Sequence record: OR906198.1
Strand: one strand, 5' to 3'
DNA length: 64,000 bases
Source: Escherichia phage BP32
In this document: positions 1 to 64,000 of the stretch, piece by piece
How the letters are laid out: every line of letters starts with the position of its first letter
Numbering within the stretch: position 1 is the stretch's first letter
Notes under the pieces: generated by a model
Database searches by the model: none
What the model saw: the letters and a program-made list of their open reading frames with translations, nothing else
Told to the model about the DNA's origin: nothing
Position numbers and translations under genes: made by a program

Positions 1-192
1 ATCTTCTTGTGAATTTATCGATGTCCATTTATTTAATTTCATCATGAAGTGTTCCTTTGATGCATACGTAATAGGAACACGTATAAACTTATCACCAGAT
101 TCTAACTGACGTTTGATTTGGATATTTGAAAACAAATCGCCCATCAAGGTAGCATATCGTCTAAAAGACGAATTATAAAAATAACCAAACAT
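1..192 (-). CDS. 15: gp15 tail sheath stabilizer/connector, N-terminal fragment (continues beyond window start)
   Basis: Minus-strand ATG at 192; translation MFGYFYNSSFRRYATLMGDLFSNIQIKRQLESGDKFIRVPITYA with no stop to position 1; follows 13 and 14 as in T4. Confidence 0.8.
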   Translation of the reverse strand, partial: MFGYFYNSSFRRYATLMGDLFSNIQIKRQLESGDKFIRVPITYASKEHFMMKLNKWTSINSQED

Positions 193-233
193 GATTTCTC
201 CTAATCTGGGCTTTAATTAGTTTATAATATTTA

Positions 234-1935
<1,702 letters not shown>

Positions 1936-1947
1936 TTAAAATCCTTT

Positions 1948-1963
1948 GGGGCCTTGCGGCCCC
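1948..1963 (-). other. GC-rich hairpin in wac-13 intergenic spacer
   Basis: GGGGCC-TTGC-GGCCCC perfect 6-bp stem (GNRA loop on transcribed strand); no U-run follows, so more likely a stability or processing element than a terminator. Confidence 0.35.
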
Positions 1964-1966
1964 ATG

Positions 1967-3424
1967 TTATGCTGGTGATAAAAAGGTAGAAAGTAATACC
2001 CATTCGCCGTCTTTACGAACGTAAGCTTGGCCATCTTTTGGAGCTTCAGGGATATAACCTGCTTCCTGTAAAGTCTGAACATCCCCCTGTAATGAAGATA
2101 CATTACTTTTAATACTACGCATTTCTTGATTAATAGAAGAAATGTTAGTTTCATTAGCTTTTATTGAATTAGTTAATCCGCGCTCTTCTACTGTTGAACC
2201 ATTTGGATTTGTGCCGCTTACTAGTTTATTTAGTGCAACAACTTGGCCTTTAATTCCAGTAGTGTTATTACCAATTTCAACTTGTAAGTTTTGAACATCA
2301 TTGTTCAGTCTATTAACTGAAGTTTCAACAGTTGAAACCCTATTTAAAAGAGACCCAGGAGGAGAAGGCTGACCTCCACTAGAATCAGTTCCAACGATTT
2401 GGTTTAGCCATGAAACGTTTGCTCGTAGTCCAGATGAAGTGTTTTCACCAACAATTCCATTTAAAAACTCAATTGATGTGGTATTATCTTTAATTTGACC
2501 TTTAATACTAGAAGGAATATCATCTGAGCCAATCGACGTTTCAATGACAGTCAATCGTTGTTTAATACCTCCGCTTTTATTTAGTTCATCATTTAAAGCT
2601 GAAATTTCTTGTGTATTAGTGTTAACATCTGTGATTATTGAAGTATTTCCTGGATATCCAATAGAAGTTTTGATAGATTTAATTTCGGAACTAAGATTAA
2701 TTTGAGATTGATCTAAATTATGCACACGTGAATATATGCTTTCACTGAATGAAGATGGTCTTTGTCCAAGTTCTTGTCTAAGATTTCCGACTTCAATTGT
2801 CAGTGAACCTACATCAGATTCAATAAATTTTTCTTCCAAATCACTTAGACGTATTCCTTGGGAAGTTATAGCATCTGTATTATTAATGATGCGGTGCTTC
2901 ATACCCGTGCTGCTATTTCCTACAACAGGAAGACCATTAATGTCTTGCCCAGCATATTGTCCTAATTCCCTTTTAATCCATAACAAATCATTTCTAATCG
3001 TTCTATAAACTGAATTTGCTTGCGAATTAAATGGACCAATATCAGAAAGAATATTATCAACCGTAGTATTTGTACCATTTAATATATCAGTATGTTCATT
3101 CGTGAGTGTCTTTAAATTTGATATATCATTTTTATTAACACTGATCTGTGATAGCGCTTCTATATCTCCTGATACATCTAAAATGCCTTGAATGGTTTTA
3201 ATATCTTCCTGAGATGTTTCAATGGCAGTTTTAAGAATTCCTACATTTTCGTCGAGAACCTCGACATTTTTAAACACAGAAACAGTTGGTCTATTCATTG
3301 ACCCATCGTTTCCATACTTAGTACTAGCTCCTAATATTTCTTCACCATTTTTAATCCATGAAATACGTTCCTGACCTTCGCCAGGAACGCTATCAACAAA
3401 AGGTAACTCTTTTAATTCAATCAT
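1967..3424 (-). CDS. wac: fibritin (whisker antigen control)
   Basis: 485 aa; C-terminus [30 protein letters not shown] is the fibritin foldon; long segmented coiled-coil body. Confidence 0.95.
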
Positions 3425-3433
3425 TTGTAATCC

Positions 3434-4984
3434 TTAGTAATGAATTTTAATAATATAGTTTAATGATATATTCCATGGTCTAGTTTCATAACCAATTAAT
3501 CCTTCACGATTAAGTGTACCAAGGGCATCTCTCGGTCCACCCAATTCAAATCCATCATTAGTGAAGTATGAAGCATTATCCCAGTCGGAATATTTTCTAG
3601 TTCCAAGATATCCTTGATAAACGGACGCGCCAAATGGAGCTTCATGTCTTTGGTATTCTCCCCAACCACCAGCGTGTTTATGGTATGACATTTGTTGTGC
3701 CTGAACACCACCAACATGCATTCCGTCACATCCTACGCCAAGTCTATCCTTCCCATAACCATCTTGTCCACGTTGATTTAAAATATGACCGCCCGTGCCA
3801 GCTCCTCTAACAAAAAGACCTCTCATATCAGGAATCCCTGGATTATTCCAATCACCACCAAATCTTGCTCCAACCGTGTTTCTATAATCAGGATATTGAT
3901 CTCCTGACACGGTTCCGCCGTGGCACATAACCCAACCCGGAGGTGCTGAATCACCTGCAAACATCATAATAGTTCCAACTGGAACTCTTTCGGACGCATA
4001 TCTTTCAGTGGCAACAGGTTGATCGCCATTTTTCCACATTCCGCCGCGCGACCAAATTCCGTTTGCTGTAAGATGGTCTAAATTTAAAGAACCATTAATA
4101 GTTTGTCCACCACGAGTATTAATTACATCTGCGTTCCATGCTAATGCACCAGAGCTATCACCTTCAGGGGCAATACCGGCTTGCGTCGTTAATTTAACTA
4201 CTCCGCGCATAGAACCAGTAGCTCCTCGACCATTTAGTGTTTCACCTGTTACTGCAACATCTCCCAAATTACTGTTAATTTCTGATTGTGTTCCTAAACG
4301 TATAACACCCTTATATTCTTGTGTTGCAACAGAATTCATAAAGGTATACGGAGAAATTGCATATCCTTCGCGGAGAGTTCCTTGACGAGTTTGCGCAACA
4401 GTAGATAATTGAACTACACCTCTCACAGATTCTGATGCAGTATCTTCGGAAGGAGCTATTTGTGAAATTAATTTTATTGCAAGTTTTTGTGTTTTTAATG
4501 GAGTCATTGCCGTAGTATCATCAACTCCAGCTAAAGCTGCAGGTGTAGATGATATTTTAATAACCCCGTTTGATGACTCAGACGAATATCTATTTTGGAA
4601 CACATCGTCAGTGTGGTATTTCAGTTTTTGCGGCGTTATTGATGAATTATTATCTGAACCTTCTAATGTTTCTTCATTTGTTGAATAACGCGTTAAACCA
4701 TATTTAGTTTCAGTAGCATTTGGATACAATAATCTTGTTGCTAATGTAGCTGGTGTAACGATTTTGGAATTATTAGTTCCATCTAAAACCTCTTGCTCTG
4801 ACGCAATCATTGCTATTCCTTTAACTTCCATAGTTGCATCAGGAATACCATTTACGCCGATATTACTTATTTTTGATAATGCAGACTGCACTGTCGTGAC
4901 AGTGTCAGGAAAATTCGATCCTGCAGGATCGAATTTAACATATTTTGATTCATTTGATACGTGCTGATATGTATTGTTACTCAT
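3434..4984 (-). CDS. 12: gp12 short tail fiber
   Basis: 516-aa ORF between wac and 11, T4 gene order; ATGA overlap with gene 11 stop. Confidence 0.9.
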
Positions 4985-5640
4985 GCTATTCTCTCAAAAT
5001 AATAAAATACCGTAGGTTGTGTGTGACTATCTAGCGTGACAGTTTGCGCACCTAATAATTGCCAAGTTCCGTATCCAGGTTTAGAAGGAGAAATTATTTC
5101 TTGTTTGAAAGTAATTCCTTTATCAGAGTATTGTTCTAAGATATGTTCTTGGTTATCTAAATACTTAACTTGTATTTTATTTCCTATGGTAGGATGGTCT
5201 TCAAATGAATCAATTGCAATAAATTTTGCAACCATTTCCTGCAGAGCTGTTCTAACGGCACTGGTAAATTCGATTGAAGTCATTCCGTTAGTAGCTTTAA
5301 CTGGAATACCAAACATGTTAACAATAACTGGGTCACCTGGTTTGGCTGAAGTATCATTGACAGTTCCTTCAAATGACCAATAGTCTGTTTGCTGCACGCC
5401 AGTAGGAGATACACCGCTTATATTAACTAATACAGCTCCAACTTGTTGCTCTGCCATATTTCTAACATCATTGATAGCAGATTCTACATTTGGGTCATAA
5501 AACCCTTTTGCTATTTGTGAAATTGTTACAGCGCCTACTGGCTGATTATTCATAACCGAAATATCATTTTTCTTAGTTCTAAAACCAAGAAAATCTGCTA
5601 AGCGGGAAATAACTCCCGCTTTATTATTAAGTAAACTCAT
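4981..5640 (-). CDS. 11: gp11 baseplate wedge / short tail fiber attachment
   Basis: ORF track gives 225 aa; start placed at internal ATG (MSLLNNK..., 219 aa) whose ATG overlaps the gene 10 stop (TAATG). Confidence 0.85.
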
Positions 5641-7445
5641 TATGCAATCCTTATCCAACGGTATACAGTAATAGACGGTTGAATATTACTAATATTAGCA
5701 GGAGGAGTATGTGAAGAGTTTGTTGTTGCGTAATCTTCACGGTATTTTGTATATATAGGACCAGTTTCATCTGGGTCATATTGGCAACCTCCAATAATAA
5801 CTGATCCGTTTTCGTCTTCAATTAAAACTCTTTCATCGGTTTTAGTCGCAGGAAGATTTGCGTTTTCAAGCGTTACTGATGTTGTTCCAACTGTTCCACC
5901 GGCAGTATGTGAAGGATTTCCGCTAGAATCTAAATCATTATTGTTTAAAGCAAAGTTTGGATCCGTAACATCATCATTCCATCCTACTAAAACTTGTCCT
6001 TTACCAAATAATTTCCATGAACCAAATCCCATATAAGTCACCGGATTATTTGGATTTATAGCATTTTCATAAATTGAACCAACAGGATAAATGCTGTCGA
6101 AAATAGATGATATTGAATTATACATTCTAGTATAAGAATCAACTTTTTCAACATTTGGCCAACCGATTTTATCAAAATCTGTTAAGGCTACATCACCAGT
6201 AACTTCGGTAGATGATCCTTTGCTAACATAACGGTCATCCGTTAATTCAATAATGTCATCTTTTTCTAAAAGAGTTCCTAAATCATTATTGAACCACGTT
6301 ATAACGATTATATCACCTGATTCAAATTTTCTATCAAATAAAAGACTGGTAGGTTTTCCATCTTCATATTCTATAGAATAATCTGTGTTTGATTCTTTCC
6401 ATTCACCACCAAGAGATATACAACCTTCTCGCGTATCTGAACTAGCGCCTTCACACAAAAACAGAGGATATCCAGCGGTTCCAGCCTGCTGCTGTAAAAT
6501 TCCATTAAAACGAACCTCAAGAGAATTAGGATTAATGGGTTCACCAGGAATTAATCCAAATGCAGAAAATGGAATTGATTTCATCGCCGATAAATCAGTA
6601 ACATAAATGCTTCCTTCTAAAGAAGTCTTTGATGTTAGTTTTGAATCTAGTACTTTTATTTGGCGTCTTGTATATGAACTTCTCCATTGTGATACACCAT
6701 CCATAAATGTTTCAATTTGAACGGTGTCACCAATATTACAAGGCTGTCTTAATCGAATATTAAATCCATCAAGAGGAACTAATTCGCCTTCATTTTCGCC
6801 CGGAGAGCCAAAGTCACTATTTTCGCTAAATACATCACCGTAATACAATTCGTTACCACGATGTTTTACTCTGATGTTATTGACATTATAACTAGTTCCA
6901 TTGAAAACATCTAAAAAGTCTGTTTGCCCTTGAACTTCGACTAAAAATTCTTTGCGAGCTACATTACTAATATCTGAACTAATAATTTTGTCAATTTGTT
7001 TATTTTTGACATATTCCCAACGTCCTGGAGCGCAATAAACGAGCTCTAAATCACTAAATTGAATATTAATTTCAACTGACGATGACGACCCTTTAATTGT
7101 ATCTCCGGAAGCAGCTACTAAAGTAACTGGATTGATGTTCCATGTAGCGAATACATCCCTGGCTCTAATTACCTTGTTGTAATCATTGACAGTTCCTTTA
7201 GGAAGTTGTAGAGTTACTCTTCCAGAAGAGGTATTAATAGCGTATGATTTTCCCCATTCTGCCGTTAGTGTTTGACCAGATGAAGCATCATAAGTTTTCC
7301 AGGCACCGGCTGAATATGGAACATCTCCATCACCAAGTTCATAATAAAGCTCATCAAAGTTTTCATTTATTTTTATACCACCTTTACGCAGGTAGTCACC
7401 GGTACCATCATCAACAACATTACCGATATTAATATTTTGTTTCAT
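5640..7445 (-). CDS. 10: gp10 baseplate wedge
   Basis: 601-aa ORF, T4 gp10 length and position. Confidence 0.9.
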
Positions 7446-8311
7446 TATTGAGCCACCCCGATTTTCTGCGTAGCGATAACTTTAACTGCTGCTCTCATAC
7501 CGACAGTTGAAGAACTTATAGTCGCCGTTACATAATTTTCTTTAATACTAAATGCAATATTAGCGATTTCGTCTTCTTCGGTTTCATTCCCAACCCGCAT
7601 GACAGCATATTCAGAAGAAATGACCGTTGAATTAACAGTATCTACAAGAATATTTATTTCTGCCGTTTTAATTTTTCTTCCATCTACCGATTGACAAGTA
7701 ACTAGCAATTTAGCCATGTTATATTCAGTACGATGAAATAATGGAATGTCAACTGACCCAGATGTAGAAATATTCCATGTACCTTCGACCGGTGATTCCT
7801 TTTGGCCAAACATACTTTCAATAGAATAATTCCAAACTGACGTAGAATTATCAGATGAAATACAACGTAAAGTAACTTTACTATATGGGCTAGTTATTAC
7901 CAAATTACCTGAAACACCTTTAATTGAATCAATGGCTTGAATTGTTAAAGGATTAGTAACTGATATCGATCCGTTAGAATTAATGAATTCAACACAGTCA
8001 CCGAGTTCTCCTCTTTCAATGATAACTTTAACACCAACAGTAGAGGTATCAATATCATGCCTAGTACCAACTTTCACCGGAGTTGCGTACTCTGTGATAG
8101 AATGCTTTTGATAATATCCAGTAGCATGGATAATTTGGCCGTCAGCACCAGTACCATTTGCTACTGCCATTTTACGCTGATCGCCAAACGCGTTATAAAT
8201 TGCATTAAAATCACTATTAATTTTATTACCACCGTCGAATAAGATATCACCAGTAGAAGCGTTACCAATTTCGCCGGTATCAATCAATTTCTTTGGTTCT
8301 TGAATGAACAT
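7445..8311 (-). CDS. 9: gp9 baseplate wedge (long tail fiber socket)
   Basis: 288-aa ORF, T4 gp9 length and position. Confidence 0.9.
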   Translation of the reverse strand: MFIQEPKKLIDTGEIGNASTGDILFDGGNKINSDFNAIYNAFGDQRKMAVANGTGADGQIIHATGYYQKHSITEYATPVKVGTRHDIDTSTVGVKVIIERGELGDCVEFINSNGSISVTNPLTIQAIDSIKGVSGNLVITSPYSKVTLRCISSDNSTSVWNYSIESMFGQKESPVEGTWNISTSGSVDIPLFHRTEYNMAKLLVTCQSVDGRKIKTAEINILVDTVNSTVISSEYAVMRVGNETEEDEIANIAFSIKENYVTATISSSTVGMRAAVKVIATQKIGVAQ

Positions 8312-8335
8312 AGCGGTTTCCTTATGAGTTTATAG

Positions 8336-8343
8336 TATTTATA
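8336..8343 (-). promoter_or_regulatory. late promoter (TATAAATA) for gene 9
   Basis: plus-strand tatttata = TATAAATA on minus strand, about 25 nt upstream of gene 9 ATG. Confidence 0.6.
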
Positions 8344-8351
8344 AAGAAAAA

Positions 8352-8369
8352 GGGAGCCCATGGGCTCCC
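8352..8369 (-). terminator. intrinsic terminator after gene 8
   Basis: perfect palindrome GGGAGCCCA/TGGGCTCCC followed on the minus strand by a U-rich run (UUUUUCUUUAU). Confidence 0.6.
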
Positions 8370-8374
8370 TTAAT

Positions 8375-9379
8375 TTAAAATGTAAACAGAATATTGATTT
8401 CTTCTGTTTGATCCATTGCCATAATAATAGGTGGCCTATTTTCCATATAAATCATTTCGCCCGAATGCCTCATTAAATCTTCCGGATCATAGTAATCCTT
8501 TTCAGCTTTAACGTTTGGGTCATTTGGATGAACTTTAGCTTCAAGAGGATTCGTGATTATCGATATTTGTCTAAATCCTTTATTTCCTGGCAATGCAGCT
8601 TCAGGAAAATAAACTGAATCTAAGTATGCTTTAAAACGAATAGTATTTGCCTTAACCCGGTAAATTAATCCAAAATCATCTTGCTGCCAAGTGAGGTTAT
8701 CTTCATACCCCCATCTAGTCGGATCTTCTTTTAATTCCTCAGGCCAAGGAACCACGATATATTCATTCGTGCACCTGTTTATAGATACATCAGGCGGAAT
8801 CTCAAAAAGATATTCCCATACATACCCGTCTCCAGGTTCAATTGTTCCTTCCGCGTCTCCTCGACCTTCAGGAGGAGTCATTGACCTAACAGAAGGAGTC
8901 CATTTTCCACCTAGCTTAAGGCATTCATCCTTATTAGTTAAAGACTCAATTGAGCACATTCCGGTATCAGGAACATCTAAACAACGATATACTAACCAGC
9001 CTGCGCCTGATTCGGTAGCGTTGTAAGGAGCTGAGTTACACACTACAATATCGTTAATTCTAAATGTGTATGGATCCGGATATCTAGTATCTCCCCAATC
9101 TCGACGAGGAATAACTGCATCAAGCATAGATGGAAGAACCTTCACGGTTCCCATCATATGAGTCCACATGTCAGTTACACCTAACACAGAATCAGTGGGA
9201 TAAGGTGGGGCAAATCCCACCTCATTTTCGTTTGATGACCACGGTTCTGATCTTCCAAATGTAATAAAGATAGTGTTTTTATCCGGACCACTTCCAATTG
9301 AATTATAAAAATTCAACATTTTTTCTGTTCTAAATTTTGAAGTAACTATCGCACGATAGATAACACTTGAATCATTCAT
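8375..9379 (-). CDS. 8: gp8 baseplate wedge
   Basis: 334-aa ORF, T4 gp8 length and position. Confidence 0.9.
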   Translation of the reverse strand: MNDSSVIYRAIVTSKFRTEKMLNFYNSIGSGPDKNTIFITFGRSEPWSSNENEVGFAPPYPTDSVLGVTDMWTHMMGTVKVLPSMLDAVIPRRDWGDTRYPDPYTFRINDIVVCNSAPYNATESGAGWLVYRCLDVPDTGMCSIESLTNKDECLKLGGKWTPSVRSMTPPEGRGDAEGTIEPGDGYVWEYLFEIPPDVSINRCTNEYIVVPWPEELKEDPTRWGYEDNLTWQQDDFGLIYRVKANTIRFKAYLDSVYFPEAALPGNKGFRQISIITNPLEAKVHPNDPNVKAEKDYYDPEDLMRHSGEMIYMENRPPIIMAMDQTEEINILFTF

Positions 9380-12300
9380 CTATTTTAACCTGTGTTGGAT
9401 TTTCAGGGTCTCTTGGATTTCCTATATTATCTTTTAGACGTTTATTAACTAAATCCCTAAATTGCGCAAATGTTGTTCCAGATGCATCAAATAGAGGACT
9501 CATTAATTTACGTCGTTCAGATGGCAATTGACCTTGAAATATTGAATTATTATTTTCAGCATTATAGTCATCAGGAAGAGGATATTCTACACCAGCCATT
9601 GGGCCAGGTTCATAAATTGCTTCGCCTGTTACTGAGTCATGCTCAATTTCACCGGTTGGAGTTAATTTAGCTACTCTATCAGCATATTCAGTAGGCAATC
9701 CAGAATCCCATTTATAGTTTTTGTATTTATTAATTATAGTCTCTGTATGTTTAAGAGTTAAACCGACATTAATAAACATTGTTAAAAGGGTAATTGCTAT
9801 AAATCCAAATCCTACTGGATGAACAAAACGAATAACGTCAGATTTCCAGCGGGAAGAAGGTAAATTGGATTTAATTTTCATTACATAATATGATCTACTT
9901 CTATTAATATAGTCTATATTATTTTGAAGCAAATCCTTTCCTTTAACCCCGCGAATAATTTCGCCTTCGAAACTAGGGAGTCTTTCTGCTTTAACTTCTT
10001 GACCGGCAATTAATCTTCCCAAAAGATTATGAATAGTTACGGTCCATTGCAATTTACCATTAGAATAGCTTCTTTCTATATAAGTAACATTACATCTTCC
10101 TGTAGCTGTATAAATCGTTTGTCCTACTAAGTCTTCGGTTAAAGAATCAGATTGAACGATTATATCATATTCAGTACCAGCTCCAGATTCAATTTCAATT
10201 TCAACTTCTTCATTATAAAGAACTTTAAAAAGAAATTTGTATGATGCTTCAATTCCTTTAGTAGAATAAAAATCATAGCTACGTGATTCAAAAAATCTTG
10301 CAACAGCATCACGTTTATCAGCATTTAAATAAATGTTTCTTTTATATATCTCTGACCACAAATATTCCCACGCGTGCTCTTCTCGCGGATATTGGTTACG
10401 AATTAAATTTCGTAAATTATTATACTGAGTTCCATATCCATCAGAAAGATACTGAATATATGCTTCGCAGAATGCCTCAAAATTAGAATCCTGTAGCAAA
10501 TAAGAATCAGGCATCATTGTGCCAATCAATGGTCTTAAATCAGGATCAGCTAATCCATGCTCTTCTTCCGGGGACCAAGGAGTTTCACGCTCTTGGTTTT
10601 GTAAAAATGCTTTTAAAAATATTCCAGTTGGCTTCCAAATTATTTCAACCGTGTCTCTCACTCGATAGTTAAAATCATAGTAAGAAATTATTTCACCAGA
10701 AGACTTATAAAAAAGCATCCCAGACGCGTATTTTTTAAATCCCGTGAATTTAACATTTGGCATTACTATCGTGCAATCACCATCATCCCAATATTCATGA
10801 ACTAATCTATCTGGCGATGTTTCCGGAATATTTTCTATAACTTTGGTGTATTTTAAATCAGCATAAACTACTACAGCTCTATCAGAGTTGTTTATCCAAC
10901 AGCGTGTGTTAGATTTTTTAGACCAGTTAAAGAATGGTTCTGCATAGTATTTCATCGGCTGAGGCGTAAAAGTTTCCCAATCAGATTTTTCATCTGCTAT
11001 AAATGCCATCATATGATAATGCTTATCAGCTAGCCATTCACGAGGAAATTCATATTTAACAGCACCGATTAACTGATATTTCGCTGCAGTTTCAGGGTCA
11101 TTAACAATGTTATCACTTAAAAATTTAAAATTACTCGAAGACAGAGAAACTAATTTACCGTCAGTTGACATATTCGCATATCCAGGTTGAATACGTCTTC
11201 TTTCTTCTTCAGTGTTGCCAAAAACTCTTTTCCATGTTTTCGTGCCATGATTTAAAACATATATTCCTTTATCAGCAGAATCAATTATTTTTGATGTTCT
11301 AGGATTAGCATTTAATGTTTCAACTTCTCCGATAATAAGAGCAAAAACTTTATCACCAATAGAATCCATTTTATAACATACTGCTTTAGGATTTCCGGTT
11401 ATAGTCATCGTATCAGGTTCAAATAGCCTTTCCGAATATGTTGGAGATAATGGGTCAGAATCTATAGGTGCATTACTCGTTTTTATGTATCTAACTTTGT
11501 CTCTGGCGACAACGTAAATGTAATCATCAGTGCAAGTAATAGCTTCTGCAATGCGGTATACATTAGCTGGCAAAGTCGCGTAAGTGGCAAAAATTTCTAC
11601 ATCAAATCCTAGATGTAATTGGTCGCCAAGTTTAGCAAATGTTATATCCTGCGAACTAAATCTGACATCATCAGCTGACCATCTAACATCAGTAGATTTG
11701 CGGCCGTAGAAAATCTTGTCGTATCCTAGAACGTATGTTGTGTTTGCAGATTGGTAATATACAGTCTTAGATAAAGGATATCCTACGCGGTCATTGAAGA
11801 GCTTTACAGCTTTCCAGGTTTGTCCTTTATCATTAGATACTTTAACTACAGGTTGATAACGCTCAAAAAGATATAGAATCCCTTCTGATTCCATCAAATA
11901 AACTCGGTTAATATCCTTACATACTTGCTGAATAGAACCTTGTATTTCATGATACTCATTTTCACCAATAATAAAATTACTTATTGATGAAACATCAACA
12001 TATGATGGGCTGAATTGAAACGATTCATTCATCAATGCAGCCATTATAGTGTCATTATTAAAATTAACATAGTCAGAATTATTAAGAGTAAATTTTTCTT
12101 GAATGAATTTATTAGCTAATTGCATTTCAATCATGTTTTGAAATGTATAAGCGTTTGTAGCAAAAGTTTCAAACTCTTCAGTATAAATCCAATCAGACTG
12201 CTCAAAATCCTGCGCAGCTGTAGCTACTCTAATAATGTACGATGTCAATGGATTAGCATTATCAAAAAAGAAGCTGTTATTTGCAGTATATCCTAAGTTA

Positions 12301-12470
12301 ATCCATCTGTATTGATTACTCGGGAGATTTTCCCCCGAGTTTGTTTTTGTCTCAGCGATTTCTACAAAATAGTAGAAATTAGCACCAACGTCATCCCAGC
12401 GTACTTGCACCTGATTTGCGGATAACTTGGAAATTCTGAGACTAGTGACTGAAGGTGCTTTTACTGTCAT
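9372..12470 (-). CDS. 7: gp7 baseplate wedge initiator
   Basis: 1032-aa ORF, T4 gp7 length and position. Confidence 0.9.
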   Translation of the reverse strand: MTVKAPSVTSLRISKLSANQVQVRWDDVGANFYYFVEIAETKTNSGENLPSNQYRWINLGYTANNSFFFDNANPLTSYIIRVATAAQDFEQSDWIYTEEFETFATNAYTFQNMIEMQLANKFIQEKFTLNNSDYVNFNNDTIMAALMNESFQFSPSYVDVSSISNFIIGENEYHEIQGSIQQVCKDINRVYLMESEGILYLFERYQPVVKVSNDKGQTWKAVKLFNDRVGYPLSKTVYYQSANTTYVLGYDKIFYGRKSTDVRWSADDVRFSSQDITFAKLGDQLHLGFDVEIFATYATLPANVYRIAEAITCTDDYIYVVARDKVRYIKTSNAPIDSDPLSPTYSERLFEPDTMTITGNPKAVCYKMDSIGDKVFALIIGEVETLNANPRTSKIIDSADKGIYVLNHGTKTWKRVFGNTEEERRRIQPGYANMSTDGKLVSLSSSNFKFLSDNIVNDPETAAKYQLIGAVKYEFPREWLADKHYHMMAFIADEKSDWETFTPQPMKYYAEPFFNWSKKSNTRCWINNSDRAVVVYADLKYTKVIENIPETSPDRLVHEYWDDGDCTIVMPNVKFTGFKKYASGMLFYKSSGEIISYYDFNYRVRDTVEIIWKPTGIFLKAFLQNQERETPWSPEEEHGLADPDLRPLIGTMMPDSYLLQDSNFEAFCEAYIQYLSDGYGTQYNNLRNLIRNQYPREEHAWEYLWSEIYKRNIYLNADKRDAVARFFESRSYDFYSTKGIEASYKFLFKVLYNEEVEIEIESGAGTEYDIIVQSDSLTEDLVGQTIYTATGRCNVTYIERSYSNGKLQWTVTIHNLLGRLIAGQEVKAERLPSFEGEIIRGVKGKDLLQNNIDYINRSRSYYVMKIKSNLPSSRWKSDVIRFVHPVGFGFIAITLLTMFINVGLTLKHTETIINKYKNYKWDSGLPTEYADRVAKLTPTGEIEHDSVTGEAIYEPGPMAGVEYPLPDDYNAENNNSIFQGQLPSERRKLMSPLFDASGTTFAQFRDLVNKRLKDNIGNPRDPENPTQVKIDE

Positions 12471-14449
12471 TGTGATATAGGCTCCAAATCGATAGTTAAG
12501 TATTGTGGACGTAAATCATTTTCAAATACAATCAGTGAACCATCGCGCGTGAAAATAACATCGTCTATTGGATCAGAATATAGCTCAATAGTCTGAACCT
12601 CAAATTTATCGGATGTTAAATTAATTTTAGCGATATTCCAATAAATCATGTCAGCTGGATAATTTATTTCACCGATAACGTAGTATTTGTCGCGTCCATC
12701 GGAACTTGCTAATTTATTAAAATCATTGCCTGTATATGGCTGAATGTTTTCATTTTCTGTAACATCACCCGAAGCAAATGGACCAATAATAACTTTACCA
12801 ATTCCTTTAGAATCTCGGTCTGTTGATACTATACGAACGTCATATAATACATCTTCTTCTAAGCCAGTATCAGGATTTACAACCTTTCGTCCGGAATTAA
12901 ATGAAAACGTATTAGATTCCATAGAACGATCTTTTATTTGATTATTGTATTTAATACCCGCTTCAGGCGTTTTATAGAAGTTTTGTACTTCACGAACCAT
13001 TTGAATTGTCGCGGATGAGCCAATGATAGAATGATCTGCATCATCTACGTATGTCAACATCTTAGATTTAGCAAAAGATGAGTTAAAAATTTCTACATCT
13101 TCGGTATAATAACGATCAATTTTATCAATTATTTGACCTTCTAGCCACTGTTCTGATTCTTGCAGCTTATTTAAAGCATATGTGACTTTTAAATTAGTCT
13201 TAACAAAAAGATAATTAGGAGAAATAATTGATGGTGTAATAGGAGCTAAATTATAATCTTTGAGATAATTTTTAATATCTTCACGTTGTACAGTAGTTAA
13301 ATATAGTCCTGATTTAGGTTTAGCAGCAATAAATGCATAACCAGGTTTAGTAGAATCAGTGAAAGTCTGAACCGCTTGAATAATAGAACCGAATCTTTCT
13401 GAAACGAATGTATCATAGTCGGTTGCAGTTACGCAGCGTTGCTGGGTTTCGCGTTTAATAGTGCCCAATTCGCGAATACGCTCAATATCTTCTGGATCGC
13501 CGCCGCCATCTGCCCCAACAAAATCTGGGTCATCGTTTGGGTTTTCGTTAATATTGATGACAGTTATATTTGTTAATGTATCTGCGTATGAAAATCCGAC
13601 TGCACCGTTCGCATCTGCACCGTTAGTACTGATATACTCAATAACAATCGTAGAGTTCTGAGTAGGTTTAAGACCTCCAATATAATTAGCGGTCAATGCT
13701 CCTTCTGCCGCGTTAACAGAAATCTCACCTTCACCAAAATAAAATTCAGTATTTCCATCAATAGTTTCACGCATGTAGTAAATTGTTGATGTAGAACCAG
13801 CATGAACCATTGACTTTCTTGTCCAGTTAATCCATTCTGCTCCATCAACGTATAGTTTAACTTGGTTTCTATCTATATTTTTGTCATAAATGATAATAGG
13901 TGTTAATTTATCATAAATGATTTCAGTTCTTACTATACGTCCTTGGGCCAATTTTAAACGTGGAAAATATTGGTTATTTTTATCACGAATAGCAATAACA
14001 TCTTCGGTAGAGACAAAGTTATAAGGATTAACAGAAGTATCCTTTGCATATGCTAAAAAGCGAGTACCGCGAGGAATAGTAATGTAATTTCTATTCAATG
14101 CATCTGTACAAGTTAGCATAATTTCAGTTTGAGCAGCTGATTTTGAAGTAGGTAAATATCCATTATCTTGTGCCGCTTGAACTACTGAACTACGTAAGTT
14201 AGCAGTACGCATAAAGCTTTCATATACGGCAGCATTACCAAACTGCTGAATGTATAATGTATTATAAGCTAAAAGGTCACACAGAACGTTTAATCTTGAG
14301 CCTTCAAAATCATAATCCAAAAATTCATTTTGGCCATTAAGCCATTCAATGAGGTTTTGTTTTATTTCAGCAAATGTACCCCCGACGAATATCTCGGGAA
14401 TAGCATTTGCTGTTCTTGTTAATTGATAATTTACAGGGGTATTTGCCAT
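12467..14449 (-). CDS. 6: gp6 baseplate wedge
   Basis: 660-aa ORF, T4 gp6 length and position. Confidence 0.9.
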   Translation of the reverse strand: MANTPVNYQLTRTANAIPEIFVGGTFAEIKQNLIEWLNGQNEFLDYDFEGSRLNVLCDLLAYNTLYIQQFGNAAVYESFMRTANLRSSVVQAAQDNGYLPTSKSAAQTEIMLTCTDALNRNYITIPRGTRFLAYAKDTSVNPYNFVSTEDVIAIRDKNNQYFPRLKLAQGRIVRTEIIYDKLTPIIIYDKNIDRNQVKLYVDGAEWINWTRKSMVHAGSTSTIYYMRETIDGNTEFYFGEGEISVNAAEGALTANYIGGLKPTQNSTIVIEYISTNGADANGAVGFSYADTLTNITVININENPNDDPDFVGADGGGDPEDIERIRELGTIKRETQQRCVTATDYDTFVSERFGSIIQAVQTFTDSTKPGYAFIAAKPKSGLYLTTVQREDIKNYLKDYNLAPITPSIISPNYLFVKTNLKVTYALNKLQESEQWLEGQIIDKIDRYYTEDVEIFNSSFAKSKMLTYVDDADHSIIGSSATIQMVREVQNFYKTPEAGIKYNNQIKDRSMESNTFSFNSGRKVVNPDTGLEEDVLYDVRIVSTDRDSKGIGKVIIGPFASGDVTENENIQPYTGNDFNKLASSDGRDKYYVIGEINYPADMIYWNIAKINLTSDKFEVQTIELYSDPIDDVIFTRDGSLIVFENDLRPQYLTIDLEPISQ

Positions 14450-14457
14450 TTTAAGTC

Positions 14458-14751
14458 CTATTTAATGAATACTTTAGATGATGCCTGAGCCACAGTATCA
14501 CCGCATGATATTGGATCAGCCATTTGAACAGCTTTCTTTCCAGTGACATATACCTTAGAAGTTCTAGGTTGTGTCACTCCGCCATGTGTTTCGTATGGCT
14601 TTTTAATTTCTGTATGTTCTGTAATTGGATCACCTGCTACGAGAACAGCAATTCCTCCAGTGAATACTTTACTTTGTGTAGCATTCACAACTGTTGGAGG
14701 CCATGCTTCATGGCCAGCAGTAACACACTTATCATAACTTAATCCTGACAT
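14458..14751 (-). CDS. 5.4: gp5.4 PAAR-repeat tip of the baseplate spike
   Basis: 97-aa ORF between 5 and 6, as T4 gp5.4. Confidence 0.85.
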
Positions 14752-15309
14752 TTATTTCCTCTCATACACGTAGCTTCTTAATTTATTAGCCCAACGACTC
14801 CAATTTCCAACTATAGTTTTTGTGTAATTTTTAACAAGGGTTTTTCTTATTGGAGCTGGAGGATCGGTTGGTTCAGTAGTATCAGAAGATGACCTAGAAT
14901 TACTGCCAGAACCTCCAGATTCACTTTGTTCTTGGTAGTCATATATTAATGTTACTTCGTAAGTGAATGTCTTCTGGAGGTTTTGAGGAGCTTTCCATAG
15001 ATATAACTGAGTATTAGAATCAGTTGGAAGGTCTTCCCATGAAGCAGCAGTTTTAAATTCATTATCTAAACGATATTTCAATGCGTCATTTCCAAATCCA
15101 AATACAGATTCATACGTTCCATATAAACGATTTTCTTCTACTAAAACCCCAGGAGTTTCTTCGTAACTAGTTATATTTATAGATACTAACGTTTCACCCG
15201 TTTCTAATTGAGCGGTAAAGGTGACGTCGATAGAAGAACCTTCCATGGATTCTCCTAAATCAGCGCTCATTGGAAGTATATTAGCCAATGTCAATCCTCG
15301 ATCCATCAA
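14752..15309 (-). CDS. 5.1: gp5.1-like protein
   Basis: 185-aa ORF immediately downstream of gene 5; assignment by position only. Confidence 0.6.
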
Positions 15310-17008
15310 TTGTGTATTGACCAGATGAAATAGAACTCATAGATGCCATTTTTTCTGTCCAATCACCACCAACGTCCCAATCAACTGTCCCAGCAACTTT
15401 CCAAGAAAGATTTCCATTTACTGTATTAGTCTGATTTCCTTCAACTAAAGTGGTAGCATCTCCTTTAACTGTAATGTCAGCATTACCTTCAACTACAATA
15501 GTAACATTACCTTTTACTAGGATAGTTCCATTACCTTCAACTGTCTTGGTTTCATCGCCACGCACAAATATTGTGTTGCTTCCATCTATTTGGTGAAGAC
15601 GATTATCCATGTTGTAATAAATTTCTGATCCACCGACGTTAGTCTTTTTATCGCCGGCTACCAAAAAATTACCATCAGCATTTGTTATATCATACAAATT
15701 ATCAACAGTTTTTCTTGTTCTTCTTCCTGATGGTGATACTTCCTCATACGTTCCAGTCGGATGAACTAATCTGTATCGCTCTTGCCCAGGGGTATCATCA
15801 AATTCCTGAATATGACCGCTTTCAGTTTCCATTGTGTGAACATACGGATACTCACCTTTATATGAAGAAACAGGTTCTTTGAATAAAATTCTCGAATCAT
15901 TCGGAATAGGAGGGTCAGCCGGGTCAGAAGACTTTGCTACAGTAGCAGCCATTGCAGACAAAGACCTAGCTGGCGTTTTCACTTCAATACCGTATGATTC
16001 CAAATTGCCTGTAAGAATAATCATGGTAACACGGGATGCACGGCCTTTTGTTTGTTGATACCACAATGAATCACGACCGGCTTTATATGCTTTTTCCCAA
16101 TCTCCGGCTAACATAGCAGTTAACATTGTGTTAAATTTAGCTACACCGCCAACACCCATCTGAAATGCCATATTTTCTAATGCCATTTGACGAGAACGAT
16201 TAACTGCTTTCCAAACTGGGCCAACTTTAGAATGTGATTTAATGTCACGTTGCATATCAGCTAAATCACGTTCAAATAAAGTTACCGCTTCTTCCATTGT
16301 AATAGAACCTGGATTTCCGGTAATTTCACGACCAACTTGTTTTGATAAAACTTTATTAATTTGGGCCATATCACGAACTGGCTGCTTCATGATAAGATGA
16401 CCAATACCAATTGTCGGATATCCTTCTGTATCCCAATAAACTTTTAGTCTTAATCCTTCATCACGGCGAAGCATTTCAGCCATTGACATATTTGGATTAT
16501 CATCAGTTGGAATTTCTGATAATGGTCTATCATCAGGATTTATCGCAGTGTCTAGATTGCTATCTTGGATAATATTAGAAGACGAATCATATCCTACTTC
16601 TCCGCCTTGGTTTAATACGTTAGTATCATTTCCTAGACGTCTAGGATACTGCCCAGTTGGGTCAGAAAATCCTTCAAGTCTATTAGGTTTTTCGCGAACT
16701 ATCCCACCATACGTGCCAAGGACAATTCCGTTAGTTTTCCATTTGTCTAAAAAATGACCATATACTCTAGTTCCTTCTACTGGCCCTGTAACAGAACCTC
16801 CAATTCCAGACATTGCTGCAGAAGTTATCGGTTGAATAACTGACATCCATGGCAATTTATCGGTTGGAATACCCATTACATCGCCTTGTGCTCTTTGGGG
16901 TGGATGCAGACCAACCACACGAACACGAACACGACCTAATTTTAATGGGTCCATTCTATCTTCAACAACACCAACAAACCAGTTGAGGTTATTACTTATC
17001 ATTTCCAT
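15281..17008 (-). CDS. 5: gp5 baseplate hub / tail lysozyme / cell-puncturing spike
   Basis: 575 aa; central lysozyme domain (LRLKVYWDTEGYPTIGIGHL) and C-terminal VEGN-type beta-helix repeats. Confidence 0.95.
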   Translation of the reverse strand: MEMISNNLNWFVGVVEDRMDPLKLGRVRVRVVGLHPPQRAQGDVMGIPTDKLPWMSVIQPITSAAMSGIGGSVTGPVEGTRVYGHFLDKWKTNGIVLGTYGGIVREKPNRLEGFSDPTGQYPRRLGNDTNVLNQGGEVGYDSSSNIIQDSNLDTAINPDDRPLSEIPTDDNPNMSMAEMLRRDEGLRLKVYWDTEGYPTIGIGHLIMKQPVRDMAQINKVLSKQVGREITGNPGSITMEEAVTLFERDLADMQRDIKSHSKVGPVWKAVNRSRQMALENMAFQMGVGGVAKFNTMLTAMLAGDWEKAYKAGRDSLWYQQTKGRASRVTMIILTGNLESYGIEVKTPARSLSAMAATVAKSSDPADPPIPNDSRILFKEPVSSYKGEYPYVHTMETESGHIQEFDDTPGQERYRLVHPTGTYEEVSPSGRRTRKTVDNLYDITNADGNFLVAGDKKTNVGGSEIYYNMDNRLHQIDGSNTIFVRGDETKTVEGNGTILVKGNVTIVVEGNADITVKGDATTLVEGNQTNTVNGNLSWKVAGTVDWDVGGDWTEKMASMSSISSGQYTIDGSRIDIG

Positions 17009-17582
17009 AAGATTTCTCCATTATACGTATAAGGTCGTTCATAAATGAATTGATGTCTGATTTTGCTATTATTTTTATTTGACGAAGTTTTTCATTTTCA
17101 AGAACAGCAGCTTCATACGTATCGACCGCAGCAAGTGCTCCTTCGTATTGAGGATATTTTCTAGCTTTATCGCCTTTATCATACCAAACATATGGATTAT
17201 CATCGTATGATATTAAATTATAAAATTTTTCACCATTCTCATTCACGTGATATACTATTTGGTCTCCACCTACATTTTTGTATTTTTGTATAGATGCTTG
17301 ATAAGCAGCTTCTTGCGAAGTAATCCATCCATAATACGGATCATAATTATCATTACACATCAATAAAACCCAATACAACTGTGGATTTCCATATATAGCA
17401 TTTGCTAATTCTTCCGGGCGTGGTGAACCTTTAATATAATAAGTACGTAAACGGTATCCCGCAAGAGCGCGTTTGAAATAGTCTTTATAGTTTCTAAAAA
17501 TATCTGTCATAGGAATAGTCGGCGCGTTTTTATTCACCGTTTTGGCCGCATATTCAATCGGATCAAAAAATGTAAAGAGCAT
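16992..17582 (-). CDS. 53: gp53 baseplate wedge
   Basis: 196-aa ORF upstream of gene 5, T4 length and order. Confidence 0.9.
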   Translation of the reverse strand: MLFTFFDPIEYAAKTVNKNAPTIPMTDIFRNYKDYFKRALAGYRLRTYYIKGSPRPEELANAIYGNPQLYWVLLMCNDNYDPYYGWITSQEAAYQASIQKYKNVGGDQIVYHVNENGEKFYNLISYDDNPYVWYDKGDKARKYPQYEGALAAVDTYEAAVLENEKLRQIKIIAKSDINSFMNDLIRIMEKSYGNDK

Positions 17583-17595
17583 GGGCCCTCCTGTT

Positions 17596-17603
17596 TATAA
17601 ATA
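17596..17603 (+). promoter_or_regulatory. late promoter (TATAAATA) for genes 4-2-3
   Basis: exact TATAAATA 27 nt upstream of gene 4 ATG. Confidence 0.55.
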
Positions 17604-17610
17604 TATTATC

Positions 17611-17618
17611 TATTTATA
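17611..17618 (-). promoter_or_regulatory. late promoter (TATAAATA) for gene 53
   Basis: TATAAATA on minus strand about 30 nt upstream of gene 53 ATG; divergent partner of the plus-strand box. Confidence 0.55.
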
Positions 17619-17629
17619 AGGAGAATCCA

Positions 17630-18082
17630 ATGGCATATTCTGGAAAATGGGTTCCTAAAAATATATCAAAATATAGAGGTGACCCTAAAAAAATTACGTA
17701 TAGATCAAATTGGGAAAAATTCTTTTTTGAATGGTTAGATAAAAATCCAGAAATTATTGCATGGGGTAGTGAAACAGCAGTAATTCCTTATTTTTGTAAT
17801 GCAGAAGGGAAAAAACGTAGATACTTCATGGATATTTGGATGAAAGATTCTTCTGGACAAGAATTTTTTATTGAAATAAAACCTAAAAAAGAAACACAAC
17901 CGCCGGTTAAACCAGCACATCTAACAACCGCAGCGAAGAAAAGATTTATGAATGAAATTTATACATATTCCGTTAATACCGACAAATGGAAAGCAGCACA
18001 ATCGTTAGCTGAAAAGCGTGGAATAAAATTTAGAATTCTAACAGAAGATGGATTACGAGCTCTTGGCTTTAAGGGGGCATAA
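17630..18082 (+). CDS. 4: gp4 head completion protein
   Basis: 150-aa ORF divergent from 53, T4 length and position. Confidence 0.85.
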
Positions 18083-18906
18083 TGGCTATTTTTCAAATAA
18101 TTAATGAAAGCACTCCCCAAGTTCCAAAGGTTAAACAATCATTAAACGAAAAGAAATGGATTCAGATAGGTCTTGAATACAAAAAGGCCAAAGCAAAAGG
18201 AATGACAGGAAAGCAATTTGCTGAAGAAAGAGGAATCAAATACTCTACGTTTACTTCGGCAATGTCAAAATATGCTTCAGGAATTAAAACAGCTGAAAAG
18301 ATTCAAAAGCTTGAATCAAAACCAATGAATAAACTCAATAAGCAAGAAAGACAACTGCTTATGATAAATTCATTCAGACAAACATTGCGTGATAAAATTC
18401 GTAATGAAGGTGCAGCAATTAATAATAAAACCAGAAAGTGGTTTGCTGAAACTATTAAACAGGTAAAAGGACATAAAGTTGTTCGCCCGCAGCCGGGACG
18501 AATATATGCTTTTGCTTATGATGCTAAACACAAAGAAACTCTTCCTTATTGGGATAAATTTCCTTTGATAATTTATCTTGGTTTAGGTAAACATAATTTA
18601 ATGTACGGATTGAACTTGCACTATATTCCACCTAAAGCTCGTCAGCAATTTCTAGAAGAGCTTTTAAAGCAATATTCAAATACACCTACTATTACTAATA
18701 AAACGAAATTGAAAATTGATTGGAGTCAAGTGAAAGGATTTAGGGGTGCAGATCAAATGATTAAGGCATATATACCTGGTAATATTATGGGTAGCCTTGT
18801 TGAAATCGCCCCGAAAGACTGGGCGAACGTTGTGTTAATGCCACTTCAGCAGTTCGTTTCAAAAGGAAAACGTTTCTCTGCAAACAAAGTCTGGTCAAAT
18901 ATCTAA
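18082..18906 (+). CDS. 2: gp2 DNA end protector
   Basis: 274-aa ORF, ATGA-coupled to gene 4, T4 length and order. Confidence 0.85.
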
Positions 18907-19012
18907 TTCTATTATCTTCCATTCTTTTCTATTGTTTGTTCTAATTGGAATTGAATGGAAGGGACTTAGACCCATTATACCACCAACATTTATAAAGCAT
19001 TATGAGGAATAT

Positions 19013-19543
19013 ATGTCGCAAGCACTACAGCAAATTTTTAACCAAGCAAATACAACTAACTTTGTAGTATCAATACCACATAGTAATACTACATCTGCTT
19101 TTACTTTAAATGCTCAGTCAGTTCCTATTCCGGGAATTAGGATACCTGTTACTGATACCGTGACTGGGCCGTTTGGACTAGGCCGAGCACAACGTCCAGG
19201 TGTTACATTTGAGTACGATCCACTCATCGTGAGATTTATAGTTGATGAAGAACTTAAGTCGTGGATAGGAATGTATGAATGGATGCTAGGAACTAGTAAC
19301 TATCTTACAGGCGAAAATACTGCCCAAAAAACAGGTCCTGAATACATTACGCTTTACATTTTAGATAATAGTAAAACTGAAATCGTGATGTCAATAAATT
19401 TTTATAAGCCTTGGGTTTCTGACTTGTCTGAAGTAGAATTTAGCTACACGGAAGATTCAGACCCAGCTTTAGTATGTACAGCAACGATTCCTTATACGTA
19501 TTTTCAAGTAGAAAAAGATGGTAAAATTATAGCAGAAGTTTAA
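19013..19543 (+). CDS. 3: gp3 tail completion / sheath stabilizer
   Basis: ORF 18932-19543; start placed at ATG 19013 (MSQALQQ...) behind GAGGAA RBS, giving the T4-like 176 aa. Confidence 0.8.
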   Translation: MSQALQQIFNQANTTNFVVSIPHSNTTSAFTLNAQSVPIPGIRIPVTDTVTGPFGLGRAQRPGVTFEYDPLIVRFIVDEELKSWIGMYEWMLGTSNYLTGENTAQKTGPEYITLYILDNSKTEIVMSINFYKPWVSDLSEVEFSYTEDSDPALVCTATIPYTYFQVEKDGKIIAEV

Positions 19544-19567
19544 TGCTTCAGTTTCATGTGTTATAAT
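19541..19567 (+). promoter_or_regulatory. candidate MotA-dependent middle promoter for gene 1
   Basis: MotA box taaTGCTTcA at 19541-19550, then TATAAT at 19562-19567 after 11 nt. Confidence 0.4.
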
Positions 19568-19592
19568 CTTAACTAAATTTGAGGAGAAACAT

Positions 19593-20317
19593 ATGAAACT
19601 AATCTTTTTAAGTGGTGTAAAGCGTAGTGGAAAAGATACTACTGCAGATTTTATCATGAATAATTATTCTGCAGTTAAATATCAACTTGCTGGTCCTATT
19701 AAGGATGCATTGGCTTATGCGTGGGGTGTATTTGCAGCAAACACTGACTATCCTTGCTTAACTCGCAAAGAGTTTGAAGGAATTGACTATGATCGTGAGA
19801 CTAATTTAAATCTGACTAAATCAGAAGTAATCACGATTATGGAACAAGCATTTTGCTATCTTAACGGTAAAAGCCCAATTAAGGGTGTGTGTGTTTTTGA
19901 GGACGAAGGACAAGAATCAGTTGATTCCGTAGCATGTAACAAGATTATTGACGTTATAAATAATATTGAAGATCAATGGTCAGTCCGTCGTCTGATGCAA
20001 GCCCTAGGTACGGATTTGATTGTTAATAACTTCGACCGCATGTATTGGGTAAAATTATTTGCTTTAGATTATCTTGATAAATTTAATTCAGGTTATGATT
20101 ATTATATCGTTCCTGATACTCGTCAAGATCATGAAATGGATGCGGCTAGGGCGATGGGTGCTACAGTAATTCATGTAGTTCGTCCTGGTCAAAAATCCAA
20201 TGATACTCATATTACAGAAGCTGGATTGCCAATTCGTGATGGCGATTTAGTAATTACAAACGATGGTTCTCTTGAAGAACTTTTTTCTAAAATTAAAAAT
20301 ACACTAAAGGTACTATA

Positions 20318-20318
<1 letters not shown>
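19593..20318 (+). CDS. 1: gp1 deoxynucleoside monophosphate kinase
   Basis: 241 aa; N-terminal P-loop GVKRSGKDT; T4 length and position. Confidence 0.9.
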
Positions 20319-21016
<698 letters not shown>

Positions 21017-21023
<7 letters not shown>

Positions 21024-21045
21024 GTTGATGAGGTAGTGATACTAT
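21017..21045 (+). promoter_or_regulatory. T4-type early promoter
   Basis: -35 TTTACA (21017-22), 17-bp spacer, -10 TACTAT (21040-45). Confidence 0.65.
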
Positions 21046-21075
21046 TATCTCATCAAAATTAATTAGGAAAATAAA

Positions 21076-21333
21076 ATGAAAACTTTCAAAGAGTTTGCTA
21101 CAAAAACTACTATCACTGAATCTTCTCACGGTATGGAAGTAAAGCTTGGAATGGCTTTAGCTGAAGCTGAGCGTCTTTTCTCTCGTATTAAAGAACTTGC
21201 TGCTGCAGTCGATCCTTCATCTTTTAAAGGAGACCAAACTAAAGTTAAAGCGCTTTTAGCATTATGCTCTGATGCAGGCGAAATCGCTAAGAACGGTTCT
21301 AAGATGAAGAAACGATTAGAAGATTTAAAATAA
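21076..21333 (+). CDS. internal-protein-like ORF at ipI locus
   Basis: 85 aa; N-terminus MKTFKEFATKTTITE resembles the capsid-targeting leader of T4 internal proteins with an I-x-E prohead-protease site; located after 57B. Confidence 0.6.
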   Translation: MKTFKEFATKTTITESSHGMEVKLGMALAEAERLFSRIKELAAAVDPSSFKGDQTKVKALLALCSDAGEIAKNGSKMKKRLEDLK

Positions 21334-21353
21334 TTTCACAAAGTTGTTTACAT
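21318..21353 (+). repeat. direct repeat copy B
   Basis: second copy of the 36-bp element, spanning the stop of the ip-like gene and the next early promoter. Confidence 0.7.
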
Positions 21354-21375
21354 AGGGTTTTAGTTGTGATACTAT
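21347..21375 (+). promoter_or_regulatory. T4-type early promoter
   Basis: -35 TTTACA (21347-52), 17-bp spacer, -10 TACTAT (21370-75). Confidence 0.65.
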
Positions 21376-21403
21376 TACCCTATCAACTACTGAGGAGAAT
21401 AAA

Positions 21404-21589
21404 ATGAAACGTTGTGAATTAATTCGAAATGTTGCTATTGCAATTTCTGCTTCTGCTTTTAGTTTTTCAATGTTTGTTGGATTTATATGCGGATTATTGA
21501 CTACAGCAGAAAATGTGTTTTCACTTGTAGTAGCATTTTTAATTGGTTTAATCGCTATTGTTATGGATAAAATTTCTAAAGGTGAATAA
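21404..21589 (+). CDS. small hydrophobic (membrane) protein
   Basis: 61-aa ORF behind GAGGAGAAT RBS; two predicted TM stretches. Confidence 0.55.
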   Translation: MKRCELIRNVAIAISASAFSFSMFVGFICGLLTTAENVFSLVVAFLIGLIAIVMDKISKGE

Positions 21590-22000
21590 ATGAGTATTAA
21601 CGAATATTATGTTTATGCTGGGGATTATGCAAATCCTTCTCATTTTGAAGGTAATTTAATACCTGATAAAGTTTTTAATACTCCTTTTGAAGCGTGGAGT
21701 TGGATTGAAAGCAAAAATGGATTTTCTTACCGTTATGTTGAAGTAACTGATTGGAGAGGAACTAAATATCCTAAAGACCGTTATTACGTAAATCCATCTA
21801 AGGTAAATTTTCTTTTATTCGCAGGTGATAATTATTATCCTTGTGGTGGATATGATGATTTAATTGCGTATGCTGAAACAGAAGATAAACTGCGTGATAT
21901 CATTAAAGAAAATGAAAATAAACCAGAGTATGGTTCCAATCGTTTCGACTGGTGGCAAATCGTAAATGCTCATACTCATGCTATTGTTGATAGAGGTTAA
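21590..22000 (+). CDS. hypothetical early protein
   Basis: 136-aa ORF, ATGA-coupled to the preceding gene. Confidence 0.6.
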   Translation: MSINEYYVYAGDYANPSHFEGNLIPDKVFNTPFEAWSWIESKNGFSYRYVEVTDWRGTKYPKDRYYVNPSKVNFLLFAGDNYYPCGGYDDLIAYAETEDKLRDIIKENENKPEYGSNRFDWWQIVNAHTHAIVDRG

Positions 22001-22002
22001 TA

Positions 22003-22290
22003 GTGATTCTTTATGCGAAAGTATCGTCCATTGAAAATGGATATAAATATGATCAAGAAGCAGTTAAAGCCTTGATTGATGATTATGGCATTTTAACGTG
22101 TTTTGAAGTTGAAAAGGTTTACATTGACCGTTCATCTTCTCAGGTTAAATTAGTAAAGGAAGACCGTAAATTTAACACAGTTAACTTTGATTTCTTTATT
22201 GAAACAGAAAAAGGTCCTCTTGAATATGATATTTTCAAGAATCCTTTGGGTCTTGAATGCATCGTAAATATGTATCATCATAAATGGTAA
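22003..22290 (+). CDS. hypothetical early protein
   Basis: 95-aa ORF, tightly packed after previous gene. Confidence 0.6.
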   Translation: MILYAKVSSIENGYKYDQEAVKALIDDYGILTCFEVEKVYIDRSSSQVKLVKEDRKFNTVNFDFFIETEKGPLEYDIFKNPLGLECIVNMYHHKW

Positions 22291-22318
22291 ATATGCTTTA
22301 AGAATTATTTGTTATTAT
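22291..22318 (+). promoter_or_regulatory. candidate MotA-dependent middle promoter
   Basis: MotA box ataTGCTTtA (22291-22300), TATTAT 12 nt downstream. Confidence 0.35.
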
Positions 22319-22400
22319 TAACTCATATCGCACTGATTAATACCCTCTATCATCAAGGGTTCTTGTTAGAGAGCCTTTGTTAATAATTGGGAATTATATT

Positions 22401-23009
22401 ATGGATACTAAATTAGCTGAAATTTTTGAAGGAAAACATCCAAATTTTAGTACAGGAAAGCTGAAAGACAAAATAATAAAAGAAAATATTTTTCCATATG
22501 AGTGTGCAATTTGTAAAATTTCAAAATGGCAAAATAAGCATATTGTTCTGCAATTAGACCATATTGATGGAAATAACAAAAATCATCTTAAATCAAATTT
22601 AAGATTATTATGTCCAAATTGCCATTCGCAAACTGATACTTTTGCTGGTAAAAATATTAAAAATAATAAAAAGCGTTATAATGTTAGTGATGAAGAAATT
22701 TTAAACGCACTATTAAATTCGGCTACTATATCATCTGCAATTACTTCATTAGGTTTAAGTAAAGGCGGAAACTATAAAAGATTCATTAAAATTGCTAATG
22801 ATAATAAATTATATCATTTACTGGTAAATATTAATGAAAAGATTTTAACTGATGAAATTTACGAAGAATTAGTTAAAATCGATTATTCTAAATTTGGATG
22901 GGTTAGTAAAGCTGCTAAAATAATAGGTATAAGCCCACAAAAAGCTAGAAAATGGATAGAACGAAAGTGCCCAGAATTGATAGAACAATCTTTTTCACGT
23001 AATAAATAA
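22401..23009 (+). CDS. HNH homing endonuclease-like protein
   Basis: HNH motif LDHIDGNNKNHLKSNLRLLCPNCH; ORF track starts at TTG 22377, first ATG at 22401; ends 7 nt before tRNA-Leu. Confidence 0.75.
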   Translation: MDTKLAEIFEGKHPNFSTGKLKDKIIKENIFPYECAICKISKWQNKHIVLQLDHIDGNNKNHLKSNLRLLCPNCHSQTDTFAGKNIKNNKKRYNVSDEEILNALLNSATISSAITSLGLSKGGNYKRFIKIANDNKLYHLLVNINEKILTDEIYEELVKIDYSKFGWVSKAAKIIGISPQKARKWIERKCPELIEQSFSRNK

Positions 23010-23015
23010 TATAGA

Positions 23016-23102
23016 GCGAGAATGGTCAAATTGGTAAAGGCACAGCACTTAAAATGCTGCGGAATGATTTCCTTGTGGGTTCGAGTCCCACTTCTCGCAC
23101 CA
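23016..23102 (+). tRNA. tRNA-Leu (anticodon UAA)
   Basis: 7-bp acceptor GCGAGAA/TTCTCGC, anticodon loop cuUAAaa, long variable arm, T-arm GGTTCGAGTCC, encoded CCA. Confidence 0.85.
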
Positions 23103-23107
23103 AATTT

Positions 23108-23181
<74 letters not shown>

Positions 23182-23191
23182 ATTTAATTTA

Positions 23192-23265
23192 CTCCGTGTA
23201 GCTCAGTTTGGTAGAGCGCCTGATTTGGGATCAGGAGGTCCAAGGTTCAAATCCTTGTATGGAGA
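23192..23265 (+). tRNA. tRNA-Pro (anticodon UGG), no encoded CCA
   Basis: anticodon loop uuUGGga, T-arm AAGGTTCAAATCCTT; 3' end lacks CCA; 2-nt spacer to tRNA-Ser. Confidence 0.8.
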
Positions 23266-23267
23266 CT

Positions 23268-23354
23268 GGAGGCGTGGCAGAGTGGTTTAATGCACCGGTC
23301 TTGAAAACCGGCAGTCGCTCCGGCGACTCATAGGTTCAAATCCTATCGCCTCCG
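23268..23354 (+). tRNA. tRNA-Ser (anticodon UGA), no encoded CCA
   Basis: acceptor GGAGGCG/CGCCTCC, anticodon loop cuUGAaa, long variable arm, no CCA. Confidence 0.8.
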
Positions 23355-23361
23355 TAATTTC

Positions 23362-23437
23362 GCTGATTTAGCTCAGTAGGTAGAGCAACTCACTTGTAAT
23401 GAGAAGGTCGGCGGTTCGATTCCGTCAATCAGCACCA
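23362..23437 (+). tRNA. tRNA-Thr (anticodon UGU)
   Basis: acceptor GCTGATT/AATCAGC, anticodon loop cuUGUaa, T-arm GGTTCGATTCC, encoded CCA. Confidence 0.85.
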
Positions 23438-23438
23438 A

Positions 23439-23515
23439 GGCCCTGTAGCTCAATGGTTAGCAGCAGTCCCCTCATAAGGGAAAGGTTACCAGTTCAAATC
23501 TGGTCTGGGTCACCA
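23439..23515 (+). tRNA. tRNA-Ile (anticodon CAU; Met alternative)
   Basis: anticodon loop cuCAUaa, T-arm CAGTTCAAATCTG, encoded CCA; one U-U mismatch in acceptor stem. Confidence 0.7.
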
Positions 23516-23524
23516 AATTAATTA

Positions 23525-23611
23525 GGGGAGTTATCCCGTAGAGGTAGCGGTGTGGACTGTAAATCCATTGTCATTGCGACTCGGGTGGTTCGACTCCACC
23601 ACTCCCCACCA
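23525..23611 (+). tRNA. tRNA-Tyr (anticodon GUA)
   Basis: acceptor GGGGAGT/ACTCCCC, anticodon loop ACTGTAAAT as in bacterial tRNA-Tyr, long variable arm, encoded CCA. Confidence 0.8.
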
Positions 23612-23657
23612 ATTTATGACTCGTCGTGAGACGCTCAGTTCTTTATTAGGGACTGAT

Positions 23658-24323
23658 ATGCATTTTTATCTTTATAAAATAACAAATAAAATTAATAATA
23701 AAATTTATATTGGTGTGCATTCTACCGAAAATTTAGATGATGGATATATGGGTTCTGGTAAATTATTAAAAAGAGCCCAAGATAAGTATGGTATAGAAAA
23801 TTTTTCTAAAGAAATATTAGAGTATTTTGATGATAAAGAATCTATGCTTGAAGCCGAGAAAAATATTGTCACAGAAGAGTTTTTAAATAGACCAGATGTG
23901 TATAATTTAAAACTTGGCGGTGAAGGTGGATGGGACCATATAAATATTCCTGGGATGCTAAACCAGAAGAAAGATGCTAGCTTAAAAGGAGCTAAATCGT
24001 TTAAATCACGTTTTGAAAATGATATTTTACTTCAAGAAAAATATCGTAAAATTGGTTCAAATGTATTTAAACGTTTGTGGTCAACTCCTGAATACAAGGA
24101 AAAATTTTTAAATAATAGCAGATTTTTAAATAAGCATCATACTCCTGAAACTATTAATAAAATGAAAGAAATTCACGCTAAAAATAATCATCAGAAAGGA
24201 GAAAAGAATTCCCAATTTGGTATGATGTGGATTCATTCATTAGATGAAAAAGTTTCTAAACGTATTAAGAAAACTGACCCAATTCCAGAAGGATGGTTTA
24301 AAGGTCGAAAAATGAAATTTTAA
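23658..24323 (+). CDS. segB: GIY-YIG homing endonuclease SegB
   Basis: 221 aa from ATG 23658 (ORF track start 23550 would overlap tRNA-Tyr); GIY-YIG motif YLYKITNKINNKIYIGVHS; embedded in tRNA cluster. Confidence 0.8.
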   Translation: MHFYLYKITNKINNKIYIGVHSTENLDDGYMGSGKLLKRAQDKYGIENFSKEILEYFDDKESMLEAEKNIVTEEFLNRPDVYNLKLGGEGGWDHINIPGMLNQKKDASLKGAKSFKSRFENDILLQEKYRKIGSNVFKRLWSTPEYKEKFLNNSRFLNKHHTPETINKMKEIHAKNNHQKGEKNSQFGMMWIHSLDEKVSKRIKKTDPIPEGWFKGRKMKF

Positions 24324-24326
24324 TTA

Positions 24327-24402
24327 CGGGGCATAGCTCAGAAGGAAGAGCAAGGACCTTCTAAGTCCTAGGTCGTAGGTTCGATCCCTACTGCCTCGAC
24401 CA
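24327..24402 (+). tRNA. tRNA-Arg (anticodon UCU)
   Basis: acceptor CGGGGCA/TGCCTCG, anticodon loop cuUCUaa, T-arm GTAGGTTCGATCCCTAC, encoded CCA. Confidence 0.85.
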
Positions 24403-24418
24403 ATTAAGTGAGGAAAAT

Positions 24419-24769
24419 ATGAAAGGTAATGTTTATTTAGTAGTTCATGATTTAACATTCTATTTTAATCACAATGATACTGTTATTTCTGAACGTGTAA
24501 TTAATTTACTTTATCAGCATGCAGATTATGTTTATGTCGAAAACGAATACGGTCATTGGCAATTTCTCAAAAATCGTTCATTTGGTTTAGATGGTTACGA
24601 ATATTTTGAACGTAAAGACCTTTTAGATAAAATTCCGTTATCTACACAATATCAAAATCATAAGTCTTTATATAAATGCCGTCCAATTCGAAATGCTGAA
24701 TCTGCGTATGAAGCAATTGATTTATGGCGTAAACGCCGTGAACAGATTGATGCATTAAAAGAATATTAA
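24419..24769 (+). CDS. hypothetical protein
   Basis: 116-aa ORF with GAGGAAAA RBS directly after tRNA-Arg. Confidence 0.6.
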   Translation: MKGNVYLVVHDLTFYFNHNDTVISERVINLLYQHADYVYVENEYGHWQFLKNRSFGLDGYEYFERKDLLDKIPLSTQYQNHKSLYKCRPIRNAESAYEAIDLWRKRREQIDALKEY

Positions 24770-25107
24770 GAAGCCGGGTCGCTACCGGTAAGTCGTCGGA
24801 CTGATGTTCCCTGGGTAAGGACTGGCATTAACAAATCTTTACGATCTGTTAATGTCCCCTTACATCACAGCAGAAACGGCGCACCGAATTATCGATTCGA
24901 GGAAATATCTTTGCCGTAAGCCGAGTAGCGTTTTTGACGGAACGTTCGGATATGGTCGAGATATGGCCTTTTAAAATATTGAGTAGCGTCAACTGCTTAA
25001 TAACCGGGTTCGAATCCCGGCGTTTCGTACAAACACTTGCCTTAGCAGGTGGAACCCCGACAAGGTTGCCGCAAGGCTTAGCCCCAGCCGAAAGGTTGGG
25101 GCTTTTT
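24770..25107 (+). ncRNA. structured non-coding region; candidate stable small RNA(s) (T4 rnaC/rnaD-like position)
   Basis: about 340 nt, GC-richer than surroundings, no credible ORF; tRNA-like T-arm CCGGGTTCGAATCCCGG at 25004-25020; ends in GNRA-loop terminator. Confidence 0.35.
25081..25107 (+). terminator. intrinsic terminator
   Basis: GCCCCAGCC-GAAA-GGTTGGGGC stem-loop followed by TTTTT. Confidence 0.6.
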
Positions 25108-25241
25108 GATATCTAGGCCTTTCTGGACCTCTCTAGGCATCATTTAGTTTATACCCTTTATAATATATTATCCTATCCTTTAATTGCCCATCCCTGCCCT
25201 AGAATTCCCTAAAACTTTTTAAAAATTTTTTCACAAAACTG

Positions 25242-25270
25242 TTTACACCCTTGTCATTCCATGGTACTAT
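25242..25270 (+). promoter_or_regulatory. T4-type early promoter
   Basis: -35 TTTACA, 17-bp spacer, -10 TACTAT; shares identical 21-nt GGTACTATACAACTATCAACT with promoters at 40499 and 41938. Confidence 0.65.
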
Positions 25271-25312
25271 ACAACTATCAACTACTGATACAAAAACAAC
25301 TTGGAGAATGAA

Positions 25313-25576
25313 ATGGATAATTACGGCGAACTGTTCAACTTCTTTATGAAATGCGTTTCAGAAGATTTCGGTCGTACAGTGAATGATATTAAAGTTATCG
25401 GTCCTGATCATCCGATGTTTGAAACTTACGCAGTAATGGGTAATGAAGATGGTCAGTGGTATACTGTAAAGGTTGTGATTAACATGTTCACTGCTGAAGG
25501 TTATGTTAAACTGTCTTCTAAAGTTTACCATGATAACGACGAAATCGCAGAAGAATATTTTAATAATATGAAATAA
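25313..25576 (+). CDS. hypothetical early protein
   Basis: ORF track starts at TTG 25301; ATG 25313 behind GGAGA RBS gives 87 aa. Confidence 0.6.
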   Translation: MDNYGELFNFFMKCVSEDFGRTVNDIKVIGPDHPMFETYAVMGNEDGQWYTVKVVINMFTAEGYVKLSSKVYHDNDEIAEEYFNNMK

Positions 25577-25577
25577 G

Positions 25578-25612
25578 TTTACATAGGCTCATGATTGAGA
25601 TATTATGAGCCT
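25578..25612 (+). promoter_or_regulatory. T4-type early promoter with overlapping hairpin (PeSL-like)
   Basis: -35 TTTACA (25578-83), 17-bp spacer, -10 TATTAT (25601-06); 8-bp inverted repeat AGGCTCAT/ATGAGCCT (25585-92, 25605-12). Confidence 0.55.
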
Positions 25613-25631
25613 ATAATTTGAGGAAACTGTT

Positions 25632-26162
25632 ATGTCTCTTTATACCGAACTGAATGAAACTTCCGAAAAATCTTTTGATGGTATCTTATCAATAATGCAA
25701 AAGCAGGTATTAGAACAGCTTAGTGAAGCCGCAAGCAACGGACATAAGGCTTGTCGAATCCCAAGCCCACATCGTCGCCTGTATGAACGCCCTCTTATTA
25801 ATTGGCTAGAAAGCGAAGGTCTTACGGTTAAGATTTGTCCTGCCAAATTTGATATCCCACGTATTCTTAATATTTACTGGGATAAACCGATTGAGAAACC
25901 GATTGAGAAAAGTGACCCTTGGGTTGTTAATGTAAAAACATATGATAATGGATGCTCACTTGAGGTGTCTGCTGTAATTAAAGGCACTCACGGTGAAAAA
26001 TCGTGGGGTTGGCCTGGTAAAGATAAAGAAATCGTGTTAAGTGTAAAAGCTACTAGTATTAGTACTCCTATAGCTAAAAGCATTATCGCCGCCGCTGTTG
26101 AAGAAGCTGAACGAATTTGTAAAATTAAAAATAGTTTACATCTCTTAAATAGCATGATATAA
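25632..26162 (+). CDS. hypothetical protein
   Basis: 176-aa ORF; contains 12-bp tandem duplication (PIEKPIEK) at 25887-25910. Confidence 0.65.
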   Translation: MSLYTELNETSEKSFDGILSIMQKQVLEQLSEAASNGHKACRIPSPHRRLYERPLINWLESEGLTVKICPAKFDIPRILNIYWDKPIEKPIEKSDPWVVNVKTYDNGCSLEVSAVIKGTHGEKSWGWPGKDKEIVLSVKATSISTPIAKSIIAAAVEEAERICKIKNSLHLLNSMI

Positions 26163-26205
26163 TTCTTCCACAGATTTTAATTTTTAATCAACCTAAGGAA
26201 ATACT

Positions 26206-26799
26206 ATGAACACACTGAAGAAAATTGTTGAGTTTATTCGCACTAAACTTGGTTCTGCTATGGCTAAAAATCTATCTGTTGAAGAACAGTATACTGCTGC
26301 AGCAGCAAAACTACTTGATAAAATTAAAGATCTAAAAACTGCTTCTGTTAAATCTATTAATGAAGAAAAACGTATTCGTGAACTTGTTATCGAAAAGAAT
26401 CGACAGGCCGAATCAAAAGAGCGTGAAATTCGTAAACTTCTTTCCGAAGGTCAAGATGTAACAATGCATGCTAAACTCGGTTTGCTATATCGTCGAACAG
26501 CTGAGCAGTTGACTACTAAAGCTGATGGTTATGCTGAAATGCGAATTGAAATCGCCAAGAAAGTAGTTGAGTTAGATGATGCTCGTCAAGAACTTGCGGT
26601 TAAATTGGAATATATCCGTGAAACTCGTGCGGCAAATGCCCTTGGAATTAGTACTGCCGATGATGTAGTTGAAATCGCAGCACTGACTAAAGTTGATATT
26701 GAAGATACTCTTGCTCGAGTTGAAACCTTTAACGGTAATATTTCTGGGGTTGAAACTACCTCTGCCGATGTTCAGGAATACATTAATTCTCTGAAATAA
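26206..26799 (+). CDS. coiled-coil protein (possible PspA/IM30-like)
   Basis: 197 aa, amphipathic N-terminus then heptad-rich helices; similarity to PspA is impression only. Confidence 0.6.
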
Positions 26800-26803
26800 T
26801 GAT

Positions 26804-26821
26804 AAGGGGCTTCGGCCCCTT
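26804..26821 (+). terminator. UUCG-tetraloop stem-loop (weak terminator or stability element)
   Basis: AAGGGGC-TTCG-GCCCCTT directly after stop codon; no strong U-run. Confidence 0.4.
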
Positions 26822-26840
26822 ATACTTGGAGTAAATAGGA

Positions 26841-27455
26841 ATGAAAATGAAAATGCAAAGTGATTTCAATTCAATGTTTGAAGAGTTCCAAAGACAGGTT
26901 GATGTTCCAGACCAATTACTAAATGCTCTTAAACGTATGGCAGAAGGACGTAATTACTATTGGGGGTCTTCATATGAAACTGATGAAAGTCTTTCTGGAA
27001 GATTTTCTAGAGGTAAAAAGTCTTTAATACGTCCTGGAATACTCATTAACAGTATTGAATCAATTCATTCATTGACGTGTGATTTTGATGTTGAATTTAC
27101 TGATTTCATTTCTCCTGAATGGACAGTTTGTTATTTAAATGACGATTATGATTATCTTGGCGTTTATAGTTTAAGTGACGCATGGTTTAAACGTAATTTA
27201 CAAAAGTCAAATTTATTTTATATTGATACTACGGTAAAATTTCAGGGAAAGAAATATTTCTTTACTCTTATAGTTGACTCTGAAACAAAATATGAAAATA
27301 AGCGTATTCTTAATAAAAGGAATATCTTGACTATTATTGATGATCTTTTTGATAAATTCGTGGAAAATCCCAATTTTGAAAGCGATTTATTACTAGAAAA
27401 ATTTGTTAAGGAATGTAGAGAATATGTCAAAGCCATCACTATACCTTCCAAGTAA
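26841..27455 (+). CDS. hypothetical protein
   Basis: 204-aa ORF; C-terminus EKFVKECREY encodes the RBS of the next gene. Confidence 0.65.
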   Translation: MKMKMQSDFNSMFEEFQRQVDVPDQLLNALKRMAEGRNYYWGSSYETDESLSGRFSRGKKSLIRPGILINSIESIHSLTCDFDVEFTDFISPEWTVCYLNDDYDYLGVYSLSDAWFKRNLQKSNLFYIDTTVKFQGKKYFFTLIVDSETKYENKRILNKRNILTIIDDLFDKFVENPNFESDLLLEKFVKECREYVKAITIPSK

Positions 27456-27804
27456 ACCTTTGAAGTATGAACCAAAGCACCAGATAATTTCTACCGATGT
27501 ATTAATGGGTCCTGTTGTAGTTGTATCATTTATAGCTGGAATGGTTATAGACGTTATGACTGCTAATAAATTTGATGTAATATTTGTGTCAACACTAATT
27601 CTTCCAATGATAGTTCCATTTTTATTAGTACCTGTAAATTGGGTAGGATACTGGTATCAAGGAAGACATTATCGTAAACGCGTACGTGAATGGAAAGCTC
27701 AGTGTAAAAAGATTAAAAAGGAACACCAGCTTAAACTAGATATGTATGAATTTAACGAAATTATGAAATTTGTTAAGGAATCACGATGCAAAAGCCAAAA
27801 CTAA
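27424..27804 (+). CDS. small membrane protein, paralog family member A
   Basis: ORF track starts at TTG 27403; ATG 27424 gives 126 aa; two hydrophobic helices; C-terminal FVKESRCK. Confidence 0.6.
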   Translation: MSKPSLYLPSKPLKYEPKHQIISTDVLMGPVVVVSFIAGMVIDVMTANKFDVIFVSTLILPMIVPFLLVPVNWVGYWYQGRHYRKRVREWKAQCKKIKKEHQLKLDMYEFNEIMKFVKESRCKSQN

Positions 27805-28148
27805 ATAAAGTCAAATATTCGTTTCCTGAGGTATTATTAATTCTTGCCGTATCAGTATTTGCAGCTCTTGCGGGTAGTCTTATTGGATTAATGATTGATT
27901 GTATTATTTTAAACATCGATGGTTCAGCAATTATAACAGAGGTTTGGAGTGAACTTCGTTTTACTATAGCGATTTCATTATTTTCATTCTTTGGCACTAT
28001 ACTATATTTTCATTATGATAATTTTAACATAAATTGGCAAAGAAAAAAGGATTACAAAATACAATTAAAAGAATACAATAGCTACATGTCTTATATTGAA
28101 AATGAATCAATGAAAGAGTTTGTGAGCGATTGCAGGAAAATTAAATGA
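27786..28148 (+). CDS. small membrane protein, paralog family member B
   Basis: 120 aa; two TM helices; C-terminal EFVSDCRKIK; overlaps upstream and downstream genes. Confidence 0.6.
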   Translation: MQKPKLNKVKYSFPEVLLILAVSVFAALAGSLIGLMIDCIILNIDGSAIITEVWSELRFTIAISLFSFFGTILYFHYDNFNINWQRKKDYKIQLKEYNSYMSYIENESMKEFVSDCRKIK

Positions 28149-28633
28149 TTTTAAAAACTCGCTGGTATGATTTAGATGATGGGGATGATGGCATTTCAGT
28201 TGATAGAGTTGACTGGAATGGCTGTTCCGAAGATATGAAAAATTTGTTGATTAGGGAGTTTAGAATGGGATATCAACCAGTTAAGCCATCTACTGCAACA
28301 GATGATAAATTCGTGTGTATTTATAATGGTCGCGCTAAGTTAACGAACGCTGATTGGTTCACAGATAAGATTATGATTCTGTGGTATATTATTAGTCTTC
28401 CTGTGACATCATTCGTATTTTACTTTTTTATAAAAAATCCAATGGACAGAATAGGAGATTGGATTCTTTTAACCATACTTGTTAATATTTTTACAGCAGC
28501 AATATTATCTGGGATATGGTACACGTTCATTGAAATGCCATGGCGGCTACGCAGACAACAAAAGATTTTTGATGAAAAGAAATATACTCAAAATTTAAAT
28601 AACTTTATCACTGAATGCAGGAAATTAAAATGA
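28145..28633 (+). CDS. small membrane protein, paralog family member C
   Basis: 162 aa; two TM helices; C-terminal NFITECRKLK; ATGA overlaps at both ends. Confidence 0.6.
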   Translation: MILKTRWYDLDDGDDGISVDRVDWNGCSEDMKNLLIREFRMGYQPVKPSTATDDKFVCIYNGRAKLTNADWFTDKIMILWYIISLPVTSFVFYFFIKNPMDRIGDWILLTILVNIFTAAILSGIWYTFIEMPWRLRRQQKIFDEKKYTQNLNNFITECRKLK

Positions 28634-29070
28634 AAACATTATCGGCTGGTATTATCTTTATGACAGAAGATAAAGATTTATTTATGGGTCGGGTTACTGG
28701 TTCTCGTAAGCCTGGAATGATGGCACATCGCTGGGATATCCCAAAGGGCCGCGTAGAAAATTCTGATTTAAACGCACTAGATGCAGCACGAAGAGAATGT
28801 TTAGAAGAGACTGGTTTTAGCAATTATAATCCAGACCTTCTAGAAGACCTAGGTGTATTTAAATATTCTAGTAATAAAGACTTACAGTTATTTTATTATA
28901 CGATTCCAGTAGAGCATGAGATGTTTAGAAATTGCCATTGCGAGTCTTATTTTGAAAATAAAGATGGCGTTATGATTCCAGAGATGGATGCTTTTGCTCT
29001 TATTCCTCGTACTCAGTGGCAATATGTGATGGGTCCTTCACTTTACCGAATAATGAACAGCCTCTTTTAA
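28630..29070 (+). CDS. nudE: Nudix hydrolase NudE (e.1)
   Basis: Nudix box GRVENSDLNALDAARRECLEETGF; ORF track start 28615, but ATG 28630 has AGGAAA RBS and ATGA coupling (146 aa). Confidence 0.8.
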   Translation: MKTLSAGIIFMTEDKDLFMGRVTGSRKPGMMAHRWDIPKGRVENSDLNALDAARRECLEETGFSNYNPDLLEDLGVFKYSSNKDLQLFYYTIPVEHEMFRNCHCESYFENKDGVMIPEMDAFALIPRTQWQYVMGPSLYRIMNSLF

Positions 29071-29601
<531 letters not shown>

Positions 29602-29606
29602 AGTGG

Positions 29607-29635
29607 TTTACTTTCTCCTAGAATTGTGATAGTAT
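29607..29635 (+). promoter_or_regulatory. T4-type early promoter
   Basis: -35 TTTACT, 17-bp spacer, -10 TAGTAT, upstream of denV. Confidence 0.6.
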
Positions 29636-29660
29636 ATTCACAGTTACTTGGAGGGATAAA

Positions 29661-30077
29661 ATGACTCGTATTAATTTGACTTTAGTATCTGAACTTGCTG
29701 ATCAACATTTAATCGCAGAATACCGTGAATTGCCACGCGTTTTTGGTATAGTTCGTAAACACGTGGCAAATGGTAAGCGGGTTAAAGATTTTAAAATATC
29801 TTCCGAGTTTATTTTAGGTTCTGGTCATGTTACGTTCTTTTACGACAAGTTAGAATTTTTGCGAAAGCGTCAATCAGACATTATAATGGAATGCTTAAAA
29901 CGTGGGTTTAGTATAAAAGATACTGAAGTTCCTGACATCAGCGATATTCCAGCAGAATGGAAAAATGATTATAATCCATGCAAATCAGCTATTAAATTGA
30001 GTCAACAACGACTCGATAAAAAAATTTTAATGAAGCCACACTGGTACAAGTATTACGGCAAAAATATTTACATTTAA
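29661..30077 (+). CDS. denV: endonuclease V (pyrimidine dimer glycosylase)
   Basis: 138 aa, N-terminus [29 protein letters not shown] as T4 DenV. Confidence 0.9.
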
Positions 30078-30086
30078 AGGAAACAT

Positions 30087-30560
30087 ATGAAAACATATCA
30101 AGAATTTATCACTGAAGCAGCTATTAATTCTCAAATTATTGCTGAATCTTTTACTGATCTTTTGAAATTTAAAAAAGGTCAAAAAATCACTGCTGTATTG
30201 GATGATGGTACAGAAGTTGAGATGGATGTACAGGGATATAATTATGCAGTAGATGGAAAACTGTATAATAAATCCCATGCTAAATTTGATTCATTTGACG
30301 ACTTTGTTAATACAGTTGAAGATGAAAAAACTCGTAGATCAATTTCAACTGGTGATGCTAAGGTTCTTATGGCACACGGTCATGAACGTATTCGCGCTAA
30401 ACAGAATAAAATGGGTGAAGATAATTTCGCATTAGTTGGTTATCAATCTGGTAAACAAACTTATGGCTATCAGCGTACTGCTACCATGTATAATAAAAAT
30501 GGTAAAATCGCTTTCGTGAATAGTAAAGGTTCTATTCAGTACGTCAAATCATTCAAATAA
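30087..30560 (+). CDS. internal-protein-like ORF with capsid-targeting leader
   Basis: 157 aa; N-terminus MKTYQEFITEA matches the T4 internal-protein targeting consensus with I-x-E cleavage site; body does not match ipII/ipIII as I recall them. Confidence 0.65.
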   Translation: MKTYQEFITEAAINSQIIAESFTDLLKFKKGQKITAVLDDGTEVEMDVQGYNYAVDGKLYNKSHAKFDSFDDFVNTVEDEKTRRSISTGDAKVLMAHGHERIRAKQNKMGEDNFALVGYQSGKQTYGYQRTATMYNKNGKIAFVNSKGSIQYVKSFK

Positions 30561-30713
30561 GCAAATAAGAAATATGGGAACAAGCTGGACCTCATGATTC
30601 TATGAGGGATTCCCGCCAACCTGTAATAAGGTCGAGCCCAAGTGCGGTAATGGGTAAATACAGAAATGGACAATTCACGCGCCATGGAATGGCCCAAATT
30701 TAGAGAGAATAAA

Positions 30714-31256
30714 ATGAGAACATTTTTAACTGGTCCTTATCTATCCCTGATGAATGCTTTTACACACCATTCTGATGCTAGAGTAGAAGAAATTTGTAAT
30801 AGTGGATTTTATGTACCTGATTCGCCACATTTATTTAAAGAATACTGCACACTTCGACTAGATGGTGGACGTCAATCCGGTAAATCAACTGCAGTAACTA
30901 ATTTTGCCGCTAATTGGTTGTATGACGGTGGAACAGTTATTGTTCTTTCTAATACTTCAGCTTACGCTAAAATTTCTGCGGGCCACATTAAAAAAGAATT
31001 TTCACGCTATTCTAATGATGATATTCGATTCCGTTTATTTACTGATTCTGTCCGTAGTTTTGTTGGTAATAGAGGTAGCAAGTTCAGAGGTTTATCGCTT
31101 TCGCGGATTTTGTATATAATCGATGAGCCTGTTAAATCTCCTGATATGGATAAAATTTACGATATTCATATTGAAACTGTGCACCACTGTTGCAATAGTA
31201 AATGCTGCATTGGTGGTATTACTCGTCCACAGTTTTTCATAATCGGAATGCAATGA
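30714..31256 (+). CDS. small P-loop NTPase
   Basis: Walker A GGRQSGKST and Walker B ILYIIDEP; ORF track start 30666, ATG 30714 has AGAGAGAAT RBS (180 aa). Confidence 0.6.
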   Translation: MRTFLTGPYLSLMNAFTHHSDARVEEICNSGFYVPDSPHLFKEYCTLRLDGGRQSGKSTAVTNFAANWLYDGGTVIVLSNTSAYAKISAGHIKKEFSRYSNDDIRFRLFTDSVRSFVGNRGSKFRGLSLSRILYIIDEPVKSPDMDKIYDIHIETVHHCCNSKCCIGGITRPQFFIIGMQ

Positions 31257-31582
31257 TGACAGACACGCAACTTTTCGAATATCTTTATTTTTCGCCAAAA
31301 ACTATTAAAAATAAATTGGTGAATCATTTTGAAATTTTGGCAAATAACAACGTCTTGAGCGAATTTTATCCTAAGCAATACAAATTACAAAAAGGCGTAT
31401 TCAAAGGATGCAGAGTTTTGTGCACTGCTCCTAATGCAAGATTAATGAATAAAATTCCATATTTTACCATGGAATTTATTGATGGACCTTTTAAAGGACT
31501 AATCACCCAAAGTTTAATGGCATATGATTCTGAGCCATTTTTAATTAAAGAGCAATCTTGGATAAATTTATTTTCTAATTGA
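31253..31582 (+). CDS. hypothetical protein
   Basis: 109 aa from ATG 31253, overlapping previous stop. Confidence 0.55.
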
Positions 31583-31590
31583 GAGGTTAT

Positions 31591-31953
31591 ATGAAAGCAT
31601 ATCAAATTCTTGAAGGCACGCATAAAGGTACTATTTATTTTGAAGACGGTATTCAAGCACGAATTATTGTCTCTAAAACTTTTAAAGAGGACTCTTTTGT
31701 AGACCCAGAAATTTTCTATGGTTTGCATGCCCGTGAAATTGAAATTGAAACACAGCCTACAGTTAAAATTGAGGGTGGTCAACACCTGAACGTAAACGTT
31801 CTGCGTCGTGAAACTCTGGAAGATGCAGTTAAGCATCCGGAAAAATATCCGCAGCTGACCATCCGTGTATCCGGTTATGCAGTTCGCTTTAACTCTCTGA
31901 CTCCGGAACAGCAGCGCGACGTTATCGCTCGTACCTTTACTGAGAGTCTATAA
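31591..31953 (+). CDS. autonomous glycyl radical cofactor (GrcA/YfiD-like)
   Basis: C-terminal glycyl-radical motif [27 protein letters not shown]; start at ATG 31591 (120 aa); I recall a T4 GrcA homolog (Y06I). Confidence 0.8.
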
Positions 31954-32174
31954 TGGCAAAGATAATTATTGAAGGTTCTAAAGATGTGCTAAATGCTTTC
32001 GCCGAGTGGTTTAGTAATTCAGGCGAACAGCAATTTAATGAAGCGTGGAACATGGGTGATATTAGTGGAATTTATCCTACAACAGAAATTTCTGTTCAGG
32101 GATATGGCATTCATGAACCTATTCGTTTAGTTGAATATGATTTATGTACTGGTGAGGAAGTCAAATATGATTGA
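31953..32174 (+). CDS. hypothetical protein
   Basis: 73-aa ORF, TAATG-coupled to upstream gene. Confidence 0.5.
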   Translation: MAKIIIEGSKDVLNAFAEWFSNSGEQQFNEAWNMGDISGIYPTTEISVQGYGIHEPIRLVEYDLCTGEEVKYD

Positions 32175-32433
32175 AGACATTAAGGGTTATAAGCCACATA
32201 CTGAAGAGAAAATCGGTAAAGTGAATGCTATCAAAGACGCTGAAGTTCGTTTAGGACTTATCTTTGATGCTTTATATGATGAATTCTGGGAAGCACTAGA
32301 TAATTGTGAAGACTGCGAACTCACAAAGAATTATGCTGAAAGCCTCGATCAGTTAACTATTGCTAAAACGAAACTCAAAGAAGCCAGTATGTGGGCTTGT
32401 CGTGCTGTGTTCCAACCAGAGGAAAAATATTAA
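32167..32433 (+). CDS. hypothetical protein
   Basis: 88 aa from ATG 32167 behind GAGGAAG RBS. Confidence 0.5.
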
Positions 32434-32711
32434 TGGCTCAATTAAGCGCAGGGTTTGGTTATGAGTATTATACTGCCCCTCGTCGTGTATCTGTCGCTCC
32501 TAAGAAAATTCAAAGTCTTGATGACTTCCAAGAAGTAGTCCGTAAAGCTTTCCAGGACTACGCACGTTATCTTAAAGAAGATTCACAGGACTGTCTCGAA
32601 GAAGATGAAATTGCTTACTATGAGCAGCGTCTTGAACAGCTTAAAAACCTACATGAGGTTCGTGCAGAAGTTTCAAAGTCTATGAATAAATTGATTAGAT
32701 TTAAAGAATAA
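32433..32711 (+). CDS. hypothetical acidic protein
   Basis: 92 aa from ATG 32433 behind AGAGGAAAA RBS, TAATG coupling. Confidence 0.55.
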
Positions 32712-32714
32712 CTG

Positions 32715-32743
32715 TTTACTTTTCCTCTTGACTGTGGTATAAT
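32715..32743 (+). promoter_or_regulatory. T4-type early promoter
   Basis: -35 TTTACT, 17-bp spacer, -10 TATAAT with TGG extension; upstream of regB. Confidence 0.65.
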
Positions 32744-32770
32744 TTTTCTATCAGTTAAGAGGAGAATAAC

Positions 32771-33232
32771 ATGACTATCAACACAGAAGTTTTTATCCGT
32801 CGAAATAAGCTCCGTCGTCACTTTGAGTCGGAGTTTCGTCAAATTAACAATGAGATTCGTGAGGCATCAAAAGCAGCAGGGGTCTCATCGTTTCATCTAA
32901 AATATTCTCAGCATCTTCTTGATCGTGCAATTCAACGGGAGATTGATGAGACATATGTTTTTGAATTATTCCATAAAATAAAAGACCATGTTTTAGAAGT
33001 TAATGAATTTCTGAGTATGCCTCCGCGTCCTGACATTGATGAGGATTTTATTGATGGGGTTGAATATCGTCCTGGACGTTTAGAAATCACAGATGGAAAT
33101 CTTTGGCTTGGATTTACAGTTTGTAAACCTAATGAGAAGTTCAAAGACCCGTCACTTCAGTGCAGGATGGCAATCATCAACAGTCGTCGTTTACCAGGAA
33201 AGGCTTCTAAAGCAGTAATTAAAACTCAATGA
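32771..33232 (+). CDS. regB: RegB endoribonuclease
   Basis: 153-aa ORF at T4 regB length behind GGAGAAT RBS. Confidence 0.8.
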   Translation: MTINTEVFIRRNKLRRHFESEFRQINNEIREASKAAGVSSFHLKYSQHLLDRAIQREIDETYVFELFHKIKDHVLEVNEFLSMPPRPDIDEDFIDGVEYRPGRLEITDGNLWLGFTVCKPNEKFKDPSLQCRMAIINSRRLPGKASKAVIKTQ

Positions 33233-33239
33233 GGTAAGC

Positions 33240-33785
33240 ATGAGAAAAGCACTACTCGCTGGTCTATTGGCCATTTCTATGATGGCACATAGCTCCGAGC
33301 ATACTTTCAGTAATGTCCAACTCGATAACATGCGTTACGCGTATCAATTCGGGGAACAATTTTCTAAGGATGGAAAATATAAAACACACAAAAATATCCA
33401 CAAGAGCGGATTGGGTCATATAATGGCTGCTATTTTATGGCAAGAAAGCTCTGCCGGAGTTAATTTAAAATCTAAACCAAAGCATCATGCCTATGGAATG
33501 TTCCAAAATTATTTGCCTACTATGCGAGCAAGAGTTAAGGAACTTGGTTATAATATGACCGATGCTGAAATAAAAAGAATGTTGAATAAACGGTCCAATT
33601 CAGCTTCCTGGGCGTACATTGAACTTTCTTATTGGTTAAATATACATAAGGGCGATATAAGAAAGGCGATATCCTCTTATAATTCGGGATGGAATGTTAA
33701 AGCAGGTTCTAAATATGCTTCTGAAGTCCTAGAAAAGGCTAATTACCTTAAAAATAATAAACTTTTGGAAATAGTAAATGACTAA
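33240..33785 (+). CDS. secreted lytic transglycosylase (SLT domain)
   Basis: signal peptide MRKALLAGLLAISMMAHS; SLT motifs WQESS, YGMFQ, SYNSGW. Confidence 0.7.
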   Translation: MRKALLAGLLAISMMAHSSEHTFSNVQLDNMRYAYQFGEQFSKDGKYKTHKNIHKSGLGHIMAAILWQESSAGVNLKSKPKHHAYGMFQNYLPTMRARVKELGYNMTDAEIKRMLNKRSNSASWAYIELSYWLNIHKGDIRKAISSYNSGWNVKAGSKYASEVLEKANYLKNNKLLEIVND

Positions 33786-34119
33786 AATTTTGGTTTTATG
33801 TATAGGATTAATTTCATTTTCTGCGTTAGCAAATACATCATACACTGAAATTAGAGAGTATGTAAACCGTACTGCCGCGGATTATTGTGGGAAAAATAAA
33901 GCATGTCAAGCCGAATTTGCGCAGAAATTAATATATGCATATAAAGATGGAGAAAGAGATAAATCAAGTAGATACAAAAATGATACATTGTTAAAACGAT
34001 ATGCTAAAAAGTGGAATACCTTAGAATGTTCAGTTGCGGAGGAGAAAGATAAAGCCGCCTGTCATTCAATGGTTGACCGTTTGGTAGATTCTTATAATCG
34101 AGGATTGAGTACTAGATGA
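33778..34119 (+). CDS. small secreted protein
   Basis: 113 aa with signal peptide MTKILVLCIGLISFSALA and four Cys; overlaps SLT gene end. Confidence 0.6.
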   Translation: MTKILVLCIGLISFSALANTSYTEIREYVNRTAADYCGKNKACQAEFAQKLIYAYKDGERDKSSRYKNDTLLKRYAKKWNTLECSVAEEKDKAACHSMVDRLVDSYNRGLSTR

Positions 34120-34595
34120 TTGTAAAATATATCAAGGGCGATATTGTCGCCCTATTTCTTCAAGGTAATATTATTGCGCACGGGTGCAATTGTTTTCATA
34201 CAATGGGCTCTGGCGTAGCAGGTCAATTAGCAAGAGCCTATCCCAAAATTTTAGAAATAGATAAAACCACTACTGAGTACGGTTCTCGTGATAAATTAGG
34301 CGATATGTCTATTGTTTTTAAACATAATCCTACGGGATTTGGTATATGCTATAACTTGTATACGCAATACGAACCGGGTCCTAATCTTGATTATGGTGCT
34401 TTAGTAAACTGCATGATAGAATTAAATCTACAGGCAGAGACCCTTTTGTTTAAACCAGTAATTTATATTCCACGCATAGGTTGTGGTATTGCTGGTGGTG
34501 ATTGGGATAAGGTTTCTAAATTAATCGACATGTTTACTCCTGATATTGATTTAATAGTGGTGGATTATGAAAGTACATTACCCGCATCCGTTTGA
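34116..34595 (+). CDS. macro-domain protein (ADP-ribose binding/processing)
   Basis: 159 aa; N-terminus IKGDIVALFLQGNIIAHGCNCFHTMGSGVAGQL matches macro-domain glycine-rich pattern. Confidence 0.7.
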   Translation: MIVKYIKGDIVALFLQGNIIAHGCNCFHTMGSGVAGQLARAYPKILEIDKTTTEYGSRDKLGDMSIVFKHNPTGFGICYNLYTQYEPGPNLDYGALVNCMIELNLQAETLLFKPVIYIPRIGCGIAGGDWDKVSKLIDMFTPDIDLIVVDYESTLPASV

Positions 34596-34779
34596 TCCTA
34601 AAAACAAAGTGGAAATTATTCGTCAATGGGAACGCATTTGCCGTACTAAATGTCCAATTAATAGTCCTCATGATGTAGATAAAGACTATATAGGAACATT
34701 CGTTGAATATACCTTTATTGATAAGAAAGGTCGTAAACAGCACGTAGAAGAATATTGCTTAAAGGTTACATGGTTATGA
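34567..34779 (+). CDS. hypothetical small protein
   Basis: 70-aa ORF overlapping neighbours. Confidence 0.45.
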   Translation: MKVHYPHPFDPKNKVEIIRQWERICRTKCPINSPHDVDKDYIGTFVEYTFIDKKGRKQHVEEYCLKVTWL

Positions 34780-34982
34780 GCCAAACTAGTATTCTTAAAA
34801 ATGCTCATTGTGAAAAGTGTAAATGGCCGGTTGTTTTTGCTTTATGTAATGATGAAATGGCTTGTGATTTCGATTATTGGTGCTATTGTTCTAATAAAGG
34901 ATGCATCAATCATAAAGGTGAAGGATTTTATTCAGGATTTTATCCTTATCCTGATTTCGTTAAAGAAGGTAAACCAAAATGA
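34770..34982 (+). CDS. Cys-rich small protein (zinc-ribbon-like)
   Basis: about 71 aa with CEKC...C...CYC...C pattern; start uncertain (ATG 34755/34770/34776). Confidence 0.45.
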   Translation: MVMSQTSILKNAHCEKCKWPVVFALCNDEMACDFDYWCYCSNKGCINHKGEGFYSGFYPYPDFVKEGKPK

Positions 34983-35155
34983 ATGATGATTTAAAATATC
35001 AATTATTACGTGAACTTGATGTTTTGATTGAACTTTCTGCACAAAAAGGATTTATAATTGGATCGGGTCAAAAAGACCCCAACGGTCATTCAATCGTAGC
35101 GGTTATGAATCAGAAACGAGTCATTTTAAAACTTTTGGGGATTGACATACTGTGA
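34979..35155 (+). CDS. hypothetical small protein
   Basis: 58-aa ORF (below ORF-track cutoff), ATGA-coupled. Confidence 0.35.
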   Translation: MNDDLKYQLLRELDVLIELSAQKGFIIGSGQKDPNGHSIVAVMNQKRVILKLLGIDIL

Positions 35156-35337
35156 GCCTAAGCAAAGAACAAAAAGATAAATTGTTTGAGCTTATCCATG
35201 AACTTCTAGATGAGCATACAGAAGCAAACACCTTTTATGATGAATACGGCCCGCTATCTCCCGAACAGCAGGAAGAATTTGCTGATCGGTTTGATAAGAA
35301 AGAAAATGAATTAATAGCTTATGTGAATACGCTTTAA
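35152..35337 (+). CDS. hypothetical acidic small protein
   Basis: 61-aa ORF with GTG start overlapping previous stop. Confidence 0.4.
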   Translation: MSLSKEQKDKLFELIHELLDEHTEANTFYDEYGPLSPEQQEEFADRFDKKENELIAYVNTL

Positions 35338-35346
35338 GAAGGTGAT

Positions 35347-35928
35347 ATGGCGAGTTTAATTTTTACTTATGCAGCAATGAATGCTGGAAAATCTGCTTCT
35401 CTTTTGACTGCTGCGCATAATTATAAAGAACGTGGAATGAGTGTATTAGTTCTTAAGCCTGCTATTGATACTCGCGATTCTGTCTGTGAAGTCGTTTCTC
35501 GCATTGGAATTAAGCAGGAAGCGAATATTATTACGGATGATATGGATATTTTTGAGTTTTATAAATGGGCTGAAGCACAAAAAGATATTCATTGCGTATT
35601 TGTAGATGAAGCTCAGTTTTTAAAAACTGAACAGGTGCATCAATTAAGCCGAATTGTCGATACATATAATGTTCCTGTTATGGCTTATGGACTAAGGACT
35701 GATTTCGCTGGAAAATTATTTGAAGGTTCTAAAGAACTTTTGGCGATTGCAGATAAACTTATTGAACTAAAGGCAGTTTGTCATTGTGGTAAAAAAGCGA
35801 TTATGACAGCTCGATTAATGGAAGATGGAACACCAGTTAAAGAAGGTAATCAAATTTGTATTGGTGATGAAATTTATGTTTCTTTGTGTAGAAAACATTG
35901 GAATGAATTAACTAAAAAGCTCGGTTAG
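35347..35928 (+). CDS. tk: thymidine kinase
   Basis: 193 aa; P-loop NAGKSASLL; T4 Tk length. Confidence 0.9.
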   Translation: MASLIFTYAAMNAGKSASLLTAAHNYKERGMSVLVLKPAIDTRDSVCEVVSRIGIKQEANIITDDMDIFEFYKWAEAQKDIHCVFVDEAQFLKTEQVHQLSRIVDTYNVPVMAYGLRTDFAGKLFEGSKELLAIADKLIELKAVCHCGKKAIMTARLMEDGTPVKEGNQICIGDEIYVSLCRKHWNELTKKLG

Positions 35929-35937
35929 TGCAAAAGT

Positions 35938-35945
35938 TATAAATA
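35938..35945 (+). promoter_or_regulatory. late promoter (TATAAATA)
   Basis: exact TATAAATA 25 nt upstream of ORF 35971, ahead of rI. Confidence 0.45.
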
Positions 35946-35970
35946 GGTTTATCTAACTAAAGGGGTATAT

Positions 35971-36183
35971 ATGCTACAATTAACTGAAAAGCAACTTCGC
36001 AATCTTACTGTTCTTCAATTAGATGAAATTCGTAGGGAAGTTGGAAATATCATTTCAGCTTTGCGTCGAGAAGTATCACTCAACCAATCTCCGGCAGACT
36101 ATACTAGATTGCGAAATTTTGAAAAATACCTTGATAAAGTTAAGGCCGTGCATCGGCATAAAGTAAATACAGGACAAAAATGA
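35971..36183 (+). CDS. hypothetical protein
   Basis: 70-aa ORF behind AAGGGG RBS. Confidence 0.55.
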
Positions 36184-36195
36184 TAGGAGGCCTTT

Positions 36196-36489
36196 ATGGC
36201 CTTAAAAGCAACGGCACTATTTGCCATGCTAGGATTAGCGTTTGCTTTATCTCCACCAATTGAAGCGAATGTCGATCCTCATTTTGATAAATTTATGGAA
36301 TCTGGTATTAGACATGTTTATATGCTTTTTGAAAATAAAAGCGTAGAATCATCTGAACAGTTCTATAGTTTTATGCGAACGACCTATAAAAATGACCCGT
36401 GCTCTTCCGATTTTGAATGTATAGAACGAGGCGCGGAGATGGCACAATCATACGCTAGAATTATGAACATTAAATTGGAGACTGAATGA
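36196..36489 (+). CDS. rI: lysis inhibition regulator RI
   Basis: 97 aa with N-terminal signal-anchor (MALKATALFAMLGLAFALSPPIEA); T4 RI length and position near tk. Confidence 0.8.
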   Translation: MALKATALFAMLGLAFALSPPIEANVDPHFDKFMESGIRHVYMLFENKSVESSEQFYSFMRTTYKNDPCSSDFECIERGAEMAQSYARIMNIKLETE

Positions 36490-36872
36490 AATTCAGCGAC
36501 TTTTCACAAAGTGGAAAACCTTCAAAGGCAGATGAATATTTAGGTTTATTAATGGCTGCGCAAGCTTATTTTCATTCTGCGCATTTTGAAACTAAAAGTT
36601 ATGCTAGACACAAAGCATACGATTTTATTTTCTCTGAGTTGCCAGATTTGATTGACAAATTTGGTGAGCAGTATTTGGGGTATTCTGGTAGAAAATACAC
36701 ACCTTCAATTCCAGATGCTAGTAAACTTCCTACCGACACAATTAAAATGATTGATCGTATACTAGACCAATCTAACAGCATTTATAAAGAAATGCCTCCA
36801 GCCATTCAAAGCACGATAGATGATATTACTGGGATGTTTTACCAGAGTAAATATCTTCTTTCCCTCGAATAA
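36486..36872 (+). CDS. hypothetical protein (rI-adjacent)
   Basis: 128-aa ORF, ATGA-coupled to rI. Confidence 0.6.
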
Positions 36873-36876
36873 CATT

Positions 36877-36899
36877 AGTCTCCTTCGGGAGACTTTTTT
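36877..36899 (+). terminator. intrinsic terminator
   Basis: AGTCTCC-TTCG-GGAGACT stem-loop followed by TTTTTT. Confidence 0.7.
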
Positions 36900-36910
36900 C
36901 ATTTTACCGG

Positions 36911-36939
36911 TTTACTTTCCATTTGAGCTGTGATACTAT
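36911..36939 (+). promoter_or_regulatory. T4-type early promoter
   Basis: -35 TTTACT, 17-bp spacer, -10 TACTAT. Confidence 0.65.
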
Positions 36940-36967
36940 ACAACCATCGGATAAAGAGGAGAACATC

Positions 36968-37156
36968 ATGAAAATTGAAGCACTCAATCAAGAAGGAAAT
37001 ATCTACGTCATCATTAATGGTGATTTTTTCGTCGACATGGATGAAGTTACTAGTGAAGAACTTGTAGAACTTCTTAAGAAACGTTATGATATGTGTGATG
37101 AAGCTGCAACTCACATGGCGTGTGCAATATTCTCTCTTTCATATGTGGTGGAATAA
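36968..37156 (+). CDS. hypothetical small acidic protein
   Basis: 62 aa from ATG 36968 behind AAAGAGGAGAA RBS. Confidence 0.5.
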
Positions 37157-37359
37157 TGATTAGTATTGAACAAGCAGATAAAATTAAAGAATTGGTAGCT
37201 TTAATTCGCAAAGCAGATGAGGAACTTAGTGACTTTGCTTGGTTTTCGTCAGGCATTGCAAATAAAGGTATTGAAGAATTTGAAGCTAAAGTTGATAATG
37301 CTGTAGAAGCTTTAGATATGTTTCTTGATGAAATTATCGATCACAATACGAGAGTTTAA
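37156..37359 (+). CDS. hypothetical small protein
   Basis: 68 aa from ATG 37156, TAATG coupling. Confidence 0.5.
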   Translation: MISIEQADKIKELVALIRKADEELSDFAWFSSGIANKGIEEFEAKVDNAVEALDMFLDEIIDHNTRV

Positions 37360-37361
37360 GT

Positions 37362-37556
37362 ATGCTGACACACGAACAGTTTGAAAAAATCATTAAATTA
37401 GCACGTGATGTTGAAATAGATTCATATCAATTAGCAGTTGAGCACTGTGAAGGATATTCATACGAAGGTATAGCAGCAGCTAAAAAGGATTTGGATAAAT
37501 CTAAAGCTAAGTTAGTTCAATATCTTGAAATGATTAGGTGGAATAATGAAAACTGA
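37362..37556 (+). CDS. hypothetical small protein
   Basis: 64-aa ORF. Confidence 0.5.
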   Translation: MLTHEQFEKIIKLARDVEIDSYQLAVEHCEGYSYEGIAAAKKDLDKSKAKLVQYLEMIRWNNEN

Positions 37557-37719
37557 AAAGCAGATGTTTTTAATGAAGCTAATTGAAGAATATGCTAATG
37601 CAGTTTCTGACTATGAGTATTCTGCTCGGGAAAGAGGTACAGCTTTCGCAAAGGAAGAAATGAAAATCATGGTTGATGCTCACACAAAACTCCAGAATTT
37701 TATTGAAAACGTCATTTAA
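37546..37719 (+). CDS. hypothetical small protein
   Basis: 57-aa ORF (below ORF-track cutoff) overlapping previous stop. Confidence 0.4.
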   Translation: MKTEKQMFLMKLIEEYANAVSDYEYSARERGTAFAKEEMKIMVDAHTKLQNFIENVI

Positions 37720-37722
37720 TGG

Positions 37723-37751
37723 TTTACAAGTTGGCAAGGTTATGGTATAGT
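37723..37751 (+). promoter_or_regulatory. T4-type early promoter
   Basis: -35 TTTACA, 17-bp spacer, -10 TATAGT with TGG extension. Confidence 0.6.
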
Positions 37752-37779
37752 AATCTTGTCAACTGTCAAGGAGAAGAGA

Positions 37780-37884
37780 ATGAAAGTTTTGTTTGTTGTG
37801 TATGTGATGATTCAATATAATTACCCAATGTTTACTTATAATCTGGTGAACAACATTATTGATATTATTCAAAGGAGTATGTAA
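37780..37884 (+). CDS. candidate 34-aa hydrophobic leader peptide
   Basis: ATG 37780 behind AAGGAGAAGAGA RBS; MKVLFVVYVMIQYNYPMFTYNLVNNIIDIIQRSM; its 3' end carries the RBS of the next gene. Confidence 0.35.
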   Translation: MKVLFVVYVMIQYNYPMFTYNLVNNIIDIIQRSM

Positions 37885-37886
37885 TT

Positions 37887-38441
37887 GTGAGTGAGTCGAA
37901 GAGAATCAATATGAAACGATTAGTATTAGAAGTTAGTCCGCTTTTTGGTGAATTGGCTATAGAAAAAGTAAATAACATGTATCGTTTGACGCAAGAAGAC
38001 GATATGCTATATTTTACGCCTAGTGAAATCATTCATTTAACCCAAATTGAATATCCTTATACCGATAAAATAGTAAGCATCAATGATGAGCATAAAATTC
38101 ATTTTTGTTCTTTATGCTCGGGATTTAGTATTAAAAGTGAGTCAATATGCTTATCAATTGATAATTGGGATAATTTTATAACTAAGATTAAATATTTTTA
38201 TTATTCTAATGAAAGGAAACATAGTTTAAAATGGTTTAAAAAATGTAATGCTATTATTACTAACACTTGCAATCAGAACGGTGAAACTATTTTAAACGTA
38301 TCAAAATGTTATGAAGATGGAGATGTCTTAACTATTCGTCAATCGGTAAATGATGTTAATGTTGTTGTATTAAACAAAGAAGAAGCTGTTTTATTAAAGA
38401 CTTATCTTGATTCTGTCATTCCAACTATGATTTCAAAGTGA
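37887..38441 (+). CDS. hypothetical protein, paralog of 38448 product
   Basis: 184 aa (GTG start 9 nt after AAAGGAG; alternative ATG 37911); C-terminal region aligns with the next ORF. Confidence 0.6.
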   Translation: MSESKRINMKRLVLEVSPLFGELAIEKVNNMYRLTQEDDMLYFTPSEIIHLTQIEYPYTDKIVSINDEHKIHFCSLCSGFSIKSESICLSIDNWDNFITKIKYFYYSNERKHSLKWFKKCNAIITNTCNQNGETILNVSKCYEDGDVLTIRQSVNDVNVVVLNKEEAVLLKTYLDSVIPTMISK

Positions 38442-38447
38442 GGAAAT

Positions 38448-38969
38448 ATGTTTATTTCAAGTGGAAGTGGTTTAATTCGTGTTGAATTTAAAAATGACAT
38501 CTTCCTTATTCAAGGAGATGATATTATTAAAATGAGTTATGACGAAATCAAGAAAATTTGTCACGCTCTTGAAAGTCATGGAAAGGAAAATGCTACTATC
38601 GATATAGGTGATTTATGGGTAACGCTTTATGAAGTATCCGAAGGATTTAACATTGAAGATGAAAATAACATTTTAGCTATTGATAAAAGGACCGATTTGT
38701 TTGATGTGTTAAAAGTTTATGAACAGTCAAACGGTGGAAGAAAAGCCGTATTGATTTATCAAAAACCGCATTCATGTGGAACTGCTTCAATCATTTCAAA
38801 TATTGAAGATGAAACTGATACCTATATGTGTGTTTTGAAAGCTGGTGGTGACCGTCATCCGGATTTTATTTCTATTCGTCAAAACAATGGAGAAATTTCA
38901 TTATCAAAATCAGAAGCTGAAGCTATGATTAAGTATTTAACAACTGTTACACCTTCAATGAAAGGATAA
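38448..38969 (+). CDS. hypothetical protein, paralog of 37887 product
   Basis: 173 aa behind GAGGAAAT RBS; shares C-terminal pattern with upstream ORF. Confidence 0.65.
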   Translation: MFISSGSGLIRVEFKNDIFLIQGDDIIKMSYDEIKKICHALESHGKENATIDIGDLWVTLYEVSEGFNIEDENNILAIDKRTDLFDVLKVYEQSNGGRKAVLIYQKPHSCGTASIISNIEDETDTYMCVLKAGGDRHPDFISIRQNNGEISLSKSEAEAMIKYLTTVTPSMKG

Positions 38970-38971
38970 TT

Positions 38972-39418
38972 ATGATTATTAATGAAAACTCTTGGCACGT
39001 TCGTATGCATGATTTCTTTTACTGGCAGCGTCCGAATTCTTTGTGTAAATATTTCTGGAAAATGGCGTGGACGTTCTTAGTTATCGGTGTTATTTGCACA
39101 TCGGGGCTATTAGGTAGTTGGGTGGTAGGACAAGCTATTTTAAGTCAATTTGGTGTTACAGGATTCTGGCTTCTACATGCAGGCGGAACCGTATTTGGTG
39201 TACTGATATTTGCTACGATTGTCATTATTGCAGTAGGTATAGCATATATTGTAGCTAAGATTTCAGGTTTATGGGAAGGAGTCAGGTATGATAGAGCGTG
39301 GAAGCGTCAACAAGACGAAGAAAACGGTATTGAACATCCTAAGAGTGTAATCGTTGAATACCTTAAAGCTAGTAAATCTAAAATCTGCCCTATGATAGAA
39401 TTTAAGGATGTTAAATGA
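38972..39418 (+). CDS. small membrane protein
   Basis: 148 aa with 2-3 predicted TM helices; ATGA-coupled to next gene. Confidence 0.65.
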   Translation: MIINENSWHVRMHDFFYWQRPNSLCKYFWKMAWTFLVIGVICTSGLLGSWVVGQAILSQFGVTGFWLLHAGGTVFGVLIFATIVIIAVGIAYIVAKISGLWEGVRYDRAWKRQQDEENGIEHPKSVIVEYLKASKSKICPMIEFKDVK

Positions 39419-40425
39419 AAACAGTAATGAAAAGCTATTTTGGTAGTCATCTTTATGGAACTTCTACTCCAGAATCTGATGTAGATTTCAAAGAAATCTT
39501 TGTTCCTCCTGCTCGCGACATTCTTATCGGAAATGTTAAAGAGCATATGAGTAAAAACACTAACAACACATCATCTAAAAACACTAAAGATGATATTGAC
39601 CATGAACTATACAGTCTTAAGTATTTCTTTAAATTAGCAGCAGATGGTGAAACTGTAGCATTGGATATGCTCCATACTCCACCTGAACTGGTAGTTAAAT
39701 CTGATTTGCCTGATGTATGGAAGTTTATTCAAGACAATCGTTCTCGTTTTTATACGACTAACATGAAATCCTATTTAGGATATGTCCGCAAGCAAGCTTC
39801 TAAATACGGTGTCAAGGGTTCTCGTTTGGCTGCATTGCGTGATGTATTGAAAGTAGTTAATCAAATCCCTGATCAGTGGGTTGATTATCAAGAAGACGGT
39901 TCCATTAAGCAACGTCGTACTAAAGTTGAAGATATTAAGCATCGTCTTCCAGAGAACGAGTTCTGTGAATGGGTGTTCCATAATCACGAGAAAACAGGCC
40001 CGCAAACGTTCTATACTGTGTTGGGTCGTAAATATCAGACAACGCTTTCTCTTATTGAGCTTAAGCAGTCACTGAACAAATTAGATGCTGAATACGGCGA
40101 ACGTGCTCGTAAGGCTGAAGCGAATGAGGGCATTGACTGGAAAGCTCTTAGTCATGCTTGCCGTGGTGGACTCCAACTATTGGAAATTTACAAAACTGGT
40201 GATTTGGTTTATCCACTCCAAGATGCTCCATTTATTCTCGACGTGAAGTTGGGTAAACATCCATTTAAAACTGTTCAAGAGTTTTTGGAAGATGTGGTCG
40301 ATCAAGTAGAAGCAGCATCCATTGAAGCTTCTAAGAACGGTATGCAGCAAAAAGTAGACATGAGTTTCTGGGATGACTTCCTTGAGAGGGTTTATCTTGA
40401 AAACCACCGAAGTTATTATAAATGA
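39415..40425 (+). CDS. predicted nucleotidyltransferase-fold protein (Pol-beta superfamily)
   Basis: 336 aa; N-terminal G-S-x9-S-D-V-D (FGSHLYGTSTPESDVDF) fits hG[GS]x9-13Dh[DE]h; candidate third acidic residue in VALDML. Confidence 0.6.
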   Translation: MKTVMKSYFGSHLYGTSTPESDVDFKEIFVPPARDILIGNVKEHMSKNTNNTSSKNTKDDIDHELYSLKYFFKLAADGETVALDMLHTPPELVVKSDLPDVWKFIQDNRSRFYTTNMKSYLGYVRKQASKYGVKGSRLAALRDVLKVVNQIPDQWVDYQEDGSIKQRRTKVEDIKHRLPENEFCEWVFHNHEKTGPQTFYTVLGRKYQTTLSLIELKQSLNKLDAEYGERARKAEANEGIDWKALSHACRGGLQLLEIYKTGDLVYPLQDAPFILDVKLGKHPFKTVQEFLEDVVDQVEAASIEASKNGMQQKVDMSFWDDFLERVYLENHRSYYK

Positions 40426-40428
40426 TAA

Positions 40429-40452
40429 GGGAGCCTTCGGGCTCCCTTTTTT
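40429..40452 (+). terminator. intrinsic terminator
   Basis: GGGAGCC-TTCG-GGCTCCC stem-loop followed by TTTTTT. Confidence 0.7.
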
Positions 40453-40477
40453 ATTTCAAAAATTTTTCATAAAACTG

Positions 40478-40506
40478 TTTACAAGCATAAAGCTTTATGG
40501 TACTAT
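40478..40506 (+). promoter_or_regulatory. T4-type early promoter
   Basis: -35 TTTACA, 17-bp spacer, -10 TACTAT; conserved GGTACTATACAACTATCAACT leader. Confidence 0.7.
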
Positions 40507-40540
40507 ACAACTATCAACTGATACGGATTTGGAGAATAAA

Positions 40541-41509
40541 ATGAAAACTGTAACTATCAATAAAGGTATCTACTTCGGTAAAGAAATCTCTGGAACTTTT
40601 GAGCTCTTAGGCGAATGGTTCCCAGATAATGCTCCGGTAGATGCACAAGGAGATGGTAAAGTTTTTGTTGAAATTGACGGTAAACGTCGCGGTGTTTGGG
40701 TTTACAAATCAGATATTTCATATGATGGTGTAAAAGTTGAAGAAGTTAAAGAATCATATGAAGATATGAAAACCCGCATTAATAAAAGATTTAATGTTAT
40801 GGGAATGATGACGAATGGTATTATTAATGGAAATATTCGTTCATTAATTATCTCTGGCGCAGCAGGTATTGGTAAAACGTATTCTTTAGATAAAGCTTTA
40901 AATAAAGCAAATGATATTGGATACATTGAATATAAAAGCATTAATGGTAAAATCTCTGGTATTGGTCTTTATGAGCAGCTTTGGAATAATCGTGAAGAGA
41001 ACTCTGTCCTTTTGATTGATGATGTGGATGTTTTCTCTGATATGGACATTCTTAATCTTCTGAAAGCTGCTCTGGACACTGGAGAGACCCGTAAAGTCTG
41101 CTGGAGCACTGCATCTTCTTACTTAGAAGAAAAAGGCATTGACCGTGAGTTTGAATTTAAAGGAACGATTGTTTTTATCACAAACGTTGATATTGACCGC
41201 GAATTAGACCGTGGTACTAAACTTGCCCCACACTTACAAGCATTAGTGTCCCGCTCAGTTTATTTAGATTTGGGTGTTCACACTAATGAAGAAATTATGG
41301 TCAGGGTTGAAGATGTTATTCTTTCAACCGACATGATGCAAAAGCGCGGTCTTTCTGATGAAGAAACTTATAAAGCATTATCATGGATGAAAGTTAATGT
41401 TAATCGTTTACGCAATGTTTCACTGCGTACTGCTCTTTATCTTGCTGACTTTATTATGACCGACAAAAACGGTTGGGAAGAAATTGCTGAGGTTACTCTT
41501 CTGAAATAA
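40541..41509 (+). CDS. P-loop ATPase (AAA-like)
   Basis: 322 aa from ATG 40541 behind GGAGAAT RBS; Walker A ISGAAGIGKTYS, Walker B VLLIDDVD, sensor-1-like FITN. Confidence 0.7.
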   Translation: MKTVTINKGIYFGKEISGTFELLGEWFPDNAPVDAQGDGKVFVEIDGKRRGVWVYKSDISYDGVKVEEVKESYEDMKTRINKRFNVMGMMTNGIINGNIRSLIISGAAGIGKTYSLDKALNKANDIGYIEYKSINGKISGIGLYEQLWNNREENSVLLIDDVDVFSDMDILNLLKAALDTGETRKVCWSTASSYLEEKGIDREFEFKGTIVFITNVDIDRELDRGTKLAPHLQALVSRSVYLDLGVHTNEEIMVRVEDVILSTDMMQKRGLSDEETYKALSWMKVNVNRLRNVSLRTALYLADFIMTDKNGWEEIAEVTLLK

Positions 41510-41610
41510 TTCATAAGAGGACTTCTATGACAAAAAGGCAGTTCAGAAATAGATTATATGGACTGCCATTAAAAAGATGACTAGAATTAAACTGGTGAAT
41601 GGAGGTAGTG

Positions 41611-41913
41611 ATGTTATACTCAAAGGCTCGTGAAATTTACGAAACTAAAATTAAAGAAGCAGTATTTCAATTCGCAACGACAATGCGATGGACAAATGAC
41701 TGGGAGTATTCAAAAAATCATAAGAAGCCCATGGTGACAAGAAAGGCTCATATGTTAGTGTTAATAGACCGTGAGCAGATTAAAGCCCGAGAAGCCCTCC
41801 AGAATCATAAAAAGGCTGCCTTTGAATGGTTTATGGATAATACTGCTCCTGAGACTAAGAAAGCGGTAAGTGCATGGTTCAGTGGAAAAAATTGTGAAAG
41901 AAGTTTCTTTTAG
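41611..41913 (+). CDS. hypothetical protein
   Basis: 100 aa from ATG 41611 behind GGAGG RBS (ORF track start 41599). Confidence 0.5.
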   Translation: MLYSKAREIYETKIKEAVFQFATTMRWTNDWEYSKNHKKPMVTRKAHMLVLIDREQIKAREALQNHKKAAFEWFMDNTAPETKKAVSAWFSGKNCERSFF

Positions 41914-41916
41914 TTG

Positions 41917-41945
41917 TTTACAAGACTGTTCCTCTGTGGTACTAT
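41917..41945 (+). promoter_or_regulatory. T4-type early promoter
   Basis: -35 TTTACA, 17-bp spacer, -10 TACTAT; same conserved leader. Confidence 0.7.
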
Positions 41946-41973
41946 ACAACTATCAACTACGGAGGAACAGAAA

Positions 41974-42501
41974 ATGAACGCTAAAGATATTTTCAACTTG
42001 GTAAATTACAACGATGGTAAATTTAAATCTGAAGCACAAAGCAAGTTCTTTAACGACATCTCAATCGGAGGTGAAATCACTGTTGATGGAGGACAAATTT
42101 ACAAATCCCGTTGGAATTGGATCGTTATTATTGATGAGATCGGTATTGTAGAAATTTACAAGAATACGAATAAAAATAGTACATTACACTGGTCTCGTGA
42201 TACTAACGAACAGTACAAAAAGGATAAAGCATCTAAATTATCTCGTGTAACTCAAGAAGATATTGAGTTCATCAAGAAAGATATTTTAATGTATGATAAC
42301 TTAATTGCTGAAGAGCAAGCTGTTATTGATAAATTTGACGAGATTAAAGCTTCTCGTGAAATTCCTGATTTTATGAAAGAATCAGTAAATGAACGATACA
42401 CTCTCATTTCAGAGCGTATTGAAACTTACAAAAAGCAAAGAGCTGAACGCCAAAATACTCTTCGGAAGTTTGAAGAACGGTTAAAGACGGTACTCGCATA
42501 A
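41974..42501 (+). CDS. hypothetical protein with C-terminal coiled coil
   Basis: 175 aa from ATG 41974 behind GGAGGAACAG RBS. Confidence 0.6.
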   Translation: MNAKDIFNLVNYNDGKFKSEAQSKFFNDISIGGEITVDGGQIYKSRWNWIVIIDEIGIVEIYKNTNKNSTLHWSRDTNEQYKKDKASKLSRVTQEDIEFIKKDILMYDNLIAEEQAVIDKFDEIKASREIPDFMKESVNERYTLISERIETYKKQRAERQNTLRKFEERLKTVLA

Positions 42502-42556
42502 CCGCTTTATACCAAGGATGGTATAATGGTTCTAAGCCCTTTTAATTGAGATTATT

Positions 42557-42964
42557 ATGAAACAGCTGATAATTAAAAGATTGAATTTATTGATATGTTG
42601 TTTATGTGTAGTAGTTGCATATGGTTATTACGCAATTAATGATTATATGCATTATAAAGATTATGATGTTACTGTAGTTAATACCATTACAGGAACACAA
42701 GGAAAAGGGTCTAGTTTATCGTTTATTGCCGTATATGAACTCAAAGACGGTTATAGATTTAGTGAATATATTTCACCAGAGATGTATTCGTCAATAGAAA
42801 AAGGTGATAATATTACTGTAAGTTTACGTCCTTTCGACGTAAAACAGACATTGTTTGATAATATTGTTTGGTTCTTTGGAATGGTATTAGTTCAATCTGT
42901 GTGTGGTGCTTATATAGTCTTTTCCATCATATTCTGTGTATTTAGTAAAATTGAAATTGAGTGA
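42557..42964 (+). CDS. membrane protein (N- and C-terminal TM helices)
   Basis: 135-aa ORF; hydrophobic segments LLICCLCVVVAYGYYAI and IVWFFGMVLVQSVCGAYIVFSIIFCVF. Confidence 0.6.
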   Translation: MKQLIIKRLNLLICCLCVVVAYGYYAINDYMHYKDYDVTVVNTITGTQGKGSSLSFIAVYELKDGYRFSEYISPEMYSSIEKGDNITVSLRPFDVKQTLFDNIVWFFGMVLVQSVCGAYIVFSIIFCVFSKIEIE

Positions 42965-42971
42965 GGAAAAT

Positions 42972-43859
42972 ATGTCAGTCGTAATTAATAATGTCAATGC
43001 AGTAATTAAATCTTTAGTTAATAAAAAATCAAATGAATGGACTGTACTTCAACACGACGAGTCAGATAAATTTTTTCATAAATTTAACCCAGTACTAAAT
43101 TTAAATGTTATTGATAAAGATGTTCACGCCGAAATTTTAGATAAGTTTAAAGTTGATATTGGATTTGGATTAGAAAAACATTTACAACGAACAAACGGGT
43201 CTGGAATGCTTTTATCTAATCGCATCATGAAAGCCCTTAATAAAATTGGAGCGTTGTCTCGCATTAACGCGAGTGAAATTCTTCGCAATTATAATAAAGG
43301 ATATGACCTTTATGGTCGACTAATGCCGAAATTATCATTTGACCAAATGATCGCAGATTTGTGGGAAAATCAACGACGATTATTAGCATTAGGCGCTCGA
43401 TTAGCTAAAGGTCTAGATAAACAAATGATTTTTAAAACTAATAATACAGAAGACCTTAAATGCTTTAAATTTAGTACTCGTGGAGATGATTATTACGTCA
43501 GAGCTCGCTCTACAGATTATGTTAATATGGGGCATCATCTCTGTTTAGCTTTTGAAATTTTAAAAGAAGCTGGAACATTAGAATATGTGTCTGGTGCTAA
43601 ATGTCCGATTGGTTCAAGTTGTATTTTAATTTATCGCCCGGATGAATCCAGTTCAACTAAATTGCCTACAAAACCTGTACCAGTTCATAGTAATGAAAAA
43701 CATTCTGAACAAATTGATTATTTTAATAAGCAAATTGAAGAGCTGAATATTTCTATTCAACAATATGACGATGAAATCTTTAGACTATCCGGATTGAGTA
43801 GTAAAGCTAAATCTGAACGTGAAAAATTAATTAAAATTGTTGATTTACTTAAATCTTAA
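42972..43859 (+). CDS. paralog family protein 1 (C-terminal coiled coil)
   Basis: 295 aa from ATG 42972 behind GTGAGGAAAA RBS; shares central motif and C-terminal coiled coil with next three ORFs. Confidence 0.65.
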   Translation: MSVVINNVNAVIKSLVNKKSNEWTVLQHDESDKFFHKFNPVLNLNVIDKDVHAEILDKFKVDIGFGLEKHLQRTNGSGMLLSNRIMKALNKIGALSRINASEILRNYNKGYDLYGRLMPKLSFDQMIADLWENQRRLLALGARLAKGLDKQMIFKTNNTEDLKCFKFSTRGDDYYVRARSTDYVNMGHHLCLAFEILKEAGTLEYVSGAKCPIGSSCILIYRPDESSSTKLPTKPVPVHSNEKHSEQIDYFNKQIEELNISIQQYDDEIFRLSGLSSKAKSEREKLIKIVDLLKS

Positions 43860-43867
43860 GGAACACC

Positions 43868-44896
43868 ATGAAAACTCGTTCTCAAATTGAAGATATGGTT
43901 CGTAATGCCAGTTATACTCGTGATGTTATGACATTTTTGTGTGAAAATAATTTAGACCTTAATAAAGTTAATTGTTCCATTCACGCCTTTAAACATCTGA
44001 ATAGCAGTGAATGGGTGCGTAATTTTAGCGAAGCAGGGTATATTACACAAATGACGGCTCGTGAGCAGCTCACTGATTTCTGTAAAACTATCGATTATAA
44101 AAATCCTCTATTTGTTCAAGGCGTTGGTCAAAGTAAGGTCGATTTATCATCTGGATTTTTTAATCCAAATCATTATCGTATTGAATGGAGATTTATTGCT
44201 CTGTTCCGCAAGCAACTAAAACAAATTTTATCAACTGCGAGTCGATTAAAAGGTTCTGATATTAACTTAAAGAATCTGAAATTTGATGGTTATACTCTTC
44301 AGATGGAAGTAAGACCATTAAAAGAAAATAATAGAACTGCACGAATTAGCTTTAAACCTAATACAAAAAATTCTCTTTCAATTTGTGAATGCCTTAAATC
44401 GCAGTTGACAGAAGCATTTAAGTATATGGATGTTGTTGCTGCTGTCCAGTCTAAGATTTCACAGCGTTTCGAACTATTTAAATTAGACACAACAACATAT
44501 AAACTTGATATGATCGTTTCATTTAAATACGATTTTTTGAGAAAGGACGAAGTCACACAAGAGAAAAAGCAGGAAGTGCAAGATAACTTAAATTTAAATT
44601 TATCCAATTACTCATCAAACGATCCTAAATTTTGGATGTATAGTTCAGGTAATAAAGATGCATGGAAATTCAATAAAGTGAATTTTCTTCCTATTGAAAA
44701 TCCGAGTCTTAAACCTGTTGAAAAATGGCATGCAGATGCGATTGAAAAGTCTATCAAGGCAGTAGATGATGAACTCGTTAAAGCAACTAATGAAGTGTTA
44801 GAAGCTGAAAAGATGCTAGAAAAAGCTCAAGAAAAAGTCAAAAATCTCACGAAGCAACGTTCTAAACTGAACAATGCACTAAATGCACTGAACTAG
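43868..44896 (+). CDS. paralog family protein 2
   Basis: 342-aa ORF; RFIALFRKQLKQILSTASRL motif and C-terminal heptad-repeat helix. Confidence 0.7.
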   Translation: MKTRSQIEDMVRNASYTRDVMTFLCENNLDLNKVNCSIHAFKHLNSSEWVRNFSEAGYITQMTAREQLTDFCKTIDYKNPLFVQGVGQSKVDLSSGFFNPNHYRIEWRFIALFRKQLKQILSTASRLKGSDINLKNLKFDGYTLQMEVRPLKENNRTARISFKPNTKNSLSICECLKSQLTEAFKYMDVVAAVQSKISQRFELFKLDTTTYKLDMIVSFKYDFLRKDEVTQEKKQEVQDNLNLNLSNYSSNDPKFWMYSSGNKDAWKFNKVNFLPIENPSLKPVEKWHADAIEKSIKAVDDELVKATNEVLEAEKMLEKAQEKVKNLTKQRSKLNNALNALN

Positions 44897-44925
44897 TTTA
44901 CTTTACCACAGGGATGTGGTATAAT
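44897..44925 (+). promoter_or_regulatory. T4-type early promoter
   Basis: -35 TTTACT, 17-bp spacer, -10 TATAAT with TGG extension. Confidence 0.65.
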
Positions 44926-44953
44926 GTTCTTACTTTCTACTGAGGAGATTAAT

Positions 44954-45955
44954 ATGACTCGTAACGAATATATCAAATCATTCAATAGCGTTATTGATGA
45001 TAAAGCTATACCGATGTTTGGCCAAAATAGCGTTCTTTCTATTATCAATCAATGGCTCAATAGTGTTGATGCAGGTATTGTTTCTTCTACTAAATTTATT
45101 CATGAAATTCGTAAAATTTCTAGTCGTGTAGATAAAGATGTTATCAAGAAAACCTTTAAAGAGTCTCGTCTTCTTTCATATTTGGTTAATCGGGATATTC
45201 TTGGTAATTTTGGGAAAGAAATTAAACGAACCAAAGATGTAGTAGGATATAATTGGTTCGGTGATGTTAATACTTATCATCTTAATACTAAAGAAGACCC
45301 TGAGAATATTTTTACTCGTCGTTGGGTTAGTGAATTTAGGAGTTTTACGAAGCAAATTCTAAAATCAGCTTCTAAATTATGTTATGGCGATTATCGTCAA
45401 ATTCATCCCTTAGCTGATGATATGATTATAGCAGAAGAATATGAGCTTGATAAAAACAAAGTAGCTATTTTTATTAATTACAGATTTTTTACACCAGAAA
45501 CTAACCAAAGGAATATTAATAAATTTTTCTCAATTGCTAGCACTATAACTCGTCAATTAGAGACTGCACTACTTTGTATGGAAACGGTAGAAAATATTCA
45601 TACTTATCCTTTTAAGAATATGTGCGGCTGGGAAGGATATAAAATTGTAGTTAGTCTTCGTGAAGTGAAATGTGCTTATTCACCGACTGATAAAGAAATT
45701 TACCAACAAAAATGCGAAGAAATTGTGAATACTCCTAAAGAAGAAACTACCCTTGAGGAACTAATGGAATGTCTTGATGATTCGCCTGAACCGGTAGAAA
45801 TTCGTCCAGAAGTTATTGCATTAGAAAAAGCTTATAAAGAAGTTTTAGAAATTTCTAATAAAGCGCAGAAAGAATATGAGAAGGCTAAAAGGATTTGGGA
45901 AGAATCTGTTAATCGCTTGGATCGTCTTGAACAAGCTTTACAGTTAATTAAGTAA
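44954..45955 (+). CDS. paralog family protein 3
   Basis: 333 aa from ATG 44954 behind GAGGAG RBS; same architecture. Confidence 0.7.
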   Translation: MTRNEYIKSFNSVIDDKAIPMFGQNSVLSIINQWLNSVDAGIVSSTKFIHEIRKISSRVDKDVIKKTFKESRLLSYLVNRDILGNFGKEIKRTKDVVGYNWFGDVNTYHLNTKEDPENIFTRRWVSEFRSFTKQILKSASKLCYGDYRQIHPLADDMIIAEEYELDKNKVAIFINYRFFTPETNQRNINKFFSIASTITRQLETALLCMETVENIHTYPFKNMCGWEGYKIVVSLREVKCAYSPTDKEIYQQKCEEIVNTPKEETTLEELMECLDDSPEPVEIRPEVIALEKAYKEVLEISNKAQKEYEKAKRIWEESVNRLDRLEQALQLIK

Positions 45956-46007
45956 TTTAAAGCCAAGGATGGCTCGGAGTATAAATCATTAACTAAGTGA
46001 GAAGAAC

Positions 46008-46937
46008 ATGAAAACTCGTAAACATTATATTGATTATTTTGACAGTCTTATTACTAAACATCGTAATTATCAGATCGGGCACAGAGCAGTAATCAATAAT
46101 ATTCTTCGTGATTTCCTTCAATATGTTGGCCAGGAAAATCATATCTGTAAAGATACTCAAAACGCTTATTCTCATTCGTTGGGCAATTTGCTTCAATGGT
46201 TTAAACGTTCTCGTCTGTTATCTTCTACTGTAGCTAGTGATAACATTAAAAACTTTATGAAGCCGAGCTTCATTAAATCTGCGACATCTATAACCGATTT
46301 GGTTGAATTTACTATTGTTAACGATGTTAAAAAGACCCATTTGGCTGATTGGTTATCTACCATTCCTGAAACTAAATTTGCTGATAAATTCGCTTGTCAA
46401 TTCAATGACCAAGTGAATATGCTTTTTAAGCATGCTCGTAAACTATTTACCGCGGGTGATGACCGTACAAATACAGTTCATGTTAAGGACTGGGTTATTG
46501 CTGATGAAGTAACACACAAGCCAGGTGGTTCATCAGTATTAATTAATATCCAGGTTCCTTATTATTACTCACGTAATCTCGGCACCATGACAGCTAGAGA
46601 AATTAATAAGCATAACAAAACTATTCGTTCGTTGTCTTATAAACTCTGCACGATGGTGGAGATGATGGACGTAGTGGAAATGTATGACGAAACCGAAGAT
46701 AATGGTTCAATGTTATACAGTTCACGCATTCTAATTAAACTGAAGAACCCTAATACGTATAAGCCAGTTGTAAAAGAACCTAAAATAGAAAAGGTTGATA
46801 ACTTGAGCGAAGAACGTGAATACCTCAAATCTCGACTAGTTGAAGTTGAAGCTCAGATTGCCGAACACACTAAATTGTTAAAAGCTCTTAATGCAAAAGC
46901 AAATGGTTTACGTAATGCTATTGAGGTATTGAAATGA
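46008..46937 (+). CDS. paralog family protein 4
   Basis: 309-aa ORF; same architecture. Confidence 0.7.
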   Translation: MKTRKHYIDYFDSLITKHRNYQIGHRAVINNILRDFLQYVGQENHICKDTQNAYSHSLGNLLQWFKRSRLLSSTVASDNIKNFMKPSFIKSATSITDLVEFTIVNDVKKTHLADWLSTIPETKFADKFACQFNDQVNMLFKHARKLFTAGDDRTNTVHVKDWVIADEVTHKPGGSSVLINIQVPYYYSRNLGTMTAREINKHNKTIRSLSYKLCTMVEMMDVVEMYDETEDNGSMLYSSRILIKLKNPNTYKPVVKEPKIEKVDNLSEEREYLKSRLVEVEAQIAEHTKLLKALNAKANGLRNAIEVLK

Positions 46938-47251
46938 AAAAGCGTCTATTAGAAGATATTGCAGCTTCAAGTAATTCCAGTCTAATTAAAATTATTATGG
47001 CTGGTGAAGAAGACGATTTAGAAATGCGTGGAAAGATTCATGGTTGTGACGATCTAGACTTTAAACCTCCTGCTTGGGATGCCATTATGGCTATGGTTGA
47101 ACGCCGCGAAAGGGCTTCTAAGAATGTTCCGAACTGCCCAAAATGTGGTACTAAACAGGTCCAATTGGTCAATTGGCATAAACCAGAACTTGAATATAAA
47201 TGTCGTCATTGCAAACACCGATTTAACCGAGAAGAAAATGCCCAAGCGTAA
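46934..47251 (+). CDS. zinc-ribbon protein
   Basis: 105 aa; CPKCG...CRHCKH four-Cys motif; ATGA-coupled. Confidence 0.6.
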
Positions 47252-47480
47252 AGAATATATGGAGATTGCTGAAAAAGCAGTCCGTGAATTAGCAATAGCT
47301 TATTATAATGAACACGGTAAATTTCCTGATAGATATAGCGTTCTTAAATCTGCTTTAACTCGTTCATATAAAAATATGCTATCAGAAGTAAGTGATATTA
47401 TATACAAACATAAAGAACAAACGGGCCAAAGTCTTGATTATGACGAGACTTTTAAACAAGTACTAGGAATTAAGGAATAA
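47238..47480 (+). CDS. hypothetical small protein
   Basis: 80 aa from ATG 47238 behind GAGAAGAAA RBS (ORF track 47079). Confidence 0.45.
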
Positions 47481-47481
47481 T

Positions 47482-47745
47482 ATGTTTAAAGTATATGGTT
47501 ATGATAGCAACATCCACAAATGTGTGTATTGCGATAATGCAAAACGTCTTTTGACTGTGAAGAAACAGCCGTTTGAATTTATCAACATTATGCCGGAAAA
47601 AGGTGTTTTTGATGATGAGAAAATTGCTGAACTTCTGACTAAACTAGGTCGTGACACTCAAATCGGATTGACGATGCCTCAGGTATTTGCTCCTGATGGA
47701 AGTCATATTGGTGGATTTGACCAATTGCGGGAATACTTTAAATGA
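47482..47745 (+). CDS. nrdC: glutaredoxin/thioredoxin NrdC
   Basis: 87 aa with CVYC active-site motif; T4 NrdC length. Confidence 0.85.
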   Translation: MFKVYGYDSNIHKCVYCDNAKRLLTVKKQPFEFINIMPEKGVFDDEKIAELLTKLGRDTQIGLTMPQVFAPDGSHIGGFDQLREYFK

Positions 47746-47957
47746 TGCTCGAAGGAACTGATTATATCCATGACTACCGCGGAAGCGCGGTATATGTGGG
47801 TGATGAGGTTGCAGTTTATTATGGGTATGGAACTTTGATGACAGCAAAGGTTATTCAAATTAAAAATGGCCGTGCTAAACTCGAAGTTTATTATTCTAAT
47901 GGTGAAAAGTCTATTTCTAAATGGAAATACGGCGATTGTATGGTCAAATTGGGGTAA
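47742..47957 (+). CDS. hypothetical small protein
   Basis: 71-aa ORF, ATGA-coupled to nrdC. Confidence 0.5.
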   Translation: MMLEGTDYIHDYRGSAVYVGDEVAVYYGYGTLMTAKVIQIKNGRAKLEVYYSNGEKSISKWKYGDCMVKLG

Positions 47958-47959
47958 AT

Positions 47960-48130
47960 ATGATTTACGATATTAGTGTATCAAGAACTCCGTCAATGGT
48001 TACTATTCCAGCTGAAGAATTAGATCGTCTTCAGAAAATTGAAGAACTTCTTTGGGAAATTGAATCTGATTTGCCATCAGGATTAGAATCCTGGATTGAT
48101 TATGAAGAACTTAATAAATTGCGAAATTAA
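47960..48130 (+). CDS. hypothetical small protein
   Basis: 56 aa from ATG 47960 behind GGGGTAAAT RBS. Confidence 0.4.
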   Translation: MIYDISVSRTPSMVTIPAEELDRLQKIEELLWEIESDLPSGLESWIDYEELNKLRN

Positions 48131-48140
48131 GTGGTGACAA

Positions 48141-48461
48141 ATGACTATTGAAAATAAATTAGATGTTGATGCAGTTCTGAGTGAAATCATCGAAGACCAT
48201 GATGCATTTTCAGAAAACTATGATTTCGATTTTTCGGATTATCTTAAACCTGTCGAAATAGAAGACTGGGTACAAGATGGCAAATGCCAATATCGGCAGT
48301 GTGTTTATTTTAGCCCAAAACATAATGTACATGTTTCCGTAAATGAATGCCGTTCAGGTTCTTACCATTCTGACTGGTATTATGCAGTTCCGACTGTTGA
48401 ATTAGTCGAGCCCCGTGAACGTGTAGTAACTCAGACAATACGAGAATGGATTACGCTATAA
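48141..48461 (+). CDS. hypothetical acidic protein
   Basis: 106-aa ORF. Confidence 0.55.
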   Translation: MTIENKLDVDAVLSEIIEDHDAFSENYDFDFSDYLKPVEIEDWVQDGKCQYRQCVYFSPKHNVHVSVNECRSGSYHSDWYYAVPTVELVEPRERVVTQTIREWITL

Positions 48462-48584
48462 AACCTTGGTGGGCGGCTAGATGGGAAACAGTAGAGCCAG
48501 AGCCGGAAGAACCGGTTTACACTGATGAAGAAACAGTATATAATGAACCAACGATAAATGACTTAATTGATATGGAGATGGGAC

Positions 48585-49031
48585 ATGATTACAGTAGATA
48601 AGTGGTTTAGAATTAATCGTGCTGATAAAGGGCTGTGTAATTACTGGCCGGAACTTAGTGCAGGTACTGTCTTTAAAGTTCGTGAACTCGCAAAAGAATG
48701 CGAAGATGATATAGAACCTGATACTGGAATTATTGAAATTGAACTTTCTGATGGAAAGATTATTAACATCTATGATAAGCCAATTACGTATTGGTGCTTA
48801 TGGAATACTGAATCAGTAGAAAATGGCGAAATTGAAGAAGTTGTAGAACGAGCTGATCAAGCTCTTCATAAACCTAAAGCTGGATTTCAGGGTGAACGCA
48901 TTTCATATGCATTATCTAAATCGGCGTTGAAAAAAGATATTGATGATTATGAAGGAAATTTGATGCAAGCTGCGGCAGAATATATTGAATGGCTTGAAAC
49001 TCAAATTTCTTTTTCTGACCGAGCGTTTTAA
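48585..49031 (+). CDS. hypothetical protein upstream of gene 49 (position of T4 pin/49.x)
   Basis: 148 aa from ATG 48585 behind GGAGATGGG RBS; identity as Pin not verifiable. Confidence 0.55.
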   Translation: MITVDKWFRINRADKGLCNYWPELSAGTVFKVRELAKECEDDIEPDTGIIEIELSDGKIINIYDKPITYWCLWNTESVENGEIEEVVERADQALHKPKAGFQGERISYALSKSALKKDIDDYEGNLMQAAAEYIEWLETQISFSDRAF

Positions 49032-49049
49032 TACTTGAAAATAATAAAT

Positions 49050-49074
49050 ACCCTTATCTATTTAAGGTAAGGGT
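49050..49074 (+). promoter_or_regulatory. hairpin spanning the gene 49 ribosome-binding region
   Basis: ACCCTTA/TAAGGGT stem flanks loop containing AAGG just upstream of gene 49 ATG; resembles the RBS-sequestering structure I recall for T4 gene 49; near-consensus AATAAATA at 49043-49050. Confidence 0.45.
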
Positions 49075-49080
49075 TTTATT

Positions 49081-49554
49081 ATGTTATTGACTGGCAAATT
49101 ATACAAAGAAGAAAAACAAAAATTTTATAATGCGCAAAATGGTAAATGCTTAATTTGCCAACGAGAACTAAATCCTGATGTTCAAGCTAATCACCTCGAC
49201 CATGACCATGAATTAAATGGACCAAAAGCAGGAAAGGTACGTGGATTGCTCTGTAATCTCTGCAATGCTGCGGAAGGTCAAATGAAGCATAAATTTAATC
49301 GTTCTGGCTTAAAGGGACAAGGTGTTGATTATCTTGAATGGTTAGAAAATTTACTTACTTATTTAAAATCCGATTACACCCAAAATAATATTCACCCTAA
49401 CTTCGTTGGAGATAAATCAAAGGAATTTTCTCGTTTAGGAAAAGAGGAAATGATGGCTGAGATGCTTCAAAGAGGATTTGAATATAATGAATCTGACACT
49501 AAAACACAATTAATAGCTTCATTTAAGAAGCAGCTTAGAAAGAGTTTAAAATGA
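49081..49554 (+). CDS. 49: endonuclease VII (Holliday junction resolvase)
   Basis: 157 aa, MLLTGKLYKEEKQKFYNAQNGKCLICQREL..., matches T4 gp49. Confidence 0.9.
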   Translation: MLLTGKLYKEEKQKFYNAQNGKCLICQRELNPDVQANHLDHDHELNGPKAGKVRGLLCNLCNAAEGQMKHKFNRSGLKGQGVDYLEWLENLLTYLKSDYTQNNIHPNFVGDKSKEFSRLGKEEMMAEMLQRGFEYNESDTKTQLIASFKKQLRKSLK

Positions 49555-51368
49555 CAATTGAAAAAGAAATTGAAGGATTAATTCATAAAACTAATAAAGA
49601 CCTTTTGAACGAGAATGCTAATAAAGATTCTCGTGTTTTTCCAACTCAACGGGACCTTATGGCTGGTATTGTGTCTAAACACATTGCCAAAAATATGGTC
49701 CCGTCTTTTATTATGAAAGCGCATGAAAGCGGAATTATTCATTTCCATGATATTGATTATTCCCCTGCTCTTCCATTTACTAATTGCTGTTTAGTAGATT
49801 TAAAAGGAATGCTTGAGAACGGATTTAAGCTCGGTAATGCACAGATTGAAACTCCTAAATCAATCGGCGTTGCTACTGCAATTATGGCGCAAATTACTGC
49901 ACAGGTTGCTTCCCATCAATATGGTGGAACGACTTTTGCGAATGTAGACAAAGTACTTTCTCCTTATGTTAAACGCACCTATGCAAAACATATTGAAGAT
50001 GCAGAAAAATGGCAAATCGCTGATGCGCTGAATTACGCCCAGTCTAAAACAGAAAAAGACGTATACGATGCATTCCAAGCTTATGAATATGAAGTAAATA
50101 CTCTCTTTAGTTCAAACGGACAAACGCCCTTTGTAACAATTACATTTGGCACGGGAACTGACTGGACTGAACGAATGATTCAGAAAGCAATTCTGAAAAA
50201 TCGTATCAAAGGTCTTGGTCGTGATGGGATAACTCCTATTTTCCCTAAGCTTGTTATGTTCGTTGAAGAGGGTGTTAATCTTTATAAAGACGATCCGAAC
50301 TATGATATTAAGCAGCTTGCTCTAGAGTGTGCAAGTAAAAGAATGTATCCTGACATCATTTCGGCTAAGAACAATAAAGCTATCACAGGTTCATCTATTC
50401 CTGTTTCTCCAATGGGTTGCCGCAGTTTCTTAAGTGTATGGAAAGATTCGACTGGTAATGAAATTCTTGATGGACGTAATAATCTTGGCGTTGTAACACT
50501 GAATCTTCCTCGTATTGCGTTAGATTCTTATATTGGAACACAGTTCAATGAACAGAAATTTGCCGAATTGTTCAATGAACGAATGGATTTATGTTTTGAA
50601 GCTTTGATGTGTAGAATCAGTTCCTTAAAAGGAGTTAAAGCTACTGTTGCTCCTATTCTTTACCAAGAAGGTGCATTCGGGGTTCGTCTTAAACCTGATG
50701 ACGATATAATTGAGTTATTTAAAAACGGTAGAAGTTCAGTGTCCCTAGGATACATTGGTATTCACGAATTGAATATTCTTGTCGGTCGTGATATTGGACA
50801 AGAAATTTTAACTAAAATGAATACTCATCTTAAACAATGGACTGAAAGAACCGGATTTGCTTTTAGTTTATATTCTACTCCTGCTGAAAACCTGTGCTAT
50901 CGCTTCTGTAAACTTGATACCGAAAAATATGGAAGTGTAAAAGATGTTACCGATAAAGGCTGGTACACTAACAGTTTCCACGTTTCAGTAGAAGAAAATA
51001 TTACTCCGTTTGAAAAGATTTCTCGCGAAGCACCGTATCATTTCATTGCGACAGGTGGTCACATTTCTTATGTTGAACTTCCTGATATGAAAAATAACCT
51101 AAAAGGTCTTGAGGCTGTATGGGATTATGCTGCACAACATTTAGATTATTTTGGTGTTAATATGCCAGTAGATAAATGTTTTACATGCGGAAGTACCCAT
51201 GAAATGACTCCTACTGAAAACGGATTTGTTTGTTCTATTTGTGGAGAAACTGATCCTAAAAAGATGAACACAATAAGAAGAACATGTGGCTATTTGGGAA
51301 ATCCGAATGAACGCGGATTTAATCTTGGCAAAAATAAAGAAATCATGCATAGGGTTAAACACCAATGA
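49551..51368 (+). CDS. nrdD: anaerobic ribonucleoside-triphosphate reductase NrdD
   Basis: 605 aa uninterrupted; C-terminal zinc ribbon and glycyl-radical motif RRTCGYLG. Confidence 0.9.
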   Translation: MTIEKEIEGLIHKTNKDLLNENANKDSRVFPTQRDLMAGIVSKHIAKNMVPSFIMKAHESGIIHFHDIDYSPALPFTNCCLVDLKGMLENGFKLGNAQIETPKSIGVATAIMAQITAQVASHQYGGTTFANVDKVLSPYVKRTYAKHIEDAEKWQIADALNYAQSKTEKDVYDAFQAYEYEVNTLFSSNGQTPFVTITFGTGTDWTERMIQKAILKNRIKGLGRDGITPIFPKLVMFVEEGVNLYKDDPNYDIKQLALECASKRMYPDIISAKNNKAITGSSIPVSPMGCRSFLSVWKDSTGNEILDGRNNLGVVTLNLPRIALDSYIGTQFNEQKFAELFNERMDLCFEALMCRISSLKGVKATVAPILYQEGAFGVRLKPDDDIIELFKNGRSSVSLGYIGIHELNILVGRDIGQEILTKMNTHLKQWTERTGFAFSLYSTPAENLCYRFCKLDTEKYGSVKDVTDKGWYTNSFHVSVEENITPFEKISREAPYHFIATGGHISYVELPDMKNNLKGLEAVWDYAAQHLDYFGVNMPVDKCFTCGSTHEMTPTENGFVCSICGETDPKKMNTIRRTCGYLGNPNERGFNLGKNKEIMHRVKHQ

Positions 51369-51835
51369 ATTATGATAGATTTTATCCTTGCGATTTTGTG
51401 AATGGCCCTGGATGCAGGGTCGTTCTTTTCGTTACAGGTTGTTTGCATAAATGCGAAGGGTGTTATAATAAATCAACGTGGAATGCTAGAAATGGCGTTC
51501 CATTCACTGGTGAAACACTGGAACAATTAATTGAATGTTTGAATAATGATTATATAGAAGGATTAACTATAACTGGAGGAGACCCTCTTTATCCTGATAA
51601 TCGAGATGTTGTTCATTGCATTGTTCAAACAGTAAAAAATCTTTATCCAAATAAAAGCATTTGGTTGTGGACAGGATATAAATTTGAAGATATTAAACAA
51701 CTAGAAATGCTTAAATATGTTGATGTTATTATTGATGGGAAGTATGAGAAAAATCTTCCGACCAAAAAGCTGTGGCGAGGTTCAGATAATCAGCGACTTT
51801 GGTCAAATACCGATGGGGTGTGGAAACATGATTAA
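51365..51835 (+). CDS. nrdG: anaerobic NTP reductase activase NrdG (radical SAM)
   Basis: 156 aa; CxxxCxxC cluster GCLHKCEGCYN; ATGA-coupled to nrdD. Confidence 0.9.
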   Translation: MNYDRFYPCDFVNGPGCRVVLFVTGCLHKCEGCYNKSTWNARNGVPFTGETLEQLIECLNNDYIEGLTITGGDPLYPDNRDVVHCIVQTVKNLYPNKSIWLWTGYKFEDIKQLEMLKYVDVIIDGKYEKNLPTKKLWRGSDNQRLWSNTDGVWKHD

Positions 51836-51949
51836 ATTGAATTATATTATGGACACTATAAATGATATGATTTTTCATTTTGGTCCAGAATTTTATTCGC
51901 AGTATAGTTTAGTACTTATCAATGCTTGGTTAATCAATTAAGGGTAAAT

Positions 51950-52162
51950 ATGTATAAATTTCGTAAAGGTTTAGCTGATTTTCTTACAACCGTAACGTTC
52001 TTTTTGTTTATGGCAGTTGGAGCTATTTTCCTTATTCCTTTTATTGCTATATTTTTCGTGATTAGTTTGATTTCTCCAGAAAAAGGACTATCTTCTAGCG
52101 AATTCAATGAGCGTCTGGATAAAATTACTAACAAGCTGAATGCTGCTCTTAGTAAGGAATAG
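51950..52162 (+). CDS. small membrane protein
   Basis: 70 aa from ATG 51950 behind AAGGG RBS; hydrophobic core FFLFMAVGAIFLIPFIAIFFVISLI. Confidence 0.5.
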   Translation: MYKFRKGLADFLTTVTFFLFMAVGAIFLIPFIAIFFVISLISPEKGLSSSEFNERLDKITNKLNAALSKE

Positions 52163-52164
52163 TT

Positions 52165-52473
52165 GTGAAACAAAACAAGATTGAAGTCTATGGAATTCCA
52201 GATGAAGTAGGTCGTTGTCCTGGATGTCAATCAGTTACAAAACTTCTAAAGGAGCTCAATGCTCCTTTTACTTTCTATAAAGTTCTTACAAATAATGGTA
52301 AGATTGAGTATGATCGTCCACTGATTGTATCTCTTGCTAAACGAGCTGGATTCACATCTCTTAACATTCGTTATCCAGTCATTTTCATCAATGATTCTAG
52401 ACAAAAGAACATTAAACACTTCAAAGAAACTCTCATTTCACTTGGATATGATAGAGATATCATAGAAGATTAA
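52165..52473 (+). CDS. nrdH: glutaredoxin-like protein (NrdH-like)
   Basis: 102 aa with CPGC redox motif. Confidence 0.7.
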   Translation: MKQNKIEVYGIPDEVGRCPGCQSVTKLLKELNAPFTFYKVLTNNGKIEYDRPLIVSLAKRAGFTSLNIRYPVIFINDSRQKNIKHFKETLISLGYDRDIIED

Positions 52474-52476
52474 GAT

Positions 52477-52497
52477 GGGCCCTCTGGGCCTTTCTTT
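52477..52497 (+). terminator. intrinsic terminator (short stem)
   Basis: GGGCC-CTCT-GGGCC stem-loop followed by TTTCTTT. Confidence 0.5.
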
Positions 52498-52572
52498 CTC
52501 ACATTCTGTATATTACCATTCTAAGCTATCGTTCCCTTCTTATCATTCCCTAAAATAATTTTCACAAAGTTG

Positions 52573-52601
52573 TTTACAAGAAGTTTAAACTGTGGTATTA
52601 T
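52573..52601 (+). promoter_or_regulatory. T4-type early promoter
   Basis: -35 TTTACA, 17-bp spacer, -10 TATTAT; upstream flank AAAATAATTTTCACAAAGTTG resembles the 21001/21331 cassette. Confidence 0.65.
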
Positions 52602-52631
52602 TAACATATGAATTGCCTTTGAGGATTTGAT

Positions 52632-52814
52632 ATGGTTGTGGTTGATAAAGAAATTAAAAAGGGACAATATTATTTTATTAATGGTAATGTTGTTCGTGTT
52701 ACTTATGTAAACGGTTTTGAAGTTTATTATCTTATACTCAAGTTACATAAACAGATGATTTGTGATCGTGCTGTATTTAGTTCAGTTGCTAAGGAAATTA
52801 AACTCCATGGGTAA
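52632..52814 (+). CDS. hypothetical small protein
   Basis: 60-aa ORF. Confidence 0.5.
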   Translation: MVVVDKEIKKGQYYFINGNVVRVTYVNGFEVYYLILKLHKQMICDRAVFSSVAKEIKLHG

Positions 52815-53100
52815 AACGTATCGTCGTAAAGATTTAAAAGTACGTGATTATGACTATTTCGGAAAGCGTAAAGCTCCTGATGGTGTAAGTCATAAAGATA
52901 TGGTTGAAAACATTTTTCGCTCTGATAAATGGCGTAGAATGAAAGGCATTGATTCAGAAGTTAAAGATGAGTTAAATCGTCAATTGCGTGGTGAAGTAAG
53001 AAAGTTGAAAAAATCAGTTTACATTGACGATGATTTTGATTACAATACTTCTCAACGAGTTGCTAAGCGTAAATCAAACGAGTGCTATCGTTACAGCTGA
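52807..53100 (+). CDS. hypothetical basic protein
   Basis: 97 aa from ATG 52807 behind AAGGAAA RBS (ORF track 52762). Confidence 0.5.
   Translation: MGKTYRRKDLKVRDYDYFGKRKAPDGVSHKDMVENIFRSDKWRRMKGIDSEVKDELNRQLRGEVRKLKKSVYIDDDFDYNTSQRVAKRKSNECYRYS
53018..53046 (+). promoter_or_regulatory. candidate internal early promoter
   Basis: -35 TTTACA, 17-bp spacer, -10 TACAAT inside the preceding ORF. Confidence 0.3.
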
Positions 53101-53107
53101 GGAAAAT

Positions 53108-53239
53108 ATGAATATCAAACGCATGCTTTTTAAACAAGGATTATACACTTTAAATATTGCTCCAAAAGGCGATACGACCAAGTGGTCAGTAAATGACTGG
53201 ATTAAATTCATTGATGAAAACGGTAACTGGAAAATTTAA
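53108..53239 (+). CDS. hypothetical small protein
   Basis: 43 aa from ATG 53108 behind TGAGGAAAA RBS. Confidence 0.35.
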   Translation: MNIKRMLFKQGLYTLNIAPKGDTTKWSVNDWIKFIDENGNWKI

Positions 53240-53440
53240 ATGAATCCTGAATCTAAATTATCACAACGAATTGCCGAAGCTCGTCGTCAGTTCTTTGAAA
53301 ATATGATAGCCCAAGGTATTGATGACGAAGTTTTTCTGAACTGGTTTTGGAATCACAAATATTCAAGCTGTTCAGGGGCAATATTAATATCAGCCGCAAT
53401 GATGTATGAAGGCTGGAAAGGTGCCAAACAGTTTAGCTAA
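53240..53440 (+). CDS. hypothetical small protein
   Basis: 66-aa ORF. Confidence 0.5.
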   Translation: MNPESKLSQRIAEARRQFFENMIAQGIDDEVFLNWFWNHKYSSCSGAILISAAMMYEGWKGAKQFS

Positions 53441-53457
53441 GGGCTTCGGCCCTTTTT
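53439..53457 (+). terminator. intrinsic terminator
   Basis: AGGGC-TTCG-GCCCT stem-loop followed by TTTTT. Confidence 0.65.
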
Positions 53458-53492
53458 GGATAATAAAATTTTAACGCAATTGAGGATAATGT

Positions 53493-53819
53493 ATGACTAT
53501 TCAAATTAAAAACGCCATCAATTCTTATGCATATGATAAAGTAGTTTCTCTGCTAGAAAAAGGCGATATTGTAACTCCTCAAATTTTGGATAAATGGGAA
53601 AAAGAGCTTCATCAGACGATGAAACAGAATGATCAGAAGATTGGACGAAATACTGTCCGTGAATTGATGGTTCAATATATCTTGTCAGAATTTGATGTTA
53701 AAGCTTTTGGTGTAGAATCTAAAGCTTATCAAAAGCATGAAATTTCTGATAAAACTATTCGTCGTATGAAAAATCAACGCAAGAAAAAATTTGCTGATCT
53801 GAAAATTACTAAGGTATGA
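53493..53819 (+). CDS. hypothetical protein
   Basis: 108-aa ORF behind GAGGATAAT RBS. Confidence 0.6.
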   Translation: MTIQIKNAINSYAYDKVVSLLEKGDIVTPQILDKWEKELHQTMKQNDQKIGRNTVRELMVQYILSEFDVKAFGVESKAYQKHEISDKTIRRMKNQRKKKFADLKITKV

Positions 53820-54037
53820 ATATGAATGAAGCTCTTATTAACGATTTGCGTCTTGCCGGATATGAAGTAAATACTAATGGCATTGGTTTAACTCAAATTG
53901 AAGGAAACGGATTCATCCTTGAGTATGAATTTAGCCAATGGTGGTTATATGCTAATTATGGCGAATTAATTGAATATGTCGATCAATTTGATTCACTAGA
54001 TGCAGCTCTTGAAGCGGCTAAGTTGATGAATACATGA
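53816..54037 (+). CDS. hypothetical small acidic protein
   Basis: 73-aa ORF, ATGA-coupled. Confidence 0.55.
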   Translation: MNMNEALINDLRLAGYEVNTNGIGLTQIEGNGFILEYEFSQWWLYANYGELIEYVDQFDSLDAALEAAKLMNT

Positions 54038-54303
54038 AATTTATTAATATTTCTATTACTATTGAAAATTATGGAATTTTCTATGTTGACCAATATATGA
54101 AAATTTCATTTTTCCCAAATAAGACTGGTGTTGGATATTGGGAAAGCCATGTTTCTGAATTAAATGAAAGTGAATATGTTAGCACACATGAAAAGTTTTT
54201 AGACTTTTTATATCATGCTGATTTAACTAGTCATTACATAGATATTCATGAATTTAAAAAGATGATGGAGAAAGTGTTCCAAGCATACTGTTTACTTAGA
54301 TAA
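54034..54303 (+). CDS. hypothetical small protein
   Basis: 89-aa ORF, ATGA-coupled. Confidence 0.55.
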   Translation: MKFINISITIENYGIFYVDQYMKISFFPNKTGVGYWESHVSELNESEYVSTHEKFLDFLYHADLTSHYIDIHEFKKMMEKVFQAYCLLR

Positions 54304-54314
54304 CTGATATCCTC

Positions 54315-54344
54315 TATGCTTTAAGATAGATCTTCAAATATTAT
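54315..54344 (+). promoter_or_regulatory. candidate MotA-dependent middle promoter for gene 55
   Basis: MotA box taTGCTTtA (54315-23), TATTAT at 54339-44; overlaps inverted repeat GATAGATCT/AGATCTATG. Confidence 0.4.
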
Positions 54345-54381
54345 GATATAATAGATCTATGAATTGAGCTAAGAGGTGAAA

Positions 54382-54939
54382 ATGTCAGAAACTAAGCCTA
54401 AATATAATTACGTAAACAATAAAGAGCTTTTACAAGCTATTATTGATTGGAAAACAGAATTAGCAAATAATAAAGACCCAAATAAAGTAGTTCGTCAGAA
54501 TGATACTATCGGATTAGCCATTATGCTTATTGCAGAAGGCTTATCTAAACGTTTCAACTTTTCAGGATACACCCAGTCTTGGAAACAAGAAATGATTGCA
54601 GATGGTATAGAAGCTTCTATTAAGGGGCTTCATAATTTTGACGAAACGAAATATAAAAACCCACATGCATATATAACTCAAGCTTGTTTTAATGCATTCG
54701 TCCAACGTATTAAAAAAGAACGTAAGGAAGTTGCAAAGAAATATAGTTACTTCGTTCACAATGTCTATGACAGTCGTGACGACGATATGGTTGCGTTAGT
54801 AGATGAAACTTTTATTCAAGACATTTACGATAAAATGACGCATTACGAAGAATCAACCTATAGAACACTAGGGGCTGAAAAGAAAAGTGTTGTAGACGAT
54901 TCTCCTAGTTTGGATTTTTTATATGAGGCTAACGATTAA
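54382..54939 (+). CDS. 55: gp55 late sigma factor
   Basis: 185 aa from ATG 54382 ([23 protein letters not shown]...) behind AAGAGG RBS. Confidence 0.9.
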
Positions 54940-55141
54940 CCTCTCCGGATTCTTGGAAGAAATACCCGAAGTTGAAGCTATTCCCTATTTACTTAAAATG
55001 TATCTCAGGGAAGTTTTAGCTCTTGACATTGATATTGATCCAGAAAATCCGTATGATACCGCTTTTAAATCTAATGGTGTAGAATTAAACTATCGGTATC
55101 ATTTAACAGATGATGATTTTTATTTTATATTAGAGAAATAA
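54923..55141 (+). CDS. hypothetical small protein
   Basis: 72-aa ORF overlapping end of gene 55. Confidence 0.5.
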
Positions 55142-55142
55142 T

Positions 55143-55460
55143 ATGACTGATAAACCCGAAATTAATGATGAAGTGGAAAAGCTTATTTCTTCTATTGAAG
55201 AAAAGAACCGTCTTGAAGCAGAAAGAAAAGCAAATAAGTTATTGTCTAAAAATAAACGCGAACTGAACCGTCTTTATAAACACGCTCAAATTGCAGCTGA
55301 AAACAATAATTTTGCTCAATACGAATATGCTATCAAGAAAAGTCGGGATATTCTAAAACAGCCATATAATGATGAACTCATTAGTATTCTTTGGAAGACT
55401 ACTAGATCACAGATTGAGGATATGATTGATGCTTACACACGTAAAATTCAAGCGTCTTAA
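55143..55460 (+). CDS. hypothetical coiled-coil protein
   Basis: 105-aa ORF. Confidence 0.6.
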   Translation: MTDKPEINDEVEKLISSIEEKNRLEAERKANKLLSKNKRELNRLYKHAQIAAENNNFAQYEYAIKKSRDILKQPYNDELISILWKTTRSQIEDMIDAYTRKIQAS

Positions 55461-55632
55461 AATTAATGCAGGATTTACTGAATCTTTGAATGGTCATCTT
55501 TGTGTGAAAATTTCTGAAAAAGAATACCATGATAGTTCAATTAAAGAAGTTAATCCTCCTATTGTAAGAGCAGACCCTAATATGAAAGTGTGGGTTGATT
55601 CTTATCAAGTCAAAAAATGGTGGCAACTGTGA
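55429..55632 (+). CDS. hypothetical small protein
   Basis: 67 aa from ATG 55429 behind GAGGA RBS; overlaps previous ORF by 32 nt. Confidence 0.4.
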   Translation: MLTHVKFKRLKINAGFTESLNGHLCVKISEKEYHDSSIKEVNPPIVRADPNMKVWVDSYQVKKWWQL

Positions 55633-55635
55633 AAG

Positions 55636-55809
55636 ATGAACACCCAGACTTCTGAAATAGATTATAATAAAATTCGTTCCTCTAAAGTAGAAATGATGAG
55701 ACGTTTTAAAGAGTCTCATGATAAAGCTAAAGCAGAAGGAACTATAACATATAAGCGTATAAAATTTAGAAGCTCTAATGAGCCTCTGTATGGCGTATTA
55801 TGTGGATAG
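55636..55809 (+). CDS. hypothetical small protein
   Basis: 57-aa ORF (below ORF-track cutoff) followed by stem-loop. Confidence 0.4.
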   Translation: MNTQTSEIDYNKIRSSKVEMMRRFKESHDKAKAEGTITYKRIKFRSSNEPLYGVLCG

Positions 55810-55824
55810 GAGCCTCGGCTCCTA

Positions 55825-55851
55825 TATTGCTTTATAAATTTTTGGTAAAAT
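55825..55851 (+). promoter_or_regulatory. candidate MotA-dependent middle promoter for agt
   Basis: MotA box tatTGCTTtA (55825-34), TAAAAT 11 nt downstream. Confidence 0.35.
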
Positions 55852-55875
55852 AAACCAAAACAATGAGGATATTAA

Positions 55876-57078
55876 ATGAAAGTATGCATTTTTATGGCTC
55901 GAGGTCTTGAAGGTTGTGGTGTAACTAAATTTTCTCTTGAGCAACGTGATTGGTTTATTAAAAATGGTCATGAAGTAACTTTGGTTTATGCTAAAGATAA
56001 ATCATTTACTCGTAATTGCGCGCATGATTATAAGTCATTTTCAATTCCAGTTTTATTGGCAAAAGAATACGATAAAACACTTAAGCTGGTAAATGATTGT
56101 GATATTCTAATTATCAATTCAGTTCCTGCTACTTCAGTAGAAGAAGACACTATTAATAACTATAAAAAAATTATTGATAACATTAAACCTTCGGTTCGTG
56201 TTGTAGTTTATCAGCATGACCATTCTTCTCTTTCTTTGCGCCGAAATTTGGGATTAGAAGAAACTGTTCGTCGAGCTGATGTTATTTTTAGCCATTCTGA
56301 TAATGGTGATTTTAATAAAGTTCTGATGAAAGAATGGTATCCGGAAACTGTTTCTCTGTTTGATGATATTGAAGAAGCACCGACCGTATATAACTTTCAG
56401 CCTCCTATGGATATTGCGAAGGTTCGATCAACCTACTGGAAAGATGTTTCTGAAATTAACATGAATATCAACCGTTGGATTGGTCGTACTACTACATGGA
56501 AAGGCTTTTATCAGATGTTTGATTTTCACGAAAAACATCTTAAACCTGCAGGACTAAGTACTATTATGGAAGGTCTGGAACGTTCTCCAGCTTTCATTCC
56601 TATTAAAGAAAAAGGAATTCCATACGAGTATTATCGTCTTCATCAAGTAGACCAAATTAAAATTGCTCCTAATTTGCCGACGCAAATTCTCGACCGTTAT
56701 GTAAATAGCGAAATGCTTGAACGCATGAGTAAATCCGGATTTGGTTATCAGCTGAGTAAGTTGGACAAAAAATATCTACAACGTTCTTTAGAATATACTC
56801 ATCTCGAGCTTGGTGCATGTGGAACAATTCCGGTATTTTGGAAATCTACGGGCGAAAATTTAAAATTCCGTGTTGATAACACTCCGTTAATTTCTCATGA
56901 TAGCGGTATCGTTTGGTTTGATGAAAATGACATGGAATCAACATTTGAACGTATTAAAGAACTGTCATCTGACCGAGCTCTTTATGACCGCGAACGTGAA
57001 AAAGCTTATGAATTTTTGTATCAGCATCAAGATTCAAGCTTCTGCTTTAAAGAACAGTTTGACATTATTACAAAATAA
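55876..57078 (+). CDS. agt: DNA alpha-glucosyltransferase
   Basis: 400 aa, MKVCIFMARGLEGCGVTKFSLEQRDWFIKNGHEVTLVYAKDK..., matches T4 alpha-gt. Confidence 0.9.
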   Translation: MKVCIFMARGLEGCGVTKFSLEQRDWFIKNGHEVTLVYAKDKSFTRNCAHDYKSFSIPVLLAKEYDKTLKLVNDCDILIINSVPATSVEEDTINNYKKIIDNIKPSVRVVVYQHDHSSLSLRRNLGLEETVRRADVIFSHSDNGDFNKVLMKEWYPETVSLFDDIEEAPTVYNFQPPMDIAKVRSTYWKDVSEINMNINRWIGRTTTWKGFYQMFDFHEKHLKPAGLSTIMEGLERSPAFIPIKEKGIPYEYYRLHQVDQIKIAPNLPTQILDRYVNSEMLERMSKSGFGYQLSKLDKKYLQRSLEYTHLELGACGTIPVFWKSTGENLKFRVDNTPLISHDSGIVWFDENDMESTFERIKELSSDRALYDREREKAYEFLYQHQDSSFCFKEQFDIITK

Positions 57079-57094
57079 AGGGCTTCGGCCCTTT
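57079..57094 (+). terminator. intrinsic terminator
   Basis: AGGGC-TTCG-GCCCT stem-loop followed by TTT, right after agt stop. Confidence 0.6.
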
Positions 57095-57117
57095 AGCTTT
57101 ATACGGAGTTTGATATA

Positions 57118-57258
57118 ATGATATTCCTTGGATATGTGATACTTTTTCTAGCGTTTTATCTATTCACTAGAGCATGTTGGATTGGGTTCTTTAGCACCCC
57201 AGATGGATTTATTTCAATAATTTTATTTTGCATTTCAATGACGGTTCTTGATATATGA
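57118..57258 (+). CDS. candidate 46-aa hydrophobic micro-protein
   Basis: ATG 57118 behind ACGGAG RBS; MIFLGYVILFLAFYLFTRACWIGFF...; stop overlaps next ATG (ATGA). Confidence 0.4.
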   Translation: MIFLGYVILFLAFYLFTRACWIGFFSTPDGFISIILFCISMTVLDI

Positions 57259-57878
57259 AAAAATATATAACTTATTTAACAATATATAGTGGAGATAAAC
57301 TTCCTCCTTTTTATATTGGATCTACATCTTTAGATAGGCATTTAGCCGGATATCATGGATCAGTTTTATCTAAAAAGTATAAGAAAATTTATAATGAAGA
57401 ACTTTCAAATAACCCACATTTATTTGATTCATGCATTTTAGATGAATTTGATACGCGCGAAGAAGCTATTAAATGCGAGCTATATTATCAACGTTTGCAT
57501 GATGCGGTTAAAAATCCATTATTCTTTAATATGTCATATGCTGCTCCAAAAGGTTCATTTGGAAGAGATATTAAAGGACAAAATCATCCATTATATGGTT
57601 CTCATAATTGTAAAGGAAACATACATTCACATGACCCATTAACAGGAAAATCTGCCTTTTTACCGTATATTCCAGAAGGTTATGTAAAAGGAAGGTCAAA
57701 TAAATTTAAAGCTTCATCACATAATAAAGGTAAAAAATGGTATAATAACGGAGTTAAGCAAATGTTATGTCATGAACCTCCTGGTCCTGAATGGACAAAG
57801 GGAAAAATTAAAGAACTAGTTTCAAAAGCAGCTAAATTAGGATGGAAAAGACACCATGAAAATACTAAACTTGGGTGA
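57255..57878 (+). CDS. GIY-YIG homing endonuclease-like protein (Seg-like, possibly degenerate)
   Basis: 207 aa; N-terminus YITYLTIYSGDKLPPFYIGSTS...R...E resembles GIY-YIG core; basic Gly/His-rich C-terminus. Confidence 0.55.
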   Translation: MKKYITYLTIYSGDKLPPFYIGSTSLDRHLAGYHGSVLSKKYKKIYNEELSNNPHLFDSCILDEFDTREEAIKCELYYQRLHDAVKNPLFFNMSYAAPKGSFGRDIKGQNHPLYGSHNCKGNIHSHDPLTGKSAFLPYIPEGYVKGRSNKFKASSHNKGKKWYNNGVKQMLCHEPPGPEWTKGKIKELVSKAAKLGWKRHHENTKLG

Positions 57879-58875
57879 TTGGCATTTAGGCGTTAAAGCT
57901 GATGATGAGTGGATTCGCGGTATTCAAATTGATGGAATTAAGCAAGCGATAGAATATTCTAAGAAAAATGGAATTACGGTATGGATTCAATACGGTGATA
58001 TTTTTGATGTACGAAAAGCGATCACGCATAAAACTATGGAGTTTGCTCGTGAAATAGTTCAAATGCTTGATGGCGCTGGAATCACATTACATACTATTGT
58101 AGGAAATCACGATCTCCACTATAAAAATGTAATGCATCCAAACGCTTCTACTGAGCTTTTGGCTAAATATCCTAATGTTAAAGTATATGATAAGCCTACT
58201 ACAGTAGATTTTGACGGATGTTTGATTGATTTAATTCCTTGGATGTGTGAAGAAAATACTGGTGAAATTCTTGAACACATCAAAACTTCATCTGCTTCTT
58301 TTTGTGTTGGTCACTGGGAGCTGAATGGATTTTATTTTTATAAAGGAATGAAATCTCACGGTCTTGAACCTGATTTCCTTAAGACTTATAAAGAGGTTTG
58401 GTCTGGTCACTTCCATACTATCTCTGAGGCTGCTAACGTCAAATATATTGGGACACCATGGACACTAACTGCAGGTGACGAGAATGACCCTCGCGGGTTC
58501 TGGATGTTTGATACAGAAACAGAACGAATGGAATTTATTCCAAACAACACTACCTGGCATCGTCGAATTCAATATCCATTTAAGGGAAAAATTGACTATA
58601 AAGATTTTACAAATCTATCAGTACGTGTTATAGTAACTGAGGTAGACAAAAATCTGACGAAGTTCGAATCTGAACTAGAAAAAGTTGTGCATTCATTACG
58701 AGTTGTGTCAAAGATTGATAACTCTGTTGAGTCAGATGATAGTGAAGAAGTTGAAGTTCAATCTCTTCAGACGTTGATGGAAGAATATATTAATGCAATT
58801 CCAGACATCACTGATTCTGATCGCGAAGCACTTATTCAATATGCAAATCAGTTATATGTAGAGGCAACACAATGA
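57856..58875 (+). CDS. 47: gp47 recombination endonuclease subunit (Mre11-like)
   Basis: 339 aa; phosphoesterase motifs DWHLG, GDIFD, GNHD. Confidence 0.9.
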   Translation: MKILNLGDWHLGVKADDEWIRGIQIDGIKQAIEYSKKNGITVWIQYGDIFDVRKAITHKTMEFAREIVQMLDGAGITLHTIVGNHDLHYKNVMHPNASTELLAKYPNVKVYDKPTTVDFDGCLIDLIPWMCEENTGEILEHIKTSSASFCVGHWELNGFYFYKGMKSHGLEPDFLKTYKEVWSGHFHTISEAANVKYIGTPWTLTAGDENDPRGFWMFDTETERMEFIPNNTTWHRRIQYPFKGKIDYKDFTNLSVRVIVTEVDKNLTKFESELEKVVHSLRVVSKIDNSVESDDSEEVEVQSLQTLMEEYINAIPDITDSDREALIQYANQLYVEATQ

Positions 58876-59135
58876 CTTTTGATGAATTTAAAAATGTTAT
58901 GATGAGTCAGCATTTTGAATGCGAAGTAAAAGATGATATTGGGCATAAAGAAATTATTGAATATTGGTTTGAACCGTTAGAGGTTGAAGATAATTGTATT
59001 AAAAAGGTTACGGTCTGCACTGACTGGGCTGTATCTTTTAACTTCAACATTTTAGATAATGACACACCTAAATCATTACAAGATATGGCTGTATCTTGTA
59101 TTAAGGATGCATACTGTGAAGTTTTCGACATTTGA
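58872..59135 (+). CDS. hypothetical protein (46.x position)
   Basis: 87-aa ORF, ATGA-coupled to gene 47. Confidence 0.55.
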   Translation: MTFDEFKNVMMSQHFECEVKDDIGHKEIIEYWFEPLEVEDNCIKKVTVCTDWAVSFNFNILDNDTPKSLQDMAVSCIKDAYCEVFDI

Positions 59136-59322
59136 CATTAACGATGAATTCATAGCAAATATTGATTACACCGAAGAAGATTCTAGATATGTTGGAATAA
59201 TTTATATCACATCAAAAGCAGCACAAGGTGTTGTTTGCATGGCTGAATTTGATGAATACTTTTTAGATTATGATGATATGATAGAATGGTCTAAAAGATA
59301 CATTAAAAGGAATCTTTTGTGA
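59107..59322 (+). CDS. hypothetical protein (46.x position)
   Basis: 71 aa from ATG 59107 behind TAAGG RBS (ORF track 59059). Confidence 0.45.
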   Translation: MHTVKFSTFDINDEFIANIDYTEEDSRYVGIIYITSKAAQGVVCMAEFDEYFLDYDDMIEWSKRYIKRNLL

Positions 59323-61001
59323 AGAATTTTAAACTAAACCGAGTTAGGTATCAAAATATAATGTCAGTAGGTGGAAATCCTATTGACATTCAATTAGATA
59401 AGGTTCAAAAAACTCTTATTACTGGACGAAATGGTGGTGGTAAGTCTACTATGTTAGAAGCCATCACATTTGGGCTTTTTGGCAAGCCATTTCGTGATGT
59501 AAAGAAAGGTCAATTAATAAACAGCACAAATAAGAAAGAGCTTTTAGTTGAACTGTGGATGGAATATGATGAGAAAAAGTACTATATCAAAAGAGGACAA
59601 AAACCAAATGTTTTCGAAATCACCGTTAACGGTACACGTCTTAATGAATCTGCCAGCAGTAAAGATTTCCAAGCAGAATTTGAACAGCTTATCGGAATGT
59701 CATACGCCAGTTTCAAACAGATCGTCGTACTCGGCACGGCTGGATATACCCCTTTTATGGGCCTATCCACTCCTGCAAGAAGAAAACTCGTCGAAGACCT
59801 GCTCGAGGTAGGAACATTAGCTGAAATGGATAAGCTTAATAAAGCACTAATACGTGAATTAAATTCACAAAACCAAGTGCTTGATGTTAAAAAAGATAGT
59901 ATTATCCAACAAATTAAAATATATAATGATAATGTTGAACGCCAGAAAAAATTGTCTGGTGACAATCTTACTCGTCTGCAGAATATGTATGATGATTTGG
60001 CAAAGGAAGCTAGAACGCTAAAATCGGAAATAGAAGAAGCTAATGAAAGATTAGTTAATATTGTTTTAGATGAAGACCCGACTGATGCATTTAATAAAAT
60101 CGGTCAAGAAGCATTTTTAATTAAATCAAAAATTGACTCGTATAATAAAGTCATTAATATGTATCACGAAGGTGGATTATGTCCAACCTGTTTGTCACAA
60201 TTAAGTTCCGGTGATAAAGTTGTTTCTAAAATTAAAGATAAAGTTTCTGAATGCACCCATTCGTTTGAACAGCTTTCAACACATCGTGATAATTTAAAAG
60301 TTCTTGTTGATGAATACCGAGATAATATTAAAACCCAGCAGACGTTGGCGAATGATATTCGCAATAAAAAGCAATCCTTAATCACGACAGTAGATAAAGC
60401 TAAAAAGGTTAAAGCGGCTATAGAAAAAGCATCATCCGAGTTTATTGACCATGCTGATGAAATAGCACTGCTTCAAGAAGAACTTGATAAAATTGTTAAG
60501 ACAAAAACTAATTTAGTAATGGAAAAATACCATAGAGGAATTTTGACTGATATGCTCAAAGATTCTGGTATTAAAGGTGCTATTATTAAAAAGTACATTC
60601 CATTATTTAATAAGCAAATTAACCATTATCTTAAAATAATGGAAGCGGATTATGTGTTTACATTAGATGAAGAATTTAATGAGACAATTAAATCCCGTGG
60701 TCGTGAAGATTTTAGTTATGCTTCATTTAGTGAAGGTGAAAAAGCACGAATTGATATTGCTCTTTTATTTACTTGGCGTGATATTGCTTCTATCGTATCT
60801 GGGGTTAGTATTAGTACATTAATTCTTGATGAAGTGTTTGACGGGTCATTTGATGCCGAAGGTATTAAAGGTGTAGCTAATATTATAAATTCAATGAAAA
60901 ATACTAATGTTTTTATAATTTCGCATAAAGACCATGACCCGCAAGAATATGGTCAACATCTTCAAATGAAGAAAGTTGGTCGATTTACTGTAATGGTTTA
61001 A
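59319..61001 (+). CDS. 46: gp46 recombination endonuclease subunit (Rad50-like)
   Basis: 560 aa; Walker A TGRNGGGKST, central coiled coil with CPTC zinc hook, C-terminal Walker B ILDEVFD. Confidence 0.9.
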   Translation: MKNFKLNRVRYQNIMSVGGNPIDIQLDKVQKTLITGRNGGGKSTMLEAITFGLFGKPFRDVKKGQLINSTNKKELLVELWMEYDEKKYYIKRGQKPNVFEITVNGTRLNESASSKDFQAEFEQLIGMSYASFKQIVVLGTAGYTPFMGLSTPARRKLVEDLLEVGTLAEMDKLNKALIRELNSQNQVLDVKKDSIIQQIKIYNDNVERQKKLSGDNLTRLQNMYDDLAKEARTLKSEIEEANERLVNIVLDEDPTDAFNKIGQEAFLIKSKIDSYNKVINMYHEGGLCPTCLSQLSSGDKVVSKIKDKVSECTHSFEQLSTHRDNLKVLVDEYRDNIKTQQTLANDIRNKKQSLITTVDKAKKVKAAIEKASSEFIDHADEIALLQEELDKIVKTKTNLVMEKYHRGILTDMLKDSGIKGAIIKKYIPLFNKQINHYLKIMEADYVFTLDEEFNETIKSRGREDFSYASFSEGEKARIDIALLFTWRDIASIVSGVSISTLILDEVFDGSFDAEGIKGVANIINSMKNTNVFIISHKDHDPQEYGQHLQMKKVGRFTVMV

Positions 61002-61012
61002 TTTATAAGAGA

Positions 61013-61039
61013 TTATGCTTTAATTTATTAGAGTATAAT
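61013..61039 (+). promoter_or_regulatory. MotA-dependent middle promoter upstream of rpbA/45
   Basis: consensus MotA box ttaTGCTTtA (61013-22), TATAAT at 61034-39 after 11 nt. Confidence 0.45.
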
Positions 61040-61056
61040 CTCTATGGAGGAAAAAC

Positions 61057-61245
61057 ATGGAATATTCAACTGGACAGCATCTATTAACTATTCCTGAAAT
61101 AAAACGATATATTCTGAGAAATAATTTTTCTAATGAAGAGCATATAGTTACTGAATCTATGCTTAAGAATGCATTTAAAGCAGAATATACGAAAATAATG
61201 TCCAACAGAAATGAAGCTTGGACTGTTACTGATTATTATGACTAA
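61057..61245 (+). CDS. hypothetical small protein (45.2 position)
   Basis: 62-aa ORF behind GGAGGAAAAA RBS. Confidence 0.55.
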   Translation: MEYSTGQHLLTIPEIKRYILRNNFSNEEHIVTESMLKNAFKAEYTKIMSNRNEAWTVTDYYD

Positions 61246-61254
61246 AGGTGTATT

Positions 61255-61644
61255 ATGACTAAAATTACTGTGAATTATACTGTTGATGTAAAAGATATTC
61301 AGCCAAAACACGTGCGTTCTGAATCAAATCCACAAAACCAAAATAAAATTCGTCGAGCATGGGTTTTGTCTCTTTCTGATAACGCGATGGAAGTTATTCA
61401 GAACAAAATTAAATCTGCACCTGCTCGTCATGCGTATTATGAAGCTATCGATCGTGAAGTGAGTGATAAATGGATTGAACTGATGCGCAAACATACGACA
61501 GAATCTCTAAACGCTGGTGCTAAATTTATTATGACTTCATGTGGTGAACGCCTTGAAGATGATTATTGCGGTAATGCAGATGAACGTCTAATTGTTGCTG
61601 CTCAAATTGTTGCGGAAACAATTGCTGCTGATTTTAATCGTTAA
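61255..61644 (+). CDS. rpbA: RNA polymerase-binding protein RpbA
   Basis: 129-aa ORF immediately upstream of gene 45, T4 length and position. Confidence 0.8.
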
Positions 61645-61699
61645 TTGCTTTATTAAATTAGTTATAAAATTAAATCTCATTTGAATTGAAGGAAATTAC

Positions 61700-62386
61700 A
61701 TGAAACTGTCTAAAGATACTACTGCTCTGCTTAAAAATTTCGCTACTATTAACTCTGGTATTATGCTTAAATCCGGTCAATTTATTATGACTCGCGCGGT
61801 TAATGGTACAACTTATGCGGAAGCAAATATTTCTGACACTATTGATTTTGATGTAGCAATTTACGATTTGAACGGTTTTCTCGGTATTCTGTCTCTAGTT
61901 AATGATGATGCAGAAATTTCCCAGTCAGAAGATGGTAATATTAAAATTGCTGATGCCCGTTCAACAATTTTTTGGCCAGCAGCCGATCCGAGTACAGTAG
62001 TTGCTCCTAATAAACCAATTCCATTCCCGGTAGCATCTGTTGTTACTGAAATTAAAGCTGAAGACCTTCAACAGCTATTGCGTGTATCTCGTGGTCTGCA
62101 GATTGATACAATTGCTATCACAGTAAAAGAAGGTAAAATCGTAATTAACGGTTTTAATAAAGTAGAAGATTCTGCTTTGACTCGTGTTAAATATTCTTTG
62201 ACTCTTGGTGATTATGATGGTGAAAATACATTTAATTTCATTATCAATATGGCAAATATGAAAATGCAACCAGGAAATTATAAACTGCTGCTCTGGGCAA
62301 AAGGTAAACAAGGCGCTGCTAAATTTGAAGGTGAACATGCGAATTATGTAGTAGCTCTTGAAGCTGATTCTACCCACGACTTTTAA
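61700..62386 (+). CDS. 45: gp45 sliding clamp
   Basis: 228-aa ORF, T4 length and position. Confidence 0.9.
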   Translation: MKLSKDTTALLKNFATINSGIMLKSGQFIMTRAVNGTTYAEANISDTIDFDVAIYDLNGFLGILSLVNDDAEISQSEDGNIKIADARSTIFWPAADPSTVVAPNKPIPFPVASVVTEIKAEDLQQLLRVSRGLQIDTIAITVKEGKIVINGFNKVEDSALTRVKYSLTLGDYDGENTFNFIINMANMKMQPGNYKLLLWAKGKQGAAKFEGEHANYVVALEADSTHDF

Positions 62387-62387
62387 T

Positions 62388-62405
62388 AAAGGGCTTCGGC
62401 CCTTT
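62388..62405 (+). terminator. intrinsic terminator after gene 45
   Basis: AAAGGGC-TTCG-GCCCTTT stem-loop. Confidence 0.65.
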
Positions 62406-62437
62406 ATAATTTACACTAAAACTTGAATGAGGAAATT

Positions 62438-63397
62438 ATGATTACTGTAAATGAAAAAGAACACATTCTTGAACAGAAATATCGTCCATCTACTATCGAT
62501 GAATGTATTCTTCCCGCCTTTGATAAAGAAACCTTTAAATCTATTACAAGTAAAGGTAAGATTCCACATATTATTCTTCATTCTCCTTCTCCAGGAACAG
62601 GTAAAACAACCGTAGCAAAAGCATTGTGTCATGATGTAAATGCTGATATGATGTTTGTGAATGGCTCAGATTGTAAAATTGATTTCGTTCGCGGTCCTTT
62701 GACCAATTTTGCTAGCGCAGCTTCATTTGATGGTCGTCAAAAAGTAATCGTTATTGATGAATTTGACCGTTCAGGGTTAGCAGAGTCTCAGCGACATCTT
62801 CGTTCCTTTATGGAAGCTTATAGTTCAAACTGTAGTATTATTATTACTGCTAACAATATTGATGGTATTATTAAACCACTTCAGTCACGCTGTCGAGTTA
62901 TTACATTCGGTCAACCGACCGATGAAGATAAAATTGAAATGATGAAGCAGATGATTCGTCGATTGACTGAAATCTGTAAGCATGAAGGAATTGCTATAGC
63001 TGATATGAAAGTTGTAGCAGCTTTGGTTAAAAAGAATTTTCCTGATTTTCGTAAAACTATTGGTGAGCTCGATAGTTATTCATCTAAAGGTGTTTTGGAT
63101 GCTGGTATTTTATCACTGGTTACTAACGATCGTGGTGCTATTGATGATGTTCTTGAATCTCTCAAAAATAAAGATGTTAAACAGCTCAGAGCTTTAGCAC
63201 CAAAATATGCAGCTGATTATTCGTGGTTCGTAGGTAAACTTGCCGAAGAAATCTATACACGTGTAACTCCACAGAGTATTATTCGTATGTATGAAATTGT
63301 TGGTGAAAATAACCAGTATCATGGAATTGCGGCTAATACGGAATTACATTTAGCATATCTTTTCATTCAATTGGCATGCGAAATGCAGTGGAAGTGA
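62438..63397 (+). CDS. 44: gp44 clamp loader large subunit
   Basis: 319 aa from ATG 62438 behind GAGGAAA RBS (ORF track starts at TTG 62423); Walker [11 protein letters not shown], Walker B VIVIDEFD. Confidence 0.9.
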
Positions 63398-63398
63398 T

Positions 63399-63962
63399 AT
63401 GAGCTTATTTGAAGATGATATTCAATTAAACGAGCATCAAGTTGCTTGGTATTCAAAAGATTGGACAGCTGTCCAATCTGCTGCTGATTCTTTTAAAGAA
63501 AAAGTTGAAAATGAATTTTTTGAAATAATTGGAGCTATCAATAATAAAATTAAATGCTCTATTGCTCAAAAAGATTATTCAAAATACATGGTTGAGAATG
63601 CATTATCACAATTTCCGGAGTGCATGCCAGCTGTATATGCTATGAATTTAATTGGATCAGGTTTAAGCGATGAAGCCCATTTTAATTATCTGATGGCTGC
63701 TGTTCCTCGGGGTAAAAGATATGGTAAATGGGCAAAACTGGTTGAAGATTCTACCGAAGTATTGATTATTAAGTTACTTGCTAAGCGGTATCAAGTTAAT
63801 ACAAATGATGCAATTAACTATAAATCAATTCTTACTAAAAATGGAAAACTTCCTTTAGTATTAAAAGAACTAAAAGGTTTAGTCACGGATGATTTTTTGA
63901 AAGAAGTGACTAAGAATGTAAAAGAACAGAAACAACTCAAAAAACTAGCATTGGAATGGTAA
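63399..63962 (+). CDS. 62: gp62 clamp loader small subunit
   Basis: 187-aa ORF after gene 44, T4 length and position. Confidence 0.9.
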
Positions 63963-63963
63963 A

Positions 63964-64000
63964 ATGATTGAAATTACTCTTAAAAAACCTGAAGATTTTC
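63964..64000 (+). CDS. regA: translational repressor RegA, N-terminal fragment (runs off window end)
   Basis: ATG 63964, MIEITLKKPEDF..., overlaps gene 62 stop; truncated by window. Confidence 0.8.
   Translation, partial: MIEITLKKPEDF

Follow-up and report, generated by a model that had tools for sequence, protein, structure and literature searches.

Homologues of the T4 stable RNAs rnaD and rnaC at the 3' end of the tRNA operon of Escherichia phage BP32, and a tRNA-like structural model for rnaC

A structured stretch of 338 nt in the genome of Escherichia phage BP32 very probably represents, in its architecture as well as its biogenesis, the homologues of the phage T4 RNAs rnaD and rnaC, followed by a structured trailer and a terminator at the 3' end of the tRNA operon. 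The stretch lies at positions 24770-25107 of the window, by which we mean the whole 64,000-nt piece of DNA that was analysed (sequence record OR906198.1), and the phage that it comes from is a Tequatrovirus (T4-like). Both RNAs have been known in T4 since the 1970s, when they were sequenced, and are present in the T4 reference genome annotation; the element itself is not new. What is added here is a structural model backed by covariation, a candidate kissing-loop contact within that model, and the correction of a recurrent mis-annotation of rnaC as a tRNA.

Identity and boundaries of the region

Over all of its 338 nt the stretch aligns with T4 (AF158101, 70830-71167), the two sequences being 92.9% identical, and under the aligned stretch the T4 record carries the features rnaC ("species 1 RNA") and rnaD ("species 2 RNA"). 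A sequence-only reading of the window had suggested that the region might be the counterpart of these two RNAs or else a different tRNA-like RNA. The alignment bears out the first suggestion, and the second is not needed, the tRNA-like T arm being part of rnaC itself. A megablast search with the stretch matched 761 phage records, 679 of which span at least 80% of the query, and rnaC and rnaD features are also annotated at the equivalent place in RB27 and GiZh. The T4 operon gives rise to a precursor of ~1.75 kb whose 3' end lies after the species I gene, and eight tRNAs together with the species I and II RNAs are its products (PMC2330249). RNAC and RNAD of T4 are late, stable RNAs, with the accumulation of RNAC validated by northern blot (PMC9697503), and rnaC and rnaD were described as being of unknown function both in 2010 (PMC3014915) and in 2022 (PMC9697503).

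The boundaries of the parts were set by transferring the T4 feature coordinates through the alignment. All of them, and all RNA elements within them, are on the + strand. The rnaD homologue (T4 "species 2 RNA", ~120 nt) occupies 24766-24885 and is separated from rnaC by an A/U-rich spacer of 6 nt, GAAUUA (24886-24891), which is conserved as (A/G)AAUUA. A tRNA-like RNA with four arms, the rnaC homologue (T4 "species 1 RNA"; 138 nt in this phage), follows at 24892-25029. It is succeeded by a conserved 3' trailer of 50 nt with three small hairpins (25030-25079) and by the intrinsic terminator of the tRNA operon (25080-25107). The latter had been described as a strong GNRA-loop terminator and is one, having a 10-bp stem with 7 GC pairs, a GAAA loop and a run of five U residues (TTTTT). 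Of the borders first proposed, 24770 and 25107, the 3' one stands, but the 5' one does not: the conserved RNA block begins ~3-4 nt before 24770, overlapping the TAA stop codon of ORF 24419-24769.

The region is also as GC-rich as had been noticed, with a GC content of 0.44-0.50 across 24700-25199 versus 0.25-0.38 in the flanks. The local helices seen earlier exceed chance, with folding z-scores of -3.0 (24766-24885), -3.9 (24892-25029) and -3.7 (25030-25107) on the + strand; for the - strand the rnaD stretch (24766-24885) gives -2.15 and the rnaC stretch (24892-25029) -0.57. Each of the two RNAs is a conserved, non-coding structure specific to the + strand. From the end of ORF 24419-24769 up to the promoter-like site at 25242-25270 no ORF is conserved, which agrees with the sequence-only reading, as does the status of the one candidate that it had dismissed, a 60-aa ORF at 24934-25116. 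Virtually no credence can be given to the idea that the region encodes a small protein from this ORF or from a 40-aa ORF at 24852-24974. Both frames exist mechanically, but the 60-aa frame begins with TTG, has no ribosome-binding site and is open only through a 1-nt deletion in an A-run in this phage, T4 breaking it by that 1-nt indel in a sequence that is otherwise 98% identical; substitutions are compensatory, the pattern of paired RNA, and not codon-like.

Identification came from the T4 alignment and not from the Rfam scan that had been proposed as a check. Rfam 15 has no family for either rnaC or rnaD, nothing in the region reaches a gathering threshold, and the best matches up to E = 10 are noise. 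RF00005 gave no match in 24766-25107, the best hit from its clan being tRNA-Sec at 16.4 bits versus the 47 needed. The Rfam tmRNA models gave no match in the region, nor did the families for YrlA and other tRNA-like modules at E values up to 10. A literature search on T4 species 1 RNA and on kissing or tRNA-like T4 RNAs yielded nothing about structure or processing.

Fold of rnaC

Homologues of rnaC were gathered by BLAST (loci L004-L008 and L159-L167) and by pattern scans of IMG/VR and metagenomes. They come from Tequatro-, Mosig-, Karam-, Winkler-, Kanagawa-, Moon-, Gelderland- and Marfavirus and from unclassified relatives. Two alignments were made, one with MAFFT (A3, 22 distinct sequences) and one with a covariance model (A4, 29 distinct sequences from about nine genera); A4 is biased to the model from which it derives, and the independent A3 shows the same picture. 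The covariation check across T4-like genomes that the sequence-only reading had called for thus gave good support for an rnaC fold in 29 distinct homologues. Over the 49 pairs of this fold, 91.9% are paired in A4, compared with 35-48% in slid controls, in which the 3' partners were shifted by 1-3 columns. Twenty-nine of the 49 pairs change on both sides, and the observed values were reached by 0 of 500 shuffles of A4, a control that overstates significance because the sequences are related to one another. The window sequence taken by itself has a minimum free energy (MFE) of -50.2 kcal/mol (z -3.85), and its MFE fold is the covariation fold. A covariance model of the RNA, R1, finds a single match in the window, rnaC, at 154 bits, and none in 871 kb of unrelated viral DNA. 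The pattern GGTTCGAGGA-N(22-50)-TTGACG proved too unspecific as a scan and yielded 120 chance loci, which were reused as a negative control and gave the covariance model 0 matches. Scanning GTDB genomes for rnaC produced five matches, all of them chance and none with a covariance-model score.

The fold starts with an acceptor-like terminal stem of 8 bp, supported by covariation, in which the RNA's own 5' end UCGAUUCG (24892-24899) pairs with its own 3' end CGUUUCGU (25021-25028). Pair 4 is AU in 11 sequences (the T4 type) and GC in the 18 others, and positions 5 and 6 are invariant tandem U.U mismatches. Only 5 of the 8 pairs of the stem are Watson-Crick, and the covariation seen in it comes down to one or two evolutionary events. 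Next comes a long composite arm, P2-P3-P4-HPa (24900-24969), at the position of the D arm of a tRNA. It too is supported by covariation, with compensatory changes in 17 of the 18 pairs of helices 3, 4 and 5 (A4), and three lineages have stems of unrelated sequence with the helices kept. The HPa stem alone occurs as CGUUU/GAACG, AGUAG/CUGCU, AGUGU/ACGCU, AGCAU/AUGCU and CACGU/ACGUG. An A/U-rich linker leads from this arm to hairpin HPb (24978-25001), which has a 9-bp stem with compensatory changes at all 9 pairs (A4) and a 6-nt loop, CGUCAA, at 24987-24992. The last element is the T arm (25004-25020), with stem CCGGG/CCCGG and loop UUCGAAU. The sequence-only reading had picked it out as a perfect T arm, and it is present there as CCGGGTTCGAATCCCGG. 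Covariation supports this arm as well, its middle stem pair being GC in 13 sequences, UA in 13, AU in 2 and UG in 1 (A4), and it adjoins the 3' strand of the terminal stem, 25004-25020 being followed directly by 25021-25028. In rnaC of Winkler- and Kanagawavirus (L005, L010, L021, L023, L163) the T loop is UGCAUUC or UGCAUGC instead of UUCGAAU and the T stem and remaining fold are kept, so the canonical T-loop motif is not required in those lineages.

Taken together, the comparison of homologues shows rnaC as an apparently tRNA-derived four-arm RNA that retains the acceptor/T-arm half, with the composite arm and the 9-bp hairpin standing where a tRNA has its D and anticodon arms.

A different fold is proposed by ARAGORN, which calls the 3' 94 nt of rnaC (24937-25030) a tRNA-Lys(ttt) with an 8-bp acceptor stem and the loop CUUUUAA. 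Read in this way, part of rnaC would be an odd tRNA-Lys(UUU) with a long variable arm, serving in decoding or as a PrrC-type decoy, and the weak tRNA-Sec-like match of 16.4 bits and the labels tRNA-Lys or tRNA-Met given to the homologous stretch in some GenBank records could be cited in its favor. We consider it very unlikely. The Rfam tRNA model stays under its threshold, and the D and anticodon stems of the ARAGORN call consist mostly of non-pairs. The internal acceptor stem (46-53 with 131-138) was rejected as well, since in 10 of 22 sequences its strand 46-53 brings about an A.C mismatch, three divergent lineages have lost that strand, and the nucleotides concerned instead form HPa, where all 5 pairs covary. 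The "anticodon" UUU falls in an unpaired, non-conserved linker that reads UUUG, UUAC, UUCAU or UCUU elsewhere, and the mature T4 RNA has 139 nt, not 94. A PrrC-type tRNA-Lys decoy was discarded too, its "anticodon loop" being neither paired as a stem-loop nor conserved. The tRNA-Lys reading is therefore largely refuted by covariation, and the earlier statement that no complete cloverleaf can be folded is upheld.

In public records the 3' 95 nt of rnaC are called "tRNA-Met" or "tRNA-Lys" (L006 1546-1640, Enterobacter phage id4496; H279, Escherichia phage G2133), labels that are explained by the same false ARAGORN cloverleaf. In most of the remaining records rnaC and rnaD either carry no annotation or lie under short "hypothetical protein" ORFs.

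Complementary hairpin loops in rnaC

The loop of HPa, UUGACG (24934-24939), is the exact complement of the HPb loop CGUCAA, its proposed partner; any two given 6-nt loops would match in this way with a probability of 1/4096. Both loops are unchanged in 27 of the 29 distinct homologues although the stems beneath them have been entirely rewritten. The exception is Marfavirus (Klebsiella phages PWKp18 and Marfa and IMG/VR relatives), recovered both with BLAST and with a pattern that left the two loops free, where the loops are UUGGCG and CGCCAA, i.e. an A-U pair has become G-C. The scan that left both loops free returned only these two complementary states and no sequence with one loop alone changed. 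All 6 pairs of the proposed helix are paired in every one of the 29 distinct sequences of A4. The energies computed for the loop duplexes are consistent with this: matched combinations give -5.5 and -7.6 kcal/mol, one mixed pair gives -0.4 kcal/mol and a G.U intermediate -4.9 kcal/mol.

Because both loops change together in Marfavirus, we propose a loop-loop kissing contact; most likely UUGACG and CGUCAA kiss within the molecule and would lock the rnaC fold. The covariation of the loops is one event in one lineage, and 5 of the 6 pairs never vary and so are uninformative either way. A contact between two molecules, giving a dimer, would fit the data equally well as an intramolecular one. A conserved purine-rich bulge of 3-4 nt beside HPa could supply the bend for the kissing contact.

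rnaD and the trailer

The rnaD homologue (24766-24885) is 87% identical to T4 rnaD, and 734 phage records match it. Its fold (MFE -39.7 kcal/mol, z -3.0) is paired to 90.6% in 18 distinct sequences, compared with 30-52% in slid controls. Near its 5' end is hairpin HP1 (24773-24789), with a 5-bp stem, (R)CCGG/CCGG(Y), and an invariant 7-nt loop, GUCGCUA; it is found in all single-sequence folds of rnaD, and its base pair covaries, being AU in 10, GC in 6 and GU in 2 of the 18 sequences. Directly after HP1, nt 27-33 pair with the 3'-terminal segment (GUCGUCG with CGGCGcAC) to form a long rod. A hypervariable central hairpin (24813-24863) of ~45-50 nt occurs in at least three unrelated versions (the window/T4 type, the L012 type and the L014/L155 type), all of them hairpins. 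Compensatory changes are present in helices 4-5. Support for the rnaD fold is weaker than for that of rnaC, because the conserved parts of rnaD hardly vary. In an evolution study from 2025, every line adapted to the semi-permissive host ECOR34 had fixed one SNP in the rnaD region (PMC12685909). Going by the coordinates given in that study, which are ambiguous, it would lie in or near the variable hairpin.

Two ways of joining rnaD to rnaC were considered. ARAGORN, run at -ps80, reports a "tmRNA" at 24775-25028 with the 5' tRNA domain in rnaD and the 3' domain in rnaC, which would make the two RNAs the pieces of one tmRNA-like molecule. The call appears only at this lowered threshold, its tag is "not identified", and the Rfam tmRNA models give nothing. 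The pairing that it needs clashes with rnaD HP1 and with the rnaC terminal stem, both of which covary, and rnaD and rnaC are found independently in different genera. The probability of a two-piece tmRNA is next to nil, and for practical purposes we regard it as refuted. Pairing of the rnaD loop GUCGCUA with two GUAGCG motifs of rnaC was rejected too: only 5-6 nt are complementary, and both motifs lie within rnaC helices and are kept in genera without rnaD.

The three hairpins of the trailer (25034-25051, 25053-25067 and 25068-25077) are predicted from folding energy alone. The trailer is conserved in Tequatrovirus, Mosigvirus and Dhakavirus with almost no informative variation, and the terminator at 25080-25107 is also annotated as such in GiZh.

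Distribution of the two RNAs

Identity of at least 95% is found in 680 of 743 phage records for rnaC and in only 73 of 734 for rnaD; by this measure rnaC is much the better conserved of the two. The phages in which rnaC stands within the tRNA array, with tRNA-like spacers, and rnaD is lacking are Karam-, Gelderland- and Winklervirus and Erwinia phage COW86c. Its place in these three genera, as in several unclassified relatives, is between tRNA genes with spacers of 5-10 nt, usually tRNA-Trp and tRNA-Gly; in Karam- and Gelderlandvirus it comes directly after tRNA-Trp and before tRNA-Gly. The reverse is seen in Dhakavirus ESCO10 (L158 ~700-900), where rnaD is joined straight to the trailer and terminator (junction ...GCGCCCCGAA|CACTTGCC...), rnaC is precisely absent and the covariance model finds no match. 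rnaC therefore behaves as a module that can be inserted or deleted, and rnaC and rnaD are modules independent of each other.

Whether the stretch could be a degenerate tRNA pseudogene or spacer, without function of its own and persisting as the 3' untranslated region and terminator of the operon, has to be weighed against the same data. The function of rnaC and rnaD has been unknown for 50 years (PMC3014915, PMC9697503), one Dhakavirus lacks rnaC, and Karamvirus and others lack rnaD. The viability of T4 deletions of the tRNA region, taken up below, could also be read in this sense. Yet rnaC is at least 95% identical in those 680 of 743 records, compensatory changes keep its helices across about nine genera in which stem sequences have been fully replaced, and the two 6-nt loops are either invariant or change together. 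This pattern of helix and loop conservation indicates purifying selection on RNA structure and not decay, and we judge a functionless relic to be improbable.

The upstream tRNA cluster

Upstream of the region, on the + strand, lie genes for tRNA-Leu, Gly, Pro, Ser, Thr, Met/Ile(CAU) and Tyr, a SegB-like GIY-YIG gene, and tRNA-Arg (24327-24402, + strand). With the Rfam tRNA model, whose threshold is 29 bits, tRNA-Tyr (23525-23611) reaches only 30.3 bits, far less than the 54-73 bits of the other tRNAs of the cluster. ORF 24419-24769 (116 aa, phrog_3355, no Pfam hit) sits between tRNA-Arg and rnaD, its TAA overlapping the conserved rnaD start, an arrangement shared with the Tequatrovirus phages IME537 and HY01 and with KMB38 (Mosigvirus). 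At the other end of the cluster, an HNH endonuclease ORF (22401-23009; phrog_14736, E 5e-124) ends 6 nt before tRNA-Leu. It occupies the place that tRNA-Gln has in T4, RB27 and GiZh, and no tRNA-Gln is detectable anywhere in the 64,000-nt window. The SegB-like homing endonuclease (23658-24323) is located between tRNA-Tyr and tRNA-Arg. tRNA-Asn, which in RB27 and GiZh lies between these same two tRNAs, is absent here; in phages without segB, tRNA-Asn carries the SegB cleavage site (PMC2330249). Just upstream of the start codon of the SegB-like ORF, beside its translation-initiation region, is a hairpin at 23635-23656. The translation-occluding hairpin of T4 segB spans the 5' end of the ORF, and the hairpin seen here lies near that place.

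Discussion

The arrangement suggests how the two RNAs could be made. rnaD and rnaC would be co-transcribed with the tRNAs, on a transcript that here presumably also carries ORF 24419-24769. Host tRNA-processing nucleases, RNase E or RNase P, would then excise both RNAs at the A/U-rich spacers, after which exonucleases would trim the 3' ends back to the paired terminal stems. Both RNAs would accumulate because their ends are base-paired, and trimming to paired ends would explain both their stability and the single unpaired 3' base. What is reportedly known of RNase E, RNase III and viable deletions in the T4 tRNA region goes back to the Abelson, McClain and Apirion laboratories (1970s-80s). Species 2 would be parted from species 1 by RNase E cleavage at the A/U-rich spacer, and RNase III presumably acts 3' of species 1. 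The spacer GAAUUA (24886-24891) is on this basis a probable endonucleolytic processing site. That the 5' end of rnaC coincides with the opening base of its terminal stem would be in keeping with RNase P as well.

On laboratory hosts T4 remains viable when its tRNA region is deleted, which implies that any function of rnaC or rnaD is conditional. That rnaC has no anticodon arm and encodes no CCA speaks against a role in decoding. Selection on structure opposes a pseudogene and the missing features oppose decoding, so we weakly favor, as a tentative reading, that rnaC is a non-decoding tRNA mimic that would occupy or divert a host tRNA-binding factor, with a benefit that is conditional and depends on the host. 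For rnaD, the host-specific variation of its central hairpin suggests, as a guess, a modulator of fitness on particular hosts. More speculative still, and rather doubtful, is the broader proposition in which rnaC would stand for an undescribed family of tRNA-derived, non-decoding RNAs residing in the tRNA arrays of at least nine T4-like genera. Its 6-bp loop-loop contact would replace the tRNA elbow, it would counter a host tRNA-directed factor or a defence system as a tRNA mimic or decoy, and the rnaD hairpin would be a second host-specific determinant.

What rnaC and rnaD do is among the oldest unanswered questions about T4, and annotation pipelines skip both RNAs or mislabel rnaC as tRNA-Lys or tRNA-Met. 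The discovery value of the present analysis is small. Its value as a resource lies in a model that yields concrete, testable mutations and deletions, the features open to such tests being the terminal stem formed by the true ends, the co-changing loops, rnaC as a mobile tRNA-like module without rnaD, and the hypervariable hairpin of rnaD.

Compared with its T4 orthologue (139 nt; AF158101 70908-71046), rnaC is identical at 136 of 139 positions and, as in T4, follows rnaD and closes the tRNA operon, on the same strand and with the same trailer and terminator. The differences are a linker A-run shorter by one base and two substitutions, one of which turns a U-A pair into U-G within HPb. T4 rnaD (119 nt; AF158101 71053-71171) is likewise orthologous to the rnaD described here and has the same fold, with the conserved 5' 45 nt and 3' 30 nt in common; identity is ~87% (positions 4-120), and the central hairpin differs in sequence. 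T4 rnaD begins 1 nt after tRNA-Arg, whereas here the 116-aa ORF 24419-24769 intervenes, so that rnaD does not directly follow the tRNA, a difference of context and not of the RNA. Since 351 nt of ORF separate rnaD from tRNA-Arg in this phage, its 5' end may differ from that in T4.

Outside T4, copies of the acceptor/T-arm half that do not decode and are handled by tRNA enzymes occur in YrlA (Y-RNA-like) RNAs, in the tRNA-like domain of tmRNA and in the tRNA-like structures of plant viruses. rnaC differs from these modules in that it has neither a Ro-binding helix nor a tag reading frame, and its acceptor is not pseudoknotted. With a canonical tRNA (RF00005) of the class II/tRNA-Sec-like kind, which has an 8-bp acceptor and a 5-bp T stem, rnaC shares the four-way junction, a terminal stem contiguous with a 5-bp T stem whose loop is UUCGAAU, and one unpaired base after the stem, and like a tRNA gene it lies in tRNA arrays with tRNA-like spacers. 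It departs from a tRNA in lacking a D arm, an anticodon arm and an encoded CCA (the stem is followed by A and then CAA) and in its three terminal-stem mismatches, and it would have a pairing between the loops of two arms in place of the D-loop/T-loop elbow.

Follow-up and report, generated by a model that had tools for sequence, protein, structure and literature searches.

A 22-nt core shared by three early promoters of a T4-like coliphage belongs to a conserved sub-family of T4-type early promoters

Three sites on the + strand of the DNA stretch analysed here (64,000 nt of Escherichia phage BP32, record OR906198.1; hereafter the window) carry the 21-mer GGTACTATACAACTATCAACT, at positions 25263-25283, 40499-40519 and 41938-41958, and the question arises why promoter-like segments in front of different genes should be identical over much more than a -10 hexamer. 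The original prediction, which took the sites to be early promoters, proposed either a recent duplication of promoter cassettes or a conserved 5′ leader with its own function. The identity at the three sites is exact; no additional match with up to three mismatches occurs in the window, and the 21-mer was matched 0 times in 100 dinucleotide-preserving shuffles, with none expected by chance. Reading and alignment of the regions showed that a T precedes every copy (25262, 40498 and 41937), and the identity therefore covers 22 rather than 21 nt, upholding on re-inspection the claim that conservation extends far past the -10 hexamer. The flanks of the three copies are also alike (74-81% over 62 nt), and an unbiased repeat search placed the 62-nt cassette that holds the motif first in size among the window's dispersed direct-repeat families (family D1).

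The window belongs to a Tequatrovirus, the region 24500-26500 matching many T4-like coliphages at identities of up to 97.9%, and is collinear with T4 in reverse orientation. The genes downstream of the three sites are orthologs of T4 e.8, nrdC.10 and nrdC.8:

25313..25576, + strand: e.8 ortholog CDS, 87 aa (MDNYGELFNFF…), with 95% nucleotide identity to RB69 e.8
40541..41509, + strand: nrdC.10 ortholog CDS, 322 aa
41974..42501, + strand: nrdC.8 ortholog CDS, 175 aa

The products of 87 and 175 aa are of the size originally given. No Pfam family was found above the cut-off for the e.8 ortholog and no Pfam match for the nrdC.8 ortholog, and the nrdC.10 ortholog shows weak similarity to AAA/P-loop NTPases, all of it under the Pfam cut-offs. 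Each promoter lies in the same orientation as the early genes and is followed by a Shine-Dalgarno (SD) sequence and ATG 24-36 nt downstream. The predicted GGAG-containing ribosome-binding site could be located in all three leaders, with GGAG at 25303-25306, 40531-40534 and 41961-41964.

All three copies have GTTTACA upstream, at 25241, 40477 and 41916, and share the hexamer geometry TTTACA/17/TACTAT with TGG before the -10 (25242-25270 in the e.8 promoter), in agreement with the predicted sigma-70-type early promoters. The distance of 17 bp that had been reported is correct as the spacing of TTTACA to TACTAT, but not for the 21-mer, which begins 15 nt after TTTACA. Promoters cannot be identified here by a generic sigma-70 scan alone, which returned 81 sites where 74.6 were expected. 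E. coli RNA polymerase starts transcription at a purine about 7 nt past the -10 hexamer, with a pyrimidine preferred before it. Relative to the predicted +1, the 22-mer is made up of the TGn motif (-15 to -13), TACTAT (-12 to -7), an ACAACT discriminator (-6 to -1) and ATCAACT (+1 to +7), and at most 7 nt of the 21-mer would be transcribed, since +1 is placed by the standard 7-nt spacing rule. The elements of the three promoters are as follows:

25080..25103, + strand: intrinsic-terminator-like stem-loop, AGCCCCAGCC-GAAA-GGTTGGGGCT then TTTT, about 140 nt upstream of the e.8 promoter
25209..25240, + strand: A/T-rich UP-element region of the e.8 promoter, …TTTAAAAATTTTTTCACAAAACT
25241..25247, + strand: -35 GTTTACA of the e.8 promoter, invariant in all orthologs
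25248..25261, + strand: promoter-specific spacer of the e.8 promoter, CCCTTGTCATTCCA
25262..25283, + strand: 22-nt invariant core of the e.8 promoter, identical in T4 and RB69 (TGn 25262-25264; TACTAT 25265-25270; ACAACT 25271-25276; ATCAACT to 25283, with predicted +1 A at 25277)
25277..25312, + strand: predicted unstructured 5′ leader of e.8, with RegB/S1-like GGAGAAUGAAA from 25303
40427..40448, + strand: intrinsic terminator at nrdC.10, AAGGGAGCC-TTCG-GGCTCCCTT then TTTTATTT
40477..40483, + strand: -35 GTTTACA of the nrdC.10 promoter
40484..40497, + strand: promoter-specific spacer of the nrdC.10 promoter, AGCATAAAGCTTTA, holding the palindrome ATAAAGCTTTAT
40498..40519, + strand: 22-nt invariant core of the nrdC.10 promoter (-10 TACTAT 40501-40506; predicted +1 40513)
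40513..40540, + strand: predicted leader of nrdC.10; the RegB/S1 site at 40531-40541 reads GGAGAAUAAAA, a perfect consensus
41916..41922, + strand: -35 GTTTACA of the nrdC.8 promoter
41926..41934, + strand: spacer segment of the nrdC.8 promoter, CTGTTCCTC, complementary to the SD region GAGGAACAG at 41962-41970
41937..41958, + strand: 22-nt invariant core of the nrdC.8 promoter (-10 TACTAT 41940-41945; predicted +1 41952)

Both e.8 (TTTTTTCACAAAAC) and nrdC.10 (TTTTTCATAAAAC) have an A/T-rich UP element in which an A-tract occupies about -40 to -44, and the e.8 UP region is nearly identical to the upstream blocks of T4 e.8, imm.1, motA and nrdC.10. The T-tract of the nrdC.10 terminator, which is conserved in the orthologs, extends into the UP element of that promoter. 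The UP region of nrdC.8 retains only A-40, because it sits in upstream coding sequence, within the 3′ end of the ORF at 41599-41913.

A consensus for T4 early promoters was reportedly described by Liebig and Rueger in 1989, Wilkens and Rueger in 1994 and Miller and colleagues in 2003. These promoters (Pe) have been reviewed by Hinton (2010; PMC2988021), where they are portrayed as 'uber' promoters (UP/-35/TGn/-10) that share further stretches of consensus. The three window sites are built from the same elements, namely an A-rich UP element, a -35 GTTTAC(A/T) at about -36 to -30 and, 17 (±1) bp away, a TAnnnT -10 with preceding TGn, the latter two being present in every copy. Their TGn/-10 region also fits the early motif TGTG(A/G)TA(C/T)(A/T)AT derived from dRNA-seq of T4 (GEO GSE255091; bioRxiv 10.1101/2024.04.04.588121), a data set in which 90/150 T4 transcription start sites start with A. 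T4 e.8, nrdC.8, nrdC.10 and imm.1 are classed as early at the RNA and protein level (PMC9697503 supplement). The suggested co-regulation of the three downstream genes is thereby supported in the ordinary sense only, as membership of one temporal class. With the same elements, the same genomic positions and the same early class, the window sites show no essential difference from the T4 promoters and are their orthologs. The feature is already known in kind, consisting of orthologs of catalogued T4 early promoters and not of a new leader signal. For annotation purposes, the three sites can be assigned with confidence to known T4 early promoters as their orthologs, and the label of immediate-early genes can be given to e.8, nrdC.10 and nrdC.8.

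The identical 22-mer is also found in T4 at the orthologous e.8, nrdC.10 and nrdC.8 sites. Across the T4 genome there are six exact copies (imm.1, nrdC.8, nrdC.10, e.8, motA and ndd.6) and about six near copies, differing at 3-5 positions (cef, denV, frd.3, mobD.5, ndd.4 and trna.4), all of them on the minus strand in early-gene orientation, with GTTTAC upstream and SD and ATG downstream. When a 108-nt e.8 cassette was used as query, 3357 places were matched in 549 phage records, typically 6-8 per genome. The three copies first noticed are thus all genuine within the window, but the real family numbers 6-8 copies per genome. The search of other T4-like genomes that had been recommended accordingly located the 21-mer in T4 and at e.8 of RB69, and the cassette in the 549 phage records. 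The multi-copy family of which the 22-mer is the core is long known, consists of very strong early promoters and occurs in practically all T4-like coliphages. One match (H63) was rejected as an e.8 ortholog, being the cef/motB paralog. A degenerate-core scan of viral contigs yielded, among the matches listed (118), seven in promoter context, most being without it. In the literature searched, neither the motif, written out as text, nor a printed leader sequence was found.

A pattern scan, used here in place of a curated list, provided 36 T4 early promoters, of which the consensus over -15..+7 (TGgTAtTATA.aacTATcaAcT) resembles the 22-mer because the sub-family itself largely produces it. The 11 closest members were removed and the 25 other T4 early promoters kept. 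These 25 show only weak preferences after -7 (-3 C/A, -1 T, +1 A, +2 T), and their position-weight matrix gives the 22-mer a probability of approximately 10^-8.3. The histogram of mismatches in T4 is furthermore discontinuous: six copies match the 22-mer exactly, no copy has 1 or 2 mismatches, and all others have at least 3. Within the early promoters, those with the 22-mer form a discrete sub-family. Comparing the six exact T4 copies in pairs gives an identity of 1.00 in both core and -35, 0.67 in the UP region, 0.43 in the leader and 0.36 in the spacer, the last value equalling background. Canonical sigma-70 contacts need no specific bases at -10..-8 or -6..+7. As the contacts are unspecific there and the other 25 promoters show weak preferences, recognition by RNA polymerase alone fails to explain the invariant block.

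The age of the identity was assessed by aligning the orthologous e.8, nrdC.10 and nrdC.8 promoters across 7-9 genomes, namely T4, the window, IMG/VR T4-like contigs, Lutter, Yersinia phage PYps47T, Salmonella phage pSe_SNUABM_01 and RB69. In the Lutter record, the depositor had annotated predicted promoters at the corresponding sites. Variable columns amount to 0/21 in the -35, 7/66 in the core, 13/74 in the leader, 38/136 in the upstream region and 19/42 in the spacer, which is the most variable segment. The core is significantly less variable than the spacer (P = 6e-5), but core and leader do not differ significantly (P = 0.33). From one copy to the next the spacers are unrelated, yet each is maintained in its orthologs. 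The same core occupies the three sites in T4, five IMG/VR T4-like genomes and three divergent Tequatroviruses. RB69, which infects the same host but belongs to the genus Mosigvirus, carries an unaltered 22-mer at e.8, behind a spacer that is almost the same, with zero differences from the window in -60..-30 and -15..+7; its e.8 module is unusually conserved (CDS 95% identical; upstream 130 nt 88.5%).

These data bear directly on the proposal that the cassettes were recently duplicated inside this genome, which the perfect 22-nt identity and the similar flanks would at first favour. The spacers are locus-specific but stable among orthologs, so that the paralogous copies must be old. T4 carries the same three loci plus three more, RB69 carries the e.8 copy, and the spacers of the copies are unrelated. 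Recent duplication is therefore excluded, its probability being negligible in the face of the orthologous conservation. The alignments instead show the signature of purifying selection, with core and -35 varying far less than the spacer, and demonstrate, at the level of sequence comparison, an ancient identity apparently kept by such selection together with occasional conversion or replacement between paralogous cassettes. Very probably, the 22-mer is the invariant core of one T4-type early-promoter sub-family whose ancient identity has been retained by selection and conversion.

The contribution of conversion is visible in the pattern of change. All 7 variable core columns trace to two block events, without scattered point changes: the e.8 core of the Salmonella phage, TGGTACTATATCAATATCAACT, is exactly the variant of the T4 cef promoter, and the nrdC.8 core of RB69 differs at 4 positions, with a spacer altered so as to pair with the new core. 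The e.8 promoter of the Yersinia phage has a spacer of the imm.1 type. In one IMG/VR phage (L017) the whole nrdC.10 promoter has been exchanged for a TATAGTAGTCCTATCAAA-type promoter, and in another (L022) the ndd.4 promoter takes the nrdC.8 form. At the imm.1 and ndd.6 loci, promoter and upstream context are unchanged but the genes that follow differ. RB69 has, moreover, amplified a frozen core of its own, TGTTATAGTAGTCCTATCAAAA, with 4 exact copies and one single-mismatch copy in 40 kb. The amplification of a different core on the same host argues against the 22-mer being a unique polymerase optimum, and for a contribution of cassette spread and homogenisation to the identity.

Could such homogenisation account for the identity by itself? 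The very active homologous recombination of T4 would then homogenise the dispersed cassettes, the -6..+7 block would serve only as one piece of a working promoter, and every lineage would have amplified whichever cassette chanced to spread. The block-wise replacements exactly equal to a paralog, the derivation of 7/7 variable core columns from two block events, the lack of core variants with 1-2 mismatches and the separate core of RB69 are all compatible with this concerted evolution, as are the spacers shared by some T4 paralogs (that of nrdC.10 is also that of frd.3, and that of imm.1 is close to those of ndd.4 and nrdC.8) and the precedent of the PeSL cassettes (PMC2839356). However, the 14-15-nt spacers between the identical blocks stay locus-specific, and conversion tracts would need to have missed them time and again. 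The spacer also varies far more than the -35 and core do. C-TATCAA around the start is common to all sub-families, also across genera, which suggests a common functional constraint at the start. Concerted evolution without such a constraint is thus a possible but rather unlikely explanation, and the combination of selection with occasional conversion is preferred.

The second proposal of the original prediction gives the conserved segment a function as RNA in the 5′ leader, where it would direct RegB cleavage, processing or stability; an effect on translation can be added to these. In favour of such a role, GGAG is found in all three leaders, and many copies share ACTGATAC after the 22-mer. 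RegB/S1 sites in early T4 mRNAs comprise the 11-nt GGAGAAUAAAA, with the consensus GGAGRAYARAA, and require no specific information 5′ of GGAG (Durand et al. 2006; PMC1702504). The nrdC.10 leader fits this consensus perfectly (GGAGAAUAAAA, 11/11) and the e.8 leader nearly so (GGAGAAUGAAA, 10/11), whereas the GGAG context of nrdC.8 (GGAGGAACAGA) fits it poorly. These sites lie 20-26 nt downstream of the 21-mer, which is not part of them, and of the 21 nt only the last 7 or so are predicted to be transcribed. The sequence straight after the 22-mer varies by copy, being ACTGATAC, GATAC, AATAC or ACGGAGG. The three leaders and that of T4 motA, taken from the predicted +1, contain no structure better than shuffles; their minimum free energies range from 0 to -3.4 kcal/mol and their z-scores from -0.28 to +0.79 (e.8: -0.6 kcal/mol, z = +0.67; nrdC.10: -2.6 kcal/mol, z = -0.28). 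An Rfam scan of positions 20000-45000 detected tRNAs only and no family matching the leaders. As RegB/S1 needs only GGAG and A-rich 3′ sequence, and the leaders are unstructured and without an Rfam match, neither a RegB signal nor a processing or stability signal is supported for the 21-mer, and an RNA role of this kind is considered highly improbable. RegB is plausibly relevant to the ribosome-binding sites, with the 21-mer lying outside that signal.

Conservation greater than the canonical requirements of RNA polymerase could also arise if the -15..+7 block additionally binds a phage or host factor, perhaps one involved in early shut-off, or suits the Alt-ADP-ribosylated polymerase, making its promoters a co-regulated subset. 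The regulator gene motA belongs to this subset, and reviews call the mechanism of early-promoter shut-off not understood and state that Alt stimulates only some early promoters, by a determinant that is not known. Arguing against such a role, no candidate protein was found, every 22-mer occurrence in the window and T4 lies within a promoter context, and RB69 uses another core for most of its promoters. A dimeric operator was also considered and rejected: the dyad TATCA-N5-TGATA at +1..+15 has a different spacing in nrdC.10 and is missing from nrdC.8. It thus appears improbable that factor binding or modified polymerase underlies the conservation, and there is equally little likelihood that the -6..+7 block, ACAACTATCAACT, is a cis-element read outside the standard polymerase contacts by a shut-off factor or by the Alt-ADP-ribosylated polymerase. 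Were this the case, motA, imm.1, the ndd cluster, e.8, nrdC.8 and nrdC.10 would constitute a separately controlled immediate-early regulon.

With the identity attributed to selection and conversion within an early-promoter sub-family, a working model can be outlined. Unmodified E. coli sigma-70 RNA polymerase would use the 22-mer promoters right after infection, meeting in order the A/T-rich UP element, the -35 GTTTACA, the 17 bp formed by the locus-specific spacer and TGG, and the 22-mer. The window copies would thereby drive e.8, nrdC.10 and nrdC.8, with imm.1, motA and the ndd cluster added in the whole genome. The -6..+7 block may tune open-complex formation, start-site choice and promoter escape where the UP/-35/TGn/-10 contacts are already near-maximal. 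The downstream GGAG would be a separate element, serving as SD sequence and RegB/S1 site independently of the 21-mer. The strong phage sigma-70 promoters T5 N25 and T7 A1, in which the initial transcribed sequence controls escape, similarly combine near-maximal polymerase contacts with a conserved A-start initial region, and the T7 A1 transcript also begins AUC. By analogy with these promoters, a role for +1..+7 in promoter escape is plausible.

The 22-mer class can be compared with the PeSLs (promoter-early stem-loops), the mobile regulatory cassettes of RB49 and phi1 (Arbiol et al. 2010; PMC2839356). In that paper, promoter elements of the T-even IP locus (Repoila et al. 1994, as cited there) are regarded as analogs, not homologs, of PeSLs. 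Both PeSLs and the 22-mer promoters are early-promoter cassettes that occur in many dispersed copies in variable genome regions, with one cassette standing before different genes. Coupling to a stem-loop or terminator, and recombination between paralogous copies, may be further points in common. The 22-mer copies are likewise dispersed over variable, non-essential regions (nrdC, e, ndd, mot and imm). They differ from PeSLs in that the class is mostly without a stem-loop overlapping the promoter: the terminator is adjacent at nrdC.10, the stem-loop at e.8 lies about 140 nt upstream and nrdC.8 has none, and the class lacks the -10-flanking inverted repeat found in 14/36 other T4 early promoters. 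A second difference concerns synteny breakpoints, which are enriched at cassettes when the whole window serves as null (6/33; P = 2e-4) but not when the null is restricted to intergenic positions, so that the enrichment is indistinguishable from a general intergenic preference; the three window copies sit within syntenic blocks.

The literature read does not spell out that one early-promoter sub-family is identical over -15..+7 when the others are nearly unconstrained after -7, nor that other genera amplified other cores. The findings are of modest interest in that a 13-nt stretch around the start is frozen in one sub-family and almost free in others, and in that different T4-like genera amplified different frozen cores. 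These residual points bear on the spread of promoter cassettes and on early-transcription shut-off.

Two near-members of the sub-family are also found in the window:

21367..21388, + strand: promoter of the trna.4 ortholog, TGATACTATTACCCTATCAACT, a member of family D1 with 63% identity over 62 nt
36931..36952, + strand: promoter of the mobD.5 ortholog, TGATACTATACAACCATCGGAT, preceded by a terminator at 36877-36894

The T4 mobD.5 promoter has 4 mismatches to the 22-mer. The complementarity between spacer and SD region at nrdC.8 has a counterpart in T4, where a 7-bp version is found.

Many other early promoters, outside the class that shares an identical 22-nt core from -15 to +7 (the 22-mer class), carry the -10 hexamer within the loop of an inverted repeat, the arms of which are formed by the spacer and by the sequence directly 3′ of the -10. 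The T4 side of this observation derives from loci L001-L004, and three examples in the window are listed below.

Inverted repeats around the -10 hexamer in the window
21026-21058: arms TGATGAGGTA … TATCTCATCA
25583-25614: arms ATAGGCTC … GAGCCTAT
37722-37775: arms AGTTGGCAAGGTT … AATCTTGTCAACT

Exact complementarity of at least 7 bp flanking the -10 was found in 14/36 T4 early promoters, against approximately one expected (shuffle maximum 4, n = 200), and T4 promoters of the 22-mer class mostly lack such a repeat. Among strict orthologs, the arm substitutions comprised six G·U-type, two compensatory, one A·C and six other changes, with a single, probably replaced promoter being the source of five of the six other changes as well as the A·C change. 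This substitution pattern, which comes from small numbers, hints at pairing in the sense strand (RNA) of read-through transcripts. The stem-loops of the PeSLs, the mobile promoter-early stem-loop cassettes of RB49/phi1 (PMC2839356), are analogous to these repeats of the T4-type early promoters.

Phage RB69 (NC_004928, 40000-80000) has amplified an early-promoter core of its own, TGTTATAGTAGTCCTATCAAAA, which occurs within 40 kb in four exact copies and one near copy. In these promoters, ATAGGACTA at the 3′ side of the spacer generates a 9-bp inverted repeat around the -10. In the T4-like IMG/VR locus L017, the nrdC.10 promoter is replaced by a promoter of this RB69-core type. In the cef promoter of T4 (6570-6640), the spacer ATCAGTAGTTGAT and the conserved start/leader segment ATCAACTACTGAT are exact reverse complements of each other, giving a 13-bp inverted repeat which encloses a 22-mer-like core.

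The spacer of the nrdC.8 promoter (CTGTTCCTC, window 41926-41934) is complementary to the nrdC.8 Shine-Dalgarno region (GAGGAACAG, 41962-41970), and spacer-to-Shine-Dalgarno complementarity also occurs at the T4 promoters of ndd.4, denV, regB and the 30.8 region. Judged from this complementarity, pairing with the spacer could sequester the nrdC.8 ribosome-binding site in transcripts reading through from upstream. Those begun at the nrdC.8 promoter itself lack the 5′ arm of the pairing. T4 gene e is a known case of the same logic.

Two genes that differ from T4 are each flanked on both sides by early-promoter cassettes, dispersed early-promoter repeats.

Cassette-flanked genes differing from T4
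21110-21328: internal-protein-locus gene
25632-26162 (differing region 25634-26189): 176-aa ORF at the T4 e.7 position

Their position fits cassette-mediated gene replacement, but statistically it cannot be told apart from a general tendency of breakpoints to fall between genes. Synteny gaps, set against the annotation of T4, show that segC/5.3, the I-TevII-containing intron of nrdD, mobC and mobB are absent from the window, and that approximately 950 nt of different sequence occupies the mobD position.

Synteny gaps relative to T4 (segC/5.3, nrdD intron, mobC, mobB, mobD)
~14755-14775
38466-39414
50086-50089
~51365-51385
55860-55885

A repeated ribosome-binding-site block, (A/T)GGA(G/A)AATAAAATGAAA, is common to several early genes and joins the RegB/S1 consensus to the start codon and to AAA as the second codon.

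Copies of the ribosome-binding-site block (repeat families D4 and D6)
21065-21086
21393-21414
28619-28640
40530-40551

Eight tRNA genes are clustered at 23016-24399, directly upstream of the e.8 promoter region, where the tRNA gene cluster of T4 is likewise located.

Follow-up and report, generated by a model that had tools for sequence, protein, structure and literature searches.

Repeated gene junctions in the e.5-to-nudE array of a T4-like phage encode a conserved C-terminal peptide motif

In T4-type phages, the closest described systems are the PeSL (promoter-early stem-loop) cassettes (Arbiol et al. 2010, PMC2839356; Comeau et al. 2014, PMC4122927), in which non-essential genes of hyperplastic regions are bounded by short conserved repeats. 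A PeSL is an intergenic promoter-plus-terminator of several tens of nucleotides. Its 3' end consists of a Shine-Dalgarno sequence and an ATG, and the enclosed gene is lost or gained when two copies recombine. Much shorter repeats, of 6-10 bp (2-10 bp), flank T4 accessory genes and are the breakpoints of gene loss and tandem gain (Srikant, Guegler and Laub 2022, PMC9391042). The e-to-tRNA region is among the most variable parts of T4-type genomes. In polymorphic toxin loci, a short motif (VENN in CdiA) marks the border between an N-terminal region that is constant and a toxin tip that varies. In 1996, Mullaney and Black reportedly described the capsid-targeting sequence of T4 internal proteins. 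It lies at the N-terminus, sends proteins into the capsid and is cut by the prohead protease.

We analysed a 64,000-nt stretch of DNA (the window) from a Tequatrovirus with 98.7% nucleotide identity to phage HY01. Successive junctions in one of its gene arrays carry similar DNA, here called the tail repeat. Like PeSLs, the tail repeat is a short conserved repeat bounding non-essential genes in a hyperplastic region; its 3' end is a Shine-Dalgarno sequence plus ATG, present at all four junctions; and the gene between two copies is lost or gained when these recombine, although here this applies to one pair only (around e.2). Unlike PeSLs, it has no intergenic space, promoter or stem-loop. It forms part of coding sequence, where a peptide motif maintains it, and its exact homology extends over only 9-22 nt. 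Given the lengths of the T4 breakpoint repeats cited above, an exact core of 9 nt, embedded in a repeat of 21-22 nt, is more than sufficient as a breakpoint; those breakpoints are arbitrary and laboratory-selected, whereas the tail repeat is functionally constrained and gives an in-frame product. The tail shares with the capsid-targeting sequence the design of a constant terminal peptide of ~10 residues on unrelated, fast-evolving accessory proteins in the same neighbourhood, where the window ORF at 30087-30560 begins MKTYQEFITE. However, the tail is C-terminal and mostly on inner-membrane proteins, and the analogy is one of design only. Similarly, VENN is a short boundary peptide motif whose DNA offers homology for swapping an adjacent variable module, but the tail closes off entire small proteins at their extreme C-terminus, and the tail proteins are not known to act as toxins or immunity factors.

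The genes at the studied array correspond to T4 e.5, e.4, e.3, e.2 and nudE (named after the T4 record), all on the plus strand. The e.5 homolog (26841-27455; 204 aa, C-terminal end …LLLEKFVKECREYVKAITIPSK) is soluble: it matched phrog_2607 at 1e-109, and a topology scan found zero hydrophobic segments. The e.4 homolog (27424-27804; 126 aa, variant tail …EIMKFVKESRCKSQN) starts in agreement with the T4 annotation, in which the overlap with e.5 is also 32 nt. It is followed by the homologs of e.3 (27786-28148; 120 aa, tail …SMKEFVSDCRKIK) and e.2 (28145-28633; 162 aa, tail …NLNNFITECRKLK). As the original prediction had stated, these three are small two-TM proteins. The topology scan gave two hydrophobic segments in each, with basic N- and C-terminal flanks, and in e.2 they follow a soluble N-terminal part. 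Each protein has a helical C-terminal extension of 33-49 residues past the second TM segment, ending in the motif described below. The downstream anchor of the array is nudE (28630-29070), a Nudix hydrolase (Pfam NUDIX, 1.7e-13; T4 annotation) whose start lies inside the last repeat. The upstream limit of the gap-free e.5-to-nudE block is a G+C-rich stem-loop (26802-26823, no strand assigned) between e.6 and e.5; the T4 record L13089 has a stem-loop annotated at the matching position.

Intergenic DNA is zero across 26841-29070. The overlaps are 32 nt for e.5/e.4 (27424-27455), 19 nt for e.4/e.3 (27786-27804) and 4 nt each for e.3/e.2 and e.2/nudE. None of the four junctions showed a strong promoter or terminator in a scan, whose only stem-loop was the one at 26802-26823, and no such element is annotated in L13089 from e.5 to nudE. 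The late promoter of gene e itself, TATAAATA, is at 29076-29083. An Rfam scan of 24000-30500 detected no RNA family besides one tRNA. Together, e.5-e.4-e.3-e.2-nudE constitute a gap-free accessory-gene array in the hyperplastic region that separates the tRNA genes from the lysozyme gene e. Stop-start overlaps with a Shine-Dalgarno sequence inside the upstream ORF, as in coupled overlapping genes, suggest that the array genes are probably translationally coupled.

Pfam has curated families for e.5, e.4 and e.2, namely PF26876 Phage_T4_Y06P (e.5), PF26873 Phage_T4_Y06O (e.4) and PF26896 Phage_T4_Y06M (e.2), which are separate and of unknown function. For PF26876 and PF26896, precomputed matches were present in close homologs (85-97% identity) of the window proteins; PF26873 was matched by an e.4::e.2 fusion protein. 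A direct scan of the window proteins with a Pfam release older than these three families gave no match to them. No Pfam family for e.3 was found, nor any record tying the e.5, e.4 and e.2 families together via a common tail. Scans of e.6 to e.2 against Pfam, NCBIfam and PHROGs returned only PHROG families of unknown function, the generic label 'membrane protein' and sub-threshold noise; a suspected PspA-like identity of e.6 was not borne out by these family scans. The families are narrow: among 5.8 billion proteins, e.3, e.2 and e.5 had 45, 51 and 14 clusters, respectively, and the e.2 profile found only 15 representatives among 1.84 billion. No relatives of e.3, e.2 or e.5 beyond T4-like phages were found in these large protein databases. 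Two candidates were set aside: P0114, a Gram-positive surface-repeat protein, looks spurious, and P0123, an e.2 tail on a Firmicute-like N-terminus in a 524-bp scaffold, is most likely an assembly chimera. A literature search on e.2 to e.6 or the motif found nothing, and e.2 to e.5 had no assigned function in the annotations or in the literature searched. In Serratia phage Muldoon, neighbouring small TM genes carry a holin/antiholin label, which is the annotator's label only. The T4 holin, antiholins and spanins are other genes.

The predicted DNA repeats were present, each copy at a gene junction. The exact 16-nt direct repeat AAATTTGTTAAGGAAT occurs on the plus strand at 27399-27414, where it is invariant in 9/9 Tequatrovirus loci examined, and at 27766-27781. 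The second pair, GATTGCAGGAAAATTAAATGA (28128-28148) and GAATGCAGGAAATTAAAATGA (28613-28633), matches at 18/21 positions without gaps and contains the stop-start overlaps, with ATGA at 28145-28148 and 28630-28633. These sequences are part of a 30-nt plus-strand direct repeat (28119-28148 and 28604-28633; 77% identity), the copies of which are 485 nt apart, the size of the e.2 indel. Both copies contain the core TGCAGGAAA (28131-28139 and 28616-28624), and the core in the first copy is the putative crossover site. At the nucleotide level, the significance of the repeat pairs is modest: they rank 8th and 21st among the 2,926 pairs of gene-start junctions in the window, and the second repeat is partly generic RBS consensus. 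The likeness between the e.3/e.2 and e.2/nudE junctions runs ~35 nt past the ATG, in different reading frames (GCTGGTAT…ATGA). We first read this likeness as a duplicated 60-nt junction. The e.2 Trp and the nudE S-A-G-I are each conserved across genera, however, so that the post-ATG similarity may be coincidence.

The main point, which the original prediction had overlooked, is that the repeated DNA is the coding sequence of a C-terminal peptide motif that is widely conserved and under protein-level selection. The motif is helical and reads hydrophobic-x-x-F-[I/V]-x-x-C-R, usually with K as the next residue. On the plus strand, the tail codons read L-E-K-F-V-K-E-C-R in e.5 (27393-27419), I-M-K-F-V-K-E-S-R in e.4 (27760-27786), M-K-E-F-V-S-D-C-R in e.3 (28110-28136) and L-N-N-F-I-T-E-C-R in e.2 (28595-28621), followed by 11, 5, 3 and 3 residues, respectively. 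The proteins had been predicted to end with similar tails. The motif is indeed common to all four, but e.5 continues for its 11 residues past FVKECR (…FVKECREYVKAITIPSK), and e.4 departs from the motif (FVKESRCK) and ends …FVKESRCKSQN. In AlphaFold models of e.5 and e.2, the motif lies in the terminal helix, with low confidence (pLDDT 62.7 and 51.9), and a fold search with the structure models was uninformative. Each of the four e.x proteins ends in this short amphipathic-helix motif, presumably on the cytoplasmic side.

Peptide-level significance of the tail is strong. In the six-frame translation of the 64-kb window, the strict pattern [FW][IV]xxCR is limited to e.5, e.3 and e.2 and in each case lies close to the C-terminus. 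A tail HMM trained solely on other protein families of other phages placed the tails of e.2, e.5 and e.3 as the top three of 894 six-frame segments (E = 2.6e-4, 0.055 and 0.084). In 41 nudE-anchored loci, [FWYLM][IVL]xxCR was present in the last 14 residues of 103 of 1,320 plus-strand ORFs and of 1 of 631 minus-strand ORFs, with a search pattern that we defined ourselves. Many of these loci are close relatives, so the 103 are not 103 independent events. The fairer number is ~22, the count of BLAST clusters formed by the motif-bearing ORFs after tail removal (13 two-TM and ~9 soluble). Positions outside the search pattern were also constrained: 19/22 clusters have F, L or I at position -3, and acidic or polar residues occupy positions -2 and -4. 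Codons vary synonymously, with TTT/TTC for Phe, ATT/ATC/ATA for Ile and TGT/TGC for Cys, and with AGA, AGG, CGT, CGA and CGC for Arg even inside the e.2 family alone. This variation indicates that selection acts on the peptide. Degenerate copies replace Cys with Ile, Val, Leu or Ser only and retain Arg. A metal-binding or disulfide role for the Cys was considered and is unlikely, because Ile, Val or Leu substitute for it. Motif loci lie between e.6 and nudE in the window, T4, JS09, VR5, IME281, K65, CC31-like phages, CHI14, Cronus and Muldoon. In T4-like phages of Enterobacterales, the tail is a conserved peptide module of many otherwise unrelated small proteins encoded at this locus.

The tail codons adjoin the next ATG, 5-17 nt downstream, and supply its Shine-Dalgarno sequence; AAGGA or AGGAAA was found 5-11 nt before the ATG at 4/4 junctions. 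The likely Shine-Dalgarno sequence of e.4 (ATG at 27424) is AAGGA in the e.5 tail codons. For e.3, AAGGA lies 6 nt before the ATG (27786), which overlaps the Arg codon of e.4. AGGAAA, formed by Arg-Lys codons, is the likely Shine-Dalgarno sequence both of e.2 (in the e.3 tail) and of nudE (in the e.2 tail). Across families, the next start codon is 5-17 nt past the Cys codon in 16/22 clusters. Because the genes overlap, the tail codons double as the Shine-Dalgarno/start region of the next gene, a role that AAGGAA (Lys-Glu codons) or AGGAAA would fill. This double constraint, by peptide and RBS, accounts for the near-identical stretches of 9-22 nt kept at successive junctions.

Comparison with related phages, as the original prediction had proposed, revealed a copy-number difference: of the 60 best database records, at least 43 (PST, PP01, ZN18 and others) lack e.2 and have a fused e.3/nudE junction. 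In phage ZN18, e.3 runs up to GATTGCAGGAAA and is followed by the e.2/nudE junction, with the 485-bp e.2 unit missing exactly. The loss of e.2 is precise, with the crossover inside the common TGCAGGAAA; the fused product is an in-frame protein with the hybrid tail FVIDCRKLK, and ATGA coupling to nudE is kept. BLAST segments overlap by 21-22 nt at the e.2 indel boundaries. e.2 is ancestral, as it occurs in Dhaka-, Gapriver- and Mosigvirus. The three e.2-less loci examined had mosaic backgrounds and carried two alleles of the junction (ATT and AGT), both of which also occur in genomes with e.2. The proposed role of junction homology as a recombination joint is thus directly supported for the e.3/e.2 and e.2/nudE pair, whereas no event was found for the 16-mer pair: a synthetic fused-junction query for an e.4 deletion gave only normal two-piece matches. 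In related loci, the motif bounds both sides in only 1 of 72 indel segments, and the remaining segments have 9-84-nt overlaps elsewhere. The joint is therefore one documented case and not a general mechanism. T4 deletions and amplifications arise at 6-10-bp microhomologies (PMC9391042). Since the T4 recombination machinery uses homologies this short, tail stretches can behave as crossover points, and the e.3-tail/e.2-tail pair has given the precise in-frame e.2 loss that now segregates in natural Tequatrovirus populations.

We considered four explanations of the repeated junctions. The one we favour, with a probability of roughly 0.7, is that a conserved tail peptide and the start signal of the next gene are written in the same codons, one pair of which has acted as a crossover point. 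One alternative is that the likeness is RBS/translational-coupling consensus, no more than T4 gene starts have in common generally. Within the window, other junction pairs do score equal or higher through generic T4 RBS/promoter sequence (e.g. AGGAAAATAAAATGAAAAC at 21076, an unrelated gene start where AGGAAAWTAAAATGAAAAC also occurs). However, constraint at the RNA level cannot yield conserved Phe, Ile/Val, Cys and Arg with synonymous codons; the motif is confined to this locus in 64 kb, with a strand enrichment of 103 to 1, and an HMM built from unrelated families recovers the e.2, e.5 and e.3 tails. The original prediction had named RBS consensus, together with a lack of significant protein similarity among the three ORFs, as the finding that would overturn it; codon variation and motif conservation contradict the RBS reading, which we regard as hardly tenable. 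It is also quite improbable, in our view, that the junction is primarily a dedicated cassette-exchange element, a coding counterpart of PeSLs with peptide conservation as a by-product. Such an element would suit a block without intergenic space for a PeSL and would explain the precise e.2 loss between two repeat copies. In mosigviruses, moreover, the e.3 tail junction is followed by ~3 kb of additional genes, one of which (ORF133c) again ends FIKECRGK. Yet a DNA site should conserve nucleotides, whereas across genera the amino acids are kept and the codons vary, and the single indel segment among 72 argues against regular use. The FIKECRK-ATGA junction had five matches in IMG/VR, four in expected e.3/e.2 genes and one by chance, with no foreign-context reuse.

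The original prediction had described e.2, e.3 and e.4 as paralogs. Under this explanation, an ancient tandem duplication produced e.4, e.3 and e.2, and perhaps all two-TM tail genes, from one membrane-protein gene plus its junction, with only tail and topology still recognisable. The three proteins are alike in size and in two-TM, N-in/C-in architecture and have the tail in common. e.3 and e.4 also share the N-terminus M-[QS]-K-P-x-L, with 14/18 nucleotides identical after the ATG, and the tail-less cluster pairs C0-C8, C0-C21, C21-C22 and C1-C8 scored 27-37 against at most 19 in reversed controls. Against these likenesses, tests on the protein bodies of the three were negative, leaving similarity in tail and topology only: BLASTP matched the tail alone (E = 0.005 to 0.1), hhalign of tail-less profiles did not rise above the reversed control (C5-C6, 19.4 vs control maximum 18.8), and segment-preserving shuffles gave z = 0.83, 0.13 and -0.73. 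The tail is also carried by soluble e.5 and ~8 other soluble clusters, so that duplication of a membrane gene fails to explain its distribution. We consider an origin of these genes by such duplication unlikely.

As for what the dual-use tail does, it is possible, though doubtful, that it serves as a common docking helix bringing different effector bodies to one shared partner. A bolder version, by analogy with the capsid-targeting sequence, makes the F-I-x-x-C-R tail an address label: a constant C-terminal docking helix would bring a fast-evolving set of small effectors, membrane-bound and soluble, to a single conserved partner from host or phage, and its codons would double as a frame-preserving cassette-exchange site. 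We think this rather unlikely. If true, it would couple function and gene shuffling in one element of 20-30 nt.

Boundary-repeat shuffling in T4 hyperplastic regions was already known, and coding/RBS sequence as the joint extends the PeSL picture. In blocks without intergenic DNA, constrained coding and RBS sequence can be the joint, with a product that is in frame and coupled to the next gene. One tail on ~22 seemingly unrelated small proteins provides a single-peptide experimental handle on a common partner, and one pattern can be used for annotating tail-bearing genes. The practical yield is modest. The results explain a common presence/absence polymorphism of e.2 in T4-like phages, both therapeutic and environmental. 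Other genera have a second tail family, G-W-V-S-S-S-x-x-C-stop, in this region, a hint that tags of this kind may belong to the general design of the locus.

The window was identified as Tequatrovirus DNA; its segment 26700-29200 matched 513 phage records and shared 98.7% identity with Escherichia phage HY01. Genes were named after the T4 record, and all are on the plus strand: e.6 (26206-26799), e.5 (26841-27455), e.4 (27424-27804), e.3 (27786-28148), e.2 (28145-28633), nudE (28630-29070), e (29107-29601), and denV (29661-30077). A stem-loop (26802-26823) lies between e.6 and e.5. There is no intergenic DNA from e.5 to nudE, and successive genes overlap by 32, 19, 4, and 4 nt; we infer that they are translationally coupled. 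Scanning of these four junctions revealed no convincing promoter or terminator, and the older T4 entry L13089 likewise has neither annotated there; an Rfam scan of 24000-30500 found only a tRNA at 24327-24399. Topology analysis revealed, as claimed in the original prediction, two hydrophobic segments in each of e.4, e.3, and e.2; these have basic flanking termini, and e.5 has no such segment. The names "sulfurtransferase", "DNA primase", and "phosphoserine phosphatase" are given to e.3 or e.4 in several GenBank records; the sequences give no support for these labels, which look like annotation artefacts.

The repeats reported at the four junctions were found where they had been placed. The 16-mer AAATTTGTTAAGGAAT occurs exactly at 27399-27414 and 27766-27781, and the 21-mers at 28128-28148 and 28613-28633, contained in a 30-nt repeat of 77% identity, match at 18 of 21 positions. 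As nucleotide similarity alone the repeats are only moderately unusual: when every gene-start region in the window was compared with every other (2,926 pairs), the two pairs ranked 8 and 21. Better-scoring pairs reflected generic RBS or promoter reuse (e.g., AGTGAGGAAAATATG, TGTGGTATAAT, AGGAAAATAAAATGAAAAC); the second repeat is therefore partly ordinary T4 RBS consensus. All four repeats encode one C-terminal peptide motif: LEKFVKECR in e.5, IMKFVKESR in e.4, MKEFVSDCR in e.3, and LNNFITECR in e.2. The predicted similarity of the protein tails thus held, but not all of the predicted ends; e.5 runs 11 residues beyond FVKECR and e.4 runs 5 beyond FVKESR. The 16-mer was unchanged at both junctions in 9 of 9 Tequatrovirus loci, in which e.4 and e.3 differ by 16% or less, and GAATGTAGAGAATATGTCAAAGCCA was identical in Tequatrovirus and Mosigvirus although their e.5 proteins are ~48% identical. 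Such invariance is expected because the stretch is read in two frames and acts as an RBS.

Six-frame translation of the 64 kb showed that the strict motif [FW][IV]xxCR is confined to e.5, e.3, and e.2, always near the C-terminus. In a comparison set of 41 nudE-anchored loci from IMG/VR plus several annotated phages, a looser tail pattern was present in the last 14 residues of 103 of 1,320 plus-strand ORFs vs. 1 of 631 minus-strand ORFs. With the tail removed, the tail-bearing proteins formed ~22 BLAST clusters (13 two-TM, ~9 soluble), and the tail is an unexpected common handle on these ~22 orphan protein groups. Positions outside the search pattern were also conserved: the residue at -3 was hydrophobic in 19 of 22 clusters, -4 and -2 were acidic or polar, and Lys occurred at +2 and +6. 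The motif spacing (i, i+3, i+4, i+7) is that of an amphipathic helix. A tail profile trained on families excluding e.2, e.3, e.4, and e.5 gave e.2, e.5, and e.3 as the best three matches among 894 window segments (E = 2.6e-4, 0.055, and 0.084, respectively). Tail carriers were found in Tequatro-, Mosig-, Dhaka-, and Gaprivervirus (hosts Escherichia, Shigella, Yersinia) and in phages of Klebsiella, Enterobacter (CC31-like, CIP9), Serratia (CHI14, and Muldoon with a FIKYCK variant), and Erwinia (Cronus); the four most distant nudE loci examined had no tails. The Muldoon protein (4248-4544 of locus L040) ends in HDEFIKYCKDKY, with Lys replacing the otherwise invariant Arg, and small TM genes upstream of nudE in that record are annotated "putative holin or antiholin". 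No account of the shared tail was found in the searchable literature, which does not extend to older subscription papers.

Tail codons differed freely among instances (Phe TTT/TTC; Ile ATT/ATC/ATA; Cys TGT/TGC), and Arg was encoded by AGA, AGG, CGT, CGA, and CGC, even within the e.2 family alone. Because an RNA or DNA element could not hold Arg across AGR-CGN switches, the motif is selected as a peptide. A nucleotide constraint is added to the peptide constraint, since the tail codons also belong to the start region of the next gene: the next start codon lies 5-17 nt past the Cys codon in 16 of 22 clusters, and the GGA/AGG element comes either from the two variable codons (AAGGAA, GAGGAA, AAAGGA) or from Arg-Lys (AGGAAA). 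Degenerate tails kept Arg and had Ile, Val, Leu, or Ser in place of Cys; this puts Cys on the hydrophobic side of the helix and makes a metal or disulfide role unlikely. By the positive-inside rule the tails would be cytoplasmic. Low-confidence AlphaFold models suggest that they are helical, with the e.5 motif in the last helix (183-198) and the e.2 motif at the end of a helix that runs on from TM2. Our best guess is that the tail serves as a common docking helix bringing different protein bodies to a single partner; a fold search was uninformative. In this design, the tail would resemble the N-terminal capsid-targeting sequence carried by internal proteins encoded nearby. At 29601-30560 of the window, denV directly follows e, without the ipII or ipIII found between them in T4. 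The next ORF begins with MKTYQEFITE, the capsid-targeting sequence of internal proteins, and has a match to DUF7412.

Two explanations had been offered for the repeats: duplication of a membrane-protein gene together with its junction, and use of short junction homologies as recombination joints. Topology and the tail are common to e.2, e.3, and e.4, but further similarity among them was undetected. BLASTP aligned the tail alone (E = 0.005, 0.043, and 0.12); hhalign of tail-less family alignments gave scores of 11.9-19.4 vs. up to 18.8 for reversed-profile controls; and shuffles inside topological segments gave z = 0.83, 0.13, and -0.73. The hhalign test can see real relationships, since it linked tail-less clusters C0-C8, C0-C21, C21-C22, and C1-C8. 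The N-terminus M-[QS]-K-P-x-L common to e.3 and e.4 is only suggestive of kinship, and Pfam has separate families for e.5 (Phage_T4_Y06P), e.4 (Y06O), and e.2 (Y06M). On these comparisons, e.2, e.3, and e.4 are not demonstrably a tandem paralog family.

The recombination-joint explanation held for the e.3/e.2 and e.2/nudE pair; for the 16-mer pair, a search revealed no e.4 deletion. Yersinia phage ZN18 matches window e.3 exactly up to …GATTGCAGGAAA, and then the window e.2/nudE junction TTAAAATGAAAACATT… exactly. It lacks the 485-bp e.2 unit, has the hybrid tail FVIDCRKLK, and retains the ATGA overlap with nudE; the crossover lies inside the common TGCAGGAAA (28131-28139 and 28616-28624). BLAST segments at the boundary of this indel overlapped by 21-22 nt. 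Of the 60 best records for the fused-junction query, at least 43 matched it as one unbroken piece, among them PST, PP01, UFV-AREG1, T4_ev151, and T4_ev240; T4, RB55, and RB59 matched it as two pieces 485 bp apart. The difference in records between the junction search and the e.2 protein search gave an estimate of ~50-60 e.2-less records among ~505. Relatives of e.2 with the same tail are present in Dhaka-, Gapriver-, and Mosigvirus; the e.2-less state is therefore a deletion. The e.2-less phages have mosaic backgrounds, and their junctions exist as two alleles. Both GTGATTGAT and GTGAGTGAT are also present in e.2-carrying genomes, a pattern compatible with either recurrence or later recombination. 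The result has limits: among indels between related loci, only 1 of 72 segments (the e.2 indel) was motif-bounded on both sides, and no reuse of the exact FIKECRK-ATGA junction in foreign contexts was seen in IMG/VR.

T4 deletions and tandem amplifications form at 6-10-bp microhomologies (PMC9391042), and promoter-early stem-loops (PeSLs), which are repeated boundary elements, mediate gene excision and insertion in the hyperplastic regions of T4-type phages (PMC2839356, PMC4122927); neither PeSL paper mentions e.2. PeSLs are the closest known system: the junction repeats likewise end in a Shine-Dalgarno sequence plus ATG and behave as deletion joints, but lack the intergenic location, promoter, and stem-loop that define PeSLs. 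The junction offers a neat case of a recombination joint that is dual-coded and preserves the reading frame.

Escherichia phage vB_EcoM-UFV05 (OP555981; 3001-3321 of locus L057) carries an in-frame natural chimera, e.4(1-31)::e.2(88-162), with e.3 deleted, a 5-nt CCTGT microhomology crossover in the first TM segment, and the tail and nudE junction kept. This fusion protein, seen on 5 contigs, represents a different rearrangement from the e.2 deletion. Laboratory T4 (NC_000866; 3653-3961 of locus L002) has e.2 annotated as 102 aa, followed by an unannotated 160-nt gap before nudE, and T4T is annotated with e.2a and e.2b; e.2 is intact (162 aa) in most relatives, and the T4 gene therefore looks frameshifted. 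A 524-bp ENA metagenome scaffold joins the last 20 e.2 codons and 70 nt of nudE to unrelated AT-rich sequences on both sides, with an upstream frame whose N-terminus resembles Firmicute RNase R; it is most likely a chimeric assembly.

Approximately 35 nt at the e.2 and nudE starts (28145-28179 and 28630-28663) are alike (GCTGGTAT.AT.T..ATGA, 15/19) in differing frames, and could be a duplicated-junction remnant or a coincidence of two conserved coding sequences. Stretches of 20-30 nt are common to gene-start regions at 25313 and 41974 (TATACAACTATCAACTAC), 24419 and 42972 (AGTGAGGAAAATATG), and 32771 and 44924 (TGTGGTATAAT…GAGGAGA.TAA.ATGACT), and are probably promoter/RBS sequence reuse or PeSL-like elements. 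A second C-terminal-motif family, absent from the window, occurs in the same hyperplastic region of other T4-like genera. Its members are small ORFs that lie in runs and have the end motif G-W-[VLYHQ]-x-S-S-x-x-C-stop (e.g., EGAWVSSSALC, GGWVASSHTC, QGWVSSSYSC). Such ORFs were found in phage JS09 (L005; 4231-4536, 4546-4818, 4828-5025) and in loci L028 (1148-1432, 1441-1674), L034 (146-421, 415-648, 658-894, 1217-1414), and L022 (2326-2619, 2619-2885).

Follow-up and report, generated by a model that had tools for sequence, protein, structure and literature searches.

The open reading frame (ORF) at positions 30087-30560 on the plus strand of the Escherichia phage BP32 sequence OR906198.1 encodes, with near certainty, the internal protein Ip4. 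It lies within a stretch of 64,000 nucleotides, hereafter the window. Since Ip4 has long been named and is widely annotated, the finding is already known. On the evidence assembled below, Ip4 is very likely a packaged and processed internal protein. Taking all lines of evidence together, we consider it likely that this protein is packaged, processed and injected, and that it acts as a non-enzymatic inhibitor of a host defence nuclease.

The identification relied on several independent searches. All residues of the protein (1-157 of 157) aligned with positions 1-158 of the Pfam profile DUF7412 (PF24183), with an E-value of 1.3e-95 and a score of 318 bits against a cut-off of 27. The protein also matched PHROG 3155, annotated as “internal virion protein” (E-value about 1e-101). 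In the viral structure library, we recovered UniProt entry Q38388, “Ip4 [Enterobacteria phage K3],” with 98% identity. This old accession probably corresponds to the Ip4 described by Repoila et al. (1994, EMBO J 13:4181), a study cited in PMC12373910 and PMC4122927; these authors reportedly described ten leader-bearing ORFs in polymorphic internal protein (IP) loci. The copies in T2, RB9, PP01 and slur08 were 99-100% identical to the protein of the window, and database copies differed from it by 0-3 residues. The tblastn search found Ip4 in 470 phage records, 306 of which contained a copy at least 95% identical. The gene is annotated “ip4” in T2, “ipIV internal head protein” in PP01, “Ip4” in RB32 and “ipIV” in GiZh. 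The Ip4 of K3, T2, RB32 and PP01 is the same protein as that of the window, with 98-100% amino acid identity and the same length. The suggestion, made from the letters of the sequence, that the body of this protein was unfamiliar therefore had to be abandoned, the protein belonging to the Ip4 family (98% identity to Q38388 of K3, DUF7412, PHROG 3155).

Both the ORF list and the raw sequence indicated an ATG start, 157 amino acids plus a stop codon and the N-terminus MKTYQEFITEAAINSQIIAES. The ATG is located 9 nt beyond the denV stop codon (30075-30077) and is preceded at a distance of 5 nt by the Shine-Dalgarno sequence AAGGAAA. These data confirmed the ORF. The gene order in the window is nudE (28615), e (29107), denV (29661), ip4, vs.8 (30666), vs.7 and vs.6 (grcA), whereas in T4 (NC_000866) it is nudE, e, ipIII, ipII, denV and vs.8. 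The comparison of the two orders bore out the position of the gene after denV, and not after e. The spacer between e and denV is reduced to 59 bp in the window and contains neither ipIII nor ipII. Phage HY01 exhibited the same order as the window, its ip4 ORF being annotated “internal virion protein,” and the window as a whole corresponds to a mosaic Tequatrovirus segment with 95-97% nucleotide identity to HY01, CrRp10, KNP5 and similar phages. In genomes of the T2/HY01 type, ip4 follows denV as in the window and we observed no material difference.

The capsid-targeting sequence of Ip4 corresponds to residues 1-10, MKTYQEFITE (30087-30116, plus strand), and differs from the leader of T4 IPII and IPIII, MKTYQEFIAE, only at position 9. 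Experiments performed on IPIII have assigned targeting to residues 4 and 7 and processing to residues 8 and 10, the prohead protease gp21 cleaving after L/I-x-E (PMC9026906). Ip4 contains every one of these experimentally defined determinants, Y4 and F7 for targeting and I8 and E10 for cleavage, and a gp21 site is present at the end of the leader (I8-T9-E10/A11), with cleavage predicted after E10. The similarity extends to the DNA: positions 30060-30109, i.e., the 27 nt preceding the ip4 start codon and the first 23 coding nt, were 100% identical over 50 nt to the 5' untranslated region and leader of T4 ipII (E-value 7e-22), and 38 nt (30072-30109) were identical to the upstream and leader DNA of T4 ipIII. 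The 5' untranslated part of this conserved ip cassette, including the AAGGAAA ribosome-binding site, covers positions 30060-30086 on the plus strand. A six-frame scan of the 64-kb window for the leader motif recovered only two ORFs, one for each known IP locus. Within the Ip4 family, M1 and E10 were invariant, including in a distant clade with relatives at 35% identity (alignment A2), and F7 was nearly invariant, being replaced by Y in the relative P0023. As judged from its residues and flanking DNA, the leader is a genuine capsid-targeting sequence and no chance resemblance. The capsid-targeting leader with an I-x-E protease site announced by the original prediction was thus recovered, with Y4, F7, I8 and E10 all present and the 5' DNA shared with T4. 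Two other features expected of an internal protein were also found: the gene is located in the polymorphic e/denV IP locus next to the conserved ip 5' cassette, and its predicted mature product is small and basic.

The leader is followed by a variable linker (residues 11-20; 30117-30146, plus strand). In this otherwise variable region, E20 was nearly invariant, with I, L or M at position -2 and S or A after it (alignment A1), and hhalign placed the linker site IAE/S opposite the known IPI cleavage site ITE/A. I18-A19-E20/S21 may thus represent a second candidate gp21 site. It would be optional at best, because the I18-A19-E20 site is missing from the distant clade (P0015/P0021-24).

We then compared the rest of the protein with the internal proteins of T4. 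The mature folded domain (residues 21-157; 30147-30557, plus strand) is basic and predicted to be beta-rich with a helical insert. With BLASTP, only residues 2-13 of Ip4 could be aligned with IPIII, and the matches with IPII and IPI were weak gapped stretches beginning in the leader, with 30% identity in the case of IPII. The hhalign probabilities obtained with the Ip4 alignment were 24% for IPI, 68% for IPII, in that case driven by the leader, and 22% for IPIII. We therefore rejected Ip4 as an orthologue of IPI, IPII or IPIII, BLASTP and hhalign supporting a relationship for the leader alone. The expectation that the mature sequence would be unlike those of T4 IPII and IPIII was upheld by these alignments, and the orthology that would have contradicted it was not seen.

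IPIII and Ip4 have in common the leader (save position 9), the 5' untranslated region and Shine-Dalgarno cassette, a location downstream of e and a basic mature protein, but their mature domains are unrelated. ipIII is located between e and denV whereas ip4 comes after denV, and IPIII, about 20 kDa in its mature form, is an inhibitor of GmrSD-ECOR17 that contributes to head assembly. The 27 nt upstream of ipII are identical to those of ip4, but the body of IPII, an inhibitor of GmrSD-ECOR21/BrxU, is unrelated and its mature form has 90 residues versus 137-147 for Ip4. IPI* (encoded by ipI), a basic internal protein that is injected, has an ITE/A protease site; it inhibits GmrS/GmrD of E. coli CT596 and its structure has been solved by NMR. 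Ip4 resembles IPI weakly at a short DG(T/E)E hairpin, and we found no similarity of sequence or fold to IPI* that would place it in the IPI family. Bas37_0260, an McrBC inhibitor encoded at the ipI locus, combines the same N-terminal packaging signal with a novel body and falls in the class of injected anti-restriction cassettes to which Ip4 would also belong, the locus being different. The second leader-bearing ORF of the window (21076-21333) was 100% identical to the “Ip5” of RB15 and RB32. The palette of internal proteins in the window is Ip4 and Ip5, without IPI, IPII and IPIII. The trna.2/tRNA region of the window also contains an ORF of 210 amino acids (22377-23009, plus strand) with an HNH-type motif (HIDGNNKNH...CPNCH), probably encoding a homing endonuclease; in T4, the corresponding tRNA region contains segB, which encodes a GIY-YIG endonuclease.

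The comparison with T4 revealed a mosaic organization around ip4. A first block (28507-29650) was 95% identical to T4; it contains nudE and e, together with the promoter/stem-loop element found ahead of ipIII in T4. It is followed by a divergent allele of denV (29661-30077, plus strand), with 77% nucleotide and 77% amino acid identity to T4, and by the shared ip cassette (30060-30109), 100% identical to T4. The end of denV, five codons and the stop, lies within the cassette and reads KNIYI* here versus KAIYA* in T4. From position 30572 onward, homology to the T4 denV-vs.8 spacer resumes exactly (GGGAACAA...CCTCATGATT), with 89% identity. denV and ip4 look like a module that was swapped as a single unit, between flanking blocks 95% and 89% identical to T4.

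An early-promoter-like GTTTAC box with a stem-loop, of the PeSL type, is located upstream of denV (29606-29656, plus strand), inside the 95% block that precedes ipIII in T4. The stem-loop had a predicted folding energy of -21.7 kcal/mol (z-score -4.5). Such promoter/stem-loop elements (PeSL; Arbiol, Comeau and Krisch) have been proposed to mediate modular shuffling (PMC4122927). Similar GTTTAC/stem-loop elements also precede ipII and denV in T4, and the stretch deleted here relative to T4, with ipIII and ipII, is bounded by elements of this kind. Early denV-ip4 transcripts probably start from the element at 29606-29656. Upstream of e, the plus strand carries two exact T4 late-promoter boxes, TATAAATA (29073-29093, starting at 29073 and 29086), the nearest candidate source of late transcription for ip4, and no further exact copy of this box, which could have formed a dedicated late promoter, was found between e and ip4. 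T4 likewise has a pair of boxes in front of e, and both ipIII and ipII lack an exact one. We detected no terminator-like site on the plus strand between 28500 and 31300. Because the late boxes are found only before e and no terminator-like site was seen between e and vs.8, early transcription of ip4 could plausibly start at the PeSL-type promoter, and late transcripts could reach it by reading through from the e promoters. A hairpin located just 3' of ip4 (CCTCATGATTCTATGAGG; 30590-30607, plus strand), at the right-hand junction with the T4 denV-vs.8 homology, is not a canonical intrinsic terminator, because no T-run follows it. The GC-rich stretch 3' of ip4 did not fold better than shuffled sequence. 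We also discarded an RNA element in ip4, the sole Rfam match being a sub-threshold snoRNA within the coding sequence.

Two genes downstream of ip4 are homologous to T4 genes. The vs.8 homologue (30666-31256, plus strand), 83.5% identical to T4 Vs.8, contains a Walker-A-like motif, GGRQSGKST, and exhibited weak matches to AAA domains and to the N-terminal ATPase domain of the large terminase subunit (PHROG 2, E-value 4e-6; Pfam below threshold). The vs.6 homologue (31579-31953, plus strand) encodes a small glycyl-radical cofactor of the GrcA/YfiD type (Pfam Gly_radical, E-value 2e-18); it is 98% identical to T4 Vs.6, and is a known and ordinary gene.

The Ip4 family turned out to be well conserved. 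Among 5.8 billion proteins, we found 14 clusters at 90% identity, all of them at least 60% identical to Ip4 of the window, and three more distant relatives (E-values 1e-17 to 1e-22), whose leaders are of the MNFxxFLNE/S type, came from an exhaustive profile search against 1.8 billion representatives. In a metagenomic T4-like contig, three adjacent ORFs (3838-5474) carry the leaders MNFEQFLNES, MSFTNFLNE and MKFEQFLNEA, and one of them encodes a 35%-identity relative of Ip4; judging from these leaders, this is an internal-protein cluster of a more distant phage lineage. The tblastn identities were bimodal, either at least 95% or between 60 and 80%, suggesting that, among Escherichia phages, Ip4 is confined to part of Tequatrovirus and that its distribution is patchy.

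Outside Tequatrovirus, Ip4 and e exhibited comparable identities to the window in Melville (Gelderlandvirus, infecting Salmonella; 71% for Ip4 versus 68% for e), Mineola (Jiaodavirus, infecting Klebsiella; 68% versus 66%) and SP1 (Muldoonvirus, infecting Serratia; 60% versus 63%). Over these four genera of Tevenvirinae, Ip4 and e diverged at equal rates, and nudE, vs.7 and vs.8 changed faster than Ip4. All 11 nucleotide differences between the ip4 genes of the window and of HY01 are synonymous (dN 0, dS 0.12), and dN/dS was about 0.16 in the comparison with other genera; ip4 is under purifying selection. Hypervariability had been expected here and was found only in part: the locus is indeed polymorphic in the cassette that it carries, but Ip4 itself is as conserved as e, with its dN/dS of about 0.16. 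In Melville, Mineola and SP1, ip4 is located directly by e, without denV, its start overlapping the e stop by 14 nt in Melville (2014-2977) and by 4 nt in SP1 (2007-2965), with a gap of 0 nt in Mineola (1997-2971). This overlap or abutment suggests translational coupling and an ancestral e-ip4 order without denV.

The alignment of close homologues (A1) consisted of an invariant leader, a variable linker and a highly conserved body, with 49 invariant columns. Depending on the cleavage site, the mature form of Ip4 would have 147 residues (16.5 kDa, pI 9.1) or 137 residues (15.5 kDa, pI 9.3), to be compared with pI values of 9.0 for IPI*, 9.6 for IPII* and 9.7 for IPIII*. Since mature Ip4 is basic, it is not an acidic DNA mimic. 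No enzyme family was matched in Pfam (DUF only), NCBIfam or PADLOC (sub-threshold noise in the latter two), and the sequence search against the PDB produced only spurious matches. H64 and H99, invariant in close homologues, were considered as catalytic histidines and rejected, being replaced in the distant clade. The AlphaFold model of full-length Ip4 was mediocre (pLDDT 73), and the mature domain, modelled with a broader alignment, was predicted with a pLDDT of 90.5 and a pTM of 0.85 as a beta-rich domain with a three-helix insert. Structure comparison of this model retrieved no informative or enzyme-like analogue, the only resemblances being weak ones to small beta-barrels of the SH3, Sm, Tudor and L19 types. 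According to the model, Ip4 folds compactly and does not resemble an enzyme.

For the packaging, processing, copy number, injection and target of Ip4, we infer the following scenario. The leader would bind Ip4 to the scaffolding core of the prohead, as it does for T4 IPIII, and gp21 would remove it after I8-T9-E10, perhaps trimming the protein again after I18-A19-E20. Mature Ip4, basic and about 15.5-16.5 kDa in mass, would remain with the DNA inside the head, where its copies probably number in the hundreds, and would be injected together with the genome. Once in the cell, Ip4 would most likely bind and inhibit, stoichiometrically and not as an enzyme, a host defence nuclease directed against the incoming modified DNA, and our best single guess for its target would be a modification-dependent (type IV) restriction enzyme.

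The analogy with characterized proteins is at the origin of this proposal. Ip1 inhibits GmrSD of CT596 and Ip2 inhibits GmrSD/BrxU of ECOR21 (PMC12373910), Ip3 inhibits the two-gene GmrSD of ECOR17 (PMC12373910; eLife preprint) and Bas37_0260 inhibits McrBC (HIDEN-SEQ preprint, bioRxiv 10.1101/2025.11.20.689424). All four leader-bearing internal proteins of known function thus inhibit type IV restriction, suggesting by analogy an inhibitor role for Ip4. Silas et al. obtained no reproducible inhibition with ip4-10 against eight active GmrSD systems (PMC12373910, Supplementary Fig. 9), and T2, which carries Ip4, is restricted by the GmrSD variants of ECOR17, ECOR21 and CT596 (PMC12373910). In the papers that we searched, we found nothing on the function or target of Ip4, or on its virion proteomics, and no direct evidence of its presence in virions, its processing or its injection. 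In our opinion, the case for an anti-defence role of Ip4 is evenly balanced, and type IV restriction as its specific target is a tentative proposal that we would rather doubt.

The pace of evolution of Ip4 should also be considered. Because it evolves no faster than e across phage genera infecting Escherichia, Salmonella, Klebsiella and Serratia, Ip4 carries no signature of an arms race against a hypervariable target. A reading that we regard as possible, but not as the probable one, is that Ip4 is an ancient, vertically inherited injected effector, unlike the fast-turnover Ip1-3, that is coupled to e in several genera and that, with its analogue-less fold, would neutralize a conserved non-GmrSD enterobacterial factor or double as an IPIII-like assembly protein.

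As the main alternative, it could be argued that Ip4 is mainly a structural or morphogenetic component of the head, the counterpart of IPIII in phages that lack it, helping in core assembly and neutralizing or organizing DNA without any specific host target. This would fit with the similar conservation of Ip4 and e in the four genera (71/68/60% versus 68/66/63%) at a dN/dS of about 0.16, with a basic protein whose size is nearer to that of IPIII than to those of IPI or IPII, and with a window without ipIII and ipII in which only Ip4 and Ip5, over 64 kb, bear the leader. T4 IPIII mutants exhibit slower head assembly, a burst of about 40% of normal and more polyheads (PMC9026906), and the abutment or overlap of ip4 with the e stop outside Tequatrovirus suggests fixed co-expression. 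However, IPIII is also a specific GmrSD inhibitor, so that both roles are compatible, and T4 without all three internal proteins is viable (PMC9026906). Moreover, Ip4 is absent from T4 and apparently also from other genera infecting Escherichia, indicating an accessory rather than a core component, and its invariant motifs of the surface type (NK, Q.GK and GY.RT) suggest a specific partner more than generic charge neutralization. We consider a mainly structural role unlikely.

We judged slightly less probable still that Ip4, once injected, inhibits a conserved enterobacterial function other than type IV restriction, such as another DNA-sensing defence, a housekeeping nuclease or a transcription or translation factor. 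A conserved target of this kind would account for the retention of Ip4 across phages of Escherichia, Shigella, Yersinia, Citrobacter, Salmonella, Klebsiella and Serratia, and the negative GmrSD screens (PMC12373910) and the weak likeness to SH3, Sm, Tudor and L19 beta-barrels, folds that often bind nucleic acids or proteins, point in the same direction. Finally, the ip4 cassette could be decaying or have no function, keeping only the conserved ip 5' recombination handle, internal-protein cassettes being shuffled via conserved flanks and ip4 being devoid of a dedicated exact late promoter. This is extremely improbable: purifying selection, with 11 of 11 differences from HY01 synonymous, effectively refutes it, and hundreds of genomes encode full-length Ip4 at 99-100% identity, its AlphaFold model being confident (pLDDT 90.5) and its ribosome-binding site strong. 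We therefore retain, as our overall reading, an injected inhibitor of a host defence nuclease.

The ip4 copy of the window is in itself unremarkable; what is mildly new is its e-like conservation, the possible second protease site and a confident model without analogue. Of all phage proteins, internal proteins enter the host cytoplasm first, and four have by now been shown to disable type IV restriction enzymes. The model phage T2 encodes Ip4, as do hundreds of phages of E. coli, Shigella, Salmonella and Klebsiella that are candidates for therapy, and finding the target of Ip4 would add a pair of defence and counter-defence systems and aid the prediction of host range.
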